From a virus: a stretch of DNA of 62,133 bases. Within the stretch, counting starts at the first letter, position 1. Each line of letters starts with the position of its first letter. A program made the position numbers and the translations under genes. Below are positions 1 through 62,133 of this stretch, one piece after another. The notes under the pieces are model-generated. The model saw only the letters and a program-made list of their open reading frames with translations. It made no database searches and was not told where the DNA came from. The stretch lies in the IMG/VR virus record IMGVR_UViG_3300046747_000361. One strand, written 5' to 3'.

Positions 1-1544
1 TGCCGGATCGAACCAAGCGCCCATCGATTGTTGTCGGGAAAAAATCGAGCAACCGCACTGAAGTACTCCTCTGGATCCCAGCGTGTTTCCCATGCACGCA
101 TGATTTCTGCTGCGCGCCAGTCATCGACGAGGGGATCACCGTCTTGTCGTTTCCTGTTCATCGAGGCGCGCAGTCGTTTGACCGACATAACGCCCCAGCC
201 GCCAAAGTTGACTTCTTTTGATTGGTCTCGGTGCAGCGAGTACGGCTTCTTCTTCTTGTTTGCGAGCATCTCTTCGTAAGAGACACCCATCAAGCCGCAG
301 CCGACGTCGCAGTGCACATCGCGATTGTCGTTGAGCGCATCGGCCAGCTTGCGACTGGCACCCAACCATATCTGCGCCTGCGCAACCGTGACGAGCTCGT
401 GCATCGCGTAGTCGATGTCGACCAGTGCGTAGCCAGGGCGCGCAATAAAGCAGTTGCGCATCCGCCCGACCTTCGGGAGGTTTTGCATCTGCACGCCGAC
501 CCACAACTTTGGGATGCGTGTACTGCACCGACCGTTCTCGAGCAGGTTGACGAACTCGGTCTGGAGCGGAAGGCCCTTGCTGCCTTCCTTGAGCATCTCG
601 ACCTTGCTGATCGTCGTGGCTGCGCTCGTGTAGAGCGAGTACGCCTTGAGTACCGGATCGCCGCTGTCACGAGTCGCTTCTGCGTTGAGACAGACGCCTT
701 CCTTCGGCGTGCGCTTGACCTCGATGCCAGCCTCTGCGCAGACACGCTCCATGCGCTCGCGCGCACGCTTCATGTCTTTCGTGCCGACCTTGCTGGGCGG
801 GACACGCTTGCCGTCGAGGTCGACAGAGCCGCGGATCAGACCATGCGCGAGCAGCGTCTGCCGGGCCTTCTCGATCTCGGCGTGAACTTCGGAGAGGTAC
901 AGGTCACAAGTCGCGCCGTCCGTGATGATGCCTCGGTGCACCATCTTGCGTCGGGCAAACGCGAACAAGGTTTGACGGGGGTCGTCGTCGAGGAGATCGC
1001 GCCAGTGATCCTGAGCGGCGTGCACTTGGCGCGTGCCCTTCGCGTCCTTACGCGCGTACTGCTCTGCTTCGATCGGCCAGTCTTTGAGTGGCACGTCGAT
1101 CAGTTCGCCGTACCTGAGCCGCCACGTGTCCGCGCCCTTGTCCATGGTGCCGAACCCGTGGCGCTCGTAAAGCGCAGCGAGCGAGTATGAGAACTTGACC
1201 TTCTCATCTTCCGCCGCGCGAAAGCCTTCCAACTGACCAGTACCAAGGTCAATCAGTCGCTGTCTGAGCTGTACGTCATGCACGCGTCCTTGTTCGTGTG
1301 CGCGCCATATCTTGCGCTTTAGCTGGGGATACGCACGCAATATGACCCATTGGTCGAAGGTCCCGTTTGCCCACGTGGACTCGCACTCGTCGTAGACATA
1401 GACGAGGAAGTCGAGAGCCTCAGACCAGTGCAGAATCTGAGGCTCATAACTATCGTCGCAGTACGTGACACAAGCGAGGCGGGGGGCGATGTCCTCGCCC
1501 CGACCAATCAGAGCGGTTTCAGTATCGACTGCGTATAGCTTCAC
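1..1544 (-). CDS. Family A DNA polymerase with 3'-5' exonuclease domain, 5' part of the gene (wraps across the window ends, continues at 62006..61631)
   Basis: Absent from the ORF track because its stop lies off this end. My translation of the minus frame from GTG 1544 gives VKLYAVDTETALIG (ExoI DxE), LVDIDYAMHELV (motif A) and RDQSKEVNFGGWGVMS (motif B). GTG overlaps the upstream stop (GTGA). Total 1920 nt, in frame with 61631..62006. Confidence 0.9.
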   Translation of the reverse strand, partial: MKLYAVDTETALIGRGEDIAPRLACVTYCDDSYEPQILHWSEALDFLVYVYDECESTWANGTFDQWVILRAYPQLKRKIWRAHEQGRVHDVQLRQRLIDLGTGQLEGFRAAEDEKVKFSYSLAALYERHGFGTMDKGADTWRLRYGELIDVPLKDWPIEAEQYARKDAKGTRQVHAAQDHWRDLLDDDPRQTLFAFARRKMVHRGIITDGATCDLYLSEVHAEIEKARQTLLAHGLIRGSVDLDGKRVPPSKVGTKDMKRARERMERVCAEAGIEVKRTPKEGVCLNAEATRDSGDPVLKAYSLYTSAATTISKVEMLKEGSKGLPLQTEFVNLLENGRCSTRIPKLWVGVQMQNLPKVGRMRNCFIARPGYALVDIDYAMHELVTVAQAQIWLGASRKLADALNDNRDVHCDVGCGLMGVSYEEMLANKKKKPYSLHRDQSKEVNFGGWGVMSVKRLRASMNRKRQDGDPLVDDWRAAEIMRAWETRWDPEEYFSAVARFFPDNNRWALGSIR

Positions 1545-1774
1545 AATTCGTCTGGATACGGCATCGTCACGACGGGCCTGAGCAACGTCTTGAGAATGCC
1601 GTTCTCTGCCTTGAGGCGCTCGTTCTCGACGAGCAGTTGATTGTAAGAGAGCGCAGCGGCGGCAAGCTCGGACTCATACTGTTCTTCGAGCTCGGCCGCT
1701 TCATGGATACGGGCGAGTAATGCGTCAGCGTAGAGTGTTGCTTCTTGGTTGAGACGCTCGAGAGTTAGCATCAT
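1541..1774 (-). CDS. hypothetical coiled-coil protein
   Basis: ORF track. Heptad-like E/L/A-rich sequence. Stop overlaps the polymerase start. Confidence 0.6.
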   Translation of the reverse strand: MMLTLERLNQEATLYADALLARIHEAAELEEQYESELAAAALSYNQLLVENERLKAENGILKTLLRPVVTMPYPDEL

Positions 1775-1784
1775 GACTCAATCC

Positions 1785-2189
1785 TTACGGTAGAGAGGGC
1801 ACGCGCGGGAACCACCAATAGCCCCGCCACTCAGAGACGAGTCCAACACGCGGCAACGGCTCTCCGCGCGTCACATCTTTTAATCGGCCATCAACACGTT
1901 TCAGCTCACGTACTGCTTGCTTGCGACCGTCAAGCGCCTTGACGAAGTACTGACCTGGCTCTTGCGGTACGTCTAAGTCCCAACGACCGCGGGCGAACTC
2001 CGCCCACGCGTTGATGTGATCACGGGCTTCACATCTCGCTTTGGATTCGAAGAGGGAGAAGCGACCTAGCGGGGCTTCAAGTACCGCTAGGCCGTTCTCG
2101 AGATGATGCACACAACAGGTGCCGTACGTGGACGAGTCGAACGAGTGGGTGGAGAGCGCGATGTCGGACGCGTCGCCGACCTCGTCCAC
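1785..2189 (-). CDS. hypothetical protein
   Basis: ORF track. The frame stays open upstream to 2288 without a canonical start, so the start is uncertain. Confidence 0.55.
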   Translation of the reverse strand: MDEVGDASDIALSTHSFDSSTYGTCCVHHLENGLAVLEAPLGRFSLFESKARCEARDHINAWAEFARGRWDLDVPQEPGQYFVKALDGRKQAVRELKRVDGRLKDVTRGEPLPRVGLVSEWRGYWWFPRVPSLP

Positions 2190-2288
2190 GTACAGCCGAG
2201 AGAAATCGTCTAGTCGTAGCTTGCGCCAGCGGTGTTCGCTGACACATCGGTAGAGCAGTCGATGCTCTAGTTCGTCAACTGGTGACAG

Positions 2289-2837
2289 TTACTTCTTGGC
2301 CTTCTGCGCCAGTGCAAGTGCGTTCGCGCGCGTCTCGTCGTGAGCGAAGAACTCCTTCTTCAGGAACTGGTACTCCTTCACGAAGTCAGGGTCGCTCTCG
2401 AGGCTGGGGTTCTTCTTGAGCTTCTTCTTGCCCTCAGCTTTGAAGTCGTAGTTCGCAGCCAGCTTGATCTTGCGGTTCAAGAACGCGCTTGGAGGCTTAA
2501 TGGAGCCCTCTAGCACTTGGTACCAGTCCTCAGCTTCGATCTTCTCCGCGTCGATGCCGTCGTTCAGACCGACCGCTGCGACGAGAAGGTTCTTGATCTT
2601 GCCGTCAAACATCACATCGTCTTCCCCGATGTAGTGGTTGCGGATGCTGCCGACCGGGTAAGCGTTGGTGTCTACACTCAGGATCTTGAGGTCGACTACC
2701 AGGGCTTGCGTGCGTGCCTTGGTGTTGATGGATTTCCATCCAACAATCAGGCACTCATAGTTACCGGGGAGATTAATGTAATTGCCGCCAGAGCTGGCGT
2801 TGACTTTATTCAGGTCTCGTTGCGCGAAAACGCCCAT
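2289..2837 (-). CDS. putative ssDNA-binding protein (DUF669 / gp2.5-like pattern)
   Basis: NLPGNYECLIVGWKSINTKARTQALVVDLKIL resembles the N-terminal OB-like signature of DUF669 phage proteins. Acidic/basic C-terminal tail. Sits in the replication operon. Confidence 0.4.
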   Translation of the reverse strand: MGVFAQRDLNKVNASSGGNYINLPGNYECLIVGWKSINTKARTQALVVDLKILSVDTNAYPVGSIRNHYIGEDDVMFDGKIKNLLVAAVGLNDGIDAEKIEAEDWYQVLEGSIKPPSAFLNRKIKLAANYDFKAEGKKKLKKNPSLESDPDFVKEYQFLKKEFFAHDETRANALALAQKAKK

Positions 2838-2874
2838 GCCAGTTTATGACATGAATGTTCCAGGCTTTCCAGGT

Positions 2875-3003
2875 TCAAGGTCGGGTCCCATTACGATTTT
2901 TTGATATCAGCCAAGTAGCACAGGTGAATAGTTGAGTAGCTAGCCACGGGTACTGAGCACGATGAGCCCATACGCCGAGCATGAGAAGGATCCTAACGAA
3001 CAT
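2875..3003 (-). CDS. possible small hydrophobic peptide (42 aa)
   Basis: Internal ATG of track ORF 2875..3072 (MFVRILLMLGVWA...). Fills an otherwise empty gap. Confidence 0.2.
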   Translation of the reverse strand: MFVRILLMLGVWAHRAQYPWLATQLFTCATWLISKNRNGTRP

Positions 3004-3298
3004 GGGGCGTGGCCCTTCGCTTGTGGTCTTTGTACTGGACGGTGAGCGTGCGCATGAGCACGCCGATCGCAATGCGGATGAACTGGATCTCGATGTCTAC
3101 TGTCAGTGCCGAGACAGTGCCCATCAAGCGTTTGGCGATGAACGTGAGATCGTCCACGCGCTCTGACACGATGAGCCAATAGCCGTCGTGGTTGACCGCG
3201 TGTCGGATGTCGACGCGAACGTCTCGGCTACGCGTGAACGGGTACTTCACCTTGAAGAAATGAGTGAGATCTAGCGCTTCCATCGCGCGCCCTTCCAT
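2993..3298 (-). CDS. hypothetical protein
   Basis: ORF track; operon packing. Confidence 0.5.
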   Translation of the reverse strand: MEGRAMEALDLTHFFKVKYPFTRSRDVRVDIRHAVNHDGYWLIVSERVDDLTFIAKRLMGTVSALTVDIEIQFIRIAIGVLMRTLTVQYKDHKRRATPHVR

Positions 3299-5079
3299 GA
3301 GTTGACAGTTGATAGATCACTCACGCACCAGTCACAGAGCAGCAGACGTGAGCTTGCGTTGCGCCCGAGTGCGCGCTCTGCGATCGCACCGGTTCTCGCC
3401 GCCGTCACGGCCTCCCAGTTCTCGCGCACAGTGAGAACGAAGGTCACTTCGACTGTTGGATCTTTCTGGCCCCTACGGGCGGTCCGGCCTATTGACTGGT
3501 CGAGCTCGGTGGACGAAGGTGGGGGTGTGATGTATAGGTTCTTCGACCACCTGTTTTGCAGGTTGCGACCCAGCATATTTGGTCGAACGGCGAGGACTGC
3601 ACCGGTGCGACCACTGAAGGCTTCGATTGAGCCGTGGTTAGCATCACATCCATTCGCGTGAAAGAACGGCATGTCGGCGAGCTGTGCCAGCTTGCGCCCG
3701 ACGGTTGGTTGCGTGACCCACACAAGGCCACGCTCACTGGCGAGCCATTCTGCCGCAAACTGCAAAACAGACAAGTCAAACCATTCCGTTTTTGTCGTGG
3801 GCTTGAAAGTTGGCTCGATCAACGTCCACGCATCGAGCAGGCCACCGTCGTCGATCTCACCGCGCCTAACAGCAGCCTTTACTTGGGCGGGTGTATCCAG
3901 GCCATACGTCTGCTCGTTGCCTACAATCGACCTGACGAAAGCGGACCACAATGCTCGCGTCTCGCGCCACTCGAGCGGCGGGATCGGGTCGAGCACCTTC
4001 GCGTATCCCGCGCCCAACTGCTTCAGGATCAGCGGCTTCGAATACAGCTCCTCGAAGCACCTCCCGTCGGGGAGAATTAGATCGTGCCAAGCCGAGTCGA
4101 CGAGGTCGTCCATCGCGGGGGTCATGTCAACTCGACAGTCAGCGATGTAAATCGAACAATCGATCGACTCGGCGCTACGGCTGTAGATATTGCCGCGCGT
4201 CTCTTCTACTCTCCGACCCACGCCCTCTCGGCACGCGGTCAGGTCTACCCCCCCTGAGCTGAATCGCGTCAGTGCCCCGAGAGGGCGTCTTTGTCCGCGC
4301 ACGCGAACGTTGAGCGCCTCGCACCACTCGCGAAGCACATCCGGCTCGCGTGGCAATGGAGAGTTTTCACCGAGCAGTAAATCCTGGACGTGGGCGTACT
4401 GGTCGAGGTCCACGCCAGGCGTGGCTGTGAGCACAACGACCGCGACTTCGGGGTGCGCCTCCTTATAGCGACGCAGGCGGCGGAAACGAGCACCCGATGG
4501 GCTTGCGAGGCTGTGCCCCTCGTCCACCACGATCAGGTCAGGCCGTAGCCTGTCCAGGTAGTCAGCGTGAGAAGCGAGTGACAGCTTTTCGACAGATAGA
4601 AACTTATAGCTGTGGCATATTTCCCAGTCCGTAGCCAACGCACGGAACTCTCTGACTGTCTTGTCTATGAGTCTGGCGTAGTTCAGAAATAGCGGAGTTT
4701 TTGCCTCGAGCAGAACTGGCGCCAGGGCCGTCACGAGTGTCTTGCCGCCGCCGAGACTGGCGATGACGTTGCAGGTACGAAGCTCCTCGATCTCGGCGAG
4801 AGCGGCGGCTTGCATCTCGAGCAGCCGGACACCTGGGTTCTTGGCAAACCGCGCCGTGAGCCGGTCGACGTGGTTCTGTGCGTCCTGCCAGCGCCGCCGT
4901 GGTAGCGCTTCGATGCGCTCGAACTCGAACGACTCGCGGACTGGTTCGGACAAAAAAATACGGCCAAGCGTACTATGCTTGGCCGTGGTGTTAGGATCGT
5001 GCCCCGCTTGCTCTAGCAGGGCGGCGAAGATAGACATGTGAGAGTGTGTACTAGACTTGGGACAACGCGTGTTGATCAA
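3271..5079 (-). CDS. SF2 DEAD/DEAH-box helicase
   Basis: SLGGGKTLV (Walker A), VVDEGHS (motif II), VLTATPG (motif III), IGRTARRGQ (motif VI). Alternative start ATG 5037. Confidence 0.85.
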   Translation of the reverse strand: MINTRCPKSSTHSHMSIFAALLEQAGHDPNTTAKHSTLGRIFLSEPVRESFEFERIEALPRRRWQDAQNHVDRLTARFAKNPGVRLLEMQAAALAEIEELRTCNVIASLGGGKTLVTALAPVLLEAKTPLFLNYARLIDKTVREFRALATDWEICHSYKFLSVEKLSLASHADYLDRLRPDLIVVDEGHSLASPSGARFRRLRRYKEAHPEVAVVVLTATPGVDLDQYAHVQDLLLGENSPLPREPDVLREWCEALNVRVRGQRRPLGALTRFSSGGVDLTACREGVGRRVEETRGNIYSRSAESIDCSIYIADCRVDMTPAMDDLVDSAWHDLILPDGRCFEELYSKPLILKQLGAGYAKVLDPIPPLEWRETRALWSAFVRSIVGNEQTYGLDTPAQVKAAVRRGEIDDGGLLDAWTLIEPTFKPTTKTEWFDLSVLQFAAEWLASERGLVWVTQPTVGRKLAQLADMPFFHANGCDANHGSIEAFSGRTGAVLAVRPNMLGRNLQNRWSKNLYITPPPSSTELDQSIGRTARRGQKDPTVEVTFVLTVRENWEAVTAARTGAIAERALGRNASSRLLLCDWCVSDLSTVNSWKGARWKR

Positions 5080-5428
5080 TCTGCTTACGCTTGTCGTACA
5101 TGACAGATGCGTATAGCTCAGTCTCGAGTGTTAGAAGCCAGACGTCAGCTCGCACTCGGGCTGGTACTTGTGCTTGGACTGGTTCGGGGACCGGTACTTG
5201 TACTGGTGCTGGTGCTGTGAATGCGACGGCAAGCGCCGGCTCTGCTTGTGGTGCTTCTTGGACTTGCCAGAAGAACTGATCCTCGCTCACTGGCGTGAAG
5301 AAGAGGCTCCCGAGCTCCAGAGACATCGGGAACGCGTACTCGTGCTCAGGTATTCGAACCGGCGCTGGCTCCTCCGTGATCGAGGCCAGCCACGACTTAT
5401 TGAAAAACGTAGATGCGTCTAGACACAT
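5051..5428 (-). CDS. hypothetical protein
   Basis: ORF track. Confidence 0.5.
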   Translation of the reverse strand: MCLDASTFFNKSWLASITEEPAPVRIPEHEYAFPMSLELGSLFFTPVSEDQFFWQVQEAPQAEPALAVAFTAPAPVQVPVPEPVQAQVPARVRADVWLLTLETELYASVMYDKRKQIDQHALSQV

Positions 5429-5432
5429 GTGA

Positions 5433-5654
5433 CTATTCCTTCCTCTCGCACGCGATGGCGGCGTTCGCTGTGAACACAGCCTCGCGAACCTTGCGGATTG
5501 CTGCTGTCTGATCGGCGCTTGGTGGTGTCAGTTGCACGATCACTTCGGCAAACACCTTCGCGGCGTCTCGGATCTCGCGATAGTAATCGGCCTGTCCGAC
5601 CATGGGTGGGTGATAGGTGAACCAGTTGTCGAGGTCAGATTGGGTGATAGTCAT
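5433..5654 (-). CDS. small alpha-helical phage protein (W-F-x-Y-H-P-P ... ANAAIA signature); possible cyclic-nucleotide sponge family member
   Basis: Start reassigned to ATG 5654 (ATGA overlap with the upstream stop). Signature DNWFTYHPP..YYREIRDAAKVFAEVI..TPPSADQTAAIRKVREAVFTANAAIA. Confidence 0.6.
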   Translation of the reverse strand: MTITQSDLDNWFTYHPPMVGQADYYREIRDAAKVFAEVIVQLTPPSADQTAAIRKVREAVFTANAAIACERKE

Positions 5655-5905
5655 GGCGTCTCTATAACCCAGCACCAGCGCCCGTCCATACGCTTTTCGA
5701 CGCCGACCGTTCGGTGCTTGTGCCAGTACGGAGAGACCGGCCCGACTGCGAGGTACACGCCACTGGACGTGTGGAAAACCGCGGCGGTCTTGTGATTGCT
5801 TGTGCTGTCCACCGGCTGATCGTAGAAGTCAGCGATCGTGCCCATGCGTGAGATCGCCTCGAGCGCAGCGGGGTTCATACGGATGCACCTAAGCTTTTGT
5901 GACAT
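5651..5905 (-). CDS. hypothetical protein
   Basis: ORF track; alternative start 5878. Confidence 0.5.
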   Translation of the reverse strand: MSQKLRCIRMNPAALEAISRMGTIADFYDQPVDSTSNHKTAAVFHTSSGVYLAVGPVSPYWHKHRTVGVEKRMDGRWCWVIETP

Positions 5906-6308
5906 ACCAGTCCCTTAGCGCTTGCGCGTCGCTCAGCGCGTTGTGCGGGTTCTTGGGATTGAGTGCCGGCGTGTTGATAAGGCGCATCGTGAGCAGGAGC
6001 GGCACACACCGGTCCTGCCAATAGAGCTGCGTGCAGAGGTGCTCAAAGTCGGCGGGCCAGTCCGCGATCACCTCGAGCTCGTAGAACTTGCGCAGATACT
6101 GCAACAGCGACTCCTGGAATATGGCGGGACCCATCGCGTCGCGTTCGAGCACGGGAATCACGTGCTCTGCGACCCACGGATGGGTCTTCTCCGGGATCGT
6201 GCGCACCCCGTACCAGCTCGGTAGCTTGTCGTCTTCGGGCACCAGGGCGAGACTGATCAGCTCGCCACCGAAGCTGTTGAACTCGGTATCAAGGAATAGC
6301 TTTTTCAT
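5889..6308 (-). CDS. DEDDh 3'-5' exonuclease (DnaQ/RNase T-like)
   Basis: Start reassigned to ATG 6308 (MKKLFLDTEF = ExoI). HNALSDAQAL = ExoIII H-x4-D. Confidence 0.7.
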   Translation of the reverse strand: MKKLFLDTEFNSFGGELISLALVPEDDKLPSWYGVRTIPEKTHPWVAEHVIPVLERDAMGPAIFQESLLQYLRKFYELEVIADWPADFEHLCTQLYWQDRCVPLLLTMRLINTPALNPKNPHNALSDAQALRDWYVTKA

Positions 6309-6519
6309 ACTTGCGCTGGAACACGCTATCTTTGCAGGGGTAGAACTCGCCTTCGGTACCTTCGATGAGCCAGTCGCCCTTGCGGATTCGTAAGGGTCCC
6401 TCGAGCGTCTGCACGTAATACTCGTTCTCGAGATCGTCGTACTCGATCGCAGGATGTTCGAAGGCATCGAGGAACTGTGCAGCTCGGATCTTCACCGGCT
6501 TGCTTTGATAAGTGTCCAT
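6289..6519 (-). CDS. hypothetical protein
   Basis: ORF track. The start codon abuts the tRNA 3' end. Confidence 0.55.
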   Translation of the reverse strand: MDTYQSKPVKIRAAQFLDAFEHPAIEYDDLENEYYVQTLEGPLRIRKGDWLIEGTEGEFYPCKDSVFQRKYEKAIP

Positions 6520-6594
6520 GGCACAGCAGGCAGGACTCGAACCTGCAACCTTCCGATTTGGAATCGGGCGCTCTACCAGTTGAGCTACTGCTAT
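6519..6594 (-). tRNA. tRNA-Trp (anticodon CCA), CCA end encoded
   Basis: Hand fold of the minus strand: acceptor AUAGCAG/CUGCUGU, D arm GCUC-AACUGGUA-GAGC, anticodon loop UUCCAAA, T arm GCAGG-UUCGAGU-CCUGC, discriminator G, CCA. Confidence 0.85.
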
Positions 6595-6600
6595 AGAGAG

Positions 6601-6816
6601 TTACTGGCCAGCCACTGAGTAGTGTGAGCTGGTGCCTGGCTCGGCTCGCACTTCTTCAACGCACTTGATGCCCATGCCCTGGATTGCAGCGTTTGCCTCA
6701 CACTGGTCGAAGGGCATGTGCTCGAGACAGCGCGTCATGAAGACGTCGTGCTCGGGCGGGTAGTAACAACGGTAGTGAGTACAGCCGGCTAGTAGTGCGA
6801 GGACTAGAGCTTTCAT
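6601..6816 (-). CDS. small lipoprotein (lipobox LLAGC), Cys-rich
   Basis: MKALVLALLAGC signal/lipobox. ATGA-type overlap with the upstream gene. Confidence 0.6.
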   Translation of the reverse strand: MKALVLALLAGCTHYRCYYPPEHDVFMTRCLEHMPFDQCEANAAIQGMGIKCVEEVRAEPGTSSHYSVAGQ

Positions 6817-6995
6817 TTGCAGGTCTTCAGGATCTCAAACATTGAGTAGATCGCCCATGCGTCGAAAGCAGCCATGAACAGGTGGCCGAAGAACTTGCCG
6901 CCGTTCTCTTCCTTCGCTGCGTATCCGGCCCCCAGCAAACAGCCCACGACGCCGAGTGAGAAATAGATGATGAACGAGATTGGTGAGAGCGTCAT
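6813..6995 (-). CDS. small two-TM membrane protein
   Basis: Two hydrophobic segments in the ORF-track protein. Confidence 0.55.
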   Translation of the reverse strand: MTLSPISFIIYFSLGVVGCLLGAGYAAKEENGGKFFGHLFMAAFDAWAIYSMFEILKTCK

Positions 6996-7321
6996 GGTCT
7001 CGGCTTGGGTGCGACTGCGAGCTTGTTGCGGAGGTGGCGCTTCTCTTCTTCACTGATCGAGATGATGTCAGTCATCGAGTTGATGAAGCTGGCCAGCAGG
7101 GAGCGCGTGAAGTCCTGCGAGTCCTCGAGCTTGCGCTCGTACCATTCACTGCGCCCTGCAACCACCTCGGCTATCGCCTTGAGCTCGGCGGCTTGGGCGA
7201 TGAGCTTGTCCCCGCGTGCGTTGTGAGAGTCGAGGCGGCGACGGCCATAGTCCCAGAGCGCGGCGACAGGGAGGATCAGCACAACGGCTGTGATGAGGGA
7301 ATCAAGCATCAGCGTCTTCAT
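6992..7321 (-). CDS. N-terminally anchored coiled-coil membrane protein (Rz/i-spanin-like architecture)
   Basis: TM helix ITAVVLILPVAALW followed by a charged helical region and a Pro-rich C-terminus. Confidence 0.45.
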   Translation of the reverse strand: MKTLMLDSLITAVVLILPVAALWDYGRRRLDSHNARGDKLIAQAAELKAIAEVVAGRSEWYERKLEDSQDFTRSLLASFINSMTDIISISEEEKRHLRNKLAVAPKPRP

Positions 7322-7562
7322 CTCCCACGAACTCGATGTTGTGCTTGTCGATGTCCTGACTGATCGAGACCAGGTCGAGCATCATCACGTCCATCGCCTT
7401 GCGCCGGGACCGCCCCGTCCCATTGGTAATATTCGCCAAGGTGAGGGCGCCGTCCACGATGGATACGCGGTAGCAGTCGTACTGCTTGTCGTTGATTTGG
7501 TTCTTACCGAACACGACGCCAACAAGGTCGACGCACTCGGGTTCTTCGTCCGCTGGGGTCAT
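7302..7562 (-). CDS. hypothetical protein
   Basis: Start reassigned to ATG 7562 (MTPADEEPE...). The longer track ORF runs into the upstream gene. Confidence 0.5.
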   Translation of the reverse strand: MTPADEEPECVDLVGVVFGKNQINDKQYDCYRVSIVDGALTLANITNGTGRSRRKAMDVMMLDLVSISQDIDKHNIEFVGDEDADA

Positions 7563-7563
7563 T

Positions 7564-7872
7564 CTACCTGCTAGTATAAACGACCCTTGCGCCTCGCGCC
7601 TCACATTGTTTTTGAAACTTGCGCGGTTCTGACAGTTGGTCGACTGCATGCACAAGTACGTAATCGATCTCATCGATCTCACGTAGCAGTGCACGAAGTT
7701 TCGGCCGACCTGGTTTCGTGTCTTCGAACCACTCGATCAGCCGCGTTTTCGAGATAGCCGCCCATCTTTCGATGGAGGTGCGCTGCGTCTCGTATACGAG
7801 GGCTGGGTCGGTGGGGATGTGAAACGTGTACGCAAGGGCGCTTGTTCTCAGTACCCGACGCTCTGTGACCAT
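7564..7872 (-). CDS. stand-alone resolvase-N-terminal-domain-like protein lacking catalytic Ser/Arg
   Basis: Aligns by eye to the serine-recombinase catalytic domain: AYTFHIPTD in place of Y-x-R-x-S, DYVLVHAVDQLSE in place of D-x-LVV-x-x-DRLGR, GARVVY. Start ATG 7872 or GTG 7878. Confidence 0.4.
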   Translation of the reverse strand: MVTERRVLRTSALAYTFHIPTDPALVYETQRTSIERWAAISKTRLIEWFEDTKPGRPKLRALLREIDEIDYVLVHAVDQLSEPRKFQKQCEARGARVVYTSR

Positions 7873-10230
7873 ATGCACGTTACTGTAAGCCTGTTTGAAA
7901 ATGTCAAGTCAACCCGCGCAGCACGCGAAACGATCGACTTCGGTTCGTTCCTTGCTGACTTCCGTGAGCCACCGACGAGCGAACTCGAGCCGACGCCCGA
8001 GAACGCTCGTGTGCTCAAACTAAGCGCGCCTGCTTTCGCGCCCGCTCTGTTCCGAGAGGACAGACGCAAAAAAAGCAACATTGAACTTGCACAAGTACTG
8101 GCATACGACATTGACGAGCAGATTGACCCGGCGCAACTGAGTGCACGACTGCAGAGACGAGGCATCTCGTACTGCGTGCACAGCACCACGAGCGGGAAAG
8201 GGGTGCACGTCTTGATACCGCTGGCCCGGCCTGTCGATGGCGAGACGTACTTGCGCTATTGGGACGAAGCGAAGGGGCTGTTTTACGGGATTGCCGTCGA
8301 CATGTCGAAGCGTGGGCCTGAGTCACTGTTCTTCGCGCCACGCATCTTCGAAGCTCGACGTGATTCGTATTACTTCGATTGTGTCACTGACGCGCCGTTC
8401 TTGGGATCGTCGGGCTTCAGGCCGTTTAAGCCTGAGCTCACGGGCGTGGACCGTTACGTGGAAGAAGTACGGGTGTGTTCTGATAAGCACACAACCGTAA
8501 ACAGGATCGGGTTTGTGCTTGGACTGCTCGGTCTCGAGCTCGAGGACGTGAAGACGCGATTGCTGGGAGCGTTGCGCGAGAATACGACGAGTACGCCGGT
8601 AATCGATTGGGTTAGTGCTGAGAACACAATCGTAAAAGCTTGGGGTGATGGAGCGGCGCAGAAGGAGGCGGACGACGCACGGCCCAAGTTCATCCCGGAC
8701 GCAGCAAAAAGCACTGGAAAACGCGTGCTAAAAGAGGCTGTGACTGGGATTGGGAAGGGAGAGGTACTTGGGCCGTGGGCGTATCGCGTGGGGCAATTCG
8801 TGCCGCACGTGCTCGAGTACGAGTTGGTTTTGGATGAACTTCGGGGAGCTTGGGAGCGCGCGAAGAACCACGATACTCGGTCGCTTGACGATGCTGTTAG
8901 GGAGATTGTGTCAGGTCTCGACGGGGGAAGACACAACCCGGTCGGAGTGCATGAGGAGTGGCAGAAGGACCTGAAGCTGACACCCGATGGCTTGGGATTT
9001 CATGCAGGCGAAAACAACGTGCACATAGTTTTGGAGAAGCATCCCGACCTTCTCAACCTGGCAGCGTTCGATGTGCGAGACGGGGCACCAGTCTATCTGA
9101 CTGCGCCTCCCTGGCATGCCGGTCAAAAGCTTGCGTATCCGAGGCGGTTGGAAGACTCGGACCGGCAGCGATTGGCACGATGGGTACGCGATCAGCTGGG
9201 CGTGGTGAACGTCAAGCCTGCGACTGCGCTCGAGGCGCTCATCGACCTGGCGAACGAGAACAAGCGCGACGCATTGCTTGATTACTTCAAGTCGGTGCCG
9301 ACTGCGGAAGGGGTCGACACGATCGAGAGTGTGCTCATTCGGACGATGGGAGCGGAGGACTCGGCTTATGTGAGAGCGGTAAGCAAAAAGTGGCTGATTG
9401 GGCTTGTGGCCCGACAGTTCGATCCTGGTTGCAAAATGGACACTGTTCTAATCCTGGTGGGCGATCAGGGGATGGCTAAGTCGTGGTTTTTTAAGGAGAT
9501 TTTTCCCGTCGAGCTGCAAAACCAGGCTTACTGTGACAGTGTAAATTTACTGCGACTTGACAAAGACCAGGTCACAAAACTGAACCGCTACGCCTGCGTT
9601 GAGCTTCCCGAGCTGGCGGGCATGTCCAAGGCCGATGTCGAGACAATCAAGATGAACGTGACCCAACAGCGCGCAGATGAGCGGCTTGCCTACGCGAGAC
9701 TTCATGCGCAGTTTCCGCGCAGAAGCGTGTTCGGCGGGACCACGAATCGGGATGATTTCTTGCGCGACCCTACAGGGGGGCGCCGGTTCTGGCCAATCAC
9801 CGTGACACGGGCGCTGGACAGGGAGGCGCTACGAGCTCTTAGGGGGCGTTTGTGGAGCGAGGCGGTAGGTGCATACCTCCGAGGCGAGGAGTGGCATCTG
9901 GGAGGCGAAGAGGAGGCACTGGCGAGGGAAATCAGGGAGGGCTTCGAAGAGGAGGACGTACTCACGGAGAAAGTTCGGGATGTCCTGGCTTGCTGGCCTG
10001 GCGATTCGAAGTTTGATGACGCGTCGTACGCGATGAAATCCTGGCAGCTCGAAGGTTCGCGCGTAGTTCGTGCACGTCTTGGGCAGTTGCTGCTCAAGCT
10101 TGGGTACGACTTGGCGGATAAACCGCGAGAGCGGAGGCTTGCTGACTGTCTGCGCAGACTCAAGTGGAACTGTCGGATTGAGCAACACGACGGTATTCGG
10201 TATCGGGTTTGGTACGAAAAGGGGAAGTAA
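7873..10230 (+). CDS. AEP primase-polymerase fused to VirE/D5-type P-loop helicase
   Basis: AYDIDEQID and GVHVLIPL (prim-pol motifs). LILVGDQGMAKSWFF (Walker A). C-terminal VirE-like region. Start taken as ATG 7873. Confidence 0.75.
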   Translation: MHVTVSLFENVKSTRAARETIDFGSFLADFREPPTSELEPTPENARVLKLSAPAFAPALFREDRRKKSNIELAQVLAYDIDEQIDPAQLSARLQRRGISYCVHSTTSGKGVHVLIPLARPVDGETYLRYWDEAKGLFYGIAVDMSKRGPESLFFAPRIFEARRDSYYFDCVTDAPFLGSSGFRPFKPELTGVDRYVEEVRVCSDKHTTVNRIGFVLGLLGLELEDVKTRLLGALRENTTSTPVIDWVSAENTIVKAWGDGAAQKEADDARPKFIPDAAKSTGKRVLKEAVTGIGKGEVLGPWAYRVGQFVPHVLEYELVLDELRGAWERAKNHDTRSLDDAVREIVSGLDGGRHNPVGVHEEWQKDLKLTPDGLGFHAGENNVHIVLEKHPDLLNLAAFDVRDGAPVYLTAPPWHAGQKLAYPRRLEDSDRQRLARWVRDQLGVVNVKPATALEALIDLANENKRDALLDYFKSVPTAEGVDTIESVLIRTMGAEDSAYVRAVSKKWLIGLVARQFDPGCKMDTVLILVGDQGMAKSWFFKEIFPVELQNQAYCDSVNLLRLDKDQVTKLNRYACVELPELAGMSKADVETIKMNVTQQRADERLAYARLHAQFPRRSVFGGTTNRDDFLRDPTGGRRFWPITVTRALDREALRALRGRLWSEAVGAYLRGEEWHLGGEEEALAREIREGFEEEDVLTEKVRDVLACWPGDSKFDDASYAMKSWQLEGSRVVRARLGQLLLKLGYDLADKPRERRLADCLRRLKWNCRIEQHDGIRYRVWYEKGK

Positions 10231-10245
10231 CCCGTCCCACGGCGG

Positions 10246-10277
10246 CCCTCGTACTGAACGGTCTATCAGTACGAGGG
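10246..10277 (+). terminator. stem-loop after the primase gene
   Basis: 11-bp stem CCCTCGTACTG/CAGTACGAGGG. The T-run (10291-10296) is 13 nt away, so it is not a textbook terminator. Confidence 0.35.
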
Positions 10278-10494
10278 AGCTTGCCGCTCGTTTTTTACGG
10301 CCTTCTCATCTCTTAAACACACAGTCACACATACTTATTAAGAAATAAGAAGATCTATAGAAGGGGGAATAAAGAGAAGGGGAGAGTAGGCAAATAGGGA
10401 CCCCCACTTTTTTCCGTGTGAGACGGGTGTCTGTGTGTCTGACCTAGCTAGTATTGGCTATTTTGTGTGACAAATCGGTGGCAAGGTAACAAAA

Positions 10495-10541
10495 GCGCAA
10501 AACCCGTACATAGCTAGTTCAGCCATGTACGGGTTTTGCGC
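10495..10541. terminator. 17-bp perfect hairpin between convergent genes (bidirectional terminator candidate)
   Basis: GCGCAAAACCCGTACAT / ATGTACGGGTTTTGCGC flanked by an A-run and T-rich arms. Confidence 0.6.
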
Positions 10542-10552
10542 TGTGTACTGAG

Positions 10553-10978
10553 TCAGTCGTTGCTGAGCTTGATCTCAAGTAGTTCGTTTGGGTTGACGTT
10601 GAGCTTGAGGCAAATTGCCACGAAGTTAGACAGACTGACGTCCCGTCGCCCCGTCTCGATATCACCCAAGTGTGAACGTGAGATGCCTAAGTAGGGGGCG
10701 AACTTGTGCTGAGACATGCCCTTGGCAGTCCGAATACGCACCAAGTTTCGCGCGAAAGTCTCCAGGGTTGCTGTGAGCAAAACTGCATCCTCCTCGGTGC
10801 GCTCTGGCACAAGCGCCTCTTGAATGACCTCGAGCGTCGGCTCGGTGTTCCAGGAGATCTGACCGTCGTGCCAGCGCACACAGATTTGTAGGGGGTCGTC
10901 GGGAAGGTCGCGATGCACGCCAAGCACGATTCCTGTCGTGCCGTCGCGCGTCGATTTCACAATCGTTCCGTTACGCAT
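10553..10978 (-). CDS. XRE (Cro/CI-type) HTH transcriptional regulator with N-terminal small beta domain
   Basis: LVRIRTAKGMSQHKFAPYLGISRSHLGDIETGRRDVSLSNFVAICLKL. Confidence 0.8.
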   Translation of the reverse strand: MRNGTIVKSTRDGTTGIVLGVHRDLPDDPLQICVRWHDGQISWNTEPTLEVIQEALVPERTEEDAVLLTATLETFARNLVRIRTAKGMSQHKFAPYLGISRSHLGDIETGRRDVSLSNFVAICLKLNVNPNELLEIKLSND

Positions 10979-11355
10979 TACTGGCCCGCGATGCGCACTA
11001 CGCGTACTTGACCGCCGTTGCGCTCGATGTCAGCGGCCATTTCCACGGCTTCTTCGTAGGCGATGTTTATGCCGTCCGACACGAAGCACCATTCGTTTTG
11101 CCACATTGTTTGCACACCGTAACAGTTCATTGCTTTTTCCATTTCGGCCAGAGATTCGTCGTCTAGTATTTTTGTTACCGCCGCAACAAGGTTCGCTTGG
11201 CGCACTTCGCCCCACAGTTTTTGTTGGCGAGCGCTAAACTCTTCGTAAGTGATCTTGCTCGTTAGCAGGTCATCGGCGGTTGCTTTGATGAGGCAAACGA
11301 GACGGTCGATTGTCACTGGCCGCTGTGCATGAGCAGGGAACCGAGAGCCATGCAA
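10978..11355 (-). CDS. hypothetical protein
   Basis: ORF track; start uncertain. Confidence 0.5.
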   Translation of the reverse strand: MHGSRFPAHAQRPVTIDRLVCLIKATADDLLTSKITYEEFSARQQKLWGEVRQANLVAAVTKILDDESLAEMEKAMNCYGVQTMWQNEWCFVSDGINIAYEEAVEMAADIERNGGQVRVVRIAGQ

Positions 11356-11414
11356 AGCAAGCCAGCGAAAACTACGCCGGGAACGCCGCCGTTGAGAATG
11401 AGAGCTTCGATCAT
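11313..11414 (-). CDS. 33-aa hydrophobic peptide
   Basis: GGAGGT 9 nt upstream of ATG 11414. MIEALILNGGVPGVVFAGLLCMALGSLLMHSGQ. ATGA overlap with the upstream ORF. Confidence 0.45.
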   Translation of the reverse strand: MIEALILNGGVPGVVFAGLLCMALGSLLMHSGQ

Positions 11415-11563
11415 GATTGTTGTGACCTCCAGTGAATGATAGTGCGTGGATAGATGCAGGTGCGTGGGCAAATGTATTGCGTTGCGAGATAGAGATCGGT
11501 GCGTCTGACTATCAGAAATGTACAGGCATGGGGGCAGCCTGTCATGTCCGGGTCGCGCATCAT
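11411..11563 (-). CDS. 50-aa Cys-motif protein, paralogous to the C-terminus of 11778..12134
   Basis: My translation: MMRDPDMTGCPHACTFLIVRRTDLYLATQYICPRTCIYPRTIIHWRSQQS. Compare ...TGCPHACDYLIVRTTSHYDATQLVCPRNCVYPKTDIHWRAS. Below the track size cut-off. Confidence 0.6.
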   Translation of the reverse strand: MMRDPDMTGCPHACTFLIVRRTDLYLATQYICPRTCIYPRTIIHWRSQQS

Positions 11564-11580
11564 GTAGGGCATTGCATAGG

Positions 11581-11781
11581 TCATGTGTACTTGTCCGCGC
11601 GTACAACGCCCGACGGCAATACAAGCCAGCCAGTCACGTTGCCGGTGCTGTCGATTGTGTTGTCAAGTACGCCCGCGTAAGTGCCATCGGACAGCTCGCG
11701 CACGCGTGGCTGTGTGGCGGCCTTACGGGATGCCTTGAGTGCGCTTGCTTGTTTCTTCCAACCAATTGTTGACGTGATCAT
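11581..11781 (-). CDS. hypothetical protein
   Basis: ORF track; ATGA-type packing. Confidence 0.5.
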   Translation of the reverse strand: MITSTIGWKKQASALKASRKAATQPRVRELSDGTYAGVLDNTIDSTGNVTGWLVLPSGVVRADKYT

Positions 11782-12134
11782 GATGCCCGCCAGTGAATGT
11801 CGGTTTTGGGGTAGACACAGTTGCGTGGACAGACGAGTTGTGTTGCGTCGTAATGCGACGTGGTTCTGACAATCAGATAGTCACATGCATGTGGGCAACC
11901 AGTGGAAGTGTCGATAAGCATGAAGGGCATTGCATAGCGCGCTTCCTGTGCCTCGAACGCGGTCACCTCCCACGTACCAGCCTCAATCGCGGCACGTTGA
12001 TTGTCATCGGCACATTGCGCGAGTAACTCAACACGACAAGCCTCGATGGCGACGTGTGCAAGCTCGGACGAATCGTAGTCGCCCATGGGAATGCTTGACT
12101 GTTTGTCGAGTGAAACCCAGTAGAGTCGAGTCAC
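11778..12134 (-). CDS. hypothetical protein with C-terminal CPHAC...CPRNC motif
   Basis: ORF track; paralogy with 11411..11563. Confidence 0.6.
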   Translation of the reverse strand: MTRLYWVSLDKQSSIPMGDYDSSELAHVAIEACRVELLAQCADDNQRAAIEAGTWEVTAFEAQEARYAMPFMLIDTSTGCPHACDYLIVRTTSHYDATQLVCPRNCVYPKTDIHWRAS

Positions 12135-12337
12135 AATTGTCCCCCGATGTAAGCACAGTTGTCAGCTATTGCACGCACTTGCGCAGCATCTACCTCTGGC
12201 TCACTTACGCAAGCCTGACAGCCACGACACGCCCAAGTACCACTGCGTAGCTTGATGAGACCTCGATTCCCTTCGTGATCGTGGCCGCAACGCACATACA
12301 GCGCGTACCCGGCCGTTGATGTTAGAACCGCAGTCAT
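12131..12337 (-). CDS. hypothetical Cys/His-rich protein
   Basis: ORF track; CGHDH...CRGCQAC. Confidence 0.5.
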   Translation of the reverse strand: MTAVLTSTAGYALYVRCGHDHEGNRGLIKLRSGTWACRGCQACVSEPEVDAAQVRAIADNCAYIGGQL

Positions 12338-12519
12338 GGAAACCTCACATTCACGTGCCAGTGCTTACCGTTGTGCTCGCCCCAAAACTGCCATTGTCTA
12401 GCCCCTTTCACGTAATCACGAGTCAGGCTCAATAGCGTGTCGAGGTCACACTCATTGAACTCGAGTGTGATTGTGTTGTCTGTTTCGATGCTGCGTGTAA
12501 TCGCGTCGTGTGCGGTCAT
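12334..12519 (-). CDS. hypothetical protein
   Basis: ORF track. Confidence 0.5.
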   Translation of the reverse strand: MTAHDAITRSIETDNTITLEFNECDLDTLLSLTRDYVKGARQWQFWGEHNGKHWHVNVRFP

Positions 12520-12638
12520 CAGTATGCGCTCCTTCCTGGCTCGTAACAGACCTCGATCATGAGGCCCATGTCAAAACCGCAAGCGTGAAAGACGAGTTGC
12601 CCGAGATAGTTGATTGCAAATGGGTGAGCGTAATTCAT
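12519..12638 (-). CDS. 39-aa hypothetical protein
   Basis: AAGGAG upstream of ATG 12638. Stop overlaps the next start (ATGA). Below the track cut-off. Confidence 0.4.
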   Translation of the reverse strand: MNYAHPFAINYLGQLVFHACGFDMGLMIEVCYEPGRSAY

Positions 12639-12706
12639 GTAACTCCTTGGTCTGACACAGCCACACAGACGTTCGAGCGTCCTACTCGAGCGCTAGTGCA
12701 GGTGAG

Positions 12707-13030
12707 TCAGAAACTCGCGTCTCGATATTTACGACGTGCGCCGATCCGATAGTGTACGGAGTTGTGTGAATCAGCGCTGCCTGCTTCGTGCCAGCGCCCG
12801 CTTTTACGCAGGGTTACCTCCACCACATGCCCTTTTGGATCTGGCTTGTAGGTGTACTCAAGGGTCGTACCCATGGGCACAGGCCCACTGCCGACACGGA
12901 TCGCTTCATCTGCCTGCAACCAGAGCGTCTTACCGTTCTCACTCACCTTGATTACCGTGTACGGATTCGTGTCCGTAAACAGAACCTGCGTCGCGCCCAC
13001 GCCTACTTCGATGTGTTGTTTGTCAGTCAT
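12707..13030 (-). CDS. hypothetical protein
   Basis: ORF track. Confidence 0.55.
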   Translation of the reverse strand: MTDKQHIEVGVGATQVLFTDTNPYTVIKVSENGKTLWLQADEAIRVGSGPVPMGTTLEYTYKPDPKGHVVEVTLRKSGRWHEAGSADSHNSVHYRIGARRKYRDASF

Positions 13031-13115
13031 ATTCTGTCCTTTAAACTATCGTGCCACACATGAACCCGGTCTAGGACTCATTGGCTAAGATCGGGTTACA
13101 GTGTCGGATGACGGT

Positions 13116-13490
13116 TCACTTGCTCACGCGATACTCGGTCGGATCCTCACCTGCACGCCAAGCGGCGCGAAGGTCGTAAGGTGACGCAGTGTCGTTGCGC
13201 CCCGTTGCAGCAAACCATTCTTGAAATGTCAGACCTTCCGCATTGGTCCGTGAATTCGCGCGTGGGAAGTTGAACACGAACACGGCATCGCCATTCGGCA
13301 AGACCCCCTCAACCAGTCCCGCGCCCGACCATTCGTGCTTGGCGCAGAATGCTTGCGCCGCTTCAAGCTTGGGATCGTGTGCGCCGTGATCGTAACTGAC
13401 AGTCATACTCGGCACACCTTCCGCACTCACGCGCAGACGTGAACCCTTAGTCTCACTCGGTCCGAAATACTTGACTACAATCGCCTTCAT
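13116..13490 (-). CDS. hypothetical protein (first gene downstream of hammerhead A)
   Basis: ORF track; GGAGTGAGGA Shine-Dalgarno upstream. Confidence 0.6.
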   Translation of the reverse strand: MKAIVVKYFGPSETKGSRLRVSAEGVPSMTVSYDHGAHDPKLEAAQAFCAKHEWSGAGLVEGVLPNGDAVFVFNFPRANSRTNAEGLTFQEWFAATGRNDTASPYDLRAAWRAGEDPTEYRVSK

Positions 13491-13509
13491 TGTGTCCTCA
13501 CTCCAGTTA

Positions 13510-13558
13510 GAACCATTGCCGTCCTAGCATTCGGCCTGCGTGGCCTCATCAGTGGCTC
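13510..13558 (-). ncRNA. hammerhead ribozyme, type I topology, variant copy A (U15.1-A16.1)
   Basis: Minus-strand RNA GAGCCA|CUGAUGA|GGCC-ACGCA-GGCC|GAA|U-GC(U)-AGGAC-(G)GC-A|A|UGGUUC. Confidence 0.6.
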
Positions 13559-14054
13559 ACAGTGACAGTTTCGACATAACATCCATGTCAGTCTGAAACG
13601 CGGCAAGCAGACGCGGCAGTCGTGCCTCTAGCCATGCCTTCAAGTCTTCACGCGACATGCTCCACAGCATCTCGATCGGGAAGTCATCCTCAAGCGCGCC
13701 AAGCACAATGGTGCTGGCCAGTGCGCTAGGTGCGAGTGCTCGATCTTCGGGCCTGCCATATTTTGCACGCCCATGGTACGAGTCGTGCCAGAAAAGCCCG
13801 TTAGCGACGTAGTGCATCGGTCCTTCAGTCGAGGTGAGATGCCAGCGCACGAACGGTGCTAGCTCTGGGAAATAGCGCGCGACCTGCTCATGTTGACAGC
13901 CTCCTGACAACCAGCCGCGCTCACTTACGCCCGGATGTTTGTACTCGTCCAAAGTCACCGAAAAGTGTGGGGCTTGGTCACCGATCTTGTGCAGTCCATA
14001 CGTCGCGTGTACATAGGTACCGTCAGTGGTTCTACGAAACTTGGTTGTTTTCAT
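13557..14054 (-). CDS. hypothetical protein
   Basis: ORF track. Its UGA stop lies inside hammerhead helix I. Confidence 0.6.
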   Translation of the reverse strand: MKTTKFRRTTDGTYVHATYGLHKIGDQAPHFSVTLDEYKHPGVSERGWLSGGCQHEQVARYFPELAPFVRWHLTSTEGPMHYVANGLFWHDSYHGRAKYGRPEDRALAPSALASTIVLGALEDDFPIEMLWSMSREDLKAWLEARLPRLLAAFQTDMDVMSKLSL

Positions 14055-14132
14055 GACTCTTACTCCTATATCTGTGAGACCTAATCGTCTCGCCTAGGCT
14101 CTCGAACTATCCCGAGAGCCATGGCGAACCGA

Positions 14133-14441
14133 CTAGACCGCTTTAGCTGGCCGCATTTTTACGTAGACACCCGGACCGTGAAACCGCCCAAAGTACATGC
14201 GACCGTCGATGCCCTTGGCGCGGAATGGGGTCAGCGTCGACGACAGCCAGCCGCCTGTCTTGAATGGCGTGCCTGTGCTGGTGATGGTTGCGAGCGTTTC
14301 CCCCATCCAAGTTGTGATGCGCTTGCCGTCCGAGCTCACGTATGCCGTGTACGGACCGGCCTCACGCGTGAGGAAATTGGCAACTTCCTGCTTGCTCGTT
14401 TCCTGATTCTTTGCGTCGATTTGTGCTTGAATTTCTGACAT
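14133..14441 (-). CDS. hypothetical protein
   Basis: ORF track. Confidence 0.55.
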   Translation of the reverse strand: MSEIQAQIDAKNQETSKQEVANFLTREAGPYTAYVSSDGKRITTWMGETLATITSTGTPFKTGGWLSSTLTPFRAKGIDGRMYFGRFHGPGVYVKMRPAKAV

Positions 14442-14452
14442 GGCTCAACCCT

Positions 14453-14644
14453 CTAGAACTGGTGTGCGAATGCTTCGTCCCAAGTCTTGTAAGCTGGCGA
14501 GACTTCGAGCCGCGTCATTTTCCGAAACTCGGACTTCGGAAACAGTCGCGACAGTTTCGTGATGGGTTGTTTGGCCTGTGCCTCAGTGACAACCAAGCCG
14601 GCAGTGTACTGATTGTCACCAATAAATCGGATCTTGTGGTACAT
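14453..14644 (-). CDS. hypothetical protein (63 aa, downstream of hammerhead B)
   Basis: Start reassigned to ATG 14644 (GGAGTGAGC ATG). The longer track ORF would read through the ribozyme. Confidence 0.55.
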   Translation of the reverse strand: MYHKIRFIGDNQYTAGLVVTEAQAKQPITKLSRLFPKSEFRKMTRLEVSPAYKTWDEAFAHQF

Positions 14645-14660
14645 GCTCACTCCGTTGTTA

Positions 14661-14711
14661 GAACCGTATGCCAATCCTGGCATTTCGCTGTTCCCAGCTC
14701 ATCAGCGGTTC
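14661..14711 (-). ncRNA. hammerhead ribozyme, type I topology, copy B
   Basis: GAACCG|CUGAUGA|GCUG-GGAA-CAGC|GAA|A-UGCC-AGGAUU-GGCA-U|A|CGGUUC; the full conserved core is present. Confidence 0.85.
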
Positions 14712-15090
14712 AGTAATCGCCCGTCATGTAGTTCGCAGTGCTCTCACGCTGTGCCTTAGGCAATCGCCGCTCCCAACGTTCGTACCAATCGCCCCACGTG
14801 GTGAAGTGAAACTGTGCGCCGCAATGGTCATAGAGCAGAGTCAAGCCATACGTGTCACCTGTGTTCACGTATGACGCGTGTAGTCGGTGACTGCCGGCGC
14901 CACGATCCTCTGCAAGCCGCTCGATTCCGTGCCCGTGTAGGATCTCATCGGCAATCGCCAGCTTGACGCTGATTTTGGACGCGCCGATGAGTATGGCGTG
15001 CAGATCTTCGAAATCGCGCTCTGGATGCTCGGACAAGTGGTCAATAATGTGTCCAACTTCCCGGCGCAGTCGTGCCTTACTGATCTTCAT
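14710..15090 (-). CDS. hypothetical protein
   Basis: ORF track. Confidence 0.6.
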   Translation of the reverse strand: MKISKARLRREVGHIIDHLSEHPERDFEDLHAILIGASKISVKLAIADEILHGHGIERLAEDRGAGSHRLHASYVNTGDTYGLTLLYDHCGAQFHFTTWGDWYERWERRLPKAQRESTANYMTGDY

Positions 15091-15145
15091 ATTCCTACCC
15101 TTTCACGCCCCTAAGCCCGTTCCAACTCTTGAGTAAGAGCTAGAT
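15091..15145 (-). repeat. structured leader element, family P copy 1
   Basis: Minus strand: nested hairpin followed by GGGCUUAGGGGCGUGAAAGGGUAGGAAU-AUG. Homologous to 16918..16970. Confidence 0.5.
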
Positions 15146-15160
15146 ACGGGCGATTAGGTG

Positions 15161-15430
15161 TTAGGCGATGCGTCCGACGTGGTTTGCTGTGATGGTGATA
15201 CGGTCGAACACGGATGCCTCGGGATCCTCGTTGTATTGCTCGACACCGTCGTCACCCGCTAGCCACTTCGCACCCGCGCGCGACCAGACGCAAGTGTCCA
15301 CGTTGACTGGCTTGCCTTGCATCGCAAGTAGCGTTGCGTGTGTCACCGCTGCGTCGAAGTGCTTGAAAACTTTGGCGCCATTGTTCGTGTCGACGTGAAA
15401 CTCAACATCCTTATGCGATTTGCGCGACAT
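15161..15430 (-). CDS. hypothetical protein (89 aa, downstream of hammerhead C)
   Basis: Start reassigned to ATG 15430 (GGAGUGUGAAU AUG). Confidence 0.55.
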   Translation of the reverse strand: MSRKSHKDVEFHVDTNNGAKVFKHFDAAVTHATLLAMQGKPVNVDTCVWSRAGAKWLAGDDGVEQYNEDPEASVFDRITITANHVGRIA

Positions 15431-15446
15431 ATTCACACTCCAGTTA

Positions 15447-15499
15447 GAACCATATGCGCGCTCCTGCGCATTTCGACCTTCCGGTCTCATCAGTGGTTC
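15447..15499 (-). ncRNA. hammerhead ribozyme, type I topology, copy C
   Basis: GAACCA|CUGAUGA|GACC-GGAA-GGUC|GAA|A-UGCGC-AGGAGC-GCGCA-U|A|UGGUUC; the full conserved core is present. Confidence 0.85.
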
Positions 15500-15758
15500 A
15501 GCGCGGTCCGTGGCCTGGCTTGCACTTGCTCATGTCCGAGCAAGACACGACTTCGCAGCGCAACTCATGTCCACACCGATTCTCACGGTTAGGCAACATG
15601 CGCACCGAAAACGACTTGAATAGCTCGTTATACTCGAGACCGAAGTCGTAGCCCGTCGCATCGGCTTTCTGTTGCGCCTCTGCTTTTGCGGCTGGATAGC
15701 GCTCTTGAAAGGCGGCGGTTTCGTAGGCTGGAACTGTTTTTTTTACTTTGCGTGCCAT
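15498..15758 (-). CDS. hypothetical protein
   Basis: ORF track. UGA stop inside hammerhead helix I. Confidence 0.6.
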   Translation of the reverse strand: MARKVKKTVPAYETAAFQERYPAAKAEAQQKADATGYDFGLEYNELFKSFSVRMLPNRENRCGHELRCEVVSCSDMSKCKPGHGPR

Positions 15759-15835
15759 ACTTCTCTCTCGTTTTCCCTGTTAGTGTCACCCTAGCGCCTA
15801 GAGCTCTCCCTATGCGCTAGCGTCAGACTACAGAG
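15759..15835 (-). repeat. intergenic long-hairpin element, family S copy 1
   Basis: About 77-nt unit repeated three times. Imperfect hairpin of roughly 27 bp (15777..15833) plus conserved leader ...ACAGGGAAAACGAGAGAGAAGU-AUG. Confidence 0.7.
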
Positions 15836-15998
15836 CTTGATTTGCGATAATGTATCGAATTTCAACAGGCTTCAGTTTGCGGCATCGTTTCCACGCGCTG
15901 CGTTGTTTGGCGTGCTTGGCACAGTAGACAAACGAGCCATCCGTGTGCGTCGCCGATTCACAGCAATCGCAAGTGAATTCGCATTTTATGTTGTTCAT
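15828..15998 (-). CDS. 56-aa Cys-rich hypothetical protein
   Basis: My translation MNNIKCEFTCDCCESATHTDGSFVYCAKHAKQRSAWKRCRKLKPVEIRYIIANQAL. Flanked by family S elements. Confidence 0.5.
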   Translation of the reverse strand: MNNIKCEFTCDCCESATHTDGSFVYCAKHAKQRSAWKRCRKLKPVEIRYIIANQAL

Positions 15999-16070
15999 GT
16001 TTCTCACTTCCCTGTCAGTGCCACCCTAGCGCTTAGAGCTGTCCCTATGCGCTAGCGTCAGACTACAGAG
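15999..16070 (-). repeat. family S copy 2
   Basis: Hairpin 16012..16068. Substitutions relative to copy 1 are pairing-compatible (A-U to G.U). Confidence 0.7.
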
Positions 16071-16233
16071 TATCCCGTGGCTCGTATCCGCGGACTGGTG
16101 TGTGTACGCCGCACTTCTCTAGTTCGGCACGCGTGCCAACAAACCAGCCAGGCGAAAACACACTCCAGCCGTAGAACAACTCTTTATGCGCAGCGATTGC
16201 GCGTGCCTCTTCGACAGTCTTGGTTTTAAACAT
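16063..16233 (-). CDS. 56-aa hypothetical protein
   Basis: Start reassigned to ATG 16233 (MFKTKTVEEARAIAAHKEL...). Confidence 0.5.
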   Translation of the reverse strand: MFKTKTVEEARAIAAHKELFYGWSVFSPGWFVGTRAELEKCGVHTPVRGYEPRDTL

Positions 16234-16309
16234 ACTTGTCTCTCGTTTCCCTGTCAGTGTCACTCTAGCGCCTAGAGCTGTCTCTAGTCGCTAGCGTCAG
16301 ACTACAGAG
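16234..16309 (-). repeat. family S copy 3
   Basis: Hairpin 16251..16307; a G.U pair in copy 1 becomes A-U here. Confidence 0.7.
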
Positions 16310-16489
16310 TCACTCACCACTTGGTAGCTTGTCGAGCCATGCTGAGTACCGCGACCACAGTCCGGGGCGTTTCGCGATTAGTGCGCGTAGTTCTTTTGCA
16401 GTCAGTCCAGTTTCAACCAAGTGCAAGAATGTCTCGTTACACTCTGCGGACTGGCGAAATGCTTTCTCGTAATACCAGCGTTGCGTCAT
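16310..16489 (-). CDS. 59-aa hypothetical protein
   Basis: My translation MTQRWYYEKAFRQSAECNETFLHLVETGLTAKELRALIAKRPGLWSRYSAWLDKLPSGE. Below the track cut-off. Confidence 0.5.
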   Translation of the reverse strand: MTQRWYYEKAFRQSAECNETFLHLVETGLTAKELRALIAKRPGLWSRYSAWLDKLPSGE

Positions 16490-16528
16490 GTTCTCTCTAT
16501 TCTGTTCAGAACTCGCGCAGCGACCGGA

Positions 16529-16744
16529 CTAGATTTGCCCGCCATTGCCGCCACGATTATACGTGTGCTCAACACTGTTAGAATGCGTTGTTTCGACCAC
16601 GCGCCGACCATGACTACCTCCACACGCATTGAACGCCAGAATCAAACAACCGATGATTATTATCGGTATCAGCAGATACAGAAACAGACACACAGCGAGT
16701 ATCGCGAGCGCTGCAAAAAACAGAAACCAAAACGCGGTCATCAT
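16529..16744 (-). CDS. 71-aa membrane protein
   Basis: Start reassigned to ATG 16744 (MMTAFWFLFFAALAILAVCLFLYLLIPIIIIGCLILAF...). Confidence 0.55.
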   Translation of the reverse strand: MMTAFWFLFFAALAILAVCLFLYLLIPIIIIGCLILAFNACGGSHGRRVVETTHSNSVEHTYNRGGNGGQI

Positions 16745-16917
16745 TGAGCGCGCTCCAGTCTCGACTCCAGGTAACTGATTGCAGCCGTGAGGCGTGTGCA
16801 GCGCCAATGCCAAAGATCCGCGCCCGATAGGTCGTCTTGTGCGAGTTTCGAGTCTCGCACTTGTGCGTGCCATTCATGGCGGCGTGTCAACACTTCGAGC
16901 CATTCAGCTGTGCGCAT
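16741..16917 (-). CDS. 58-aa hypothetical protein, first gene of the leftward early operon
   Basis: My translation MRTAEWLEVLTRRHEWHAQVRDSKLAQDDL... ATGA overlap with the next gene; family P leader upstream. Confidence 0.5.
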   Translation of the reverse strand: MRTAEWLEVLTRRHEWHAQVRDSKLAQDDLSGADLWHWRCTRLTAAISYLESRLERAQ

Positions 16918-16970
16918 TTATACTACCCTCTCAACGCCCTAAGCCCACCCCGACTCTCACAGTGTGAGAT
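16918..16970 (-). repeat. structured leader element, family P copy 2
   Basis: Contains the 7-bp-arm inverted repeat TCTCACA-G-TGTGAGA (16955..16969) nested in a longer stem, then GGGCUUAGGGCGUUGAGAGGGUAGUAUAA-AUG. Confidence 0.5.
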
Positions 16971-17874
16971 AGTCAGGTGTGGGCGTGGGGTTGTGTCCTC
17001 TTTCTAGGGAATGCGCACTGTCACTGCGCACTCAACCTAGCCTTCGTGTCTACCCCAGCACCGTCGTAGCGGTTTCGCCGAGGCTATTCAGTTTTCACAG
17101 AGCAGCGGCCACTAGGCCCGAGACATCCATGTCTCGCGTCGCTTTCCTGCGTACTCGGCTGCGTTTCCGCTTCGCCGCTGCGCGTCTTGCGCATGAGTAG
17201 ACTCTAGCGCGATTGACGCTCAGCGCCACAATTGAGATCTCTTTTTATCCACAAATACGGTAAGATTACACGCACAACGTATTTTGTGGAAATACTGGAA
17301 TTGGACCTCCTTATAGCGCTCGCCGCGCTCGCCTCGACTGCGCACGAGCGCCGCCGCTGAGGCGCCTCGGCCGAGGCCGCCGCCCCCCTGACCAGGCCTG
17401 ACCTCATGCTTGGCGAGCATGCGTCGCCCGCCGCGTCCGTAGTGGTCTCGCGTGCTTGGCGCCTCGGAGCTCGGCGAGACCGCGGTCTCTTCCACAAACC
17501 GAGCGCGAACGCGTGTGAGAGCGCAGCGCCTCTCCTCTGTGCGCAGCGCATGCGTGCAGTGCAGTGGTGTGCGCAGCGCAACCTACACGCGCAGTGCGCT
17601 AGTGTGCGCAGCGCCACCTACACGGCCACCCGCACGCGCGGCGGGCACGGGGGGTGGGGGTACACTTGGGCGCCCCCTGGCTCTAGCGCGCGCCTACGCG
17701 CCATTTCGCGCGTACAAGTCCCAGCCCCAGATCTCGCCCGAGTGCCCAGCCCCAGATCTCACGCCCGTCTTGGTCGGCGTGCACAAGCCCCCCGGCCAAG
17801 TCAGTGAGCACGAACTATGTGCGCGCAATCACACCCTTGTTTGGCTCACGTAAGCTCGGTTACAGTCTCCCGCC
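16971..17874. promoter_or_regulatory. gene-free divergent control region (candidate origin / operators / early promoters)
   Basis: No credible ORF; all track ORFs here are Arg/Ala-rich GC-frame artefacts. Contains direct repeats, 14-bp palindromes and an AT-rich island with an inverted repeat. Confidence 0.6.
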
Positions 17875-18087
17875 ATGAAAGTCAGTGTCACCTTTCACGA
17901 AGAAGGCACACCGATCGCGACTGTGACGTTTCGCAGGTCGGCAAGGTGGTTGCGCCGAGACCGCGTTCAATACAACGCGTGGAGGCGCCAGGTACGCGAG
18001 CGCAAGCACCACGACCCCGACCTGTGGATTCGCGAGAGTCACGCGCGCTGGCGCGAGCATTACAATGGGGGGCGTACACTTGCTTGA
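17875..18087 (+). CDS. small basic hypothetical protein
   Basis: ORF track. First rightward ORF after the control region; overlaps the helicase start. Confidence 0.4.
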   Translation: MKVSVTFHEEGTPIATVTFRRSARWLRRDRVQYNAWRRQVRERKHHDPDLWIRESHARWREHYNGGRTLA

Positions 18088-19849
18088 CACCCCTATCAAA
18101 CTACGGGCCTATGAGGTGGATTGGTTAGCTCGCATTGGCCAATCGACCGCGAATCGTGTGCTGATAGTCGGCCCGACTGGCTCAGGTAAGACGATCATTG
18201 CAGCGCAAGCCATCCGCGCCGCTGTTGCCCTCAATCAGCGCGTGCTGTTCATCGCCCACCGACTCGAGCTCGTGGAGCAAGCGACGAACAAGCTCAAAGA
18301 CGTCGGCGTCGAGGTCGGGCCACGCGTGACAGTCACGACGATTCAGTCGCTCTACAATGAAAGCCCACCCGCGGATCTGATCGTCGTTGACGAAGCCCAC
18401 CACGCGCCAGCTGAGAGCTATAAGGAACTGCTCAAAAAGTACCCGAAAGCCATCATCTACGGCCTGACAGCCACGCCCTTTCGCTGCGATGGTCTGCCTC
18501 TCGACGATCTCTTCGAAGAAATCGTGCCGTCTGCGCCGCCGAGTCAGCTCATTCAGGCGGGATGGCTCTCAAACCCCAAGATTTACACGGTCCCGAGAGA
18601 TCAACGACCAAAACTGCTCGGTCTGCGTCGTCGCGATCATGATTTCGACATGGCTAGTCTCGCGAGAGTCACCGATTTGCCCGAATTGGTCGGATCCGTC
18701 GTCGAACACTACCTCAAATACGCTCATAATCTCCCCACCGTGGTCTACGGCGTGAATATCGCGCACTGCGAGCACATGACGACCGCTTTCAGGCACCAGG
18801 GCGTGCGTGCTGCGACCGTTTACGGGAAGATGCCCCTCGAGTCGCGCGTCCAAGCCCTCGAGATGTTCGCGAACCAAGAACTCGACGTGCTCGTGAACTG
18901 TCAGCTGCTCACTGAGGGGTGGGATTGTCCCACGGCCAGAGCTGCGATCGTCGCGCGCCCGACCCTCAGTGCCGGCTTGTGGTTCCAAATCGTCGGCCGA
19001 ATCACGCGACCAGGCCCGATCCAGCCGATTGTGCTCGATCACGCCGGCAACGCGCTCATGCACGGTCTTCCCCTTCAAGACGTCGAATACACGCTCAAGG
19101 GACGACAGATCAACTCGCGTCCTGACAACGGCGAGAAGGCTTGTCCGAAGTGTCACAACTCAGTCCACGTCGCGAACCGTACTTGTTCCTGGTGCGGGTT
19201 CGAGTGGTGGTCGCCAAACGAGCTCCCCGAAGTAGCGGAAGGCAACCTCGTTCTTCTCACCAAGCGACAGCACAAGCGCCGGTGCGCGTGGCCCGACTGT
19301 CCAACGCCAGAGAAGCTCATACATTCCGAGCGTGAAGGCGCGATGCACATCAAGTGCCAGCCGCTAGCCAACGCGCGCAAGTACACGTGCCAGTACGAGC
19401 ACTGTCTTACACCCGGCAAGCCGCTCTCCCAGAACAACCCGTGGAGCCTTCATCTCAACTGTCGAATGCACAAGAACGGCAGGACGAGCAAGCCAGGCGT
19501 GCGGTGTGCCTACGAGAAGTGTCTCACCCCCGATGTCATCATCCACTCGCGCACGCCAGGTGTGATGCATCGCGCATGTGAGCATCTCGTCGTTCAGTCG
19601 CAGCGCATCTGTCAGTACGACCGGTGCCCCGAACGCGACAAGCTGCTCGCACACAAGGCGCCCTTCCAGGGGATCACGATGCACCGAGCCTGCAAGGCTC
19701 GCTTCAACGCGTACAACAAGAACCCCGACAAGCCACGCTGCAAGACATGTGGCCTGGGTCACGACGATAAACTGATTCGGTACCCAGGCAACGTCTACTA
19801 CTGCGACAAATGCGACAAGTTACGCCGCCGCCGTATCCTTCCGGCGTAA
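18065..19849 (+). CDS. SF2 DEAH-box helicase with C-terminal array of Cys/His zinc-ribbon-like repeats
   Basis: VGPTGSGKT, VVDEAHH, LTATPFR, QLLTEGWDCP, VGRITRPG. C-terminal 230 aa carry 5-6 CxxC/C..C..H..C units. Confidence 0.85.
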   Translation: MGGVHLLDTPIKLRAYEVDWLARIGQSTANRVLIVGPTGSGKTIIAAQAIRAAVALNQRVLFIAHRLELVEQATNKLKDVGVEVGPRVTVTTIQSLYNESPPADLIVVDEAHHAPAESYKELLKKYPKAIIYGLTATPFRCDGLPLDDLFEEIVPSAPPSQLIQAGWLSNPKIYTVPRDQRPKLLGLRRRDHDFDMASLARVTDLPELVGSVVEHYLKYAHNLPTVVYGVNIAHCEHMTTAFRHQGVRAATVYGKMPLESRVQALEMFANQELDVLVNCQLLTEGWDCPTARAAIVARPTLSAGLWFQIVGRITRPGPIQPIVLDHAGNALMHGLPLQDVEYTLKGRQINSRPDNGEKACPKCHNSVHVANRTCSWCGFEWWSPNELPEVAEGNLVLLTKRQHKRRCAWPDCPTPEKLIHSEREGAMHIKCQPLANARKYTCQYEHCLTPGKPLSQNNPWSLHLNCRMHKNGRTSKPGVRCAYEKCLTPDVIIHSRTPGVMHRACEHLVVQSQRICQYDRCPERDKLLAHKAPFQGITMHRACKARFNAYNKNPDKPRCKTCGLGHDDKLIRYPGNVYYCDKCDKLRRRRILPA

Positions 19850-20206
19850 TCGATACTGCTTGAGTTTTGAAGCGAGCGAGCGTCGTGAGACGCCCAGCGC
19901 TCGCGCTGCGTAAGTTTGGTTGTTCTCGTTCTCTGCGAGCGCGGCTAGCAAACGGTCGCGCTCGTAGAGTCGATACGCCCTCAAAATCTGCGTGCCGGGT
20001 GGAACGAGCGTTGTGTCTGCCGCCGCCTCCATACAGGCGTCGAGCGTCTTCAAGCCCTGATGCTTCATCCACATCTGAAGGGTCCGCTTGCTCACGCCCA
20101 GTTCGAGTGCCGCTTCCTTCACGATGTGGTTGTGATTGAGCAGTGCGCGCGCGGCGCACGTGCGTTGAATGGCTAGCAGGTCGTCACGAAATATGCGGGG
20201 GTGCAT
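19820..20206 (-). CDS. DNA-binding protein with two Fis-type (HTH_8) motifs
   Basis: LNHNHIVKEAALELGVSKRTLQMWMKHQGL and ENENNQTYAARALGVSRRSLASKLKQYRL. Confidence 0.6.
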   Translation of the reverse strand: MHPRIFRDDLLAIQRTCAARALLNHNHIVKEAALELGVSKRTLQMWMKHQGLKTLDACMEAAADTTLVPPGTQILRAYRLYERDRLLAALAENENNQTYAARALGVSRRSLASKLKQYRLRRKDTAAA

Positions 20207-20232
20207 GTCACCAGATTAAGACGTGTGCGGTC

Positions 20233-20261
20233 TTGACGCAACAACTAACCGTCCGTATACA
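20233..20261 (+). promoter_or_regulatory. sigma70-like promoter candidate
   Basis: TTGACG - 17 nt - TATACA, followed by a 9-bp stem-loop (20286..20314) in the leader. Confidence 0.4.
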
Positions 20262-20333
20262 GGGGTCACCTATCAAGGGTTCTGGCCCACGCCCTGAATG
20301 GTTTGGGGCGTGGGTGAGATCTATCTGACTGTC

Positions 20334-20645
20334 ATGAACCAATACATGATTCGCGAGCTCGAGGACTTTCTTGCCCAGGCCAAGCGGGGCGAGATCACCA
20401 GCGTTGTGATCGCAGCCAGCATGCGCGACGGGCGATCGCTAGCAGCGTGGGAGGTTCACGACCGCGACATCCTTGATTCGCTCGACTTCGTTTGTAAGTG
20501 CGCCGAGGACGGGGTTGATAACTCGCTCGTGCTAGAATCAAACCATGAAGAAAACCATCAAGACCGGGGCCACCAAGCCCAAGTCCAAACCCTCCAAGAA
20601 GATGTCCAACCTGAGCTACGAGAAGCTCGACCCGAAGCTAGCTAA
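20334..20645 (+). CDS. hypothetical protein
   Basis: Start reassigned to ATG 20334. The C-terminal 30 aa look low-complexity and overlap 20545..20682. Confidence 0.45.
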   Translation: MNQYMIRELEDFLAQAKRGEITSVVIAASMRDGRSLAAWEVHDRDILDSLDFVCKCAEDGVDNSLVLESNHEENHQDRGHQAQVQTLQEDVQPELREARPEAS

Positions 20646-20682
20646 GAAGACGGGGCGAACGAAGGCGGACATGGGCTGCTAG
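20545..20682 (+). CDS. 45-aa lysine-rich protein (alternative frame)
   Basis: My translation MKKTIKTGATKPKSKPSKKMSNLSYEKLDPKLAKKTGRTKADMGC. Ends exactly at the tail-fibre stop. Confidence 0.35.
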   Translation: MKKTIKTGATKPKSKPSKKMSNLSYEKLDPKLAKKTGRTKADMGC

Positions 20683-23682
20683 TTACGCGGGGAACCAGTC
20701 GCCGATCGAGTACCAGCGCACGTAGTCGATCTCGGCCCAGGTATACGCGTTGCCTGCAGTTACGAGGCGAACGCCGGCATTCACCGACGACATAGAAGTT
20801 GCAGTGATGCCCGCGTTCCCGTTGTAGGTTATCGTGCCGGGAACGGGCTGGTTTAGTAACCCCGTGAAGTTTTTCGTGGTGTCGTTATAGTTCAACATAA
20901 CGACCATGCTCTGTCCTGTACCACCATAGGCTGTGTTGTTGGGTACGGTGAACACGTTTTGATTGTTGTAGGCGATAACGACGTTCGGGTTTTCGTACCC
21001 ACCATACACACTTCGATTACCTGCAGGGGTACTCGGCGTTGTGTTGTTCGATATGATCGGCTGCAGAATGTTTCCAGTAAACACGTTCGGCTGAAACACA
21101 TGAGCCGTGAGTTGCAAGTTTCCCGTGGTTGATTTGTACATGTATAGGACGGTTGCTGGATTCGTTTGAATGTAGAGTCTAGAGTTTCGGATCGTCGACA
21201 GATAGTTCGTCGCGCCTATACCACTAGGGGCCGTTGCAAAGACCACGTCACCGGAACGAGTCAGAGTCGCACCAGAGGCGGCATTGACCACGGTCCAACC
21301 ACGCGTAGCCAAATCGGCACTACCTGAATCGAATTCATCGTTTCGCGCGTCTGGTGAACTTGGAGGGTCGATGTAAATGTTGTGGTAACGCAGGGGAACA
21401 ACTGCCCCCGACTCGGCGACGCTGGTGAGCGTCGCTCGATAAATCGCGTTGTTCGCGGCGCTGTTTGCGAGGTAAATCTGATCGGCGACGACTGGAACGG
21501 ACTTGGCGGTGTAATCGGTGATGTTCCCATTGACCACGTTCCAGAGCACGGGCCGCGGAGTCTGTGCAATCCAAGTGCTTGATGTCGTCTTACGAATGAA
21601 ATCAATGCTGATGATCTCAGGTACGGTACCCGCCAGACTTGCCGACGACAACGTAATTGCAAACCAAACCAAGGTGGCGCTACTGGGCGCTCCAGTTAGC
21701 CGTGAGCTCAATGTGTCACCGGAAGCTGAATCTGTCAGAAAGCCGTTGTAGTTCGTGCTGCTCTCCCAACGAACGCCGCGGATATCGCCAATCGTTGCAC
21801 CGTAAGGCGATTTAGTGGTACCAGAAAAAGCACCACCTGTTGCCCTAGTAATGTCTATATTCGCGGCACCGCTCGTGGTCGAGTACGTAGACACATAGAC
21901 ACGATTGTTCCCGTCTGTTACTCCACCGCTATTCCCGTAAAGACCCACCTCGTAGAAGTTGGTAGAGCTACCACTGTTATCGAAGCGCTGACCCGTACCA
22001 ATGCGAGCGAAGTACGTGTCACCAGCAGCTAGTGTCACGGCCTTCATAATTTGCAGTGAACTTCCGGGAATGAACTGTACCAGCAGCTGTGAACCTTTTA
22101 ATGTGCTCCAATACGTGCCCGCACTCGGGCCGGTGGGGTCCCACGGCGAGACATCTCCGCCTCGCGTTAGTGTCGTACCAGCAGAGTTCTTGACCGTGTA
22201 CCCGCGAGTCGCAAGGTCCGCGCTTCCGCCCTCGAACTCATCGTCAAAGCTATTCGCAGTAGCAGGAGGGTCAATATACGGGTTGCCGCTAGGCAAGCCC
22301 GCGTACGTGCCCGTGACTGAGACTTTGGGCGTTTGGGCGATCCAAGCCGTCGAGCCGCTCGCGAAGCGGAAGAAATCCACAGCCCAGATTCGGCTCGTCG
22401 TGCTGTTAGGCGTACCCGTACCCGTCGCGATGTCATCGAATGAGAAACCGACAAAGCCGATCGACGTACTGGTCGGCGCATTCTGTGCGTAGCTCGTGGT
22501 CGAGCCCGAAGCCGAATCGGCAGAGAACGCAGACCATGTCGAAGTGCCCGACTGGAGGCGCACCCCCAGAATATCCTGAACTGAGATGTTTTGCGATTTC
22601 GGTGTGTCACTATTGGCGCCGGCAAGCGTGCGTCCGTAGCTCATTGTATGCGTATTCGTAGCGCCCGACGTGTAGCTCTGCGTATAGATGAAGTTAGTGA
22701 GGTCGGGATTGCCAGCACTTGCATAGCTTGCAAACACGCGTGCACTGTACGAAACAGTAGTGTTGACAGCGCCATAGACCGGATTGCCCATGCGTCCCCA
22801 AACGGTCGCGTTGCTACCCGAAGCGAAACCACCACTAACGGCTTTGGTGCAGGACATGTACCCGCCGGGCGAGATCTGAATCATGATCTGTGAGCCAACG
22901 AGCGTGGACAAGTACTGTGTATTGGTCAGACTTGATGCGGACACTGACCACGGCGAGATATCTCCAACACGCGTCATAGTTGCGTTGGCTGAGTTTTTGA
23001 CTGTCCAACCTCTCAGCGCGAGGTCAGGCGAGCCCGAATCAAATTCATCGTCGTAAGCCCCTGGCACGAGCGGCGGATCGATGAACGGGTTACCCGAAGG
23101 CAAGCCTCCCGCGACCCCGACAACTGTGTTGCCAACTCGCTGCAGAACTTGACCCGCCGCAATGGATCCAATCGTCAGCGCAGTTGGCCCCGACGTCTCG
23201 TGAATCGCGTTGACCTGGTTCGAGATGATCGGCCCGTTGACATCCCCGACCAAAGTCGTCGCCGGGTACGCGGTCCCGACGACTGTCGCGCCAACGCGTT
23301 GAAGCAGCTGGAAGTCGTTGATGTTACCGATCGTCAGCGCAGTTGGCCCCGACGTCTCGTGGATCTTGTTGACCTGGTTCGCGTTCGCAGGACCGTTCAC
23401 ATCTCCAGCGAGTGTGACGTTTGCTTCGTTCACCTCAACTGAGACGGTCGGCCCGCCAGGGTTCGTGACTGTGATCGAACCATCAGGCGAGTTGATGGTT
23501 GTGATCGTCCCGCCCCCGCCCCCACCAACGTCTTCCCAGCCAGTGCTTGTTTTTACCCGAACAACTTCTGTATCGTTCGCGTAGGCGAGCCCTCCTTCTG
23601 GTGCGTTGGGGGGCTCGTCGCCTGACGGTCCGACTGGTAACTGTACACGTGTAGAACTAGCTTTGGGGGTGGGATTCGCCAC
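20683..23682 (-). CDS. tail fibre / receptor-binding protein with three tandem ~270-aa repeat modules
   Basis: 999 aa, Gly/Ser/Thr/Asn-rich, poly-G hinge. N-terminal duplicated 50-aa unit. Three modules each start (L)PSGNP-x-IDPP...DDEFD-x-GS-x-DLA-x-RG-x-TV. Confidence 0.7.
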   Translation of the reverse strand: MANPTPKASSTRVQLPVGPSGDEPPNAPEGGLAYANDTEVVRVKTSTGWEDVGGGGGGTITTINSPDGSITVTNPGGPTVSVEVNEANVTLAGDVNGPANANQVNKIHETSGPTALTIGNINDFQLLQRVGATVVGTAYPATTLVGDVNGPIISNQVNAIHETSGPTALTIGSIAAGQVLQRVGNTVVGVAGGLPSGNPFIDPPLVPGAYDDEFDSGSPDLALRGWTVKNSANATMTRVGDISPWSVSASSLTNTQYLSTLVGSQIMIQISPGGYMSCTKAVSGGFASGSNATVWGRMGNPVYGAVNTTVSYSARVFASYASAGNPDLTNFIYTQSYTSGATNTHTMSYGRTLAGANSDTPKSQNISVQDILGVRLQSGTSTWSAFSADSASGSTTSYAQNAPTSTSIGFVGFSFDDIATGTGTPNSTTSRIWAVDFFRFASGSTAWIAQTPKVSVTGTYAGLPSGNPYIDPPATANSFDDEFEGGSADLATRGYTVKNSAGTTLTRGGDVSPWDPTGPSAGTYWSTLKGSQLLVQFIPGSSLQIMKAVTLAAGDTYFARIGTGQRFDNSGSSTNFYEVGLYGNSGGVTDGNNRVYVSTYSTTSGAANIDITRATGGAFSGTTKSPYGATIGDIRGVRWESSTNYNGFLTDSASGDTLSSRLTGAPSSATLVWFAITLSSASLAGTVPEIISIDFIRKTTSSTWIAQTPRPVLWNVVNGNITDYTAKSVPVVADQIYLANSAANNAIYRATLTSVAESGAVVPLRYHNIYIDPPSSPDARNDEFDSGSADLATRGWTVVNAASGATLTRSGDVVFATAPSGIGATNYLSTIRNSRLYIQTNPATVLYMYKSTTGNLQLTAHVFQPNVFTGNILQPIISNNTTPSTPAGNRSVYGGYENPNVVIAYNNQNVFTVPNNTAYGGTGQSMVVMLNYNDTTKNFTGLLNQPVPGTITYNGNAGITATSMSSVNAGVRLVTAGNAYTWAEIDYVRWYSIGDWFPA

Positions 23683-23696
23683 CCTCTAGTTTAGCA

Positions 23697-24098
23697 TTAC
23701 GGCACTATTTCATAACCACGGCCGTTGAAGTATGTCCTAGCGCCGGTTGCCTGTTGATCGAGCGCCCACCCGACCGAACCCTGTGGATGCGAACTCCGGT
23801 ACTCGTAATACTTCTGACGCACGCGATAGACGTAAGGCTCATTCTCAGCTTCAGGCGGATCGTCGTCGAGGCGCTCATCTAGATCCTCCCAGATCCAGTC
23901 CCCCTCCATGCTGATTCGCCACTCAAGGCGCCAGCCCTCGATCTGCCGTTTCCGCGCCCAAGCCCACGTGCCGTAAGTCACGCTCGGCTTCTTCGGCGCC
24001 GGCTGCTCGCGATAGTTTGTGCACGCCTTGTTTGTACAGTCAGCATTAAACAGTCCAATGTACCAGACGCCAGCGCCGCAAAGTAGACAGTTTGGCAT
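23697..24098 (-). CDS. hypothetical protein
   Basis: ORF track. Confidence 0.55.
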   Translation of the reverse strand: MPNCLLCGAGVWYIGLFNADCTNKACTNYREQPAPKKPSVTYGTWAWARKRQIEGWRLEWRISMEGDWIWEDLDERLDDDPPEAENEPYVYRVRQKYYEYRSSHPQGSVGWALDQQATGARTYFNGRGYEIVP

Positions 24099-24114
24099 AT
24101 GCTAACATTAGGAC

Positions 24115-24264
24115 ATGGACGCACAAACGAGCAAGTCCCTTTATCTGCCCGCGCACGTTGCGCTGTGGCTTTTGCTCGAGTCGGGCACGCCCGACGATGA
24201 CCCTGACGTTGAGTACTTGCGCACGCTCGGTGACGAGCTCGTGCTGATCGAAGAACCCGAATGA
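24115..24264 (+). CDS. 49-aa acidic hypothetical protein
   Basis: My translation MDAQTSKSLYLPAHVALWLLLESGTPDDDPDVEYLRTLGDELVLIEEPE. ATGA overlap with the next gene. Confidence 0.4.
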   Translation: MDAQTSKSLYLPAHVALWLLLESGTPDDDPDVEYLRTLGDELVLIEEPE

Positions 24265-24536
24265 ACGAACACGCTGACGCCGCCCTGTTAGTTGCGGCAT
24301 TCTATAAAATCACAGCACAAATAGACGAAGCCGGCATGTCGTTCGTCGAAGCCGCGCCCGAAGACACAGAGCGCCAGTTCCGGCTGCAGAGCAAGCTCAT
24401 GACAGCTGTGATCGCAAACTTCATTCGTACGATGCCCATGATCACAGATGAAGAAGTGCACGCGTGCGTGAATATCGCGATCGTCGTTGCTGCGAGCCGA
24501 GACCCCGACGAGCCAACCCCTACCGACTTGAACTGA
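24261..24536 (+). CDS. hypothetical protein
   Basis: ORF track. Confidence 0.5.
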   Translation: MNEHADAALLVAAFYKITAQIDEAGMSFVEAAPEDTERQFRLQSKLMTAVIANFIRTMPMITDEEVHACVNIAIVVAASRDPDEPTPTDLN

Positions 24537-24645
24537 GGGCCATGCGTCGGTTCGTGCTCTGGCTGTTACGCTTCTTGCGTCGGCGGCAGCGACTGCAAAA
24601 CCAACAGCTCGCAAAGGTGATCCCATTTCGTCGGACGAAGTAACA

Positions 24646-24828
24646 ATGCGCTACAAGCGCGAGAGCAACCTTCTCGCTGTCGGCACTGCCGCCGCGATTG
24701 CGCTCGTGGTCGGGGGCCTGGCCGTCGTCTGGGCACTCATCTACGATATCGTATCCAAGGCGCCCGTAGTTCAGAAGGCTGCCGATCAGTGCGCGACTGT
24801 CTGTTGTGTGCCGGACAAGCTCAAGTAG
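24646..24828 (+). CDS. single-TM membrane protein
   Basis: ORF track; LLAVGTAAAIALVVGGLAVVWALIY. Confidence 0.45.
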   Translation: MRYKRESNLLAVGTAAAIALVVGGLAVVWALIYDIVSKAPVVQKAADQCATVCCVPDKLK

Positions 24829-24848
24829 CGGCTGTGTTATAATATTAC

Positions 24849-25286
24849 ATGGCGTTTCATAAGGCCCCACCTCCGCCCCCGAGCCCCCGGCTCATTGACG
24901 CGTTCCGGAAGGAACTACAGCGGTGCATGGCGCTTGAGACCGCAGCGACCATGTGCAAGGTCCCGCAAAAGACCATGCTCAAGTGGATTGAGCTCGGCCG
25001 TCGAGGCGCGGGCGATTACGTGCCCTTCGTCGAAATGCTCGACGAGGAGCGCGCCAAGCTGGCCGAAGTCACACTCGACTATCTCTATAAGGCTGCCTTC
25101 CTTGAGGGCAACCTGGACGCTGTGAAGTTCATCTACAAGCACCGTATCCAGAAGGACGAGGAACGGTTCGCAGAGCGCATCTACGCGATCGAAGACCGCG
25201 TGCAAGAGGAAGTGCTCAGCGCTGTCGACCAGAACGAAGCAGAGGAAGACCTCGCTGCGGCGGAGGCGCGACTTGGACATCACTAA
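24849..25286 (+). CDS. HTH protein, small-terminase candidate
   Basis: ETAATMCKVPQKTMLKWIELGRRG HTH-like segment plus a helical acidic tail. First gene of the rightward late block. Confidence 0.35.
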   Translation: MAFHKAPPPPPSPRLIDAFRKELQRCMALETAATMCKVPQKTMLKWIELGRRGAGDYVPFVEMLDEERAKLAEVTLDYLYKAAFLEGNLDAVKFIYKHRIQKDEERFAERIYAIEDRVQEEVLSAVDQNEAEEDLAAAEARLGHH

Positions 25287-25626
25287 CTGGGTCCTCCAGC
25301 AGCGCGCGAAGCTGTTCGAAGCTGTCGCGCAAGCCGGCATTGACACTTCAACCGTGGTTGAGAAGGTCAACAAGAAGTTTCCGTACGGCAACTGGAAATA
25401 TCCAGTTGAAGTCTGGCAGAAGCCAATCATCCCTGGCGAGAAGGGTAAACATCTCGCGAATTACTGGCTGTCATATCCGCAAAAAGGAAGCGGTAAGACA
25501 GTCAAGTTCAACCTTTCAACGTTTCATGCAATTTCTTCATGGCTAAATCAGCCGAAGCCACAGTTACAGCCACAACCCCCGAACCCAAGCTCTTTGACCA
25601 CGGCGGACGTTTCGTCACAGTCGTAG
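25273..25626 (+). CDS. hypothetical protein
   Basis: ORF track. Confidence 0.45.
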   Translation: MDITNWVLQQRAKLFEAVAQAGIDTSTVVEKVNKKFPYGNWKYPVEVWQKPIIPGEKGKHLANYWLSYPQKGSGKTVKFNLSTFHAISSWLNQPKPQLQPQPPNPSSLTTADVSSQS

Positions 25627-26030
25627 TCCCCCAAAACTCCAAGCACGAGACTTACGTGCGCCAGATGCTTGAGGAGCGATTCGAGGAGCCGCCGGCGCTC
25701 ACGAACGCGCTCAAGGTCGCGGAGATTTCACAGGACTCGATCATCTACCTCGCGCATCCGATTCGCACGAAGCGCAAGGCAAAAGACCGCTCGGGCCGGG
25801 ACGTGTGGAAGAAGGCCGTTGATCTACACATCAGCCGCCCCATCGACGTTGCGGCAGAATGCACTGACAGCCCTCGTCGGGGTGCGAAGCTGATCGACTT
25901 CAACAAGATCGTGCAAGTCATGATGACCTGCACGAAGAACGACCCAGCGGGCTGGTTCTTCAGTCCGTTTCTGAGCGGCTTTCATAAGGCCGATTTCTCT
26001 GAAGCAACGATTCAACTAGTAAATCGCTAA
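25539..26030 (+). CDS. hypothetical protein
   Basis: ORF track. Confidence 0.5.
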   Translation: MAKSAEATVTATTPEPKLFDHGGRFVTVVVPQNSKHETYVRQMLEERFEEPPALTNALKVAEISQDSIIYLAHPIRTKRKAKDRSGRDVWKKAVDLHISRPIDVAAECTDSPRRGAKLIDFNKIVQVMMTCTKNDPAGWFFSPFLSGFHKADFSEATIQLVNR

Positions 26031-27472
26031 TGCTACTGCGGGACTTACTTAACAGTGCTGGTGCGACTCGCGTTGCGCCTCAGTCTACAAATCCTTCGCT
26101 CGAAACGAAGGATATTAATGCACTGTTAGGTAACAAGCCCGATAATCCGCTCATCATCAAAAAACAAGCGCTGTCCGGTCCGGGTGTGTCGCGCAATCAA
26201 GCGATGCACATGCCCGACGATCAGTATGCGATTGCTCTCGGGCGTGAGCGAACGCGCATCGACAACGAGAAAACTGCCTACGTTGCAAAACAGCAAGCTG
26301 CACGCAAGGCTCTGGCGGATCAGCTCTCGAAACTCGAGCAAGACTATGCAGACGCCCAGGAGTCGGCAAGCCAAGCGGCGATTCTCAACAAAGCATCAAG
26401 CCCACAGTTGCCAGGCGGCAGCGGCGGACTCGAGACCGCTGTACGCAACGCAGGCGTCAGTGGTGGCGCCTTTCGCGTCGAACCGCACGTAGCAGAAGCT
26501 GCCGCAGCCAAAGCGGCAGACCTGGCCGCGCAAGTTAAAGGCATCAACGATCAGTTGCATGATTTTGATACAAACTACCAGGCGGACATGGACAAGTACT
26601 TTTCTCCGATGGAGCAAAACTTTAAAGACGCAACCGCCGCAGCGATCACACTTCGCGATAACACGAAGAAGCAAAGCGAATTTGACGCCGCATACAAGAC
26701 CGCCCGCGCAGCGTATGACAATGCCGTGACACAACACGATAAGGATTACGCCGCGTTCAAGATGTACCAGGCGAAGAAGGGAATCTATGACCAAGATAGT
26801 GCAAATCGTCAGGCGGATATTGATGCAGGTCGTTATGCCGTTAATCCTTACCAATTCATGGCGCAAGGCGCGGGCATCAACGAAATCGACGAACTCCGCA
26901 AACAAGTAAACGCGGGGAATCTGCGCCCCAATATGCGCGTGCCTGATGCAGAGGTCGCACCAACCGAAGTCAAAGACCCAGGCGAGTTCAAGACTGCGGA
27001 ACCCGTGCACGAGCACGTCGAGGCACCGAAGTTCTCAACCGAAGTCAGCGGCATCCTTGGTTACAAGGACCCAACTCCTGCACCTGCTGACGCCCCCGTC
27101 GCGAAGGCGTCGACTGCGCCCATCGACACGAGCTCGGTCAAGTCCGAATACGTGAGCCCGGCTGATAAGAACAAGAAGCCAGAGCCCGAGAAGGACGCGA
27201 ACGGCAATCCTATTGCAGGCGCAGGCACGCTCCAGCAGACGTCGACCACAGCGAACACGTCGACACAGAGCACTCCGCAAACACAAACGGCCGCACAAGC
27301 GGCAACTCCGGCGCCAGCACTCGCACCACAGCCAACTGGCTCGACTGGCGGGCAAACCAACGCGACCGGACAAGACAAAACAGCACCAGTGACCCCGCCA
27401 CCGGCAGAAGAAAAGCCAGCGCCGTTCACTCCCGACGAAAAAACAAAAGAGGAACAAGACAGTGTCTTCTAA
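26030..27472 (+). CDS. hypothetical virion-associated protein (coiled-coil, low-complexity T/Q/P/A C-terminus)
   Basis: ORF track; composition only. Confidence 0.5.
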   Translation: MLLRDLLNSAGATRVAPQSTNPSLETKDINALLGNKPDNPLIIKKQALSGPGVSRNQAMHMPDDQYAIALGRERTRIDNEKTAYVAKQQAARKALADQLSKLEQDYADAQESASQAAILNKASSPQLPGGSGGLETAVRNAGVSGGAFRVEPHVAEAAAAKAADLAAQVKGINDQLHDFDTNYQADMDKYFSPMEQNFKDATAAAITLRDNTKKQSEFDAAYKTARAAYDNAVTQHDKDYAAFKMYQAKKGIYDQDSANRQADIDAGRYAVNPYQFMAQGAGINEIDELRKQVNAGNLRPNMRVPDAEVAPTEVKDPGEFKTAEPVHEHVEAPKFSTEVSGILGYKDPTPAPADAPVAKASTAPIDTSSVKSEYVSPADKNKKPEPEKDANGNPIAGAGTLQQTSTTANTSTQSTPQTQTAAQAATPAPALAPQPTGSTGGQTNATGQDKTAPVTPPPAEEKPAPFTPDEKTKEEQDSVF

Positions 27473-28856
27473 GATTGAAGCGCTCATGCGTGGGCTCGGA
27501 CAGGGCGCTTCGCTCGGTTTGAACGATGAGATCAGCCCGTGGCTCACGCCGACTATCGACGATGGTACGGGCATCCCGCGTGAATATGCCGCTGGTTCTG
27601 CCGACGCAGACATGCGCAATACCGAACGTCGCGAGAACCAGGAATCGCAAGACGCGTATCCGACTACCTACCGCACAGGCCAGATCGCGGGAGGCATCCC
27701 GAGCTCGATCGCGATGAGCGGCATGGGCGCTGGCGCTCCAACTCTCGCTGCACGCATCGCGTCTGGTGGGCTCGCAGCGGGCGCTCGAGGAGGCATCGAG
27801 GGTGCTGGCCTTGCAGAGGACGGTCACAAGCTCGAGGGCGCAGCACGCGCCGCTGGCCCATCTGCCGCACTCGGTATGGCGGGTGCTGCGGCCCCGACAG
27901 CTTTCAAAGCTGTGAAGGATCTGTTCAAGGGTGGACCTCCATCGGGGCCAGTCCCGGCGCTTGCTACGGCTGGTGCACAGCCTTCCGCAAGCGAAGTCGC
28001 TCGAGGCGCTCAGGCTGCTCGTGGGGCTGGTACAGCTGCTGGCCCTACGATCAACCGGGCGCTCGGCGGATCAGCCCCGCCATCGGCCCCACCCAAGCCG
28101 CCGCCCGCTCAAACTGTGCCTCCGCCTCGTCGAGGCGCGAGCGCAGTCGACAAGGAAGCGGCTGGCGGGCGTAACGTCGGCGCAGAGGAACACACAGCTC
28201 ACCGGAACGCGATTCCTCCGCCATCAAGTCAGGAAGCACTCGATGCTTCGATGACTTCTGGCCTTCCGAAGAAGCCTGAGCCAATCGAGTTCATGCGCAA
28301 ATATAAGGTCGATTGGGGACCGAACCACGGTGAGAAGCTTGGCCCTGGCTATGGCGAACCCGGCGAATCCAAAACCACATTCCGGGATCGGATAAGGGAT
28401 CAAGACGATCAAATGTGGGCAGCTCGTGAAAAGCCGCCGCAGGCTCTTACCTGGAGTGATCGCCCACGTGCTCTCACTGAAAACGAGCGCATTGCTACTC
28501 GCGGCCAGTCCATGCACGACGCACTTGCTCAAGAGAATTCACCTGAGCAACTCGCGGGGCTTCCAAAAATGGACAGCGAATACGCGCAAGCTGCGAAGGA
28601 TGCGCCCGCAATACGCTCTATGCAATGGAAACAGATCGAGCGGGAAACAGCGGCAGCTAAACGTAAGGCGGCATTAGAGAAGCTGGCGCAGCAGAATCAG
28701 AACGTGCGGGAACTTGATCTCGATGCGTCCAATAGCAAAAGCCCCACGGGTGAGTTCAAGCTCGACAGCAAGGCTGCGACAAACCTCGATAGTGAGGCCA
28801 AGAAAACAGACGTCAAGAAACTCATGAAGAAGCGACCTGACGACAGTGACGATTGA
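27462..28856 (+). CDS. hypothetical Ala/Gly/Pro-rich protein
   Basis: ORF track; composition only. Confidence 0.5.
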   Translation: MSSKIEALMRGLGQGASLGLNDEISPWLTPTIDDGTGIPREYAAGSADADMRNTERRENQESQDAYPTTYRTGQIAGGIPSSIAMSGMGAGAPTLAARIASGGLAAGARGGIEGAGLAEDGHKLEGAARAAGPSAALGMAGAAAPTAFKAVKDLFKGGPPSGPVPALATAGAQPSASEVARGAQAARGAGTAAGPTINRALGGSAPPSAPPKPPPAQTVPPPRRGASAVDKEAAGGRNVGAEEHTAHRNAIPPPSSQEALDASMTSGLPKKPEPIEFMRKYKVDWGPNHGEKLGPGYGEPGESKTTFRDRIRDQDDQMWAAREKPPQALTWSDRPRALTENERIATRGQSMHDALAQENSPEQLAGLPKMDSEYAQAAKDAPAIRSMQWKQIERETAAAKRKAALEKLAQQNQNVRELDLDASNSKSPTGEFKLDSKAATNLDSEAKKTDVKKLMKKRPDDSDD

Positions 28857-30373
28857 CAGTAACTGCTGACTCTTCGAAGCTTTGGCGCGCAGCTCGACTC
28901 AAGTACAAGTTACACGCTGGCCAGCGTGACATCTACGATCACTACCGCACGTGGGAGAAAGCCTCTCACGAAGCGCGCAAACGTGGCGAAAGTCAGAACG
29001 GTTACTGGCCGCGTGTCTATGCGATAAACTGCGGGCGCCGATTTGGCAAAGACTTCATGTCTCTGCTGATCCGGCTCGAGGACGGGCTACGCAACCCAGG
29101 TTCGACGTACACCTATGCCACGGCATATGCCAAAGACATAGCGTCAATCGTTCTACCACTTTTCGATCAATTAGTAGAAGACTGTCCTGAATCAATCAAG
29201 CCGCTCTACCGGCAGAGCTACCAGGGCACCGAAGCCGGGCTGTTCTTTCCCAACGGAAGCATTATCCGGCTCGTCGGCATCGACACGAACCCGAACGGCC
29301 TCCGCGGTCGTGCGAGTGACGGCTTCACGATCAGTGAGGCCAGCTACTGCGACAAGCTCAAGTACGTCGTCACGTCTGTTGTGATGCCTCAGTTCATGGG
29401 CCACCTGGCCGCGACACTGATGCTCAACTCGACGCCGAGCGACGAGCCCGCGCACCCGTGGAAGGTCGATTTCGTGCCTGACGCGATCGTCCGCGGCGCG
29501 TACCAGCACAAAACGATTTTCGACAACCCGCGCATCAGCAATGCTGAGCGTGACGAGTTCATCGCGACTCTCGGGGGCATTGACTCTGAGCAATGCAAGC
29601 GCGAGCTCTTGTGCATCGACGTGCGCTCTGAGTCGCGGACGGTCATCCCCGAGTTCAACGCAGCCCTTCACATCATGGAATGGGTACCGCCTGAGTACTA
29701 TCTCGGTTACACCGCCATCGACCCCGGCTCGCGAGACCTTTGTGCTGTAGTCTGCGCGTACTACGACTTCAGCGCAGCCAAGCTCATTGTTGCGAGCGAT
29801 TGGGCGAAACGCAACGCAAGCACAGCTGAGATCGCCAAGGCTGTCCGCGACTGTGAAGCACAGGCGTTCGGTGAGAGCTTCTATTGGGACCACGACAGGT
29901 TCAAGCCCAATCCGTTCCTCCGACTGTCAGATACCGAGCCCCGGCTGATCCACGACTTGAACGTGCAGCACAACCTCAAGGTCGGCAGCGCGGACAAGAC
30001 AGACGGCAAGGAAGCCTCGCTCAACAACCTACGCAACGCCTTCCATCAGCACCGAATCGTTGTGCTTCCAACCGCGCAGAACTCGATTTTGCACCTGGAG
30101 GGCGCGATTTGGAACGCACAGCGCACTGACTACGTACGGTCTGAAGTGCTGGGGCACTGCGATATCGTCGACGCGCTCAAGTACATGTGGCGAGGGGTCA
30201 ACCAACAGATGAGCCCGTTCCCACCTTACGGCGTGGTTTTGAATAAGACCGTCCCGATGCATGAGATGCATTCGCTGCCTGAGCACTTCAAAAGTGAACA
30301 CAGTCTAGTCGAGGTCGCGAAGAAGCTGTTCACGAGCCGTATCAAGGTCGGGCGCAGATTCGGGCGCAAATAA
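28853..30373 (+). CDS. terL: terminase large subunit
   Basis: CGRRFGKDF (Walker A-like), FTISEASY (Walker B/catalytic E), C-terminal RNase H-like AIDPGSRDLCAVV. Lies immediately upstream of the portal gene. Confidence 0.85.
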   Translation: MTVTADSSKLWRAARLKYKLHAGQRDIYDHYRTWEKASHEARKRGESQNGYWPRVYAINCGRRFGKDFMSLLIRLEDGLRNPGSTYTYATAYAKDIASIVLPLFDQLVEDCPESIKPLYRQSYQGTEAGLFFPNGSIIRLVGIDTNPNGLRGRASDGFTISEASYCDKLKYVVTSVVMPQFMGHLAATLMLNSTPSDEPAHPWKVDFVPDAIVRGAYQHKTIFDNPRISNAERDEFIATLGGIDSEQCKRELLCIDVRSESRTVIPEFNAALHIMEWVPPEYYLGYTAIDPGSRDLCAVVCAYYDFSAAKLIVASDWAKRNASTAEIAKAVRDCEAQAFGESFYWDHDRFKPNPFLRLSDTEPRLIHDLNVQHNLKVGSADKTDGKEASLNNLRNAFHQHRIVVLPTAQNSILHLEGAIWNAQRTDYVRSEVLGHCDIVDALKYMWRGVNQQMSPFPPYGVVLNKTVPMHEMHSLPEHFKSEHSLVEVAKKLFTSRIKVGRRFGRK

Positions 30374-30398
30374 CGGTCTGCTATACTTGTAAGACTTA

Positions 30399-32600
30399 AT
30401 GGAAGACGAGAAGCTTGTACAAGCGCCCGATAAGTCGGGCGAAAAGTACGCGACTATCCAAGAGGTCCAAGACTATCTAGCGAAGTTTTGGGCCAACGAG
30501 CGCGACCCACTGAAGTTCTGGGGCACGTGCCGCGACAAGGAAGAAGAGTATTTTGACGCATGCGCGCGTCGAGGCCTCTTCAACGTCGCGAGACTCAGCT
30601 TCTCGACCTACTACGGTACGACTAACACCCAAGGGACTTATGGACAGTGGCAAACGCAGTCGGTCTCTTACGGGGGTGACAATCAGGAATTGCTTGAAGT
30701 CACCATCAACGAGTACCGCAGCTTTGTCGACCAGATCACGAACATGGCCTGTAAGAACAGGCCGGCGTTTCAAGCTCAGGTCGTCAACACTGACTATAAG
30801 TCGCTAGCCCAGGTCAACGCGTCTGACAACCTCGTTGCGTACTTTTACGAGGACGCGTACGGCGAGCGCAAAGAGCGCGAAGTCGTCAAGATTGAGGAGC
30901 TCTACGGCAAGGCGTACACGCACGTCGGCTGGGACCCGGACGACGGCGAGGTCATTCAGTACGAAGAGGACGAGTTCGACCCTGCCACCGGCATGAGTCA
31001 CCCCGTCCAGAAGACGGGGCGCGCTGGCAAGCTGACGATCGATCGGATGTATTGGTGGGACGTCGCCTGCGAGCCCTACCGGTCCGAGTTCGACGATCAC
31101 CAATGGCGGCTGCTTATCCTACCCAAGCGGTCGAAGGTCGAGCTGCAAGCCCGCTACCCGCTTTACGCGAAGGAGATCGAGAGCTCGTCGCTCGTGCCGA
31201 ACTTGTACGAGTACTCAGTGCCTGGCTGTGATCCGCTCCAGCAAGAGCCGCTCGACCTCTGCGCCGTTCGTGTCTTCTACTACCGCCGTTCAATGGCGAT
31301 GCCCCTCGGACGCAAAGTCATCTTCGTCAATGACGTGATGGTTGATGACAACCTCGCGCGCAATGAGCCGGTACCCACCGATGAGATCCCACTTATCCCA
31401 TTCATGACGTGCGAACTGCACGGAACGAGCATGGGCATCAGTGAGCTGTGGAATCTTATACCGTTAGATCAGCTACAAAATCAGGTTATGTCAGATGTGG
31501 CCACTAACCTTGAATCTTTCGGGAGACCAAGTCTCGCGTTGGTGGAGGGTTCTGATGTCGACATCGATGCGCTCGCAAACGGCGCGAAGATTGTGTTTGT
31601 ACCCCCAGGGAAGGATGCCCAGCCGCAGCCCATCAAATTCCCTGAAATGCCGCAGCTCAGCCTCAAGGCCATCGAGCTGTTCCGCCAATTCAAGCAAAGC
31701 TTGTCCGGTCTCAACGCCATCGCGCGTGGTGACACAAGCACCAATATTACGTCAGGCGCGCATGCTGCACTTTATAGTCAGATCGCTATCGAAGCTCAGT
31801 CCGAGCGTTCTCTCGCACTTGATTTGCATCGAGAACGTGTTGGCAATCTTATCATTCAGCTTTTGAAGCGATACGCGAAGCATCCACAGCTCGTGGCCGT
31901 CGCTGGTATCGATGAGCGCCCATATATGCAGTACTTCGAACAGAAGGACTGGGAGGGCATTCGGAGAGTCAAGATCAAGACCGCCAACCCCATGATGAAA
32001 ACTCAGGCGGGGCGTATGCAGCTGATCGACATGCTAAAGGATTTTCCGGGACTGCCGTTCAAGGACCCGCAGCAAATCGTCGAGTTCATTACAAGCGGCC
32101 AGTTCAAGCCGATGATTACGACGACGCGCACGAGCGAGTTGCGTATTCGGTTCGAGAACGAGGCGCTTTTTAAAGGCCCACAGGTGCAACAGGGGCAAGA
32201 CCCCATGACGGGCCAACCGACCCAGTCTGTACCCGAAGTGCCGGTGCTCGCGACCGACAACGCAGCAAGTCACATCTTCGGGCACCTTGAAGTGCTCAAC
32301 TCGCCCGCCGCGATGAACGACCCGAAGATTTCGGGCGCAGTTCTCGCGCATATAATGCAACACGTGCAAATCGCGCGTGGGGGTGACCCGTTCCTCGCAC
32401 AGCTGCTCGGGAACCCACCCCCGCAAGGGATGATGCAGCCGCCCGACCAAGCACAGGCCGGCCCCGATAAACCTCAAAGTGACGCTGACCAAAAGCGTCT
32501 CGCACAGAACGCTACGTCGCCCCAGGCAGATACCGAGGACGACAGTACATCCAAATTGCCTAAACCCGCAGAACCACCCCAAGGCGCGGCAATCGCCTGA
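30399..32600 (+). CDS. portal protein
   Basis: 733 aa, positioned between terL and the scaffold gene, acidic/Pro-rich C-terminal tail. Confidence 0.75.
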   Translation: MEDEKLVQAPDKSGEKYATIQEVQDYLAKFWANERDPLKFWGTCRDKEEEYFDACARRGLFNVARLSFSTYYGTTNTQGTYGQWQTQSVSYGGDNQELLEVTINEYRSFVDQITNMACKNRPAFQAQVVNTDYKSLAQVNASDNLVAYFYEDAYGERKEREVVKIEELYGKAYTHVGWDPDDGEVIQYEEDEFDPATGMSHPVQKTGRAGKLTIDRMYWWDVACEPYRSEFDDHQWRLLILPKRSKVELQARYPLYAKEIESSSLVPNLYEYSVPGCDPLQQEPLDLCAVRVFYYRRSMAMPLGRKVIFVNDVMVDDNLARNEPVPTDEIPLIPFMTCELHGTSMGISELWNLIPLDQLQNQVMSDVATNLESFGRPSLALVEGSDVDIDALANGAKIVFVPPGKDAQPQPIKFPEMPQLSLKAIELFRQFKQSLSGLNAIARGDTSTNITSGAHAALYSQIAIEAQSERSLALDLHRERVGNLIIQLLKRYAKHPQLVAVAGIDERPYMQYFEQKDWEGIRRVKIKTANPMMKTQAGRMQLIDMLKDFPGLPFKDPQQIVEFITSGQFKPMITTTRTSELRIRFENEALFKGPQVQQGQDPMTGQPTQSVPEVPVLATDNAASHIFGHLEVLNSPAAMNDPKISGAVLAHIMQHVQIARGGDPFLAQLLGNPPPQGMMQPPDQAQAGPDKPQSDADQKRLAQNATSPQADTEDDSTSKLPKPAEPPQGAAIA

Positions 32601-32615
32601 ACTTAGTTAGTTACG

Positions 32616-33755
32616 ATGCCTGATATCGCCCCGGCGACAAGCGCACCAGCGCCCGCCTCTACTCCCTCTTCAACTCCTTCATCCAGTGCAGGCGCCCAGT
32701 CGTCTGTGCCCACGCCATCGCCGGCTCGCAGTACTACCGCCGAGCTCAGCGACAAGCTTTTTAATAGCGCGCCAAGCGAGTCGAGCAGCGACCCAAGCGC
32801 TACCTCACAGCATCAAGAGTCAGGCGATTATGGCTGGCTCGATAACTACAAGGAGGGCATCCACGGGGTACCCGTGCAAGACCTTCTGCAAGCTATCAGC
32901 GAGGGGAAGCTCCCCGACGCGCTTCACGACAAGCTCATGCTCAACCTGAAAGACGGTGATCATGAGTGGGAGGGCTCGGTCGCGTCCATGCGCAATGGAG
33001 CGATGATGCGTGAGAAGTTCTCACAGCAAATGAACGCGCTCAAGCAGGAGCGTGACGGCTTCTACGGCGAACGCAATCAGTTCGTTGAAGACCTTCGCGG
33101 TATGAAGGAAAGCCCCGAGCAGTTTTTGTACTCGATGCAATCGATGGGCATGCCGGTTTTGGAAGCCGCCAAGATGCTTGCGACGCAATACGCGACCCGC
33201 GACTTCTTGAACAAACAGGCGGGCGTTCAAGACGGCCAGCGTGGCCCTGGTGACGAGTGGCTCGAGGGCAAGCAGGCTCGGATGGAGCTCGACAACCATC
33301 GGCGCCAGCAAGAGCGCCAGAGCCAGCAACAGCGCCAGGTTCAAGAGCAGCGTCAGTTCGAGCAGCGCTCAACAGCTGTGCAGACCGTTGCAATGGAAGC
33401 CTTCAAGGCTGCGAACATCGACCCTGTCAAGCATCCGCAGTACTGGGATCGAGCAGCTCAACACTTGCAGCGCATCTACGACAGCAAGCCCGAGCCTCGC
33501 GATGGCAGTGAGAAGCCCCTGACTCGCCGCGATGTGAACGAAGCCGTTCGTATCGTGAAGGAAGAGATCGACACCTTCTTGCGCGCGCACGGCCAACAGC
33601 CAGCGGCACAACCGGCACGTCCAGGAGCCGCGCCTCTCGATACTCGAGCGGGCAAGCAGGTCTCCGACCGCGCGCCCAAGCAGGCCGGCCCGAAGAAGAC
33701 CACCGATGAGATCATGCGCGAGATGCGCGAGCGTCAGGGAGTGAGAATCAGGTAA
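32616..33755 (+). CDS. scaffolding protein candidate
   Basis: Low-complexity N-terminus, long charged helical Q/E/R-rich region. Positioned between portal and capsid genes. Confidence 0.55.
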   Translation: MPDIAPATSAPAPASTPSSTPSSSAGAQSSVPTPSPARSTTAELSDKLFNSAPSESSSDPSATSQHQESGDYGWLDNYKEGIHGVPVQDLLQAISEGKLPDALHDKLMLNLKDGDHEWEGSVASMRNGAMMREKFSQQMNALKQERDGFYGERNQFVEDLRGMKESPEQFLYSMQSMGMPVLEAAKMLATQYATRDFLNKQAGVQDGQRGPGDEWLEGKQARMELDNHRRQQERQSQQQRQVQEQRQFEQRSTAVQTVAMEAFKAANIDPVKHPQYWDRAAQHLQRIYDSKPEPRDGSEKPLTRRDVNEAVRIVKEEIDTFLRAHGQQPAAQPARPGAAPLDTRAGKQVSDRAPKQAGPKKTTDEIMREMRERQGVRIR

Positions 33756-33940
33756 TTTCCTGACCCTGCTATACTAGTTTTGTAATGGTTCTTCGCGAGT
33801 ACTCGCGAGGCCCTCGTTATGCTCAGTCAGTCTCGGCCCCGCAAGGACAAGCCGGCTAAAGGCGCCTCAGGATAACCTCGGCAGTCTCTAAGAAGACCTT
33901 AGTTTCGTTTCTTATAACACTAAAGGTTCTTAAATAATTT

Positions 33941-35254
33941 ATGGCTGCTGATTCCGCTAATACCGGGGCACTGCTGAAGCAGGTCTATGGCGACCTCGCT
34001 GATCCGCTTGCACCCGAAGACAGTTTTGCCCGCGACGTCAAGTTTATGACGGGCAAGAAAATCGGTCGAGAGTACTACTGGCCTGTGAGGCTTGGTCTCG
34101 AGCTCGGCGTGAGCTTCTCGCTCACCCACAATGCGTACGCCCTCGGCGAAGCCGTGGACGCAATCTACCAGGATGCGACCGTGTCCGGTGCAGAAATGAC
34201 TGTTCGCAGTCAGATTTCTTACGGTCAAATGTCGACCCTGTCCGAGTCCAAGGGTGACAGCGCGAAGGCCTACGACCAGGGCGTTGCGATCAAGATTCTC
34301 GGCATGACCCAGGGTCACGAGCTGTTTCGAGAGATGCAGCTGTGGTGGGGTCCTGGTAGCGCCTCCACACCGACTAGCAATATCGGTGTAGTCTCGATTA
34401 CTGGTGCGCTCAACACGCCCGCAGCTGGTCAGATCTATCTCACGATCACCCGCGCGAGCTTCGTCCCCGGTTTCTGGCAGAATTACCAGAACGGTCTCTT
34501 CGATCTCTACAACGGCGCGACTTTGCGCAACACGAACGCGGCCCTCCAGGTCGTGGGCGTGGACGTGCAGAAGTGCCGACTGACTGTTACGGGCAATCTC
34601 ACTGACGTCACCGCGATCGCATCTGGCGGTGCGGGAGCTGTCGGTAACTCGATTGAGTTCCACGGCGCAGTCGGAAACAGCATGCTCGGGGTCGAGTCGA
34701 TCGCCCTGACAAGCGGTTCGATCTTCGGCATCAGCAACGCGACCTACCCGCAGTGGAAGATGATCAACTTCGCCGTCAATGGCGTGTTGACCTTCGACAA
34801 CGTCACTGGCGCTCTGTCGATTGCGGCTGACAACGGCCTCAAGCGCGGCGGAAAGCTCTATCTCTGTAATCGTACTTGGACTGACCTGTTGAACGACGAG
34901 GTTGCGCTGCGGCGTTACTTCGGCGACGCGATGGGCGGGAAGGCCTCGCCTGGTTTCAAGGAGTTGGAGTTCATCACCGCAAGCGGTGTTGTGACTATCA
35001 AGCCGTACCAGTACATGAAACAGGGCAATGCCGCATTCATCCCGATGGATGTTTGGCATCGAGTTGGGTCGAGCGATATTACCGCGACCTTGCCCGGCAA
35101 CCCTGATGAGTTCTTCTTCTTGCAGCTGCCGTCTAACAACGGCGCGGAACTTCGTACTTACAGCGATCAGGCTCTGATTGCTGACTTCTTCTACACGTCG
35201 ATCTGGTTCACGGGCATCGAGAATACTTTCGATAGTCTGCCTTCGCTTACCTAA
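33941..35254 (+). CDS. major capsid protein
   Basis: 437 aa, 185-nt leader, strong terminator immediately downstream, position after the scaffold gene. Confidence 0.75.
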   Translation: MAADSANTGALLKQVYGDLADPLAPEDSFARDVKFMTGKKIGREYYWPVRLGLELGVSFSLTHNAYALGEAVDAIYQDATVSGAEMTVRSQISYGQMSTLSESKGDSAKAYDQGVAIKILGMTQGHELFREMQLWWGPGSASTPTSNIGVVSITGALNTPAAGQIYLTITRASFVPGFWQNYQNGLFDLYNGATLRNTNAALQVVGVDVQKCRLTVTGNLTDVTAIASGGAGAVGNSIEFHGAVGNSMLGVESIALTSGSIFGISNATYPQWKMINFAVNGVLTFDNVTGALSIAADNGLKRGGKLYLCNRTWTDLLNDEVALRRYFGDAMGGKASPGFKELEFITASGVVTIKPYQYMKQGNAAFIPMDVWHRVGSSDITATLPGNPDEFFFLQLPSNNGAELRTYSDQALIADFFYTSIWFTGIENTFDSLPSLT

Positions 35255-35276
35255 TCGCTAATTGTAGCTTTGCTTA

Positions 35277-35322
35277 CCCCGAGCGTGCGCGTCGATCGTG
35301 CGCGCTCGGGGTTTTGTTTTTT
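35277..35322 (+). terminator. intrinsic terminator after the capsid gene
   Basis: 16-bp GC-rich stem (CCCCGAGCGTGCGCG...CGTGCGCGCTCGGGG) followed by TTTTGTTTTTT. Confidence 0.85.
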
Positions 35323-35338
35323 AGACCGTTAATAGACT

Positions 35339-35677
35339 ATGTTGCAATTACTGCCAATGATCACAGGCCTTCTGCAGAACCAGCAGAAGCAGGCCGAACA
35401 GAAGAAGCAAGACGAGATGGCCGCGTACATGGGCCAAAGCCCGCAGCCACACGGGGAATCTGGAGGTGGGCTTTTGAGTGGACTGGGCGGGATGCTCCAA
35501 GGGCTCGGAGGCGCGCAGAAGCCCCACACGCCAGGTGACGGGGGGCCGAATGCGGACGGTATTGCCGGACCTAACGGCGGCAAGCTCATGAGTGAGAATG
35601 AGGTTTACGGGCCAACGGCCGGGACTGGCTCATACGGCGGGCCTAGCGACAACGACGAAGACGATATTCTCCGATAA
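35339..35677 (+). CDS. Gly-rich small virion protein candidate
   Basis: ORF track. Confidence 0.45.
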   Translation: MLQLLPMITGLLQNQQKQAEQKKQDEMAAYMGQSPQPHGESGGGLLSGLGGMLQGLGGAQKPHTPGDGGPNADGIAGPNGGKLMSENEVYGPTAGTGSYGGPSDNDEDDILR

Positions 35678-35688
35678 GGGGCCAAGCT

Positions 35689-36693
35689 GTGGACACATTC
35701 GATTTCGTAGAACAAGTACGGGACCTCAGTCAGGTTCCCGACAATGACGAGGATATTACTACGCAGTTCATTCTGACTCAGGGTCATCTGGGTTTGATGG
35801 AACGCTTCACTCAGCCCGTCGTTATGCTCCGAAACGGAACGTGGCTCCACAGCACAGACATCACGACGACAGCAGGTGTGAGCCGTTACCGATTGCCGGA
35901 ACGTTCGATCGTGCAAGGGCTCGAGAAGATCGAGTGCTTCGTGAGTAACTCTGGCACGGGCGGAGGCATGTATCTTCTGAACGTGCTCACGAGCATTCAG
36001 GCGACAGACTACGAGGGTCTCAATAACGCTGGTCGACCCGCAGCCTTCACATACCAGGCGGACAACGTTGTCATCTTCCCGACGCCGACTAGTAATTGGA
36101 CGTTGCGCATCTGGTACTATGTGCGCCCGAGCTTTCTTGCGGATTGGAATGATTGGGTCTCTGACATACAGAGTCGCATCATCTCGATCACCTCGCTTGG
36201 TGGCGACTCCTATGATCTCGAACTGGAGGGTGTCAATCAACAGAGCTACACAGACCCGACGCCCTTTGATTTGCAGTGGGGCTCGGGCAATCATGAGCTC
36301 GTAGCTGTTAGTGCCGTCGGAATGGCGACCGGACCAAGCAACCTTACGATTCAACTCACGCTCGACCAAGCGGCAATCATAGAAGCCGCGCCACTTGATG
36401 ACGGCGCCAAGGACATATACGTCACAGCTCCAGATGTGACGGGCTACATTCAGTTGCCCGAGGAGTTGTGTAACGCGCTCGTGTCTTACGTGGGCGCGGT
36501 CGTGCTCGCCGAGAAGGGCGACTCTGAAAAAGCTCAGGTGTTCTCGCAGAAGGCGGAGCTGGCGATCAAGAACATTGTGGACATCGCGATGCCTCGTTCA
36601 AAGGGCCAGCCTCCCGTGTTCAAGACACGGAATACGTACTTGCGCCGTCGCATTGGGCGCTGGGGCTGGGGTGGCGGCTGGGGCAACTTCTAA
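35689..36693 (+). CDS. head-tail adaptor / tail tubular protein A-like candidate
   Basis: Position only; C-terminal WGWGGGWGNF. Confidence 0.4.
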   Translation: MDTFDFVEQVRDLSQVPDNDEDITTQFILTQGHLGLMERFTQPVVMLRNGTWLHSTDITTTAGVSRYRLPERSIVQGLEKIECFVSNSGTGGGMYLLNVLTSIQATDYEGLNNAGRPAAFTYQADNVVIFPTPTSNWTLRIWYYVRPSFLADWNDWVSDIQSRIISITSLGGDSYDLELEGVNQQSYTDPTPFDLQWGSGNHELVAVSAVGMATGPSNLTIQLTLDQAAIIEAAPLDDGAKDIYVTAPDVTGYIQLPEELCNALVSYVGAVVLAEKGDSEKAQVFSQKAELAIKNIVDIAMPRSKGQPPVFKTRNTYLRRRIGRWGWGGGWGNF

Positions 36694-39395
36694 TGCCCAA
36701 GTCCAAGCTGACACAGATCCAGGTGACCGGCCTGGCCACGAACCCGAACCCGAACGGTCTCCCCGCTGGCTCGTGCGCAATCGCTACCAACGTTGTCTCG
36801 AGACGTCCAGGCGTGCTCACGCCCTGTCCGACCTCGACGGCGCTGGCGACTATCGATTCGATCAACTTCACGACAGGCAAGGGCCTCTGGAGCGACGCAG
36901 ACAATGCAGTCGTCGCCGTCCTTCCGCAGAACGTGGACGACAACGCGTGGGTGCCGGGTACTGACGAGACACAGATCGGCGAGCTGGTTTGCTACAGCGT
37001 CAATCAGAACGACGGCGCAACCGCGAAGTGGGAGCTGACGCAGATGCCTGTCGGCTTCAACAGCAGCACGGGCGTCGCGTCCTATCGCGCGACTGGATAC
37101 ATCCCTGGAATCACGCACTCTGCTTATAGCCATTTCCGCACACTCTTCAACGAGAAGTGGTCACAGGTGGTAAGCGATGGTACCGCGACGGGCATCGACC
37201 CGTCAGGATTTCGCTGGGCGGGTTTAATGCCGCCGCAGATGAGCGCGGCCGTCGTTTCGGATTCTGCGGGCTGGCTCATAGATGGTAACAGCGCCCAATA
37301 TCGGGCGCATTACTCGATCGAGTCCACGAACACTGACAAACCGTTCGAGGTGATTGGTCCTGTCAGCACCATTACTCCCGTATACGGGGTTGCGGCGTTA
37401 TCTGTTGTCAACATCGGAATCCTGATCTCAAATGGTGAGCCGCTCGTACTAAACGACGCCGCATATGATGTCTATGTTTCTGTCTATCGTTCGACGCAGG
37501 CTGAGGTGGAGACGCAGCAAGAGCTCCCCCAAGACTTTCGTCTCATCGCTAAGCGTCGTGTTACGATCGCCGAGATTACGTCTCAGACCCTGACACTACA
37601 GGATCGCGCAATCGATGCTGCTCGTGATGCTGGCATTCCGCTCTATACGAACGCGACTGAACAAGGTGAAAACGGTAACAGTTTCGCTCCGCCGACCGCT
37701 CGAGACATTGCTGTGTTTCGCGACACTATGTTCTACGCGAATCGAGCATCCTATCCCGCGCGCGCCATAACGATTCCAGGGGCCTATCTAAGCTACACCG
37801 CGTCCTCCCCGCTGTTCTCGGACGAAGATAAAACCCAGGGCATCGGTCGTCGCGTTGCGGGCACCAACAACACTGTTACTAACGGCTCCGCGGTCGTTGG
37901 AATCACAACGCCGAGTAACATGCTTGGTCTTGCTGTGGGCCAAACCGCGATCGTTACCGTGGGTGGTAACACTCTTACTTCCACGATTCTAACAGTGGGC
38001 GTTTCGTCCATTACGCTGGCCAACGTTTGGGCGTTCGCGAATAGTGCAGCTGCAACGGTTGTCACGCTCGATCAGTACAAAATGAAGATATATTTTGCTG
38101 ACGGGACGACGCAAACGGTCACGGGCGATATCGTTGACCACCCTAACAGTGTGTGGCGTGGATTCCGTATTTTTGGTGCGTGGAATAGCGCGTATCCACT
38201 GCCTGCCTACGGACATACGCTCATATTCGCAAACGTCTATGCAGCTCGGCAACGAGTGCTTTACTTCGAGCTCGCGCTGACGAACGGGCGGAACTACTCG
38301 CCCCAGTACACGGGCGATTACACGACCTTCACAGAGCCCCTTGTCTCGATAGTCGACACACGACCCAATCGTCTATTCTTCTCCAAGACAGGGCAACCCG
38401 AAGAAGTTCCGCTGCTAAACTACATTGACGTTGGTGCCGGTACACTTCTCAAGATGGCACCGACCCAATCCGCATTGTTGTGTTTGGCTACCGATGGACT
38501 CTGGCGCGTGACAGGCGAAGCCGCGCCTTGGCAAGTGAACCAAGTCGATCCCACGGTCACACTGCTTCACCCCGATTGCCTCAACACGCTCAACAATCAG
38601 ATCTATGGCTGGGTTGAGGACGGCTTGAGTCTGATCGGTGAGGACGGCGCGCAGACAATCAGCACTGATGCTGTCGGCCCCGATATTCGCGAGTGGGCAA
38701 CGACCATCAAGAACTGGGGCGCCCCGTATTTCTGGGGACCCAGCATCATGGGCGACCGGTTCTGGAACGAGATTTGGCTCAACATCTACCGTGCTCACTC
38801 GGCCGCTGCTGAATTCACGTCAGTGACGACGCTCGTGTACAACACCGACACGAAGAACTTCACGCGGCTACAGAGACCGTTCTTCTCGAGCCTTCAGTAC
38901 TCCCCTGATGCGAACCGGATGATCTCACAGGTCTTCATCCCCGGTGCGCCCGCGAACCACATTGCATTGACGGTGCAGTCGGACTTCTACGATCCCGCTG
39001 GCGACGGCTGGCTCCCCGTAACCGTCTGGTTCAACGCGCTTCAGACCGATGACAAGGGCAAGCTCAAGCAGTGGATGGACGTCAATTACTTCGTTGCGGA
39101 CGTCGAGACGACTGTCGGCAGCGACACAAGTTATCTGCAAGCACTGTTTGATGCGCGCAATACGTCTACGGACACGTTGCCTTATCCGAACAACACACAG
39201 AGCATGGTCGCGCTGAGTCGTGACGTGCATTTCTGGGTGCCCCGGCGCACAGCCCTGTCGGATCAACAGCAGCTCGGGCTCATGTCGTTCGTCGTGGACG
39301 AGGACAACGAGCCAGACACGACGATCGGCTTCAATTTTCAACTCCAAGGCTTCACGGTTCGTTATCGCGTAGCTAGCGACACACTCAAGCGCTAA
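36693..39395 (+). CDS. large tail (nozzle / tubular protein B-like) protein candidate
   Basis: 900 aa; position downstream of the capsid and adaptor genes. Confidence 0.45.
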   Translation: MPKSKLTQIQVTGLATNPNPNGLPAGSCAIATNVVSRRPGVLTPCPTSTALATIDSINFTTGKGLWSDADNAVVAVLPQNVDDNAWVPGTDETQIGELVCYSVNQNDGATAKWELTQMPVGFNSSTGVASYRATGYIPGITHSAYSHFRTLFNEKWSQVVSDGTATGIDPSGFRWAGLMPPQMSAAVVSDSAGWLIDGNSAQYRAHYSIESTNTDKPFEVIGPVSTITPVYGVAALSVVNIGILISNGEPLVLNDAAYDVYVSVYRSTQAEVETQQELPQDFRLIAKRRVTIAEITSQTLTLQDRAIDAARDAGIPLYTNATEQGENGNSFAPPTARDIAVFRDTMFYANRASYPARAITIPGAYLSYTASSPLFSDEDKTQGIGRRVAGTNNTVTNGSAVVGITTPSNMLGLAVGQTAIVTVGGNTLTSTILTVGVSSITLANVWAFANSAAATVVTLDQYKMKIYFADGTTQTVTGDIVDHPNSVWRGFRIFGAWNSAYPLPAYGHTLIFANVYAARQRVLYFELALTNGRNYSPQYTGDYTTFTEPLVSIVDTRPNRLFFSKTGQPEEVPLLNYIDVGAGTLLKMAPTQSALLCLATDGLWRVTGEAAPWQVNQVDPTVTLLHPDCLNTLNNQIYGWVEDGLSLIGEDGAQTISTDAVGPDIREWATTIKNWGAPYFWGPSIMGDRFWNEIWLNIYRAHSAAAEFTSVTTLVYNTDTKNFTRLQRPFFSSLQYSPDANRMISQVFIPGAPANHIALTVQSDFYDPAGDGWLPVTVWFNALQTDDKGKLKQWMDVNYFVADVETTVGSDTSYLQALFDARNTSTDTLPYPNNTQSMVALSRDVHFWVPRRTALSDQQQLGLMSFVVDEDNEPDTTIGFNFQLQGFTVRYRVASDTLKR

Positions 39396-39754
39396 TGCGG
39401 CTCGCTCCCACAGTTCCCGTGGGCTTGCAAGACAGCAAGCTCATCACCTTGCTCACAGCAATCGTGAAGTGTCTGAAAATCCAGCCAGATCATCAGTGCT
39501 ATACTGTGACTGTAGTCTGGAAGGTGCCATTCGTGTTGCAGATACCCGAGGCGGGCAACACTCAGCCCCGCAATGTGAAGCCCAACATCATCAGGCTCGG
39601 TAATGCAGTGCTCACGAGCGCGCCCGAGACGGTCGTTGAATGGGGCGCAGCCACAAACTGGGTCTGGCAAGGAAATAGCGTCGTGAAGATTCTCAATCAA
39701 GCAGGGCTAGTAGAGGGCGTTAGATATACGCTCACTTTCGAGGTGGTTAGCTAA
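39395..39754 (+). CDS. hypothetical structural protein
   Basis: ORF track; ATGA-type packing. Confidence 0.5.
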   Translation: MRLAPTVPVGLQDSKLITLLTAIVKCLKIQPDHQCYTVTVVWKVPFVLQIPEAGNTQPRNVKPNIIRLGNAVLTSAPETVVEWGAATNWVWQGNSVVKILNQAGLVEGVRYTLTFEVVS

Positions 39755-40884
39755 TGGGTGCTCAAGACGAGTATGCGGATCTGCTCGGGCAACCGCTCCC
39801 CAAGCAGAGTGATTCACTGGAGGGGTCGATCGGCAAGTACGACCTCGGTGGGAATCTGCTGTTTGACTACGGGGGCGGAGCCCTCAACAACGCCATTGAT
39901 CGACGCAACGCGAAGTTGCAGAAGATCAAGAGTCAGATTACTTCTGAGCAGTACAATCGGCTCAAGGCGGCGGTCTCGTCGAACAGTGCCGACTGGGATA
40001 AGCTCACCAAGAGCATTCTCGGCGCAGACGGCGAGAAGCTCAACGATTTCTACCAGGGCGTAGAAGCAAGCGACCAGTCGAACCTCGACGCGTACAAGGG
40101 CGCGATGGGGGACTACAGCAAGGTCGAGGACCTCTTCTCGAACCCGAACTTCTACGGCGATGTTGGCGACGTAAGTAACGCAGCGAAGCCAACAGACGCG
40201 ACTGTCCAAGAACAGCGCGGCATGCTCGCGAAAATGAAGTCGCTCAGTGATCCCACTGAGACGGCCGCCGAACGGTTCCAGCGCTTGATGGCGCAGAAGA
40301 CCGCGGACGCGAACATGAAGGGCGCGCGCGACTCGATCGCTGAGAACCTCAAGGCGCGCGGCGTATACGGCTCGGGCGCTGAGGTCGTGCAGAACATGAT
40401 GAGTCAGGCGGACGAAGCGAATCGTCGTTACATGGCGAACCTCGCAGCGGACGCACAGGCACAACAGCGCGCGACACAGATGCTGGGCATGGGCTCGGAC
40501 CTTGCGACCAAGATGCGTGGAGCTGAGACGCAGGAAGGTGCACTCGCGAACCAAGTCAACATGTTCAATAACCAGGTCAATCAGAACCTGATGAACACGA
40601 AATCTGGCGCTCAGGTAGCGGGGCGACAGTTTGACACAGGTGAACAAGGTCGACGCGCGACGAGCACGTTGCAAGCCGAGACCGGCTTGAACACGAACTT
40701 GCGCGGCGACTTGGGCGCCAAGAACAGCGCAACGATTGGACTGACTCAGGGCGGAATTGCAAATCGCAACGCTGGTACTGGCATGCTCAACGACGCGGAT
40801 AAGGTGTTTACGGATGACATTGACAAAGACATCGCAGGCAACATTGCTCGTAAGAGCACGGGTGGCCTCATTGCGAGCATGTAA
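39754..40884 (+). CDS. internal virion / ejection protein candidate
   Basis: Helical Q/N/A-rich 376 aa; position. Confidence 0.45.
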   Translation: MGAQDEYADLLGQPLPKQSDSLEGSIGKYDLGGNLLFDYGGGALNNAIDRRNAKLQKIKSQITSEQYNRLKAAVSSNSADWDKLTKSILGADGEKLNDFYQGVEASDQSNLDAYKGAMGDYSKVEDLFSNPNFYGDVGDVSNAAKPTDATVQEQRGMLAKMKSLSDPTETAAERFQRLMAQKTADANMKGARDSIAENLKARGVYGSGAEVVQNMMSQADEANRRYMANLAADAQAQQRATQMLGMGSDLATKMRGAETQEGALANQVNMFNNQVNQNLMNTKSGAQVAGRQFDTGEQGRRATSTLQAETGLNTNLRGDLGAKNSATIGLTQGGIANRNAGTGMLNDADKVFTDDIDKDIAGNIARKSTGGLIASM

Positions 40885-42896
40885 TGGCGCGTAACGATAC
40901 ATGGCTCAATCGCACTGCGACCATTGTCGACCCGTATCGACGTGCAGCGGTCCCTGATGACAACTTGCTACATACCGCGGATTTCGAAGGCGTAGACCCA
41001 TTGGGACGCGAGCCAAATCCTAACACGCAGTTGCCCACGGTCGGGCCTGAGCCTGATCTGTCTGCGCTCATTGCAGCCGACGAGAAGTTACCAACCCAAG
41101 CGCCAGCACCAGCTGTCGGACAGGGCACTGGTTCGTACGTCGAGGACGCCGCGAAGCCCGCGACACCCGCAGAGATACAAGAGATGTACGCGACCGGCTA
41201 TCCGATGAAGGACGTGCAGGCGCACATCAAGCGAAGCGGCGAGCTCAGTCAGAAGATCATCGACGACGGCGGGGGTATGACTCCTTCACGTCTCGTCTCT
41301 GCCGCGCCCGATTGGTACAAGCAGGGCAAACCGCCCACGAGTCACGGCGGATGGGCGGACGCAGCAAACATGCTCGGTGGAGTACTCGCGGCTGGCCCGA
41401 ACCAGGCGATGAAGGACCCGTTGCGTCCTATGGACTTGAAGGTACAAGACGCGAAAAAGGCTGCGATGGCTGGAGGCCTTAGCACCTTGTTGTCTAACCT
41501 CTTCACGCATGGCCAGACTGACTACAAGGCGAACCAGGAGGCGGCGCTAAAGGAAGCGCAGATGATGAAGACGCTTCCTGGTGCAAAGACGCGTGCACAG
41601 CTCGAGTACGAAGCAAACAGCAAGTACATCGACCAAGCGCAGCGCGCCAAGATGCAAGACAGCCTTGCTGGGCATCGCAACTTCCAAGAAGGCCAGGTCA
41701 CCGCCGAGCTCGACCCGAACGATCCACAAGCTATTGCTTGGCGAGCGTCGCTTGAAGCGGCGGGCATTCCACACGAAGAGGTCAAGGACCTCGGGCGCAA
41801 AGCACTGCAAGGAACAGCAGCAGCGCATAACATTACGTTGCAAGCGGGTCATACCGCTGGTCAGAAGGCGGCGGACGCTGCCAACACTGAGCGCGACATC
41901 ATCCTCAAAGCTGACACCGAGCGCAATCTGCACCTCGACGACGAACTTCGCAAAGAGCAACAGCGACGCGGCGAAAGCGCTGTGCCTGAAGTTGAGTGGA
42001 ACAATCAGACGCCACCCCCGCCGAAAGCTGTCGAAGAAACGCGCCAGCTCTACAAGGACAAGGCTGGTTTCACCGAGCGTATCGACCGCATGCGGAACAT
42101 CCAAGAGCGACTTGTGCAGGTCGCGCACAAGTACGCAACAGATCATAAACTGCCAGGTGGAGTCGAACAGGCACTAACAATGCTCGGCCCGCTCAATCAG
42201 TGGACCAAGATCATGCCTGAAGCACATGACCTTGTGAACGAAGCGGCTGTGTTGCAGACCTCGATTCAGAACTTCATTCGAAGTGACAGCTATAGCAACC
42301 TCGGTGTGATGCAGAAGTGGGAGGATTTGAAGACAAAGCTCATGATTCCCATGGCTGGTTCGCCCACTGCGTTCCTGCGAGGCGATGCAACTTGGCGCGC
42401 TCTGCGCAATGACGTGGACAAGATGTGGGTTGATGGTGTGCGATCTTATGGCGGCCATCTCGCAGGTCAACAGGACCCGGGAGCGGCACCTGGAGCGGCA
42501 ACGCCCGAACAACGCATGGCAGATCGACCGGCGCGCGCTCTACCTCCTCGAACGCAATACAATCCGCGTACGCGACAAGTTGAACCCGCGCCCGAAGCGC
42601 CGGTCGACCTGGCAGCGGGCGCACCACCCGCACCGATTCCCGGTGCAACGCCCCCCGGACCCGAAGACGCAGCGAAAATTGCAGGCGCGAAGGCACAGGC
42701 CGGTGCACCAGCACCAGCACCAGCACCAGCGACCATGCCCGCTGCTCAAGCTGCACCGCTCAAAGCGGGTCAGAAGATGTACAAGATCACGAAGAATGAC
42801 AAGGACAAGACGGTCGCGCAAAAAGCCATGACTCCCGAACAAGCGGCGATCTTGAAGTCGCATACTGATGTGATCGCAAGCGTCGAGGAGATGTAA
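40884..42896 (+). CDS. internal virion / ejection protein candidate
   Basis: 670 aa; Ala/Pro-rich C-terminal third. Confidence 0.45.
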   Translation: MARNDTWLNRTATIVDPYRRAAVPDDNLLHTADFEGVDPLGREPNPNTQLPTVGPEPDLSALIAADEKLPTQAPAPAVGQGTGSYVEDAAKPATPAEIQEMYATGYPMKDVQAHIKRSGELSQKIIDDGGGMTPSRLVSAAPDWYKQGKPPTSHGGWADAANMLGGVLAAGPNQAMKDPLRPMDLKVQDAKKAAMAGGLSTLLSNLFTHGQTDYKANQEAALKEAQMMKTLPGAKTRAQLEYEANSKYIDQAQRAKMQDSLAGHRNFQEGQVTAELDPNDPQAIAWRASLEAAGIPHEEVKDLGRKALQGTAAAHNITLQAGHTAGQKAADAANTERDIILKADTERNLHLDDELRKEQQRRGESAVPEVEWNNQTPPPPKAVEETRQLYKDKAGFTERIDRMRNIQERLVQVAHKYATDHKLPGGVEQALTMLGPLNQWTKIMPEAHDLVNEAAVLQTSIQNFIRSDSYSNLGVMQKWEDLKTKLMIPMAGSPTAFLRGDATWRALRNDVDKMWVDGVRSYGGHLAGQQDPGAAPGAATPEQRMADRPARALPPRTQYNPRTRQVEPAPEAPVDLAAGAPPAPIPGATPPGPEDAAKIAGAKAQAGAPAPAPAPATMPAAQAAPLKAGQKMYKITKNDKDKTVAQKAMTPEQAAILKSHTDVIASVEEM

Positions 42897-42897
42897 T

Positions 42898-45702
42898 ATG
42901 GATGAGTTCGACGAGCTCATCGCAAAAGGCAGCCAAGCAGCAGGCGATGAGTTCGATGATCTGATCGCTAAGGGCGCGTCGGCTGTGCCCAACGTCCAAG
43001 AACCGTCTTGGTACGAAGCGCTTGCACATCCAATCGACACGATTAAGCACGCGTTCACGCCGCTTAGCGATGAAGAGTGGAAGGCGAAGGTCGAGGCGAC
43101 AAAGCAACCAGGCGCGGATATGCGCGCAGAAGTTGAGCGCATCCAAAGCTCGCCGTGGGAACTCGCAAAGTTTGCTGGCCGCAGTGCACTTGGACTTGGC
43201 GGCCAGTACGCAGCCGGTGCACTCGGATTTTCGCCAGCAGCAGCAACGGCCTCACCGCTCGCGCGCACTGGTATCGGTGCTGCGGCTGGCGGTATTCAGG
43301 GCGGCACAGACGCGCTAGCACACGGAGCTAGCATCCCGGAAGCAGCAGGTGATGCAGTAGGCGGTGCACTCTTTGGCGGCGGACTAGACGCAGCACATGC
43401 TGTTGCTAGTGGCCTCGGCGGTGCCGCAAAAGGCTCAGCCAACCGCAAGCTCGCCGAACGCGCACTGTCCCCCGCCGAGCTTACAGATGTACGCGCCGAA
43501 GGCGGCAGTGCTGGTGTACAGCAAGCCGGGCAAGAGATACGCGACTTGGGTGTGACGAAACCCCGCGGCATTCTCGACTTTTTCCGCGGTAATACTCCCG
43601 AGCGCATGAGCGAAAATTCGCTCGGCATTCTCAACAACGCGCGCACAGAACTCGATCGCTCGACAAAGGCGATCACGGGCGCACCAGCACGTGATGTTGC
43701 TCAGTACACGTCCGAGTACGCGCCTGACGCAGTGACTGTTGGACAAGCACCCGTTGACGTAAGTCCGATCAACGCGAAGCTTCACGGTCAGGCCAACGCG
43801 CTTGAATACGCGAAGAACCTCGACAAAGCGAAAGTTTACAGAGACCTCGCATCAGAGCTGACGACGCCTGCACCAGTACGAGAGCCCGCGCCCATCACGT
43901 CGGAAGTACCGACTGCTAACGAGTCGGGGCGAGCTGAGCCGTTCTCACTCGCGCAAGAGCCACAACAAATCCCACGCGAGCCTGGCTTGCCTGAGACGCC
44001 CGACCCGGCTGTGTTGTCGAGCGAGCCTACCGGTCCGATCGAGCCCAACGCACCACCGATGAGCTCACAGCTTCTCGACGATGGCAATCTACTCGATGTT
44101 CCGCCGCCGACTGGTCCGGGTGAGATCGACACTACCTCACATCTCGCGAAGCCCTACCAAGCAAGCACGCCTGAAGTAAGCAGCCAGCCGATTCTCGATC
44201 TCGAGCCCGGTGGCCGGCTCCGCAATCCAGCGATGGAAGCTGGCGCGGGTGACGCGAACATGTCGCCGAGCCCGTACGAAGATTTGATGTCTGGCATGCC
44301 TGAGCCGCAAATGCGTAGGCCCGAAGCACTGCCTGTGCCCGCGAACGAAGATCTGCTCAACCAGGTTGGCAGTCAGCTTCGCGACGTGCCTGTGACGCCT
44401 GGCGGTGAAACTGTGCCGTTGGGTGGCCATCACCAGCGACGAATGGATCGGCTTCAGTCCGGTGTGCCGGACATGAGCGCCAATGCGCCCGGTGTGTCAA
44501 CCGACTTGAACTTGCTCAGTGGGCTGGGCGAGCAAATGGATATGCTCCCGTCGCAGAAGTGGGGAGCGGGCAAGCCTGTCTCTATCCATGACGCGCCCGA
44601 GACGTTCCCACAGGGGCAAGCACCAGTAGACACAAGCTATTGGCCCGCGCCTTACGAGATGTCGCGCAATGAGCCTGTCTTGCCGCCGCAAGAGCCTGGG
44701 CTGGCACCTGCGAAACAAACCGTGCTGGAGCCTACGCCGCGGTTCAAGGGCGACTCGGCGGCACCTGGACTCGAGCTCGACCAGCCCCGACAGGACCTCG
44801 AGCCTGACAACTTGCTCGCGCCCACTGCGCTGTACCCGGACAACCCGCCCCTCCCGCAAGGTGAGATGGCGCCTCTGGGCATGTCTCGGCGCGCGCCAAT
44901 CGTCGGGCCGATTGTGCACGGCGGAACAGAGAGGGGCTCACGACCGATGAGTAGCAGCCTCGCTCCTGGCGCCGCAGACCCTCTCGACGTCTCAGGCATC
45001 TCGCCCACGAGCGCGCCCATGGATAGCGGGTTCTTCCCGCAGACGCCCCGTCCGATGACCCCCGCTGATCCCAGCACTGGTTTCACGATGGAACAGCTCA
45101 TGGCAATGCGCCGTGAGCTCGGTAATCAGACGCGCAACTTCACTGGGCGCCCACTCAACAAGGTCGAGGGCGACATGAGCGCTGCGACCCGTGACGCCTG
45201 GAAGGGCACTGGTGACGCGCTCACTGGCGCGCTCAATCAACATGTCGAAGCGGGGAACCTCACACCCGATCTCGTCGACGATTACCGCGGCGCGAACAAG
45301 ACATTCAGCACGATCGCAGACGTAAACAAAAATCTCGCTGCTGGTACCAATCGCGACTTCAAGACGCCGAGCTCGATCCAGGGCAATGAATCTCTCATCG
45401 GCGGGGGCATGAAGGCGACGGCAGCTGCCGCACAGAAGATGACGGGGCTCAATGCGCAATATGGAATCGGACAAGGACTTGAAGGCATCGGAACTGCTGC
45501 TAAGGCTGGCAGTGATCTTGCTCGAATGGGCGCTGGATTGGGTTGGAACAAAGGTCGAGAAGAACATCCCGAAATAGCCAAGGCTCAAGCAGAGAATCCC
45601 GGTGCACCCAAAGCTGAGGTCGAGCAGAAGGCAAATGACAGCATGAAAACGACCTTACAGAAGGCATGGTATAATGTGACTAGTTGGATGCACCATGATT
45701 GA
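42898..45702 (+). CDS. large internal virion / ejection protein candidate
   Basis: 934 aa, Gly/Ala N-terminus, long Pro-rich middle region. Confidence 0.45.
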   Translation: MDEFDELIAKGSQAAGDEFDDLIAKGASAVPNVQEPSWYEALAHPIDTIKHAFTPLSDEEWKAKVEATKQPGADMRAEVERIQSSPWELAKFAGRSALGLGGQYAAGALGFSPAAATASPLARTGIGAAAGGIQGGTDALAHGASIPEAAGDAVGGALFGGGLDAAHAVASGLGGAAKGSANRKLAERALSPAELTDVRAEGGSAGVQQAGQEIRDLGVTKPRGILDFFRGNTPERMSENSLGILNNARTELDRSTKAITGAPARDVAQYTSEYAPDAVTVGQAPVDVSPINAKLHGQANALEYAKNLDKAKVYRDLASELTTPAPVREPAPITSEVPTANESGRAEPFSLAQEPQQIPREPGLPETPDPAVLSSEPTGPIEPNAPPMSSQLLDDGNLLDVPPPTGPGEIDTTSHLAKPYQASTPEVSSQPILDLEPGGRLRNPAMEAGAGDANMSPSPYEDLMSGMPEPQMRRPEALPVPANEDLLNQVGSQLRDVPVTPGGETVPLGGHHQRRMDRLQSGVPDMSANAPGVSTDLNLLSGLGEQMDMLPSQKWGAGKPVSIHDAPETFPQGQAPVDTSYWPAPYEMSRNEPVLPPQEPGLAPAKQTVLEPTPRFKGDSAAPGLELDQPRQDLEPDNLLAPTALYPDNPPLPQGEMAPLGMSRRAPIVGPIVHGGTERGSRPMSSSLAPGAADPLDVSGISPTSAPMDSGFFPQTPRPMTPADPSTGFTMEQLMAMRRELGNQTRNFTGRPLNKVEGDMSAATRDAWKGTGDALTGALNQHVEAGNLTPDLVDDYRGANKTFSTIADVNKNLAAGTNRDFKTPSSIQGNESLIGGGMKATAAAAQKMTGLNAQYGIGQGLEGIGTAAKAGSDLARMGAGLGWNKGREEHPEIAKAQAENPGAPKAEVEQKANDSMKTTLQKAWYNVTSWMHHD

Positions 45703-45982
45703 GTTACCCCACGCGCCCACTGACGTGACACGCGAAAGTCTAACGTTCACGAACTCGAGCCCCATCGATGTGTTCGAAAATCGAAGTGGTGTTGCGACCC
45801 TCGTGATCGGTCATCCGACCGGCGCAGCCGTATTTGCGGAATTTAGTGACTCTAGCGACCCCATCGATGCGTCGAATTCAATACCAATCGAGCCTTACAC
45901 CATTTTAGAGATCTCGAAAGCGACGCGGTATATGACACTTTTCGGAAACGGCACAACGACCGTTTGGTGGTATGTGACATGA
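45695..45982 (+). CDS. hypothetical protein, tandem paralogue 1
   Basis: ISKATRYMTLFGNGTTTVWWYV matches ISRATRFISVVALTGTTGTLYYYF in the next gene. Confidence 0.55.
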   Translation: MIELPHAPTDVTRESLTFTNSSPIDVFENRSGVATLVIGHPTGAAVFAEFSDSSDPIDASNSIPIEPYTILEISKATRYMTLFGNGTTTVWWYVT

Positions 45983-46296
45983 GAGATAGACCGCCGCAAG
46001 CACCAGTCATTCCGTACTCGATTGCTTTCACGACAACAGGCTCTGCACCTGTCGCTGTGTTCAATGGCTCGGGGTCGACTACTATCGTGATGGCGACACT
46101 TGGCGCGACTGCAGGAGTGCTTTTTGGCGATTCGTCAAGCATGAGTGTGGCCGCTGCTAACGACGCATTCCCCATCACCACTAACGTATGGGTGCGCGTG
46201 CCGATCAGTCGCGCGACTCGCTTTATCAGCGTTGTTGCACTCACAGGGACGACTGGCACGCTCTATTATTATTTTCCGGGTCAGACAGACGCCTAA
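45979..46296 (+). CDS. hypothetical protein, tandem paralogue 2
   Basis: Start reassigned to ATG 45979 (ATGA overlap). Confidence 0.55.
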   Translation: MRDRPPQAPVIPYSIAFTTTGSAPVAVFNGSGSTTIVMATLGATAGVLFGDSSSMSVAAANDAFPITTNVWVRVPISRATRFISVVALTGTTGTLYYYFPGQTDA

Positions 46297-46360
46297 AAGA
46301 GTTCGAAGCCGAGACCACTAAGGGTACGAAAGCTTCCTTACAGAAGAAGAATAAGTAGAC

Positions 46361-47008
46361 ATGGGAAAATTGAGTTCCCGCGACCGCAAGCTTGCGCACA
46401 TCGCGGGTGAAAACGTAAGTAATATTGAGAACGGCCAGTTCGCTACGTTTGCCGCGTCCGCGTCGCAAACGTTCGTGCAGGGACCGCTCCAGGTCGTGCC
46501 GACGACCGGCTTCCAGACGATCACGCAGACTGTGTACTGGAGCTACATCGGCTATACACAGAAGTCACTCGTAGTCGACTACATCAGGTTTATTCAGACC
46601 GCAGCGGCTGTTGGTACGCAGGCTGCTGAGGTCTATCTCGCCACGACCACGGACGCGCCTGACAACACGGCGAAGACGCTCACCGTCCAGTACGTAAACG
46701 CGACGCTCGACACGCTCGTCACGGGCACGTATACGAACGGGCTTGTGAAGGGCAACGCGACCGCAGCGGCGTTCGGGGTTTCCCCTGCAACGCATCTGTG
46801 GGCCGCTGCACGGTTTGCTTTTACGAGCACCCCGACTCAGCCAGTCATCTTGGGCGTTGGGCTCGACCTGTCCACCGGTAGCATTCTCACGACTGCGTCC
46901 CAGACGACTGCGATGGCCGTGGGCGATACCAAGACGGGCGCACTGCTCACTCAGGGAATCGCGGCGACGGCGATCCATCCGTTCTTCCGTTTGCAGGTCA
47001 AAGCGTAG
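46361..47008 (+). CDS. hypothetical structural protein (Thr/Ala-rich beta-type)
   Basis: ORF track. Confidence 0.5.
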   Translation: MGKLSSRDRKLAHIAGENVSNIENGQFATFAASASQTFVQGPLQVVPTTGFQTITQTVYWSYIGYTQKSLVVDYIRFIQTAAAVGTQAAEVYLATTTDAPDNTAKTLTVQYVNATLDTLVTGTYTNGLVKGNATAAAFGVSPATHLWAAARFAFTSTPTQPVILGVGLDLSTGSILTTASQTTAMAVGDTKTGALLTQGIAATAIHPFFRLQVKA

Positions 47009-47043
47009 TTGTAACGTCCCAGAACCGGGACTATAGTGCTCGC

Positions 47044-47373
47044 GTGAGCACAAAACGTAAGCCTCGCTTTACCATTGCGACGATGCGAGGCGTGGTCGAA
47101 CACTACCGCGCCTATCGCCTCCAGCCTCTAGAGTGCACTGAGTGTCAGTATCTTGCGATCGGTACTGACGAGTGCCCACCGGGCTTCGAAGAGATGCGAG
47201 AGGAGCACATGTTCATCTCGCAGTGTCCCGAACATAACCGACCACTCTACCAGTGGTTGCACAAAGTAGACACAGATAAGGCGGCACGTTGGCTCGTAAA
47301 AAAGGCTAACGCGTCGCCTCATCTTTTGCAGTTCCCTGTGATCGCGGAGGAGATGAGACGTGCGATTACGTGA
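47044..47373 (+). CDS. hypothetical protein
   Basis: ORF track (GTG start). Confidence 0.45.
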   Translation: MSTKRKPRFTIATMRGVVEHYRAYRLQPLECTECQYLAIGTDECPPGFEEMREEHMFISQCPEHNRPLYQWLHKVDTDKAARWLVKKANASPHLLQFPVIAEEMRRAIT

Positions 47374-47578
47374 GCCGTTCGTGCGCAAGCACGTGTGCAT
47401 GTTCAAGGTGAAGCGCATCGACTGGATAACAGGCAACGAGATCGCCGTCGAGCGCGTGTGTGACGGCTGTGAGAAGACACAGAGCGCGTACGTGAACCGA
47501 CAAGACTGGCCCGAACCGCTCTGGGCGCTCGCTGACGTCGAGTGGGTTGATAAGACGCTCTATGACTTTCTCTCCTAA
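47360..47578 (+). CDS. hypothetical protein
   Basis: ORF track. Confidence 0.45.
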   Translation: MRLREPFVRKHVCMFKVKRIDWITGNEIAVERVCDGCEKTQSAYVNRQDWPEPLWALADVEWVDKTLYDFLS

Positions 47579-48095
47579 CTGTTCTGGCATTCTCAAAGAC
47601 CCGAAGTTCATCGTCGTTCACTACACAGCGAGCGGGAACTTCGCGACGACGCGCGACAGGCTACTCAACAAAGAGAGCAAAGTCAGCGCGCACTATCTCA
47701 TCGGGCGGGCTGGTGAGATCGTCCAGCTCGTGCCCCTCAACAAGTGCGCGTGGCACGCGGGCGAGAGCGAGTGGAAGGGCTACAAGGGCCTGAACAAGTA
47801 CAGCATCGGCATCGAGCTCGTATCGTTCGGGCCGCTCGTGCTCAAGGACGGCAAGTTCTACAGCGCGGAGTACGGGACCGAGGTACCAGCCAACGAAGTC
47901 CACGACGGGGCGCCATCGACGAGCACGTACCGGTACTGGCAGACGTTCACGGAACCACAGCTAGCCCAGCTACGCGCTACGATCAGCGAGCTCAAGCGTC
48001 TCTACCCGAGCATCACCGAGGTCATCGGTCACCGTGATTGCGCACCGAAGCGTAAACAAGACCCTTGGCCTCTTGATCTTTCAGCCTTTCAATGA
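47547..48095 (+). CDS. endolysin, N-acetylmuramoyl-L-alanine amidase (Amidase_2/PGRP type)
   Basis: FIVVHYTAS, AHYLIGRAGEIVQLVP, AWHAGES, YSIGIELV, GHRDCAPKRKQDP. Alternative start 47562. Confidence 0.85.
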   Translation: MIRRSMTFSPNCSGILKDPKFIVVHYTASGNFATTRDRLLNKESKVSAHYLIGRAGEIVQLVPLNKCAWHAGESEWKGYKGLNKYSIGIELVSFGPLVLKDGKFYSAEYGTEVPANEVHDGAPSTSTYRYWQTFTEPQLAQLRATISELKRLYPSITEVIGHRDCAPKRKQDPWPLDLSAFQ

Positions 48096-48210
48096 TGTCT
48101 TTGCGTGCCTTACGTCGTCGTAAGCGCCGCGAGACAGCCTTGGCTGCGACTCGCAGACCCCAATAACCGCCGCCATTTTTGGCGCCGTTGTGTTCGGTTT
48201 TAATAGCCAT
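48022..48210 (-). CDS. small basic protein (HNGAKNGGGYWG ... RRLRRRKARK)
   Basis: Track ORF trimmed to ATG 48210. Its 3' end overlaps the endolysin 3' end by 74 nt, which lowers confidence. Confidence 0.3.
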   Translation of the reverse strand: MAIKTEHNGAKNGGGYWGLRVAAKAVSRRLRRRKARKDIIERLKDQEAKGLVYASVRNHGDR

Positions 48211-48448
48211 GGTCAAGATCAATGACGTGATTCAACTCGACCCAGCACAGTCACCGTGGGGGGCGCTTCTGTGCATTGTCAGCGAGGTCAAAGCGTGGGG
48301 CGTGCAGTGTTACGCGCTCGTGCCCAGACAGCGCGACGAGCCACCAGGGTCTATGTACTTGCGGGTTGAAACCGGCAAGTTTCAGGTGATCGGCATGGCT
48401 GAGTGGATCGTAGGGTCTGCAAGTACTGAAGACCCCGAATCTGCTTGA
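48209..48448 (+). CDS. hypothetical protein
   Basis: Start reassigned to ATG 48209. Confidence 0.45.
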   Translation: MVKINDVIQLDPAQSPWGALLCIVSEVKAWGVQCYALVPRQRDEPPGSMYLRVETGKFQVIGMAEWIVGSASTEDPESA

Positions 48449-48728
48449 TGATGTTGCAATTTGCACAGGCAACGTCGAAACGCCCTTGCGGGTATCCCTG
48501 AGCCTTTAGATAGCGGTAGAGCTTCTGGCCAGAGAGTCCGCGGCGCTTGTCGATGTTCCCGTCGTTGTGTCGGTGCTCGAGGTTCAACGCGTCGAGGTCT
48601 TCACAGCCGCAGTAGATGCAGCGTGGTCCGCCGTACGCGTTGAACACGTCTCGCTTGGGGCGCTCACGACACTCGGCACATCTGACTCTATCTTGTCGGT
48701 CGCGTATTCGACCGCACCTGCACTGCAC
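48351..48728 (-). CDS. HNH endonuclease
   Basis: CIYCGCEDLDALNLEHRHNDGN ... CANCNIIK. Confidence 0.75.
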   Translation of the reverse strand: MQCRCGRIRDRQDRVRCAECRERPKRDVFNAYGGPRCIYCGCEDLDALNLEHRHNDGNIDKRRGLSGQKLYRYLKAQGYPQGRFDVACANCNIIKQIRGLQYLQTLRSTQPCRSPETCRFQPAST

Positions 48729-48801
48729 GCACTAGTATAGCAGTTAGTCATAGTCCCAAATATCCCAGCGCTCACACGGACGCTCACGCTTGCTCGCGTC
48801 T

Positions 48802-49152
48802 TCAGGTTTCTTGAGTAGTGCCTGCTTCAACGCCGCTCGTCTCACCCGAGTCAGCACTTTCCGCTCGGTCTTCTTCAGGTACTTGCGTGGACGTCGTCTG
48901 GGCATACAGTGATTCTAGCAGCTGGTTCTCATGCTCTTGAATGGCGAGCTGCGCGAGCAAGCACTTGCGCTCCTGGCGTAGTACATAGGTCTCGTAATCC
49001 GCGCGAGTCTCGGCCGATCGTACTTGCGCTACAAGCTGCTTGTTCATGGCGCGCCCCCAGGCCCCAACGTTATACAGCCAGCGGGCAACTCGATAGTCGA
49101 GGGCATCATCCGCTTGAGTTCTTGCGATTTGTGCGGGTAGAGCGAAGTACAT
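48802..49152 (-). CDS. hypothetical protein
   Basis: ORF track. Confidence 0.5.
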   Translation of the reverse strand: MYFALPAQIARTQADDALDYRVARWLYNVGAWGRAMNKQLVAQVRSAETRADYETYVLRQERKCLLAQLAIQEHENQLLESLYAQTTSTQVPEEDRAESADSGETSGVEAGTTQET

Positions 49153-49155
49153 AAA

Positions 49156-49189
49156 GAAAAAGCCCGCGCAGTTATTAGCTACACGGGCT
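49156..49189 (-). terminator. intrinsic terminator closing the Ro / tRNA-like transcription unit
   Basis: Minus strand AGCCCG-17 nt-CGGGCU followed by UUUUU. Confidence 0.5.
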
Positions 49190-49240
49190 GACGTAACATG
49201 GTCGGCGTCACTGACGAGGAAACTGCAGACACTTGGTTTT

Positions 49241-49284
49241 TACTGTTGGCTAGCCGCTCGCCTACAAGCCGGATTCGAACCGGG
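49241..49284 (-). ncRNA. third, degenerate permuted tRNA-like module
   Basis: T arm CCCGG-UUCGAAU-CCGGC, then UUGUAGG - 11-nt loop - CCAACAG (5 WC + 1 GU) and UA. No convincing D arm. Confidence 0.3.
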
Positions 49285-49337
49285 TACACAGTTTGGATTT
49301 ATGTAGTGCCTAATGCAAAATTCAGTGGTGGTGCCGG

Positions 49338-49409
49338 TAGCGGGTGTTGGATTCGAACCAACGGCCTCTTGGTTATGAGCCAAGCGAGATGCCACTTCTC
49401 CAACCCGCA
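49338..49409 (-). tRNA. tRNA-Met/Ile2-type (anticodon CAT) with U1-U72 mismatch
   Basis: Hand fold: UGCGGGU-UG-GAGA-AGUGGCA-UCUC-G-CUUGG-CUCAUAA-CCAAG-AGGCC-GUUGG-UUCGAAU-CCAAC-ACCCGCU-A. No encoded CCA. Confidence 0.8.
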
Positions 49410-49421
49410 ATAGTGAGAGTG

Positions 49422-49487
49422 TTACCAGCGAGTAGTCGCTCGAGACTTGTTCATGTAAAAAATGTAGTCCCGAACTGGATCTGGTAA
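49422..49487 (-). ncRNA. short stem-enclosed RNA (possible YrlB-like short Y RNA)
   Basis: Helix UUACCAG (49487..49481) / CUGGUAA (49428..49422) resembles the GUUGAC/GUCAAC helix of the two larger modules. It is followed by the same ...CUCUCACU motif. Confidence 0.25.
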
Positions 49488-49489
49488 CC

Positions 49490-49637
49490 GTGAGAGTGAG
49501 CTGTTGACGAGTAATCGCTGATACAACTACGGCGTTCTACCACTGAACTATACCCCAAAACATCGAGGTAGTTGGATTCGAACCAACGACTTCCGGCTCC
49601 AAATGCGATGTAGTACCAACTGAAATTCAACAGCGAA
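49490..49637 (-). ncRNA. Y RNA-like RNA 2 with circularly permuted tRNA-like core (49534..49587)
   Basis: Order: T arm (GUUGG-UUCGAAU-CCAAC), closed acceptor (UACCUCG-AUGUUU-UGGGGUA, 5 WC + 2 GU), U8A9, D arm (GUUC-AGUGGUA-GAAC). Enclosed by the 8-bp helix GCUGUUGA/UCAACAGC. Confidence 0.45.
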
Positions 49638-49644
49638 AAGGGTG

Positions 49645-49851
49645 CCACCGACGAGTGAGCGTTGACAGTATTTTTTGGAGCTCTACCAACTGAGCTACGT
49701 CGCAACTTGCGAAACAACGGCTGGGCTCGAACCAGCGACCGCCCCATTAGCAGTGGATGTAATGCCAACTAGAAATTCGGTAGCGTAAAGACTGTGACTG
49801 ACTGCTATGCCTGACAGAAAACGGGGGTGTTTGTTGTCAACAGCCAGTCAC
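49645..49851 (-). ncRNA. Y RNA-like RNA 1 with circularly permuted tRNA-like core (49680..49736)
   Basis: Order: T arm (GCUGG-UUCGAGC-CCAGC), closed acceptor (CGUUGUU-UCGCAAGU-UGCGACG), U8A9, D arm (GCUC-AGUUGGUA-GAGC). Enclosed by the helix GGCUGUUGACA/UGUCAACGCUC with a C-C mismatch. Confidence 0.45.
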
Positions 49852-49858
49852 CCGATAC

Positions 49859-51556
49859 TTATAGCGCCAGAGCCTCTATCTTTGCAACCCAATTCTTTAC
49901 GTTGCCTGACAAAAACTCCGACACGACTTCGAACACAGAATCACTAAAGCCGCCCACGTTGAGACGGTCAGGTGCACTCGTCGCTTGTGCCGAACTCATC
50001 GCTGCAATGTCGATGCACACGAGCTTGGCGTGTGGCGCGCGCTTCTTGAGCTTGGCCCATTCGGCCATCATCCCCGTCGTGTTGCTGTAGTAGCTGCCGG
50101 CCCACGATTCGTTGTCGCTCACGAAGATCACGACGTCAGGGTTGAGCCCGCGCTTGTTGAGCTCGATGAGGGGCAACTCGCACTGAGTGCCGCCCCCGCC
50201 CAGCTTCGCCAGCTGCTCTGCGAAGTTCATCACCGTCATGTTCTTTTGCGCCTCGGCGATGAAGCAACGGGTGTCGAAGGGCAACACGATCGACTTCTTC
50301 GACCTCTTCATGAACGCAGCTGTGAACAACGCCGCTGCGTCTACATATCGCACCTTCGTCGTTGCGCCCTTGCGAACGCCCGTAATCGGGCTGTTCATCG
50401 ACCCCGACACGTCGAGACAGATCGCGACGTTCGCGTCGAGGAAGGGCACGTTCTCAAGCGCGTGCTCCATCGCGTCATGAAGTGCCTGGACGATGAGCTC
50501 GGGCATCGTCTCCCCCGAGGGCGGCGTGAACTGCCAGGGCTGGGTCTTGGTCTCCTGCACGGCCAAGTAGGCCGACAAGATCTGGTAGGGGAAGGTCTTC
50601 GCCCGCTGTACGAGCTCCTTGTCGCGAAGCCGGTCGGCGATGAGCTCGACCATCGCGGGCTTCTCGAGCACGCCATGACGACGAAACGTGTTCAAATTCT
50701 TGACAGTCATCGTCCAGGACGCGCGAGCCGCGACCTCCGCCCATTCGTCATTCGACAGTCCGAGCGCATCTAGGAGCCTGAAATCAACGTCGGGCACAGC
50801 CCCGGTACGCGTCCGCTTGAACTCTTCGTACTGCTTGATGGTGTCGGGGAGAAGGTCTGCATTGTACCTCGTGACCGTGACAGACTCGCCATCGAGCGTG
50901 TACGGTAGGTCGAACTGCCGCTGACGCGCAATGATGGTGTTGAGGAGGGCCTTGTCTCGGGGCTTGCAGACCCGAACCAGATCGCCCGTGAGGTAGCCAT
51001 AGAGGGCACGACGAGCCGGGTCGTTCGGCTCGGGTCGCAGGCGCCGGATGACATACGCGAGGCTTGGATCTTCGCCGATACTGTCACGCAGGAGGGCCAT
51101 CGGGTGCCTGCGATTGAGCCAATCCTCGCAGAGGCGCCGGGGCTGGCTCCCGAAGTTCTTGCGACCCGTCACGCCAGAGCGGATGATCTGCACGAAGTTT
51201 CGAAGCATCTTGCCGTTGTCGATCACATGAGGGAACGCGCGACCGAACCACTGCGGGGTGTGTCGAGCAGCAAGCACGGCCAGCAGGTACGCCGGCATGT
51301 CCTTGAGCTTGCCCTGTTGCCGCGCATACGCAGCACACTTGGCGAGGAACTCATCGCTGACGCCCTCGGTGAGCTTCTTGACGTCGTCAAGTTGCTCAGT
51401 GGCTGCTGTGTAGTAGGTACTGCCGAAAAACCCAGTGGCTGCATACTGGGCGAGGGCCTCTTTGTTGGAGAGCGCGTAAGCGGCGCCCCCTGCCTTGTTT
51501 TTCACGACCTGTGGCGATAGAAGGGACTTGTCCACGATGCCCCCATCGTGGGACAC
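49859..51556 (-). CDS. rsr: Ro60-related protein (TROVE domain + vWA/MIDAS domain)
   Basis: N-terminal VKNKAGGAAYALSNKEALAQYAATGFFGSTYY (TROVE signature). C-terminal VAICLDVSGSMNSP (MIDAS DxSxS). 565 aa. Confidence 0.85.
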   Translation of the reverse strand: MSHDGGIVDKSLLSPQVVKNKAGGAAYALSNKEALAQYAATGFFGSTYYTAATEQLDDVKKLTEGVSDEFLAKCAAYARQQGKLKDMPAYLLAVLAARHTPQWFGRAFPHVIDNGKMLRNFVQIIRSGVTGRKNFGSQPRRLCEDWLNRRHPMALLRDSIGEDPSLAYVIRRLRPEPNDPARRALYGYLTGDLVRVCKPRDKALLNTIIARQRQFDLPYTLDGESVTVTRYNADLLPDTIKQYEEFKRTRTGAVPDVDFRLLDALGLSNDEWAEVAARASWTMTVKNLNTFRRHGVLEKPAMVELIADRLRDKELVQRAKTFPYQILSAYLAVQETKTQPWQFTPPSGETMPELIVQALHDAMEHALENVPFLDANVAICLDVSGSMNSPITGVRKGATTKVRYVDAAALFTAAFMKRSKKSIVLPFDTRCFIAEAQKNMTVMNFAEQLAKLGGGGTQCELPLIELNKRGLNPDVVIFVSDNESWAGSYYSNTTGMMAEWAKLKKRAPHAKLVCIDIAAMSSAQATSAPDRLNVGGFSDSVFEVVSEFLSGNVKNWVAKIEALAL

Positions 51557-51624
51557 CTACAGAGTGCGCGCAATCTTTTTCGTATGGGTTCCCACAGAAA
51601 AGAAATTCGGTAAAGTCACACCTC

Positions 51625-51984
51625 ATGAAGACGATACAGCTGGAGCTTCAGGTTCACGCGATCGACAGACCGGAAGGAATCTCGGACGACGACTGGGAAT
51701 GGGTTGCGGCACTCAAGACTCTGAAGATAGCTGCGGGTTATATGTATCTCGCTGTGTTTCAGGATAAGGACGACTGGCGAGTCTATGGCTACCTTCATAA
51801 GGGCGGCTTGTCTCCCTATTACGTAACTCGTAGCTCTGAGCGTGAGGCCCGCTCGTTCATCGAGCAGACGTTCCCAGAAGCGACTCACGCTCACAGTCTG
51901 GCGTTCATGGCCGCGCCTAGTTTTCGTGCGCTGTATCGTTGGGGCGAAGGCAAGGTAGACGTGAGGCAGGGGCACGAGTGCTGA
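51625..51984 (+). CDS. hypothetical protein
   Basis: Start reassigned to ATG 51625. Confidence 0.5.
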   Translation: MKTIQLELQVHAIDRPEGISDDDWEWVAALKTLKIAAGYMYLAVFQDKDDWRVYGYLHKGGLSPYYVTRSSEREARSFIEQTFPEATHAHSLAFMAAPSFRALYRWGEGKVDVRQGHEC

Positions 51985-52208
51985 TGTCTAGTCCGTTCAA
52001 ACAAGCACTGATGCGCGCAGGCATGGACGGGCCGGTACAAGTAAGACGTGTCTCACCAGGCGACACGATCATGCTGAGCGTGACTCACCTCAATCAGATG
52101 CAGCACATCGAACTGAGTGAACACAACGCGTCTCGCCTTATATGCGCGCTCGCGTTCATGATCGGACTGCCGATCTCGAACAAGGTACTAAAGGCAGTGA
52201 AGCTGTGA
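51984..52208 (+). CDS. hypothetical protein
   Basis: Start reassigned to ATG 51984 (TGATG overlap). Confidence 0.5.
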   Translation: MSSPFKQALMRAGMDGPVQVRRVSPGDTIMLSVTHLNQMQHIELSEHNASRLICALAFMIGLPISNKVLKAVKL

Positions 52209-52429
52209 CCGAGCTCGACTCCAAGTACGTAGAACTCGCAACACGTAACTCTCAACTCGAGCGTGAGCTACGTATAGCACTGCGAGCTAAAGAGGACTTG
52301 CAGGTAGCGCTGACCATCATCGATATGGCTTACAGTGTGCTCGACGCGAACGGTCCCGACGCGATCGTACGGGCGAAGGGGCTGCTCAGTAGCTACATTG
52401 AGGACCAGATGATCGCGAACGGTTTATGA
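52205..52429 (+). CDS. hypothetical coiled-coil protein
   Basis: GTG 52205 overlapping the upstream stop (GTGA). Confidence 0.45.
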   Translation: MTELDSKYVELATRNSQLERELRIALRAKEDLQVALTIIDMAYSVLDANGPDAIVRAKGLLSSYIEDQMIANGL

Positions 52430-52454
52430 ACGCTAAGGAACAAGGAACATCGTA

Positions 52455-52778
52455 ATGGCACAACAATCAGCAGCTCGTAAACAACAACCACTAGCTATCG
52501 CTAAGGCCCCTGACAACGAGGCACAGAAGCGCTTCAAGACTCAGTTGCTCTCTGAGTACTCACGCGGGCGGAAGAACCGCGCGCTCGAACTCAAGCTCAA
52601 CGACAAGAGCAAAGACGTGATCCATAAGATCATCGACCACTACGGGATGCCTTGGCTCTCAGAACAACTCGAGATGGCACCCCTCACGATCTACCGTGTG
52701 TTGGCTGGGTTCCAAGAGTCGTGCAGGCCGACAACACGTCAGCGGCTCAAAGAGTTCTTGGTCGGTTTCGATGGCTGA
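52455..52778 (+). CDS. hypothetical protein (possible HTH)
   Basis: ORF track. Confidence 0.5.
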   Translation: MAQQSAARKQQPLAIAKAPDNEAQKRFKTQLLSEYSRGRKNRALELKLNDKSKDVIHKIIDHYGMPWLSEQLEMAPLTIYRVLAGFQESCRPTTRQRLKEFLVGFDG

Positions 52779-53160
52779 GTCGGCACCCAAGCTCACGGGG
52801 CGACCGGGCTCTGATTTCATTCGCCAGCTCCCGCCCGATCTCACGATAGATGAAATGCTGACAGCCACGAATGCTGCGGGCTTTCCTCTGTCGAAGGCGC
52901 GCGTCTACCAGATCAGGCATGACGAGAACCTTGGCTTCAAGGCAGCCGTGGGGGGGCCTAAGAAGAAGACGAGGGCGACGAAGAAGAAGCGGAAGTACCC
53001 GAGACGCGTCACTGCACGTGAGGCGATCGCTGCTATCGCGCCGAAAGCGCAACCCCCAAGCGTCGACGCGAAGGAACAACTGCGGCGGATCGCGATGCGC
53101 ATCGGCTTGATCAGGCTCGCCGAGTTGATGCGCGAGATTGAGGCGGAAGTCGGGATGTGA
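52771..53160 (+). CDS. hypothetical basic protein
   Basis: Start reassigned to ATG 52771; KKKTRATKKKRKYPRR stretch. Confidence 0.5.
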   Translation: MAESAPKLTGRPGSDFIRQLPPDLTIDEMLTATNAAGFPLSKARVYQIRHDENLGFKAAVGGPKKKTRATKKKRKYPRRVTAREAIAAIAPKAQPPSVDAKEQLRRIAMRIGLIRLAELMREIEAEVGM

Positions 53161-53233
53161 GGAAAAACACCCGAGTGACGAGTCCCCCCAGCTCGTCACT
53201 CGGGACGGGCGATGCGAGCACGAGGACAAGAAC

Positions 53234-53437
53234 ATGTCAATCGAGATTGCGCTGATCCAGAAGACGAGTGACGGGTTCAAGCTCCTACACGTGGAGTTTT
53301 TCGAGAAGTCGATGACGAACTCACAGCCGACTGTGTTTTTCGCTACGATTGAGGAGGCGCGCGCAGTTCTCCAGGAAATGTTCCCGAACATGCGACGTGT
53401 GCTCGACGCGAGTAAGCACGGGGAGCTGTGGGCGTGA
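53234..53437 (+). CDS. hypothetical protein
   Basis: Start reassigned to ATG 53234. Confidence 0.45.
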   Translation: MSIEIALIQKTSDGFKLLHVEFFEKSMTNSQPTVFFATIEEARAVLQEMFPNMRRVLDASKHGELWA

Positions 53438-53742
53438 CAGAGGTCTCGTATGCCTTCTACTGTGGGGCGATTGTCGCCGTCTCGGTAGTTATGCAGGCGG
53501 CCACGCTCATGTTCGAGGAAGTGCGACGGCTTCCACTTTGGGCTGCCGGTATCTTCTGGGTGACGACTTTCGTGTTTCAGCAGGCGCACGATTACTTGGG
53601 TGTGTCGTGGCGGGGCTTGTATGTGGGCTCGTTCTTCTACTTCGTGCTGACGCTGGCAGTCGGTGAGTACTTCTCACGTCGACGCAAGCGTAGGCACAGG
53701 GCGAAGATGGCTGAGTACGAGCGCAGGTTTGAGCATGAATAA
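53428..53742 (+). CDS. multi-pass membrane protein
   Basis: 3-4 hydrophobic segments. Start GTG 53428 or 53434. Confidence 0.5.
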   Translation: MGVTEVSYAFYCGAIVAVSVVMQAATLMFEEVRRLPLWAAGIFWVTTFVFQQAHDYLGVSWRGLYVGSFFYFVLTLAVGEYFSRRRKRRHRAKMAEYERRFEHE

Positions 53743-54025
53743 GCGTCGAGGGCTCGGTCTTCTCTGCCATCACTGCGGCGAGTCCTTTGCGCCGTCCGAG
53801 TACGGGCACATGAGCTATTGCCTCGAGCCAGGCGGATGGGCTTGCATCGCCCGTCACAGGGAGTGCGATCTGCGTATGGTACTTGGGTCGGTCGGGCATC
53901 TCGAGGGCAAGTGCTCGTGCTACGGGGGCGATCAAGAAGACCCGCCCGAGCTTTCTGTGCGAGATGCAGCACGCGCGGCTGTTGCGATATGGGAGGAGGC
54001 GAGACGTGCTCAAGATCACGATTGA
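53735..54025 (+). CDS. Cys-rich hypothetical protein
   Basis: Start reassigned to ATG 53735; CHHC...C...C...CSC. Confidence 0.45.
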   Translation: MNKRRGLGLLCHHCGESFAPSEYGHMSYCLEPGGWACIARHRECDLRMVLGSVGHLEGKCSCYGGDQEDPPELSVRDAARAAVAIWEEARRAQDHD

Positions 54026-54242
54026 GCTCTGGCCCTTCGGCGACGACACACGCCGAGTCGTCATCGCTGAGGCTGAGATCTGGAACGACGGCAACCATCC
54101 TCATCGCCCTCTCTTCGGTGCGTACAAGGGCGTGTTCCACACGACCGGTGCCAAGACGCTGTACCTTCAGGTCAAGGACCACGAGCGAGTGCTAGGAGCG
54201 TGGTCGCTGCTGGGCAAGTTCCTTTCAAGCCACGTGCCGTAG
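54006..54242 (+). CDS. hypothetical protein
   Basis: GTG 54006; 3' end overlaps the convergent recombinase gene by 18 nt. Confidence 0.4.
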   Translation: MLKITIELWPFGDDTRRVVIAEAEIWNDGNHPHRPLFGAYKGVFHTTGAKTLYLQVKDHERVLGAWSLLGKFLSSHVP

Positions 54243-55907
54243 GGGTACGCGCAGATGCACAACGGGAACGTCCTCTGGGCGGATAACCGACCACAGGTCT
54301 TTCCCGTCTGTGCTCCTCGGCGGGCGGCGAGCGTCACAGTCGGGATCGCCCAAGAGTGCCGCTGGGCTGACTTGAGCTGTCAAGCCCTCACGCGAAAGCT
54401 GCATTTGCCCGACTAGCAGCGTCTGCAGGACTTTCCGCGCCAGTTGCGGTTCCGTTGAAAACGCGTCCACAAGCTGAGTCACTTGGGCCTGTGCTAGCGC
54501 CTCGAGTTCGTCGAGGCTCGACAGGGCAAGTTCCGCAGCAGCAGGGGCCACGGCTAGCTGTTGCTCAACCGCTTTGAGACGCGCGTTACGTTCCGTGATG
54601 GCAGTCACCAGGGCATCGGCGCTGTCAGTCGCCGCGAGAGCTGCAGCGAGGCGGCCTAGCTCTTGCTTGAGCTTCTTCGCCTCGAGCTCGAGGACCGCTC
54701 GTTCATCGGGCGCCTTGTCAATACGTTTCGCGAGAATCTCACGTAGCATGCCAAAACATGAGCTCACCACCGAGGGTGCAAGTGCGTTCTGCACAGCAAG
54801 AGCCAACTGCCCGTCAACCCCCTTCATGTCGACGATCGCATTGTTCGTGCATGCAGCTTTGCCGTGATCCCTATAGCGACCGCAGATGTACGAGAGGTTG
54901 TCGCGCTTGCTGCGATAAATGCGCTTGCTCCCGTAAATGGGGCCGCCACAGGTCGCACACCGAGCGAGCCCGACGAGCAAGTACTTGGGCGCGTGGCCCT
55001 TACGGCTAACCGCATTTCCGTATCGAGGGTTTCGAGCGAGCCGCGCTGCAACCGCGTCCCACAAATCCTGAGAGATGATAGCCGGGATGGGATTGACCAC
55101 GTGCTCAGACGCATCGAGACGTACGCGTACCTTCGTACCTCCCCGGTACATGTCCTGCGTCTTTCCACGAACGAGCCGTCCGATATAACGCTCTCGTGTG
55201 AGCAGTCCACGCACCGTTTGCCTCGACCACAGCGCCGCTGATTGTTCACCGCGACGATTGGGGGGTGCTATGTGCTGTGCGTTGAGCTCGTGCGCGATCT
55301 CCCGCAGACCTGCGCCATTAGCGTAGGACGAGAAGATTCGCCGCACAATCAGCGCTTCATCCTCTCGCACAACAAACTGCTTGTCGATCGTCTGGTACCC
55401 GTACGGAGCACCGCAAGTGGCAAGACCTTGTTTTGCTTTGTCTTGCAGGTGCTCGCGTGTACGGTCGCTTGTCGTCTCCCGTTCGGCTTCGTCCTTGTAT
55501 CCAAGAACGTGGACGATCAACCGATCCTGTGCCGTGGCCAGCTCGACGACTTGCTTTGTGCGATAATAGACGACTTGGCAACCGCACTCGCGCAACTCTT
55601 GGAGAAGCGCTGCGGTTCTGACCATGTCTCCGCCAAGTCGGCTGCTGTCTCGAACAACTAGAACCTTGAACTCGCCCCGTTTGGCGGCGACCACAAGTTT
55701 GTTCAGGCCATGACGCTTGACGAATTCGGCGCGGGAAATGCCGTCGTCTGCGATCTCAAGTACGACCTTGTATTCCTGTTCAGCACAAAAAGCTGTTCCG
55801 CCGTTGTGCTGGACGTCGAGAGAGTCTTCTTGCCCCTCGTCTTTGCTACGTCGCCCGTACAGGCAAGCTAGCGTCCCTGGCGGCGGAAGAAGGTGTGCTG
55901 CTCTCAT
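54225..55907 (-). CDS. large serine recombinase (integrase)
   Basis: LYGRRSKDEGQEDSLDVQ (Y-x-R-x-S), VLVVRDSSRLGGD, recombinase domain, zinc ribbon CATCGG...CGRYRDHGKAAC, C-terminal coiled coil. Confidence 0.85.
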   Translation of the reverse strand: MRAAHLLPPPGTLACLYGRRSKDEGQEDSLDVQHNGGTAFCAEQEYKVVLEIADDGISRAEFVKRHGLNKLVVAAKRGEFKVLVVRDSSRLGGDMVRTAALLQELRECGCQVVYYRTKQVVELATAQDRLIVHVLGYKDEAERETTSDRTREHLQDKAKQGLATCGAPYGYQTIDKQFVVREDEALIVRRIFSSYANGAGLREIAHELNAQHIAPPNRRGEQSAALWSRQTVRGLLTRERYIGRLVRGKTQDMYRGGTKVRVRLDASEHVVNPIPAIISQDLWDAVAARLARNPRYGNAVSRKGHAPKYLLVGLARCATCGGPIYGSKRIYRSKRDNLSYICGRYRDHGKAACTNNAIVDMKGVDGQLALAVQNALAPSVVSSCFGMLREILAKRIDKAPDERAVLELEAKKLKQELGRLAAALAATDSADALVTAITERNARLKAVEQQLAVAPAAAELALSSLDELEALAQAQVTQLVDAFSTEPQLARKVLQTLLVGQMQLSREGLTAQVSPAALLGDPDCDARRPPRSTDGKDLWSVIRPEDVPVVHLRVPLRHVA

Positions 55908-56058
55908 ATTTCTCAGCGTACTTTTTTATGGCGACGGCGCAAAGCAACTCTGCTAGGGCGCGCGCGAAAGCCTCCTGCTGTTCGGGCGTAAGTGTCTCGA
56001 ACGAAAACGCTTGACAACTCATCGCGCCAGCCACCCAGCCACGTCGCTTGCGCGCCAC
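55846..56058 (-). CDS. hypothetical protein
   Basis: ORF track; start uncertain; overlaps the recombinase start. Confidence 0.35.
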   Translation of the reverse strand: MARKRRGWVAGAMSCQAFSFETLTPEQQEAFARALAELLCAVAIKKYAEKYESSTPSSAARDASLPVRAT

Positions 56059-56231
56059 ATCAGTTTCTTGCCCACGCCGATAGGTGCCGGCAACTTCCCA
56101 CGCGAATGCCTGAGCCGAATCGCGGCGGGGCTCGTCTTGAGCAACGCCGCGAGTTCATTGACTGTCAGCAGCTCAGGGAGCCGGGGCTGCGCTTCCAACT
56201 TCGCAAGTCGATCGAGTATTTCCTGGATCAT
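56019..56231 (-). CDS. AlpA/Xis-type (MerR-like) HTH DNA-binding protein, excisionase candidate
   Basis: LLTVNELAALLKTSPAAIRLRHSRGKLPAPIGVGKKLMWRASDVAGWL. Confidence 0.55.
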   Translation of the reverse strand: MIQEILDRLAKLEAQPRLPELLTVNELAALLKTSPAAIRLRHSRGKLPAPIGVGKKLMWRASDVAGWLAR

Positions 56232-57321
56232 AACTCATGCTCGGCATCTTCGCGATCGCAGCCTTGAGGGTCTTGGACGCAGCGCGCCCGTAGACCTGGC
56301 GGACCATCGTGATGTCCTCGTGCCCTAACAAATCGGCACAATCCTCGAAACTCACACCAGCATTACGCATCAGACTACAGAACGTTCGGCGAAGGTCGTT
56401 GAACGTGAGCCTTGCCGGTAACGTCTCGTCGAGGTCGGCGTCAGCTGCTACTAACTTGGCTCTGGCACGCTTCCAAGCAGCGTTGATGTCGCGATTACCG
56501 CTATGCCACTCACTGAAACCGTCCGTGCGTCGCGTCAGTACCGAGACCATCACATCGTTCAGGGGCAAAACACGCTTGGCGCCTGTCGTCTTGAGCGTGA
56601 TCCTGTCGAGCTCGTCGACGTAGAGCTCACGCTTGGTCAGGTTCACACGGCCGCGAGTAATCGTGAGCAGCTCACGGCGACGCAAGCCCGTATTGACGTA
56701 GGCTAGAACGTCGTCGCGGCGGGTCGGGTCGAGCTCGTCAAGCAACGCGAAAATGTGCACGACTTCCTCAAGCCACGAGTCACCAGGCGTATAGAAGTGC
56801 TTACTGTTCACGAACCCAGCAACCTTGTATTTGCTTACGTCGTAGCCGGCGAGGCGTAGAGCTTGCCTGAGCACACGATGTTCCTTCTGGATCGTGTGTC
56901 GGTCTGCGCCCTCGCCGAGACGTGCGATCGTGTAAGCATCAAGATTGATGTCGGCGACGTTACTCGGCAATAACCGTAAGAGATGCGCCGCTCTGTCCGT
57001 GTGGAAGCGCACAGTGTTCGGGCGCGCGTTGCTGAGTACGTCGTGACCGGCGAGCAACGCGAACGCACCAGCAAGGGTGCAGGGGCCTTTTACAGGCTTC
57101 GCAACAGGACCCGCGGCGCGTTCACGTTCGATCGTCTTGGCCGCATTGAGTGCAGCTTCAAAGTCAGTCTGATGTGTGGTCGTCTCGTATCTTACACCCT
57201 GGTAGTCGTAACCCCAGAATGTCCAGACCTTACAACCTTTTCGCTTTCGCAACCGTTTTTTTAAAGGGCTTCTCTTTTCCACGAGGTTGAATCTGAGTGA
57301 TTGTGGAAGCGTCATCAACAT
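56173..57321 (-). CDS. tyrosine recombinase (phage integrase family)
   Basis: TGLRRRELLTI (Arg I), FNDLRRTFCS (H/x-x-x-R), LLGHEDITMVRQVYG (His, catalytic Tyr). Start uncertain (57321/57315 or later). Confidence 0.85.
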   Translation of the reverse strand: MLMTLPQSLRFNLVEKRSPLKKRLRKRKGCKVWTFWGYDYQGVRYETTTHQTDFEAALNAAKTIERERAAGPVAKPVKGPCTLAGAFALLAGHDVLSNARPNTVRFHTDRAAHLLRLLPSNVADINLDAYTIARLGEGADRHTIQKEHRVLRQALRLAGYDVSKYKVAGFVNSKHFYTPGDSWLEEVVHIFALLDELDPTRRDDVLAYVNTGLRRRELLTITRGRVNLTKRELYVDELDRITLKTTGAKRVLPLNDVMVSVLTRRTDGFSEWHSGNRDINAAWKRARAKLVAADADLDETLPARLTFNDLRRTFCSLMRNAGVSFEDCADLLGHEDITMVRQVYGRAASKTLKAAIAKMPSMSYDPGNTRSTCEVGSAAPAP

Positions 57322-57865
57322 GACCGTCCAGGATCGCCAGAACATCCGTGTAATTCTGAGCGACGAACGCGGCGAAGTTTGAGAACTTCGTATTCCACGG
57401 CTGCAGGTAGAGCACGCCGCGTTCGGGCGTCTTCTCCATGTTCTCCCACTTGTCGTCAATCAGCCAATCGCCCGCGATCAAATCCTTGTCGTGCGTGAAC
57501 ACGATTCGATAGTTGCGCCGATTGAGGAAGTGATCGAGCACTCCGTAACGCGCCTCTACCCAGTGATCGAGGCCCCGCCAAGGCGCAGTTGTGAATACGA
57601 CCTTGTTCTCAAACCCCAGATGCTCGACGAACGACTGTGCTTGCGGGTAGAACGGGATGTGGTACCCGATGCGATCCTTACGGACGAGCATCTTGTTGAT
57701 GAACTCCCATTCACTCTTCGTGAGTTCCATCGCATCCTTGAAGTCGTAAGACTTCCACGACTCGGGCGGTGGCACCTTCCGTGCGAGCATGCGCTGCACG
57801 AACTTGTGTAGCGTCGCGGCGAGGTTGAGAACTACGCCGTCGCAATCAAGCAGGATTGTTTTCAT
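57230..57865 (-). CDS. 5'(3')-deoxyribonucleotidase (HAD superfamily, NT5C-like)
   Basis: ILLDCDGVVLN (DxDxV motif I), TTAP, WLIDDK. Confidence 0.65.
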   Translation of the reverse strand: MKTILLDCDGVVLNLAATLHKFVQRMLARKVPPPESWKSYDFKDAMELTKSEWEFINKMLVRKDRIGYHIPFYPQAQSFVEHLGFENKVVFTTAPWRGLDHWVEARYGVLDHFLNRRNYRIVFTHDKDLIAGDWLIDDKWENMEKTPERGVLYLQPWNTKFSNFAAFVAQNYTDVLAILDGHVDDASTITQIQPRGKEKPFKKTVAKAKRL

Positions 57866-58079
57866 AGGCGTGCTCTGTCACTTCGATGTCAGGTTGATCA
57901 TTGCCGAGACGCGCGAACACGTCCGCCGCCTTCTCGAACGCGTCGCCCGCATGGACTACCGCTCGATAGATCGTCAGCGCTTCTTGAAACACCGTCCCTA
58001 CGTTCTCGGCAGCCGTGAGCTTCATGAGCTCCTGCACGCACTCGTCCGCAGCCTTGTCGAGGATAAGTCGGATCATCAT
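57846..58079 (-). CDS. hypothetical protein
   Basis: ORF track. Confidence 0.5.
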   Translation of the reverse strand: MMIRLILDKAADECVQELMKLTAAENVGTVFQEALTIYRAVVHAGDAFEKAADVFARLGNDQPDIEVTEHAYENNPA

Positions 58080-58150
58080 GATTTAAACCACGCAATAGCA
58101 AGAGCCACGATCATTGCACCAGTTGCGACCATGCCAATCATAGTTTCCAT
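58076..58150 (-). CDS. 24-aa hydrophobic peptide
   Basis: METMIGMVATGAMIVALAIAWFKS. ATGA overlaps at both ends. Confidence 0.3.
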   Translation of the reverse strand: METMIGMVATGAMIVALAIAWFKS

Positions 58151-59322
58151 CAGAACATTCCCTTGTAGACCTGGCGCGAACGCCCCATCAGTTGGTTGAG
58201 TACTCCGCGACCTTCGTTCGTTTTCGTCTCGAGGTAGAAGTGCTTGATAGGCGCGATCAGTTCGAGCTGAGCGACAAGTTCCATCGCGATCATTGGCGGT
58301 CCCTTCGCGAAGTCAGCGAGCAGCGCATGGTCGAGCCCCCGGTCGGTCGCTACTTCACGCTCTGCCTTGTGCACGAATGTGTGCCCGAACACGACTGGTT
58401 CGTCGGTTTTGAACAGTGGGAAGCAGTCAATGTAGAGGTTCTCGATGAGATACTCTGGAGATTGTTTTACGTCTACTGGGATGATAGCTAGTTCCACGGG
58501 CTTTACTTTCAACGAGAACTTCGACGTCTTGGCGTGACAGGTTTTGTAGTGTGGGCACCCGTCAGGCGGGAACTTCTTACACGGTGAGTCCCAGAACGCG
58601 AGCGCGTTGTCTGGCAGTGGGAACGACATTGGGTCCGTGCCAGGTGCAACGCTCGCAATCTCTTCGGCGGCCGTGAGCACATGCAGCTTGAACGCTTCCG
58701 TGTCGCGTGCCGGCTCGTTACGCAGCAGTGATGCCCTGACTTCGTAGGGGATAGCATCTGGGTCCTTCTTCGCGCCCTCGCTGTTAGCAAAGGTGCCAGT
58801 GAGCCAGAGCGAGTACTCGGTCTCTGGATACGCCGCCCAGTAGACAAGCCGTTGCACGTCAGTCTTGAGCTTGAACGGAGTCTTCGCGTACTTGAGCAGT
58901 CCGCCCGTTGTCTTGTAGTCTAGAATGTACTTCGCTGATAACCGATCGACTACGCCCTTGAAAGGTATACCGAACAGTTCTTTGACAAAGTCACGTTCGA
59001 ACTCTGGATTGGGGTCGCCTGGGTTCTTACGCCAGAGCGCGTGAGCCATGCGCGTGAGGTCGTAGACAACGATGCGTTCCTCGCCGTCGCTACCGATCTG
59101 TGTCGTGACCCACTGTTCAACTACAGCAGGTTCACCGTCACCAGCTTCCTCGAGTAACGCATGAACACGTTTGCCGGCTTCAGTTGCGAAGCCGCCTGGG
59201 TCTCGGTCATCGGCGAGGTACGCGAACGCCCAGCGGCGCCGGCACATCGTCCATAACTCGATGGAGCTCGCGGAAATAGGTCGCATTGTCTTGTAGTAGC
59301 CACTCGGGAATTCCGGAATCAT
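58150..59322 (-). CDS. PD-(D/E)XK nuclease, Cas4/RecB-like with Cys cluster
   Basis: SASSIELWTMCRRRW, VVDRL...ILDYKTTGG (D...D-x-K), QRLVYWAAY, C-terminal CKKFPPDGCPHYKTC. Confidence 0.75.
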   Translation of the reverse strand: MIPEFPSGYYKTMRPISASSIELWTMCRRRWAFAYLADDRDPGGFATEAGKRVHALLEEAGDGEPAVVEQWVTTQIGSDGEERIVVYDLTRMAHALWRKNPGDPNPEFERDFVKELFGIPFKGVVDRLSAKYILDYKTTGGLLKYAKTPFKLKTDVQRLVYWAAYPETEYSLWLTGTFANSEGAKKDPDAIPYEVRASLLRNEPARDTEAFKLHVLTAAEEIASVAPGTDPMSFPLPDNALAFWDSPCKKFPPDGCPHYKTCHAKTSKFSLKVKPVELAIIPVDVKQSPEYLIENLYIDCFPLFKTDEPVVFGHTFVHKAEREVATDRGLDHALLADFAKGPPMIAMELVAQLELIAPIKHFYLETKTNEGRGVLNQLMGRSRQVYKGMF

Positions 59323-59431
59323 CGCGGTAAGTCACAGGCTCGTCGTCGAAATAGTGCTCTACGGGGTAAACGTGCATCCCGTAGAGATCCTTGAACGCGT
59401 CGCTGAGAGGCATCGTGTCCCAAAACGCCAT
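59207..59431 (-). CDS. hypothetical protein
   Basis: ORF track; overlaps the nuclease 5' end. Confidence 0.4.
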   Translation of the reverse strand: MAFWDTMPLSDAFKDLYGMHVYPVEHYFDDEPVTYRDDSGIPEWLLQDNATYFRELHRVMDDVPAPLGVRVPRR

Positions 59432-59916
59432 TACAGGTATGCTCCTAGTTTTGTATCGACACCGGCACAGTTATAGCCAAGCAGAACCATTGGCACCGGA
59501 AACACTTGTGTGTAGCCCACGAACGTAACTGGATTGAGTTCAAGTACGAAGCCGACTTGCTTGGCCGCGTCTCGAGCCGTCCTCCACCACGTACGGTGGG
59601 AACGTGCCGGTGCGAGGACGATACTGCTGCGATAAAGCGAGGCTTCCATGAGCGCTTTCGCGAGCCACTTCTTGAGGTACTTATAGGGCGGGTTGCAGAA
59701 CGTACCGTTAGGCCATGGGTCGAGCAGCCCGTCCCCATGTGACCAGCCTTGCGGTCGAACGAACCCTGACAGGTCAGATGCAGGGCACGGGTCGAACGTA
59801 ATCTGACCGCCGAACACTTCACGTGCGAAGTCAGCAATCACTTCGGGTGTTAGTATCTCTTGTTGACGGTTCTGCCGCTTACCGGTCGCGAAGCCGTCCA
59901 TCGCGTTCCATGTCAT
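59431..59916 (-). CDS. DNA N6-adenine methyltransferase (phage Dam-like family)
   Basis: FCNPPYKYLKKW (NPPY motif), size about 160 aa. Confidence 0.7.
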   Translation of the reverse strand: MTWNAMDGFATGKRQNRQQEILTPEVIADFAREVFGGQITFDPCPASDLSGFVRPQGWSHGDGLLDPWPNGTFCNPPYKYLKKWLAKALMEASLYRSSIVLAPARSHRTWWRTARDAAKQVGFVLELNPVTFVGYTQVFPVPMVLLGYNCAGVDTKLGAYL

Positions 59917-60134
59917 GTTATTGCGTCAAGCTCGTCCCGCGCGTCCTGCAACTCTTGCTTGAGTTGTTCCACGACTGCGAGTGCCTCATTGAGGTGCACT
60001 TTTATGTCCAGTTCGGCCGCCTTTTCAGCGTCCGATTCAATCCCCGCCTGCGCTGCTGTGATGGTCATTTCGAGGACCACTATTTGCGCCTCGAGTACTG
60101 CGATGCGATCCTTAAACCATTGTGTCGTTGTCAT
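59913..60134 (-). CDS. hypothetical coiled-coil protein
   Basis: ORF track. Confidence 0.5.
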   Translation of the reverse strand: MTTTQWFKDRIAVLEAQIVVLEMTITAAQAGIESDAEKAAELDIKVHLNEALAVVEQLKQELQDARDELDAIT

Positions 60135-60727
60135 TTGCTCTTACTGTCCTCGATCGTGTAATGGCGGGGCTTCACGTCCCCATACAAAGTGAATAGATTC
60201 TTCGCGACATTTTCCGCGTTCGAGAACAGTTCATCAAGCTTGTTCAAGCTGGGCGGGCGGTCATCACGCAGTACTCCCCGAAACTCAGCATCGAGCAGAA
60301 TGCCGAGACACGCGCGCGCCGATGCGAGGTGATGCACTTGTGTCACTGGATCACGTTGCTGGCCGAAGAACCATTTGAACGTGTGCCTTGCAGCAGCAGC
60401 GATGTATACAGACGCACGCACGCCCTCGAGCGTCCAGTTGTTCGAGCCGTACTTGAGCACGCCCTCAAGCATCGCCAGTGCCTCTTCGACGAGTGCTGCG
60501 ACTGGTATTGCGTGAAGGGGCGCGCGCGTTGTGCCCGCGATGTCCTTCGGGTTTGAACTCTTCTTGGCTGTTAGCTCGGGAATTGGCTCACCCTCCGGCA
60601 CCAGCGCCATGATCAGTGAGTTCTTCTTCGGGGCGGGCTGGTTGGTGTGATGGTAGAAGAAGGCTTCGTCGTAGCTATCGACCTCGGTGCCTGAGCAGTC
60701 ACCGCACGCGCAATAGAATTTGGCCAT
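60131..60727 (-). CDS. dATP/dGTP pyrophosphohydrolase-like domain protein (DUF5664-type)
   Basis: PLHAIPVAALVEEALAMLEGVLKYGSNNWTLEG...YIAAAARHTFKWFFG...HHLASARACLGILLD. Confidence 0.5.
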   Translation of the reverse strand: MAKFYCACGDCSGTEVDSYDEAFFYHHTNQPAPKKNSLIMALVPEGEPIPELTAKKSSNPKDIAGTTRAPLHAIPVAALVEEALAMLEGVLKYGSNNWTLEGVRASVYIAAAARHTFKWFFGQQRDPVTQVHHLASARACLGILLDAEFRGVLRDDRPPSLNKLDELFSNAENVAKNLFTLYGDVKPRHYTIEDSKSK

Positions 60728-60877
60728 TTAATAGTTCCATAGTGCAAGGCCCAACCAGCCAGGCCAGAGCCAGGACATGCCGATTGCTTCATACCAAGTC
60801 GCGTCTGTCTCTTCACGGAAGTGAACGAGACAACCAGCGAAGCCACCGAGATAACAAGCGAGCACTGCGAACGTCAT
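60728..60877 (-). CDS. 49-aa membrane protein
   Basis: My translation MTFAVLACYLGGFAGCLVHF...WLWPGWLGLALWNY. ATGA overlap upstream. Confidence 0.4.
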   Translation of the reverse strand: MTFAVLACYLGGFAGCLVHFREETDATWYEAIGMSWLWPGWLGLALWNY

Positions 60878-61029
60878 TCTTCTTCGTCCTCGACAATCGA
60901 CTCGTAACTAATAATCAACTCGTTGATAGCGTCGTCGAGCTTGGTCGGTAACGAACTCTTGATCGCATAGTACTCATCGATCACAAGTCCAACCGCGTCC
61001 AACAGTTCTTCTGCCTGGTCTTCGTTCAT
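60874..61029 (-). CDS. 51-aa acidic hypothetical protein
   Basis: Start reassigned to ATG 61029 (ATGA overlap); alternative 61038. Confidence 0.45.
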   Translation of the reverse strand: MNEDQAEELLDAVGLVIDEYYAIKSSLPTKLDDAINELIISYESIVEDEEE

Positions 61030-61367
61030 ACAAGCCATCCCTCCAGTGTCTGTATTGCGTGCTTCGCCCCGTAACACACAGCACAACGGTGACCCAGCGC
61101 AGTCAACGCCTCGAGCCATGCCGTCTGTTCATCGCTTGTCCGCGACCCCTTCACCCGCTTGAGTTCTATGAACACAAGCCCCGACGACAACACGACGAGT
61201 AAATCCGGGAAGCCCCGGCTCACACCCATGCGCTTGTTCTTCGCGAGGGCTGTGTAACTCGTCGTGTATGTCTCGTTAGGCGAGTGGTGAAACCGGATCC
61301 CACGAACTCGTAACCAACTCGCGACCTCGATGTGTTCTAAGTATTCTGTTTTACTGACTGCCACCAC
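61026..61367 (-). CDS. VRR-NUC domain nuclease
   Basis: EHIEVASWLR...GFPDLLVVLSSGLVFIELKRVKGSRTSDEQTAWLEAL. Confidence 0.7.
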   Translation of the reverse strand: MVAVSKTEYLEHIEVASWLRVRGIRFHHSPNETYTTSYTALAKNKRMGVSRGFPDLLVVLSSGLVFIELKRVKGSRTSDEQTAWLEALTALGHRCAVCYGAKHAIQTLEGWLV

Positions 61368-61427
61368 GTATACAACGCATGTCCCAAAACGGCAACGTTA
61401 AAGCCGACAAACGCGCCCACAATAAAA

Positions 61428-61649
61428 TCACTTGTCACGATCTCGATTCCTGTAAAGCAATGCGACCAGTTGCTCGCGGTCAATGGGCGACTCCTCGAGT
61501 GCTTCGACGATGCCTTCCTCCAGTCGCGATATCTCAGCCATGAGTGTCATAGCTAGACGCTCCGCACTGTTGAGTTTAGTGGGGTCTCTCCAGAAGTACT
61601 GCAGCGCAATTGTTATAGCGTCCTTGGCTGTTAGGCGGCCTTGTCCCAT
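61428..61649 (-). CDS. hypothetical protein
   Basis: ORF track. Confidence 0.5.
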   Translation of the reverse strand: MGQGRLTAKDAITIALQYFWRDPTKLNSAERLAMTLMAEISRLEEGIVEALEESPIDREQLVALLYRNRDRDK

Positions 61650-62133
61650 AGCTGAAGTTCTCCGTTTTTATAAACGGGCTCAGCGTTCTTATCGAGCATC
61701 AGTGAAGCCGCGGGCTCCGCGCGCAACTGCACATCGGGCGTGTAGCTCTGCCCGACCTCGACATAGATACGCGTCGCTTCCGTAGCGCTCGCATGTAGCG
61801 TCGCCAGGGGAACCTCTAGCACAATCGAGTCATGAACTGTTAGTACTGGGTGACAGTCGTAGAGCGCTTCACCTGGCTCTGCCAATTCACATGCCCGGCA
61901 GACAGCAGTGTAAGCCATTCCCGCGGCGTCAGCGGCAAGGCCAGAGAAGATCCCGTTGCACGCATCAGGAAACGCGATGTACGCACGTACTCGGTTCGAG
62001 ACAAACTGCCGGATCGAACCAAGCGCCCATCGATTGTTGTCGGGAAAAAATCGAGCAACCGCACTGAAGTACTCCTCTGGATCCCAGCGTGTTTCCCATG
62101 CACGCATGATTTCTGCTGCGCGCCAGTCATCGA
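61631..62133 (-). CDS. Family A DNA polymerase, 3' part (same gene as 1..1544)
   Basis: LTVHDSIVLEV (motif C). The frame is open to the window end. 62007..62133 duplicates 1..127. Confidence 0.9.
   Translation of the reverse strand, partial: DDWRAAEIMRAWETRWDPEEYFSAVARFFPDNNRWALGSIRQFVSNRVRAYIAFPDACNGIFSGLAADAAGMAYTAVCRACELAEPGEALYDCHPVLTVHDSIVLEVPLATLHASATEATRIYVEVGQSYTPDVQLRAEPAASLMLDKNAEPVYKNGELQLWDKAA
62007..62133. repeat. 127-nt terminal overlap identical to 1..127 (circular-assembly signature)
   Basis: Direct base-by-base comparison of both window ends. Confidence 0.95.

What the first reader, a model, noticed from the sequence alone, without database searches (positions are those of the whole stretch)
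49200..51556. Phage-encoded Ro60 (TROVE+vWA) orthologue followed by a dense tRNA-like RNA cluster
The 565-aa ORF has the TROVE N-terminal signature and a C-terminal vWA MIDAS motif. The 660 nt immediately downstream on the same strand contain no ORF. They hold four T-loop consensus sequences (GGUUCGAAUCC or GGUUCGAGCC), two canonical D arms and one canonical tRNA, and they end at a terminator. Bacterial Ro orthologues are known to be encoded next to their Y RNA partners, and YrlA-type Y RNAs mimic tRNA. A Ro-Y RNA module in a phage could be used to remodel host RNA decay or tRNA metabolism during infection.
Basis: partly seen in the sequence, partly recalled or inferred. Interest (0 to 1): 0.8.

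Follow-up and report, generated by a model that had tools for sequence, protein, structure and literature searches.

The report
Phage Ro60 gene with Y-RNA array
An uncultured ~62-kb temperate phage carries a Ro60 RNA-binding protein gene followed by four tRNA-mimicking "Y RNA" partner modules and one real initiator-like tRNA; this is a new, unusually elaborate example of a system already described in bacteria and some phages.

Summary
The minus-strand ORF 49859-51556 is a genuine Ro60: it hits Pfam vWA_Ro60 and TROVE, keeps an intact MIDAS motif, and its AlphaFold model matches only Ro60 structures at the top of the PDB. The ~700 nt downstream form an ordered array: a post-stop hairpin, two YrlA-type Y RNAs (T arm, closed acceptor-like stem, D arm), one short hairpin Y RNA, an initiator-like tRNA-Met, a fourth Y module lacking the acceptor-like stem, and an intrinsic terminator. 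All four Y modules share an 8-bp closing stem, an internal loop and a second stem, with compensatory changes. A covariance model built on relatives finds the two modules that Rfam misses. Eleven distinct related metagenomic loci (Ro60 53-97% identical), mostly on phage-like contigs, carry 2-6 such modules in shuffled order, often with tRNA-Met or tRNA-Tyr between them. Phage Ro60 with Y RNAs was reported in 2014 (22 phages) and tested biochemically in 2025 (Thermus phage phiLo), so this is a new member of a known kind. The likely mechanism is Ro60-Y RNA particles that engage host PNPase or tRNA-binding enzymes; this is inferred, not shown. Host and expression timing are unknown.

The parts
49859..51556 (-). 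Ro60 (TROVE + vWA/MIDAS) gene. 565 aa from the GTG at 51556; the conserved start is more likely the GTG at 51535 (558 aa).
   Evidence: ORF. Pfam vWA_Ro60 2.1e-17, TROVE 1.2e-08; phrog_850 RNA-binding protein, 1.3e-31. PDB 2nvo Rsr, 4.9e-22. AF2 pLDDT 82; the top 13 Foldseek PDB hits are all Ro60. MIDAS residues invariant; start-codon comparison.
51557..51624 (-). Short divergent intergenic region / Ro60 leader. It contains TACCGAATTT (51612-51603), identical to the 5' arm of Y module M1.
   Evidence: conserved blocks in relatives; the exact 10-mer occurs only here and in M1; the covariance model finds no full Y module here; no sigma-70 consensus promoter.
49794..49851 (-). Conserved hairpin without a U tract, directly after the Ro60 stop codon. 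Possibly a processing site or an mRNA 3'-end stabiliser (inferred).
   Evidence: -26.1 kcal/mol, z = -3.6; present in L001, L003, L007, L008, L011, L014 and L015 with compensating changes in the stem; absent in L012 and L013.
49644..49784 (-). Y module M1, YrlA type. Layout: closing stem S1 (8 bp), internal loop, stem S2 (7 bp), small hairpin, T arm, closed acceptor-like stem (6 bp), D arm.
   Evidence: Rfam YrlA 30.0 bits, E 3.3e-04 in a local search; fold; consensus structure and covariation; model R1 131 bits (this sequence was in the training set).
49500..49634 (-). Y module M2, YrlA type, with a full 7-bp acceptor-like stem closed by a loop.
   Evidence: Rfam YrlA 45.8 bits, E 9e-09.. R1 123.7 bits (training set). 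The acceptor-like pairing was read from the sequence.
49421..49488 (-). Y module M3, short hairpin type (YrlB-like). It has S1 and an extended S2 and no tRNA-like head.
   Evidence: -23.6 kcal/mol, z = -4.2, 0 of 200 shuffles as stable. R1 35.3 bits, E 4.5e-09; this sequence was not in the training set; homologous modules in L001, L003, L007, L008 and L011-L014.
49336..49409 (-). tRNA-Met (CAT) with initiator-like features: U1-U72 mismatch, A11:U24, G30-G31:C39-C40.
   Evidence: 62.7 bits; conserved in six relatives with compensatory changes in the anticodon and T stems. The similarity to E. coli tRNAfMet uses a sequence quoted from memory.
49207..49329 (-). Y module M4, variant type. It has S1 (6 bp plus a possible GGC/GCC extension), S2, a T arm, and a 3-bp D-like arm (GGC-GAGCGGCUA-GCC). 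It has no acceptor-like stem.
   Evidence: R1 36.6 bits, E 2e-09; not in the training set; the head is conserved in L012 4643-4761 and L013 4664-4784 (60.6 bits each) under different S1 stems; not detected by Rfam.
49152..49189 (-). Intrinsic terminator ending the operon: 11-bp stem with 7 G-C pairs, 7-nt loop, T tract.
   Evidence: terminator scan.: -20.9 kcal/mol, z = -4.4; a nearly identical element closes the arrays of L007, L008 and L012-L014; the other arrays (L001, L003, L011, L015) also end in a terminator-like hairpin of different sequence.

Best explanation
This is a phage-borne Ro60-Y RNA operon.

Shown by sequence and structure analysis:
- The gene encodes a ring-type Ro60 protein with an intact vWA/MIDAS domain.
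- Immediately downstream on the same strand lie four Y-RNA-like modules and one tRNA-Met. They are packed head to tail with 6-11-nt, mostly pyrimidine-rich linkers and are closed by one intrinsic terminator.
- Every module has the same foot: an 8-bp closing stem, an asymmetric internal loop with an invariant 5' AU and 3' G, a second 7-9-bp stem, and a conserved ACUACAU box.
- The heads differ. Two are circularly permuted tRNA mimics (T arm, closed acceptor-like stem, D arm), one is a plain hairpin, and one has T and D-like arms only.

Inferred:
- The operon is made as one transcript from a promoter in the 70-90-nt divergent region upstream of Ro60.
- The RNAs are released by host tRNA-processing and other RNases. 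The embedded tRNA and the 7-bp acceptor-like stem of M2 could offer RNase P/Z sites.
- Ro60 binds the shared foot of each module.
- The different heads tether Ro60 to host factors: PNPase, as in the bacterial RYPER complex and as shown in vitro for Thermus phage phiLo, and/or enzymes that recognise the tRNA elbow. This would redirect or dampen host RNA decay and quality control during infection or lysogeny.
For: Ro60 identity.

YrlA matches. The same family is seen in relatives at 39-62 bits. It passes the Rfam gathering score beside cellular Ro60 homologues at 69-83 bits, so there is a continuum to canonical YrlA.

Consensus structure of 21 YrlA-type modules: 30 pairs, 21 of them with compensatory changes.

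Shared closing stem across 35 modules of all types: all 8 pairs show double changes and 96% of cells are paired.

Family covariance model: it detects the untrained modules M3 and M4 at E about 1e-9. It finds nothing else in the 62-kb window at E <= 0.01; the only other listed match is 12.1 bits, E 0.99, over the tRNA-Trp.

Conserved synteny: Ro60, then array, then terminator, in 11 distinct related loci whose gene callers left a same-strand gene-free gap of about 0.2-0.9 kb there.

One terminator.

Literature: Chen 2014 (PMC4201824) reports Y RNAs next to Ro60, a tRNA-like domain, co-processing of YrlA and YrlB from one precursor, and RNase P cleavage of a 7-bp acceptor stem. PMC12135203 shows that phage phiRo60 binds two phage Y-like RNAs and host PNPase. 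bioRxiv 10.1101/312249 gives the YrlA tRNA-like fold.
Against: - No expression, processing or binding data exist for this phage, and its host is unknown.
- The modules fall below the Rfam YrlA gathering score.
- The published GNCGAAN0-1G motif is only partly kept: CGAA in M1, UGAA in M2 and M4, CAGA in M3. Those positions are base-paired and covary, so Ro60 recognition may differ here or be unequal among modules.
- No promoter was recognised.
- MFE z-scores of the long modules alone are unremarkable (-0.5 to -1.6). The structural support comes from covariation.
- Modules were partly selected by requiring the closing stem, so the 96% pairing figure is partly circular.
- The window has no PNPase or RtcB-type gene, so any effector must come from the host. 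Only the larger ORFs were screened.
Confidence: 0.8

Rival explanations
1. Lysogenic-conversion ('moron') reading. The same Ro60-Y RNA operon is expressed from the prophage for the benefit of the lysogen, for example stress or UV tolerance, rRNA turnover in starvation, or exclusion of other phages. It would not be a takeover tool during lytic growth.
For: The operon is a self-contained unit with its own terminator. It lies between the lysis genes and the recombinase/early region, and it is transcribed opposite to both neighbouring gene blocks. In relatives, an integrase lies within about 2-2.5 kb of Ro60 (L013, L016). As I recall the literature, bacterial Rsr is a stress-response factor.
Against: There are no expression data. 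The published phage case (PMC12135203) is discussed there as hijacking of host PNPase during infection. Position alone does not tell timing.
Confidence: 0.3
2. The RNA cluster is an ordinary phage tRNA gene cluster with decayed tRNA pseudogenes, and it sits next to Ro60 by coincidence.
For: A real tRNA-Met lies in the array. Relatives also carry tRNA-Tyr. Many phages carry tRNA clusters (one search hits are phage tRNA-Met genes).
Against: The T arm precedes the D arm, with a closed acceptor-like stem between them. This is the YrlA topology, not that of a decayed tRNA. All modules share a non-tRNA foot with covarying stems. M3 has no tRNA element at all yet keeps the foot. Linkage to Ro60 holds from 40% to 97% protein identity and in cellular genomes.
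Confidence: 0.03
3. The tRNA-like elements are integration-related: attP-type copies of host tRNA 3' halves used by the phage integrases.
For: The phage encodes a serine recombinase and a tyrosine integrase. Temperate phages often integrate into tRNA genes.
Against: The elements lie 4.4-7 kb from the recombinase genes. There are four of them, each complete and structured, and their stems covary. Relatives with different integrases keep the same array. No matching prophage junction was found in GTDB representative genomes.
Confidence: 0.03
4. Decoy or adaptor-library reading. The varied tRNA-mimic heads are the active parts. They would soak up or redirect host tRNA-directed enzymes, such as modification enzymes, RNase P, CCA-adding enzyme or tRNA-targeting defence nucleases. 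Ro60 would serve mainly to stabilise them, and the embedded initiator-like tRNA would replace a host tRNA that is targeted.
For: Module content turns over quickly between close relatives: the window and L007 share 97% Ro60 identity but have different arrays. There are several head types, including a tRNA-ordered head in relatives. Real tRNAs are interleaved in phage and cellular Ro60 loci. YrlA is a substrate of tRNA-modifying enzymes, and M. smegmatis YrlA is cut by RNase P (PMC4201824).
Against: The heads lack an anticodon loop, so they cannot mimic substrates of anticodon nucleases. There is no experimental link. Shuffling could simply reflect recombination between repeats.
Confidence: 0.12

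Closest known systems
Bacterial Rsr (Ro60) with YrlA/YrlB Y RNAs (Salmonella Typhimurium, Mycobacterium smegmatis; Chen et al. 2013/2014, Rfam RF02553)
   Same: A Ro60 gene has Y RNAs on the same strand within 1 kb. At least one Y RNA carries a permuted tRNA-like head (T arm, closed acceptor-like stem, D arm), and a second type is a plain hairpin. Several Y RNAs are made from one locus, and in M. smegmatis from one precursor (PMC4201824).
   Different: Here there are four modules plus a real tRNA in one tight array. Rfam scores are 30-46 bits against a gathering score of 69. The GNCGAA motif is degenerate. There is no rtcBA, RtcR or sigma-54 context. M4 is a head type without the acceptor-like stem.
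Mycobacteriophage and other actinophage Ro60 ('Ro-like RNA binding protein') with YrlA-like RNAs (22 phages in Chen et al. 2014)
   Different: Protein identity to Streptomyces, Gordonia and Arthrobacter phage Ro60 is only 22-25%. Those are large 75-195-kb actinophages. This is a ~62-kb temperate phage with a P22-type portal and an unknown host. I could not check how many Y RNAs those phages carry.
Thermus phage phiLo phiRo60 with Yrl1/Yrl2 (NAR 2025, PMC12135203; PDB 9KOP, 9L5Y)
   Same: Phage Ro60 plus neighbouring Y-like RNAs. The predicted fold matches 9l5y with TM 0.66/0.78. In that work, binding of host PNPase was shown in vitro, which is the model I adopt.
   Different: In phiLo the two RNAs lie upstream of the gene, and no tRNA-like heads or embedded tRNA are described for them. 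Sequence identity is about 18%.
Myxococcus phage Mx1 TROVE-domain protein (OR576727.2)
   Same: It is the closest Ro60 in an isolated phage: 40% identity over 98% of the query. A tRNA-Gly and a peptidyl-tRNA hydrolase gene lie within about 1 kb downstream.
   Different: No convincing Y module was found with my model in the 7.6 kb around it (best 16.8 bits). It is a 170-kb phage.

Membership tests
Ro60 / TROVE protein family | TROVE (HEAT-repeat ring) domain recognisable by profile | tested here: met
   Pfam TROVE 35 bits against a cut-off of 23, E 1.2e-08, but over residues 269-340 only. PDB 2nvo aligns over residues 13-216 and 281-553.
Ro60 / TROVE protein family | C-terminal Ro60-type vWA domain with MIDAS motif (DxSxS...T...D) | tested here: met
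   Pfam vWA_Ro60 64 bits, E 2.1e-17. D375/S377/S379, T450 and D474 (558-aa numbering) are invariant in 32 homologues.
Ro60 / TROVE protein family | Overall fold like solved Ro60 structures (ring plus vWA) | tested here: met
   AF2 model has pLDDT 82.3 and pTM 0.79. The top 13 Foldseek PDB hits are all Ro60 (human, Xenopus, Deinococcus, phage phiLo), with E 1e-15 to 2e-18 over about 550-580 columns.
Ro60 / TROVE protein family | Binds Y RNA on the outer ring surface and misfolded RNA ends in the central hole | not testable with these tools
   This needs EMSA, RIP or a structure.
YrlA (Rfam RF02553) Y RNA | Score at or above the Rfam gathering threshold (69 bits) | tested here: not met
   M2 scores 45.8 bits and M1 30.0 bits; M3 and M4 are not reported. 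Local E-values of 9e-09 and 3.3e-04 are nevertheless significant.
YrlA (Rfam RF02553) Y RNA | Encoded within about 4 kb of a Ro60 gene, on the same strand | tested here: met
   All modules lie 75-650 nt downstream of the Ro60 stop on the minus strand.
YrlA (Rfam RF02553) Y RNA | Permuted tRNA-like domain: T arm, closed acceptor-like stem-loop, D arm, with conserved T-loop and D-loop bases | tested here: met
   M1 and M2 match the full model (positions 1-114) with all three arms. The consensus of 21 relatives keeps the T, acceptor-like and D stems with compensatory changes. M4 keeps only the T arm and a D-like arm. M3 has none of them, like YrlB.
YrlA (Rfam RF02553) Y RNA | 5' motif GNCGAAN0-1G thought to contact Ro60 (Chen 2014) | tested here: inconclusive
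   M1 has ACCGAAU (CGAA core kept, first G lost). M2 has GUUGAAU. M4 has ACUGAAU. M3 has ACCAGAU. The variable positions pair with the 3' strand and covary. The AU that follows is invariant.
YrlA (Rfam RF02553) Y RNA | 5' and 3' ends pair to form the Ro60-binding stem | tested here: met
   There is an 8-bp closing stem (6 bp in M4). Across 35 modules, all 8 pairs show double changes. This is partly circular, because pairing was used to delimit the modules. The CM consensus agrees.
YrlA (Rfam RF02553) Y RNA | Stable RNA bound and stabilised by Ro60 in vivo | not testable with these tools
   There are no expression or binding data for this uncultured phage.
Canonical tRNA (element at 49409-49336) | Cloverleaf with anticodon, scored by tRNA models | tested here: met
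   ARAGORN calls tRNA-Met CAT. Rfam tRNA gives 62.7 bits against a threshold of 29. Compensatory changes are seen among seven phages.
Bacterial initiator tRNA-fMet | 1:72 mismatch, purine11:pyrimidine24, three G-C pairs at the bottom of the anticodon stem | tested here: inconclusive
   A U1-U72 mismatch (not C-A) and A11:U24 are present. Only two of the three G-C pairs are there (G30:C40 and G31:C39; position 29:41 is U:A). These were read. The defining rules are from my own knowledge.

The most novel reading that the evidence does not exclude
In this phage lineage the Ro60 partner RNAs form a fast-shuffling cassette array. A constant Ro60-binding foot carries interchangeable heads: permuted tRNA mimics, a head without the acceptor-like stem, plain hairpins and, in close relatives, a tRNA-ordered mimic (acceptor-like hairpin, D arm, capped mini 'anticodon' stem, T arm) that would be a previously undescribed Y RNA class. 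Real tRNAs, including an initiator-like tRNA-Met, are interleaved. The array would act as an adaptor or decoy library aimed at several host tRNA-handling or RNA-decay enzymes at once. The repeat of the module 5' box in the Ro60 leader would allow autoregulation.
Probability: 0.15. Interest if true: 0.7.

Novelty: new member of a known kind. Interest (0 to 1): 0.38.

Why it matters
Ro60-Y RNA particles are conserved from bacteria to humans, where Ro60 is a lupus/Sjogren autoantigen. What the tRNA-like domain of bacterial Y RNAs is for remains open.

This phage family offers a natural experiment. One Ro60 protein is paired with two to six Y modules. Their binding foot is constant, while their heads differ and are reshuffled between genomes that are otherwise 85-97% identical in Ro60.

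The family also links genuine tRNA genes physically to Y RNAs. That fits the published idea that YrlA arose from tandem pre-tRNAs.

The family extends phage-borne Ro60 systems beyond actinophages and Thermus phages to a widespread group of uncultured ~60-kb temperate phages.

It does not reveal a new kind of system.

Tried and rejected
- Nucleotide search of the locus against 50,697 phage records found only short matches: phage tRNA-Met genes and about 135 bp of the Ro60 gene in two unannotated fragment records. No related phage genome was found.
- A scan of GTDB representative genomes with Ro60 found no prophage copy, only cellular homologues at 42-52% identity. A portal-protein search returned only unnamed metagenomic proteins. 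The host therefore stays unknown.
- The sigma-70 promoter scan found nothing around the operon. The conserved TGGGAA...TTGCGC blocks upstream of Ro60 do not have sigma-54 spacing (my reading).
- I tested whether the Ro60 leader is a fifth, degenerate Y module because it shares TACCGAATTT with M1. The covariance model gives 2.6 bits, and I saw no covarying 3' partner in relatives. I rejected it as a module and kept it as an unexplained repeat.
- The Myxococcus phage Mx1 locus, the closest isolated phage, gave no convincing Y module with my model.
- The more distant IMG/VR relatives L004-L006 (39% identity) showed no YrlA or tRNA near Ro60. L004 also gave nothing with model R1. I did not pursue them further.
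- Pfam scans of 40 ORFs found no PNPase, RtcB, RNA ligase or kinase genes. Small ORFs were not all screened.
- The supplementary tables of Chen 2014 and two reviews were not available. I therefore could not check how many Y RNAs per phage were already catalogued.
Full report

Yes. The minus-strand ORF 49859..51556 (565 aa, GTG start) is in the mechanical ORF list. It matches Pfam vWA_Ro60 (E 2.1e-17) and TROVE (E 1.2e-08), both above their curated cut-offs. It also matches PHROG 850 'RNA-binding protein' (E 1.3e-31) and the Deinococcus Rsr structure 2nvo (E 4.9e-22, aligned over residues 13-216 and 281-553).

An AlphaFold2 model built on 32 homologues has mean pLDDT 82 and pTM 0.79. Its 13 best PDB matches are all Ro60 proteins: human, Xenopus, Deinococcus and Thermus phage phiLo. 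They align over about 550-580 columns. The MIDAS residues DxSxS, T and D are invariant among the 32 homologues.

The T-loop pattern GGTTCRANYCC occurs four times on the minus strand between 49271 and 49733. Only 0.35 matches are expected in the whole window.

ARAGORN and Rfam both call a tRNA-Met(CAT) at 49409-49336. A strong intrinsic terminator lies at 49189-49161.

Two details need correcting:
- The stretch does hold mechanical TTG-started ORFs of 105 and 56 aa on the same strand. They run across the structured modules, and gene callers placed no same-strand gene at that position in any relative.
- The conserved start codon is probably the GTG at 51535 (558 aa), because L012 and L015 lack the upstream in-frame start.

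**2. What is there?**

A sensitive Rfam scan of the 1.1-kb region finds two full-length YrlA matches: 49633-49498 (45.8 bits, E 9e-09) and 49783-49642 (30.0 bits, E 3.3e-04). Both are below the gathering score of 69.

Reading the sequence and comparing relatives shows that the whole stretch is an ordered array:
- post-stop hairpin, 49851-49794
- M1, 49784-49644
- M2, 49634-49500
- M3, 49488-49421
- tRNA-Met, 49409-49336
- M4, 49329-49207
- terminator

Four of the six linkers are 9-11 nt and pyrimidine-rich. The tRNA-M4 linker is 6 nt and the M4-terminator linker is 17 nt.

All four modules share a common foot. It has an 8-bp closing stem (6 bp in M4), an internal loop with an invariant 5' AU and 3' G, a 7-9-bp second stem, and an ACUACAU box.

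The heads differ:
- M1 and M2 have a T arm, a closed acceptor-like stem (6 bp in M1, a full 7 bp in M2) and a D arm. This is the circularly permuted tRNA-like head that defines YrlA (PMC4201824; bioRxiv 10.1101/312249).
- M3 is a plain hairpin, like YrlB.
- M4 keeps a T arm and a 3-bp D-like arm but has no acceptor-like stem.

**3. Evidence from relatives**

The Ro60 protein has metagenomic relatives at 53-97% identity, many of them on contigs of 40-65 kb. I fetched eleven distinct loci: L001, L003, L007, L008 and L011-L016. Every one has a same-strand gene-free gap after Ro60, about 0.2-0.9 kb long. The gap is filled with 2-6 such modules.

Twenty-one YrlA-type modules align to a consensus of S1, S2, T, acceptor-like and D stems. 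Of 30 predicted pairs, 21 show compensatory changes.

Across 35 distinct modules of all types, every one of the 8 closing-stem pairs shows double changes and 96% of cells are paired. Slid controls give 28-56%. This figure is partly circular, because I used pairing to delimit the modules.

A covariance model built on the 21 modules recovers the untrained M4 (36.6 bits, E 2e-09) and M3 (35.3 bits, E 4.5e-09). It finds nothing else in the 62-kb window at E <= 0.01. The only other listed match is 12.1 bits, E 0.99, over the tRNA-Trp.

The same model finds two or more modules beside each of the cellular Ro60 genes of Cypionkella, Ruegeria, an Akkermansia MAG, an alphaproteobacterial MAG and a Pyrinomonadaceae contig. 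In three of those loci Rfam YrlA passes its gathering score (69-83 bits). The phage modules are therefore divergent members of a continuum that reaches canonical YrlA.

**4. Array dynamics**

Module order and content change quickly between relatives.
- L007 (Ro60 97% identical): YrlA type, a tRNA-ordered head, tRNA-Tyr, short, tRNA-Met, a variant.
- L008 (88%): three YrlA types plus a tRNA-ordered head, a short module and tRNA-Met.
- L001 and L003 (70%): two short modules followed by three long ones, with no tRNA.

The head of M4 recurs in L012 and L013 under a different closing stem. The closing stem of M4 recurs in L007, L008 and L014 over different heads. This pattern indicates recombination between modules.

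The tRNA-Met is present in seven of the eleven distinct phage loci. It shows compensatory changes in its anticodon and T stems and always keeps a U1-U72 mismatch and A11:U24. These are initiator-like traits by my own knowledge of tRNA identity rules. Only two of the three hallmark G-C pairs are present.

**5. Context**

The window is a complete-looking phage genome, and the longest contig carrying the protein is 62,133 bp. The annotated genes are:
- P22-type portal, endolysin (amidase), serine recombinase
- tyrosine integrase, VapE-like primase/helicase, helicases, PD-(D/E)XK nuclease, Dam-like methylase, a dATP/dGTP diphosphohydrolase N-domain protein
- NT5C nucleotidase
- a second tRNA, tRNA-Trp, at 6519-6594

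The Ro60 operon is transcribed divergently from a block of small plus-strand genes. It lies between the lysis genes and the recombinases. No PNPase or RNA-repair gene was found among the 40 ORFs screened.

No close relative exists among 50,697 deposited phage genomes or as a prophage in GTDB representatives. A portal search returned only unnamed metagenomic proteins. The host is therefore unknown. The nearest cellular Ro60 proteins (about 45-47% identity) are from Acidobacteriota/Pyrinomonadaceae, which is weak evidence for host.

**6. How it most likely works**

Shown here:
- a Ro60 gene
- four structured RNAs with a shared, covarying foot and tRNA-like heads
- one tRNA
- one terminator
- conservation of the arrangement across relatives

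Inferred:
- The unit is one transcript.
- Host tRNA-processing and other RNases cut it into individual RNAs. M. smegmatis YrlA and YrlB come from one precursor, and its 7-bp acceptor stem is an RNase P substrate (PMC4201824). M2 has such a stem.
- Ro60 binds the foot.
- The heads tether Ro60 to host proteins. The best candidate is PNPase, by analogy with the Deinococcus and Salmonella complexes. The in-vitro result that phage phiLo Ro60 and its Y-like RNAs bind host PNPase and attenuate it points the same way (PMC12135203).

Whether the operon acts during lytic growth or in the lysogen cannot be told from sequence. Its moron-like layout keeps the second option open.

**7. Comparison with what is known, and novelty**

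Chen et al. 2014 already reported YrlA-like RNAs next to Ro60 in 254 bacteria and 22 bacteriophages. 'Ro-like RNA binding protein' is a routine annotation in Streptomyces, Gordonia and Arthrobacter phages. A phage Ro60-Y RNA-PNPase complex was studied in 2025.

The finding is therefore a new member of a known kind. The following may be new:
- the size and mosaic nature of the array
- the head type without an acceptor-like stem (M4)
- the tRNA-ordered head seen in relatives (Rfam tRNA model positions 4-67 for three of the four such modules and the whole model for the L001 one, 37-43 bits, inside a Y foot)
- the regular interleaving of genuine tRNAs with Y modules, also seen beside cellular Ro60 genes

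I could not see the 2014 supplementary tables, so I cannot say how much of this was already catalogued.

**8. Verdict**

This is a known kind of system in a new phage lineage with an unusually elaborate RNA array. Interest is moderate.

Noticed in passing
window 51603-51612 (minus strand), in the Ro60 leader / divergent promoter region 51557-51624: The 10-mer TACCGAATTT (TTACCGAATTTCT in context) is identical to the 5' arm of Y module M1. It occurs exactly only at these two places in the window. The block is conserved upstream of Ro60 in L007 and L011-L013. It could be a lone Ro60-binding strand for autoregulation, a promoter element or a recombination scar. The covariance model sees no full module there.
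   Followed up: partly
L007 4405-4541, L008 4507-4641, L011 4497-4633, L001 4945-5083 (relatives; not present in the window): These Y modules have a head in normal tRNA order: an acceptor-like hairpin, a D arm, a short stem capped by a GAAA-type loop where the anticodon arm would be, then a T arm. Rfam's tRNA model matches them at 37-43 bits (model positions 4-67 for three of them, the whole model 1-71 for L001). This is a different permutation from YrlA and may be an undescribed Y RNA class.
   Followed up: partly
L017 5172-5247, L021 5058-5133, L022 391-2574; also L007 4558-4644 and L014 3888-3973: Genuine tRNA genes are interleaved with Y modules beside Ro60 genes elsewhere too. There is a tRNA-Gln between Y modules in Cypionkella and in an alphaproteobacterial MAG. 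Nine tRNAs plus Y modules lie upstream of Ro60 on a Pyrinomonadaceae contig. tRNA-Tyr occurs in two phage relatives. This suggests a general tRNA/Y-RNA co-transcription or common origin.
   Followed up: partly
window 49336-49409 (minus strand): The embedded tRNA-Met has a U1-U72 mismatch, A11:U24 and two G-C pairs next to the anticodon loop. It resembles E. coli initiator tRNA as I recall its sequence. The encoded 3' end reads A-CC-G, so the terminal A of CCA is not encoded.
   Followed up: partly
window 49794-49851 (minus strand): A conserved 11-bp-stem hairpin without a U tract sits directly after the Ro60 stop codon. It has compensating stem changes in seven relatives and is missing in L012 and L013. 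Possibly an RNase III-type processing site or an mRNA 3' stabiliser.
   Followed up: partly
window 60131-60727 (-), 57230-57865 (-), 59431-59916 (-): There is a cluster of nucleotide-metabolism and DNA-modification genes: a dATP/dGTP diphosphohydrolase N-domain protein, an NT5C-type 5'-nucleotidase and a Dam-like methyltransferase. This hints at manipulation of the dNTP pool or a modified genome.
   Followed up: no
window 54225-55907 (-) and 56173-57459 (-): Two recombinases lie side by side: a large serine recombinase and a tyrosine integrase. Close relatives carry a tyrosine integrase near Ro60 instead (L013, L016).
   Followed up: no
window 6519-6594 (-): A second phage tRNA, tRNA-Trp (CCA), lies far from the Ro60 array. 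No Y module is next to it.
   Followed up: yes
L023 339-427 (Myxococcus phage Mx1, OR576727.2 about 54316-54404): A weak match to the Y-module model (16.8 bits, E 0.0024) lies inside an annotated 65-aa hypothetical CDS, 2.5 kb upstream of the Mx1 TROVE gene. A tRNA-Gly and a peptidyl-tRNA hydrolase gene follow the TROVE gene.
   Followed up: no

What the first reader, a model, noticed from the sequence alone, without database searches (positions are those of the whole stretch)
49490..49851. Two tandem circularly permuted tRNA-like modules (T arm - closed acceptor stem - D arm), each clamped by a conserved GCUGUUGA/UCAACAGC-type helix
In both units the order on the transcript is T arm, 7-nt 3' acceptor strand, a 6-8-nt loop, 7-nt 5' acceptor strand, U8 A9, then a canonical D arm. 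This is the reverse of a normal tRNA and leaves no free CCA end. The acceptor halves pair within each unit (4 WC + 2 GU, and 5 WC + 2 GU) but not in the canonical 5'-half/3'-half combination.

Each unit is enclosed by a homologous helix: GGCUGUUGACA/UGUCAACGCUC with a C-C mismatch, and GCUGUUGA/UCAACAGC. Each helix is followed by a shared CUCACUC motif and is a candidate Ro-binding stem. Each unit also carries a conserved 5' segment GAAUUUC(U)AGUUGG.A.UACAU. A tandem duplicated YrlA-like pair plus a shorter third helix-enclosed RNA (49422-49487) is unusual.
Basis: partly seen in the sequence, partly recalled or inferred. Interest (0 to 1): 0.75.

Follow-up and report, generated by a model that had tools for sequence, protein, structure and literature searches.

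The report
Phage Ro60 operon's Y RNA array
The two "backwards tRNAs" are real but belong to a known class, YrlA-type Y RNAs, which partner the RNA-binding protein Ro60; here they lie in a four-member Y RNA array with a tRNA-Met, directly after a phage Ro60 gene.

Summary
Two tandem modules (49786-49642 and 49636-49498) have the order T arm, closed acceptor hairpin, U8-A9, D arm. They start 75 nt downstream of a Ro60/Rsr gene (49859-51556) in a temperate phage.

- **Family:** Rfam's YrlA model matches both end to end. The scores are below its gathering cut-off (45.8 and 30 bits against 69; E 1.2e-8 and 4.5e-4). A model built from the phage modules hits bacterial YrlAs that pass Rfam's cut-off.
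- **Covariation:** it strongly supports the fold.
- **One error:** It occurs only in this window and costs about 20 kcal/mol. The real helix is GCUACCGA/UCGGUGGC, and UGUCAAC pairs locally with GUUGGCA.
- **Third RNA:** 49488-49421 is a Y RNA with the same stem and no tRNA-like head.
- **Rest of the array:** tRNA-Met (49409-49338), a fourth Y RNA with a T arm and a degenerate D arm (49327-49209), and a terminator (49189-49151).
- **"Unusual":** tandem arrays of 2-6 such modules follow Ro60 in six related phage contigs and five bacterial genomes, so this claim does not hold.

Verdict: a new member of a known kind. "Circularly permuted tRNA" is already the published description of YrlA.

The parts
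49859..51556 (-). rsr: Ro60 (TROVE + vWA) orthologue, 565 aa; the protein partner encoded directly upstream of the RNA array
   Evidence: Pfam vWA_Ro60 2.1e-17 and TROVE 1.2e-8. PHROG 850 RNA-binding protein 1.3e-31. PDB best hits: D. radiodurans Rsr 2NVO 4.9e-22, Ro60 9NEN and 1YVP, phage phiLo Ro60 9KOP.
49794..49851 (-). H0: local hairpin 8 nt after the rsr stop codon. It is not a Y RNA; role inferred as an mRNA 3'-end or processing hairpin.
   Evidence: MFE -26.1 kcal/mol, z -3.63. Present in L001, L003, L017 and L019, shortened in L016, absent in L018. One compensatory change (U-A to C-G) read by eye. R1 model score only 5 bits.
49644..49784 (-). Y RNA 1 (YrlA type). H1 49784-49777/49651-49644; H2 49769-49763/49667-49661; UACAU 49761-49757; V hairpin 49756-49744; T arm 49736-49720; closed acceptor hairpin 49719-49698; U8A9 49697-49696; D arm 49695-49680.
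   Evidence: Rfam YrlA 30 bits, E 4.5e-4, model positions 1-114. R1 model 140 bits. The MFE reproduces the fold. Covariation. Coordinates.
49500..49634 (-). Y RNA 2 (YrlA type). H1 49634-49627/49507-49500; H2 49620-49614/49523-49517; UACAU 49612-49608; T arm 49587-49571; 7-bp closed acceptor hairpin 49570-49551; U8A9 49550-49549; D arm 49548-49534.
   Evidence: Rfam YrlA 45.8 bits, E 1.2e-8. R1 model 127.1 bits. Covariation. Coordinates.
49421..49488 (-). Mini Y RNA: the same two-helix stem (H1 GUUACCAG/CUGGUAAC, H2 GUUCGGGAC/GUCUCGAGC, UACAU) capped by a 15-nt U/A-rich loop, with no tRNA-like head.
   Evidence: MFE -23.6 kcal/mol, z -4.66. R1 model 33 bits, E 8.4e-8, aligned end to end with the head deleted. 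Orthologues in L001, L003 and L016-L019.
49338..49409 (-). tRNA-Met (CAU) embedded in the array, 11 nt after the mini Y RNA and 10 nt before Y RNA 3.
   Evidence: ARAGORN. Rfam tRNA 62.7 bits. A tRNA-Met occupies the same position in L016, L017 and L018.
49209..49327 (-). Y RNA 3: the same stem (H1 CACUGA/UCAGUG, H2 UAGGCAC/GUGUCUG, UACAU) with a reduced head. The head has a T arm (49283-49269, loop UUCGAAU) and a degenerate D-like hairpin (49262-49248) but no acceptor hairpin.
   Evidence: R1 model 32.6 bits, E 1e-7, end to end. Orthologous modules in L016, L017 and L018. Its own MFE is not better than shuffles (z -0.36).
49151..49189 (-). Intrinsic terminator closing the rsr-Y RNA array (11-bp stem plus U tract).
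   Evidence: Terminator scan. Fold -22.8 kcal/mol, z -3.3. An equivalent stem plus U tract ends the array in all six related loci.

Best explanation
This is the non-coding half of a phage Ro60 (rsr) operon: an array of four Y RNAs and one tRNA.

**What is shown**
- All four Y RNAs share one stem. It consists of an 8-bp closing helix H1, an asymmetric internal loop that opens with an invariant AU, a 7-10-bp helix H2 with an invariant G.U, and then an invariant UACAU.
- The RNAs differ in the head that sits on that stem.
- Units 1 and 2 carry the YrlA head, a tRNA-shaped domain. Its acceptor stem is closed by a loop. The position of its anticodon stem is open and continues into H2.
- All partners of the tRNA tertiary pairs are present in both units: U8-A14, G15-C48, G18-U55, G19-C56 and U54-A58.

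**What is inferred**
- The array is transcribed together with rsr, up to the terminator at 49189-49151.
- The transcript is cut into separate RNAs. RNase P and 3' processing at the embedded tRNA-Met do part of this, and trimming back to each H1 does the rest.
- Each RNA binds phage Ro60 through the conserved stem and internal loop.
- Each head tethers Ro60 to a partner. By analogy with the Deinococcus and phage phiLo Ro60-Y RNA-PNPase complexes, the partner is host PNPase or a tRNA-binding enzyme. This would redirect RNA decay or repair during infection or lysogeny.
- Unit 2 has a 7-bp acceptor hairpin like that of M. smegmatis YrlA. It may additionally be nicked by RNase P and receive CCA.
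For: **Gene context**
- A Ro60 orthologue lies 75 nt upstream of unit 1 on the same strand.
- No sigma-70-like site was found in 48700-52200. One strong terminator lies at the end of the array. Spacers between modules are 9-11 nt.

**Family match**
- Rfam YrlA aligns to both units over model positions 1-114 (E 1.2e-8 and 4.5e-4).
- Model R1, built from the phage modules, hits bacterial YrlAs that pass or nearly pass Rfam's cut-off, at 67-83 bits.

**Covariation**
- In 11 YrlA-type modules aligned by MAFFT, 93.7% of cells are paired and 24 of 37 pairs show compensatory change. No shuffle in 500 reached this, and slid controls gave 34-45%.
- In 28 modules of all head types from 7 phage loci, H1 is 98.2% paired with 7 of 8 pairs compensatory. 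H2 is 97.3% paired with 6 of 8 compensatory.
- Within the window alone, H1 of units 1 and 2 differs by three double compensatory changes.
- Invariant positions of the stem across the 28 modules are listed.

**Permutation test**
- In-silico re-permutation turns both units into ARAGORN tRNAs. Native units give 0 genes found, and 0 of 50 shuffled controls were called a tRNA.

**Published precedents**
- YrlA is defined as a tRNA mimic found within 4 kb of Ro60 on the same strand.
- It is modified by TruB and DusA. M. smegmatis YrlA is cut by RNase P and receives CCA.
- Deinococcus makes a Yrn2-tRNA-Asp-Yrn1 polycistronic precursor (PMC4201824).
- Phage phiLo Ro60 binds two phage Y RNAs and host PNPase (PMC12135203).
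Against: - Both units score below Rfam's gathering cut-off (45.8 and 30 bits against 69).
- The published 5' motif GNCGAAN0-1G is only partly kept: ACCGAAU in unit 1 and GUUGAAU in unit 2.
- There are no expression, processing or Ro-binding data for this phage, and the host is unknown.
- Co-transcription rests on the absence of promoter-like sites in a crude sigma-70 scan.
- The effector bound by any YrlA head is still unknown in the literature, so the functional step is an analogy.
- Y RNA 3 does not fold better than shuffled sequence (z -0.36).
Confidence: 0.85

Rival explanations
1. One reading: each unit is clamped by a homologous GCUGUUGA-type helix. Unit 1 would span 49843-49658 through a long-range helix GGCUGUUGACA/UGUCAACGCUC.
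For: In the window the two 11-mers are complementary at 10 of 11 positions. GCUGUUGA occurs both at 49841-49834 and as the true 5' strand of unit 2.
Against: - None of the six orthologues of unit 1 has an upstream complement above background (8-9 of 11, at scattered positions). In L017, L018, L003, L001 and L019 the orthologue follows a different module altogether.
- In L016, whose Ro60 is 97% identical, the upstream strand reads GGCUGUUGUGA, with no compensating change.
- Forcing the clamp costs about 20 kcal/mol.
- UGUCAAC has a local partner, GUUGGCA, which is kept or compensated in the 28 aligned modules (97.3% of H2 cells paired).
- My estimate: about five repeated 8-mers are expected by chance in an 800-nt stretch.
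Confidence: 0.03
2. The units are decayed or tandem tRNA genes. The T arm of one remnant and the D arm of the next would mimic a YrlA hit, which is the false positive that Chen et al. 2014 warn about. No Y RNA function would be involved.
For: - The T and D arms are canonical.
- A true tRNA-Met sits in the same array.
- Relatives carry tRNA-model hits inside the array.
Against: - No anticodon arm or partner half precedes the T arm or follows the D arm in either unit.
- The acceptor halves pair across a loop of only 6-10 nt, with compensatory changes between relatives (helix 6).
- Each unit is enclosed by H1 and H2, which covary across 28 modules, including modules with no tRNA-like part at all.
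- The location directly after Ro60 recurs in 7 phage and 5 bacterial loci.
Confidence: 0.04
3. The structured repeats are 3'-UTR elements of the rsr mRNA, such as stabilisers, attenuators or REP-like repeats, and not separate trans-acting RNAs.
For: - They lie between the rsr stop codon and the terminator.
- No internal promoter-like site was found.
- The hairpin H0 directly after the stop codon looks like an mRNA 3' stabiliser.
Against: - Conserved tRNA tertiary-pair nucleotides and a modular stem with invariant single-stranded motifs (AU, UACAU, G before H1) are not expected of stabilisers.
- The family link to YrlA is specific.
- Characterised bacterial Y RNAs are themselves cut from polycistronic precursors that include a tRNA (PMC4201824).
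Confidence: 0.05

Closest known systems
YrlA (Rfam RF02553): Y RNA-like A of Salmonella Typhimurium, M. smegmatis and mycobacteriophages
   Same: - It is encoded next to Ro60 on the same strand.
- A Ro-binding stem carries a head with the order V, T arm, closed acceptor hairpin, U8A9, D arm.
- It has a YUAY motif before the V region.
- The nucleotides for the tRNA tertiary pairs are present, and there is no free CCA end.
   Different: - Scores fall below Rfam's cut-off (45.8 and 30 bits against 69).
- The 5' GNCGAA motif is relaxed to (C/U)(C/U)(G/A)(G/A)AU.
- The stem has its own invariant UACAU and an invariant G.U pair.
- Unit 1 has a 13-nt V hairpin that Rfam treats as an insertion.
- Two copies sit in tandem with two further Y RNAs on the same stem.
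Hairpin-type second Y RNAs: S. Typhimurium and M. smegmatis YrlB, D. radiodurans Yrn2
   Same: - The mini Y RNA (49488-49421) is a long bulged hairpin with a small U-rich loop.
- It is encoded beside a tRNA-like Y RNA and Ro60, as described for YrlB and Yrn2 (PMC4201824).
- Y RNA 3 resembles M. smegmatis YrlB, and D. radiodurans Yrn1, in keeping a T arm without a full D arm.
   Different: - No sequence match: the Rfam YrlB model gives no hit with E up to 10 in 48800-50300.
- Here the hairpin RNA shares its whole stem with the YrlA-type RNAs of the same array.
D. radiodurans Yrn2-tRNA-Asp-Yrn1 polycistronic precursor
   Same: Y RNAs and a genuine tRNA lie in one closely spaced same-strand cluster next to rsr. 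tRNA processing would help to release the Y RNAs.
   Different: - The tRNA is tRNA-Met here, and tRNA-Gln in the alphaproteobacterial loci L007 and L011.
- The array lies downstream of rsr, not upstream.
- It has four Y RNAs, not two.
- Co-transcription is inferred here, not shown.
Thermus phage phiLo Ro60 with Yrl1 and Yrl2 (PDB 9KOP, 9L5Y)
   Same: A phage-encoded Ro60 has several phage-encoded Y RNAs beside the gene. This is the precedent for a phage Ro60-Y RNA particle that engages host PNPase.
   Different: - The phiLo RNAs lie upstream of the gene, and no tRNA-like head is reported for them.
- The Ro60 proteins are distant: phiLo Ro60 matches the window's protein only at E 3.7e-8, over the C-terminal half.
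Genuinely permuted tRNA genes (Cyanidioschyzon merolae) and two-piece tmRNA (from general knowledge)
   Same: The gene order places the 3' half before the 5' half.
   Different: Those are processed back into functional, aminoacylatable molecules. Here the acceptor stem stays closed by a loop and the anticodon arm is replaced by the Ro-binding stem.

Membership tests
YrlA-type Y RNA (Chen et al. 2014; Rfam RF02553) | Encoded within 4 kb of a Ro60/TROVE gene and on the same strand | tested here: met
   rsr lies at 49859-51556 (-). Units lie at 49784-49644 and 49634-49500 (-), so unit 1 starts 75 nt after the stop codon.
YrlA-type Y RNA (Chen et al. 2014; Rfam RF02553) | Score at or above Rfam's curated gathering cut-off (69 bits) | tested here: not met
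   Scores are 45.8 bits (E 1.2e-8) and 30.0 bits (E 4.5e-4), both full-length alignments. This is an operational cut-off, not a structural feature. Bacterial neighbours of related Ro60 genes pass or nearly pass it (83.3, 73.2, 72.4 and 68.9 bits), and the phage-derived model R1 hits them at 67-83 bits.
YrlA-type Y RNA (Chen et al. 2014; Rfam RF02553) | Near-invariant T and D stem-loops in the order T, then D, with a closed 'AS' hairpin between them | tested here: met
   Both T arms have 5 bp, with loops UUCGAGC and UUCGAAU. The D loops AGUUGGUA and AGUGGUA contain G18G19. The AS hairpins have 6 and 7 bp, and 6 of 7 AS pairs show compensatory change among 11 modules.
YrlA-type Y RNA (Chen et al. 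2014; Rfam RF02553) | Nucleotides for the tRNA tertiary interactions, including the 15:48 Levitt pair | tested here: met
   Read from the sequence: U8, A14, G15 with C48 (the last base before the T stem), G18, G19, U54, U55, C56 and A58 are present in both units. Re-permuted constructs are called tRNA by ARAGORN. The three-dimensional fold itself was not tested.
YrlA-type Y RNA (Chen et al. 2014; Rfam RF02553) | 5' motif GNCGAAN0-1G (proposed Rsr contact) and YUAY before the V region | tested here: inconclusive
   YUAY is present (UUAC in unit 1, CUAC in unit 2). The 5' motif is only partial: ACCGAAU and GUUGAAU, with neither the flanking G nor, in unit 2, the C. Across 28 family modules this site reads (C/U)(C/U)(G/A)(G/A)AU, with the AU invariant.
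YrlA-type Y RNA (Chen et al. 2014; Rfam RF02553) | Bound and stabilised by Rsr; modified by TruB and DusA | not testable with these tools
   This needs Ro60 immunoprecipitation or EMSA, plus mapping of pseudouridine and dihydrouridine.
YrlB (Rfam RF02565), considered for the mini Y RNA | Sequence and structure match to the Salmonella YrlB model | tested here: not met
   There is no YrlB hit with E up to 10 in 48800-50300. The mini Y RNA works like a hairpin-type Y RNA but is not a member of that narrow family.
   ARAGORN finds only tRNA-Trp and tRNA-Met in the window, and finds no gene in the isolated units. The Rfam tRNA model gives no hit on either unit with E up to 10.

The most novel reading that the evidence does not exclude
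In this phage lineage the Y RNAs may form a cassette array. One conserved Ro60-binding stem carries interchangeable heads of at least four kinds:
- a permuted tRNA mimic;
- a normal-order tRNA cloverleaf with a GNRA tetraloop in place of the anticodon loop (seen in relatives only);
- a T-arm/D-arm 'elbow' without an acceptor stem;
- a bare U-rich loop.

Cassettes are swapped between phages whose Ro60 proteins are 97% identical. On this reading, the array is a fast-evolving toolkit. It would let one phage Ro60 ring be aimed at several host tRNA-handling or RNA-decay factors, for example to blunt RNA-targeting defences. It would not be a simple duplicate of the bacterial Rsr-YrlA pair.
Probability: 0.3. 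Interest if true: 0.6.

Novelty: new member of a known kind. Interest (0 to 1): 0.33.

Why it matters
- **What it adds:** a new phage lineage to the set of viruses that carry their own Ro60-Y RNA system. No close relative exists in GenBank phages; the nearest phage Ro60 there is Myxococcus phage Mx1 at 40% identity.
- **Why the lineage is useful:** its 28 modules share one stem and differ in their heads, which gives a clean natural experiment.
  - H1 is kept only as a helix.
  - The AU that opens the internal loop, the G.U pair in H2 and the UACAU are invariant. This points to where Ro60 probably reads the RNA.
- **Open question it touches:** the partner of the YrlA tRNA-like head is still unknown. 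An array that varies the head on a fixed stem is a convenient handle for pull-downs.
- **Annotation:** these units are not tRNA genes. The normal-order variants in relatives will be miscalled as tRNAs or pseudo-tRNAs.

Tried and rejected
rejected on energy and on comparison with relatives.
- **Ordinary, intron-containing or dimeric tRNA reading:** rejected.
- **H0 as another Y RNA:** rejected. It has no UACAU, and model R1 scores it at 5 bits.
- **Further Y RNAs elsewhere in the window:** none found. Apart from the array, model R1 gives only an E 0.28 partial hit overlapping tRNA-Trp.
- **Close relatives in GenBank phages:** none. Only the tRNA-Met matched.
- **Y RNAs near Ro60 in described phages:**
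  - Myxococcus phage Mx1 and Streptomyces phage Lululemon have no YrlA hit within 3 kb.
  - Mycobacteriophage Sparky has one partial hit.
  - The viral contig L004 (Ro60 39% identical) gave no YrlA hit in two scans, and L005 and L006 none in one. Model R1 also found nothing in L004.
- **Literature gaps:** the supplementary tables of Chen et al. 2014, which give copies per phage, are not held. The 2020 Annual Review on bacterial Ro60 is not held either.
- **attP or tRNA-fragment origin near the integrases:** considered and set aside. Every T arm sits inside a covarying Y stem, and the integrases are more than 4 kb away.
- **Pfam and PHROGs on the flanking small ORFs:** nothing found, and no RtcB, RtcA or PNPase gene next to rsr.
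Full report
**1. What is there**

The feature is on the minus strand. ARAGORN and Rfam at gathering thresholds find only two tRNAs in the window: tRNA-Trp at 6594-6519 and tRNA-Met at 49409-49338.

A permissive Rfam scan of 48800-50300 finds two full-length matches to YrlA (RF02553).
- 49633-49498: 45.8 bits, E 1.2e-8.
- 49783-49642: 30.0 bits, E 4.5e-4.
- Both are below the family's gathering score of 69.
- No tRNA-model hit falls on either unit, even at E up to 10.

The ORF directly upstream on the same strand (49859-51556, 565 aa) is a Ro60 orthologue.
- Pfam: vWA_Ro60 2.1e-17 and TROVE 1.2e-8.
- PHROGs: family 850, RNA-binding protein.
- PDB: the best match is D. radiodurans Rsr (2NVO, 4.9e-22), followed by Ro60 9NEN and 1YVP, then Thermus phage phiLo Ro60.

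The window is a temperate phage genome. It encodes a portal protein, a helicase-primase, a helicase, an endolysin, and both a serine and a tyrosine integrase. GenBank phages hold no close relative.

**2. Anatomy** (coordinates)

After the rsr stop codon (49861-49859) the minus strand carries, in order:

| Element | Coordinates |
|---|---|
| Hairpin H0 | 49851-49794 |
| Y RNA 1 | 49784-49644 |
| Y RNA 2 | 49634-49500 |
| Mini Y RNA | 49488-49421 |
| tRNA-Met | 49409-49338 |
| Y RNA 3 | 49327-49209 |
| Intrinsic terminator | 49189-49151 |

Spacers between modules are 9-11 nt. A simple sigma-70 scan finds no promoter-like site in 48700-52200.

The four Y RNAs share one stem:
- an H1 helix (8 bp in Y RNAs 1 and 2 and the mini Y RNA, 6 bp in Y RNA 3);
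- a 5' loop strand that starts with AU;
- H2 of 7-10 bp;
- UACAU;
- the head;
- the 3' strand of H2;
- a 9-11-nt loop strand ending in CUCG;
- the 3' strand of H1.

In units 1 and 2 the head reads: V region, T arm, closed acceptor-like hairpin, U8A9, D arm, then 2-3 bp that correspond to the top of an anticodon stem. The bases needed for U8-A14, G15-C48, G18-U55, G19-C56 and U54-A58 are all present.

Native units are not called tRNAs by ARAGORN. I re-permuted them in silico, using an artificial anticodon arm that keeps the native junction pairs. Both were then called tRNAs, against 0 of 50 controls with shuffled pieces.

**3. The error in the finding**

That upstream strand is part of the local hairpin H0 (-26.1 kcal/mol, z -3.6).

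- The 219-nt region folds into H0 plus the H1/H2 form of unit 1 at -74.7 kcal/mol. Forcing the clamp gives -54.6 kcal/mol.
- UGUCAAC pairs with GUUGGCA (H2).
- Unit 1 is closed by GCUACCGA/UCGGUGGC.
- Six orthologues of unit 1 in related contigs keep the local H2 partner. None has an upstream complement above background.
- In five of those six, the orthologue is preceded by a different module.
- The 'shared CUCACUC' is therefore not homologous between the units. The aligned motif is ACUCG, just before the 3' strand of H1.

**4. Comparative evidence**

Ro60-based searches returned the following loci:
- viral contigs L001-L003, with Ro60 70% identical;
- metagenome contigs L016 (97%), L017 (86%), L018 (83%) and L019 (71%);
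- bacterial genomes L007-L012 (42-52%).

Every phage relative carries an array after rsr that ends in a terminator. The composition differs:

| Locus | Array after rsr |
|---|---|
| Window | H0, YrlA, YrlA, mini, tRNA-Met, Y3 |
| L016 | H0, YrlA, normal-order tRNA-like Y, tRNA-Tyr, mini, tRNA-Met, Y3 |
| L017 | H0, mini, YrlA, normal-order, mini, tRNA-Met, Y3 |
| L018 | same as L017, without H0 |
| L003 | H0, mini, mini, YrlA x3 |
| L001 | H0, mini, mini, normal-order, YrlA x2 |
| L019 | H0, mini, mini, a Y module with another head, normal-order, YrlA |

Covariation results:
- A MAFFT alignment of the 11 YrlA-type modules gives 93.7% paired cells. Of 37 pairs, 24 show change on both sides. No shuffle in 500 reached these values, and slid controls gave 34-45%.
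- A covariance model built from that alignment (R1) scores the window's mini Y RNA at 33 bits (E 8.4e-8) and Y RNA 3 at 32.6 bits (E 1e-7). Both align end to end through the stem.
- R1 finds nothing else convincing in the window.
- Across 28 modules of all head types, H1 is 98.2% paired with 7 of 8 pairs compensatory. H2 is 97.3% paired with 6 of 8 compensatory. That alignment is fitted to the model, so it leans towards the structure. The MAFFT result does not have this bias.
- Invariant in all 28 modules: the AU after H1, the G.U and A-U pairs in H2, UACAU, and the G before the 3' strand of H1.
- R1 also hits bacterial YrlAs that pass or nearly pass Rfam's cut-off (L008, L007, L011, L009) at 67-83 bits. 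This ties the phage units to the curated family from the other direction.

**5. Is tandem unusual?**

No. The bacterial loci carry several tandem YrlA-model hits after Ro60:
- Rfam finds two in L009 and L010, and three in L007, L008 and L011.
- Model R1 adds a weak further hit in L007, L009, L010 and L011.
- In L007 and L011 a tRNA-Gln sits between the modules.

The literature points the same way:
- Chen et al. 2014 report 355 putative YrlAs in 254 bacteria and 22 phages, listing all copies within 4 kb of Ro60.
- They describe hairpin-type second Y RNAs (YrlB, Yrn2).
- They show a Yrn2-tRNA-Asp-Yrn1 precursor (PMC4201824).
- Wang et al. [quoted passage not shown]
- A 2025 paper shows that Thermus phage phiLo Ro60 binds two phage Y RNAs and host PNPase (PMC12135203).

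In three described phages that I sampled, I found at most one partial YrlA hit within 3 kb of Ro60. Arrays of 4-6 modules may therefore be at the rich end for phages. I could not do a census.

**6. Mechanism**

- **Shown:** the gene context, the folds and the family relationship.
- **Inferred:** co-transcription with rsr; release of individual RNAs by tRNA processing and trimming; Ro60 binding through the conserved stem and internal loop; and tethering of Ro60 through each head to PNPase or a tRNA-binding factor.
- **Possible extra step:** unit 2 has a 7-bp acceptor hairpin, like M. smegmatis YrlA. It could be nicked by RNase P and receive CCA.
- **Not tested:** none of the functional steps could be tested here.

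**7. Verdict**

This is a correct rediscovery of a known RNA class in a new phage lineage, with one mis-assigned helix. The array extends beyond the reported coordinates. The most interesting residue is the cassette-like variation of heads on a fixed Ro60-binding stem among close relatives.

Noticed in passing
L016:4319-4457, L017:4997-5133, L018:4909-5046, L001:5945-6083, L019:4036-4174: Relatives carry Y-stem modules whose head is a normal-order tRNA cloverleaf: D arm, a 4-5-bp 'anticodon' stem capped by a GNRA tetraloop (GAAA or GCAA), then a T arm. The Rfam tRNA model scores these heads at 36.8-44.3 bits, above its cut-off of 29. ARAGORN reports 'tRNA-??? (ca)' for the L001 and L019 modules only. 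The topology resembles D. radiodurans Yrn1 and is the opposite of YrlA. Annotation pipelines would miscall these as tRNAs.
   Followed up: partly
window 49634-49500 versus L016:4319-4559: The window and L016 have Ro60 proteins 97% identical and share Y RNA 1, the mini Y RNA, tRNA-Met and Y RNA 3. The second slot differs: a YrlA-type unit in the window, and a normal-order module plus tRNA-Tyr in L016. The head of the window's unit 2 is closest to L003 module a, which has an entirely different H1. This suggests cassette exchange within the arrays.
   Followed up: partly
window 49338-49409 (-): The embedded tRNA-Met (CAU) has a U1-U72 mismatch at the top of the acceptor stem and an A11:U24 pair. 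The acceptor ends, including the mismatch, are the same in L016-L018. These are initiator-like traits, but only two of the three G-C pairs typical of an initiator anticodon stem are present. Its identity (initiator, elongator or tRNA-Ile2) was not resolved.
   Followed up: no
window 49744-49756 (-), and the same position in L016, L017, L018, L003, L001 and L019: The V hairpin of the Y RNA 1 type has a 3-4-bp stem with compensatory changes (CCA/UGG, CCG/CGG, UCUA/UAGA, UCAU/AUGA). Its 7-nt loop mostly reads N-U-N-N-U-A-A, which resembles an anticodon loop with U33 and A37.
   Followed up: no
window 49151-49189 and 48802-49152 (-): The U tract of the array's terminator overlaps the ATG (49152) of the next minus-strand ORF (116 aa, no family hit). 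In the related loci an ATG likewise lies in or right after the U tract; I did not check whether it opens an ORF there. Termination may be leaky or coupled to expression of the downstream gene.
   Followed up: no
window 54225-55907 and 56173-57459 (-): A serine recombinase-type integrase and a tyrosine integrase lie side by side, about 2.7 kb upstream of rsr on the same strand.
   Followed up: no
L012:1-3800 (Pyrinomonadaceae MAG contig): About 20 tRNA-model hits and one YrlA hit (3650-3779, 62 bits) are packed into the 4 kb upstream of a Ro60 gene. This is a tRNA island joined to a Ro60-Y RNA locus and may be phage-derived.
   Followed up: no
L007:5550-6378 and L011:5551-6265: Cypionkella sinensis and an alphaproteobacterial MAG carry the order YrlA, YrlA, weak YrlA-like hit, tRNA-Gln, YrlA directly after Ro60. 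Their Ro60 proteins are 43-47% identical to the window's. This is the same 'tRNA inside a Y RNA array' layout as in the phage.
   Followed up: partly
L004, L005, L006 (IMG/VR contigs, Ro60 39% identical): Rfam YrlA found no Y RNA within 4 kb of Ro60 in any of the three, and model R1 found none in L004 (the only one of the three searched with R1). These loci may hold a divergent, undescribed Y RNA type.
   Followed up: no
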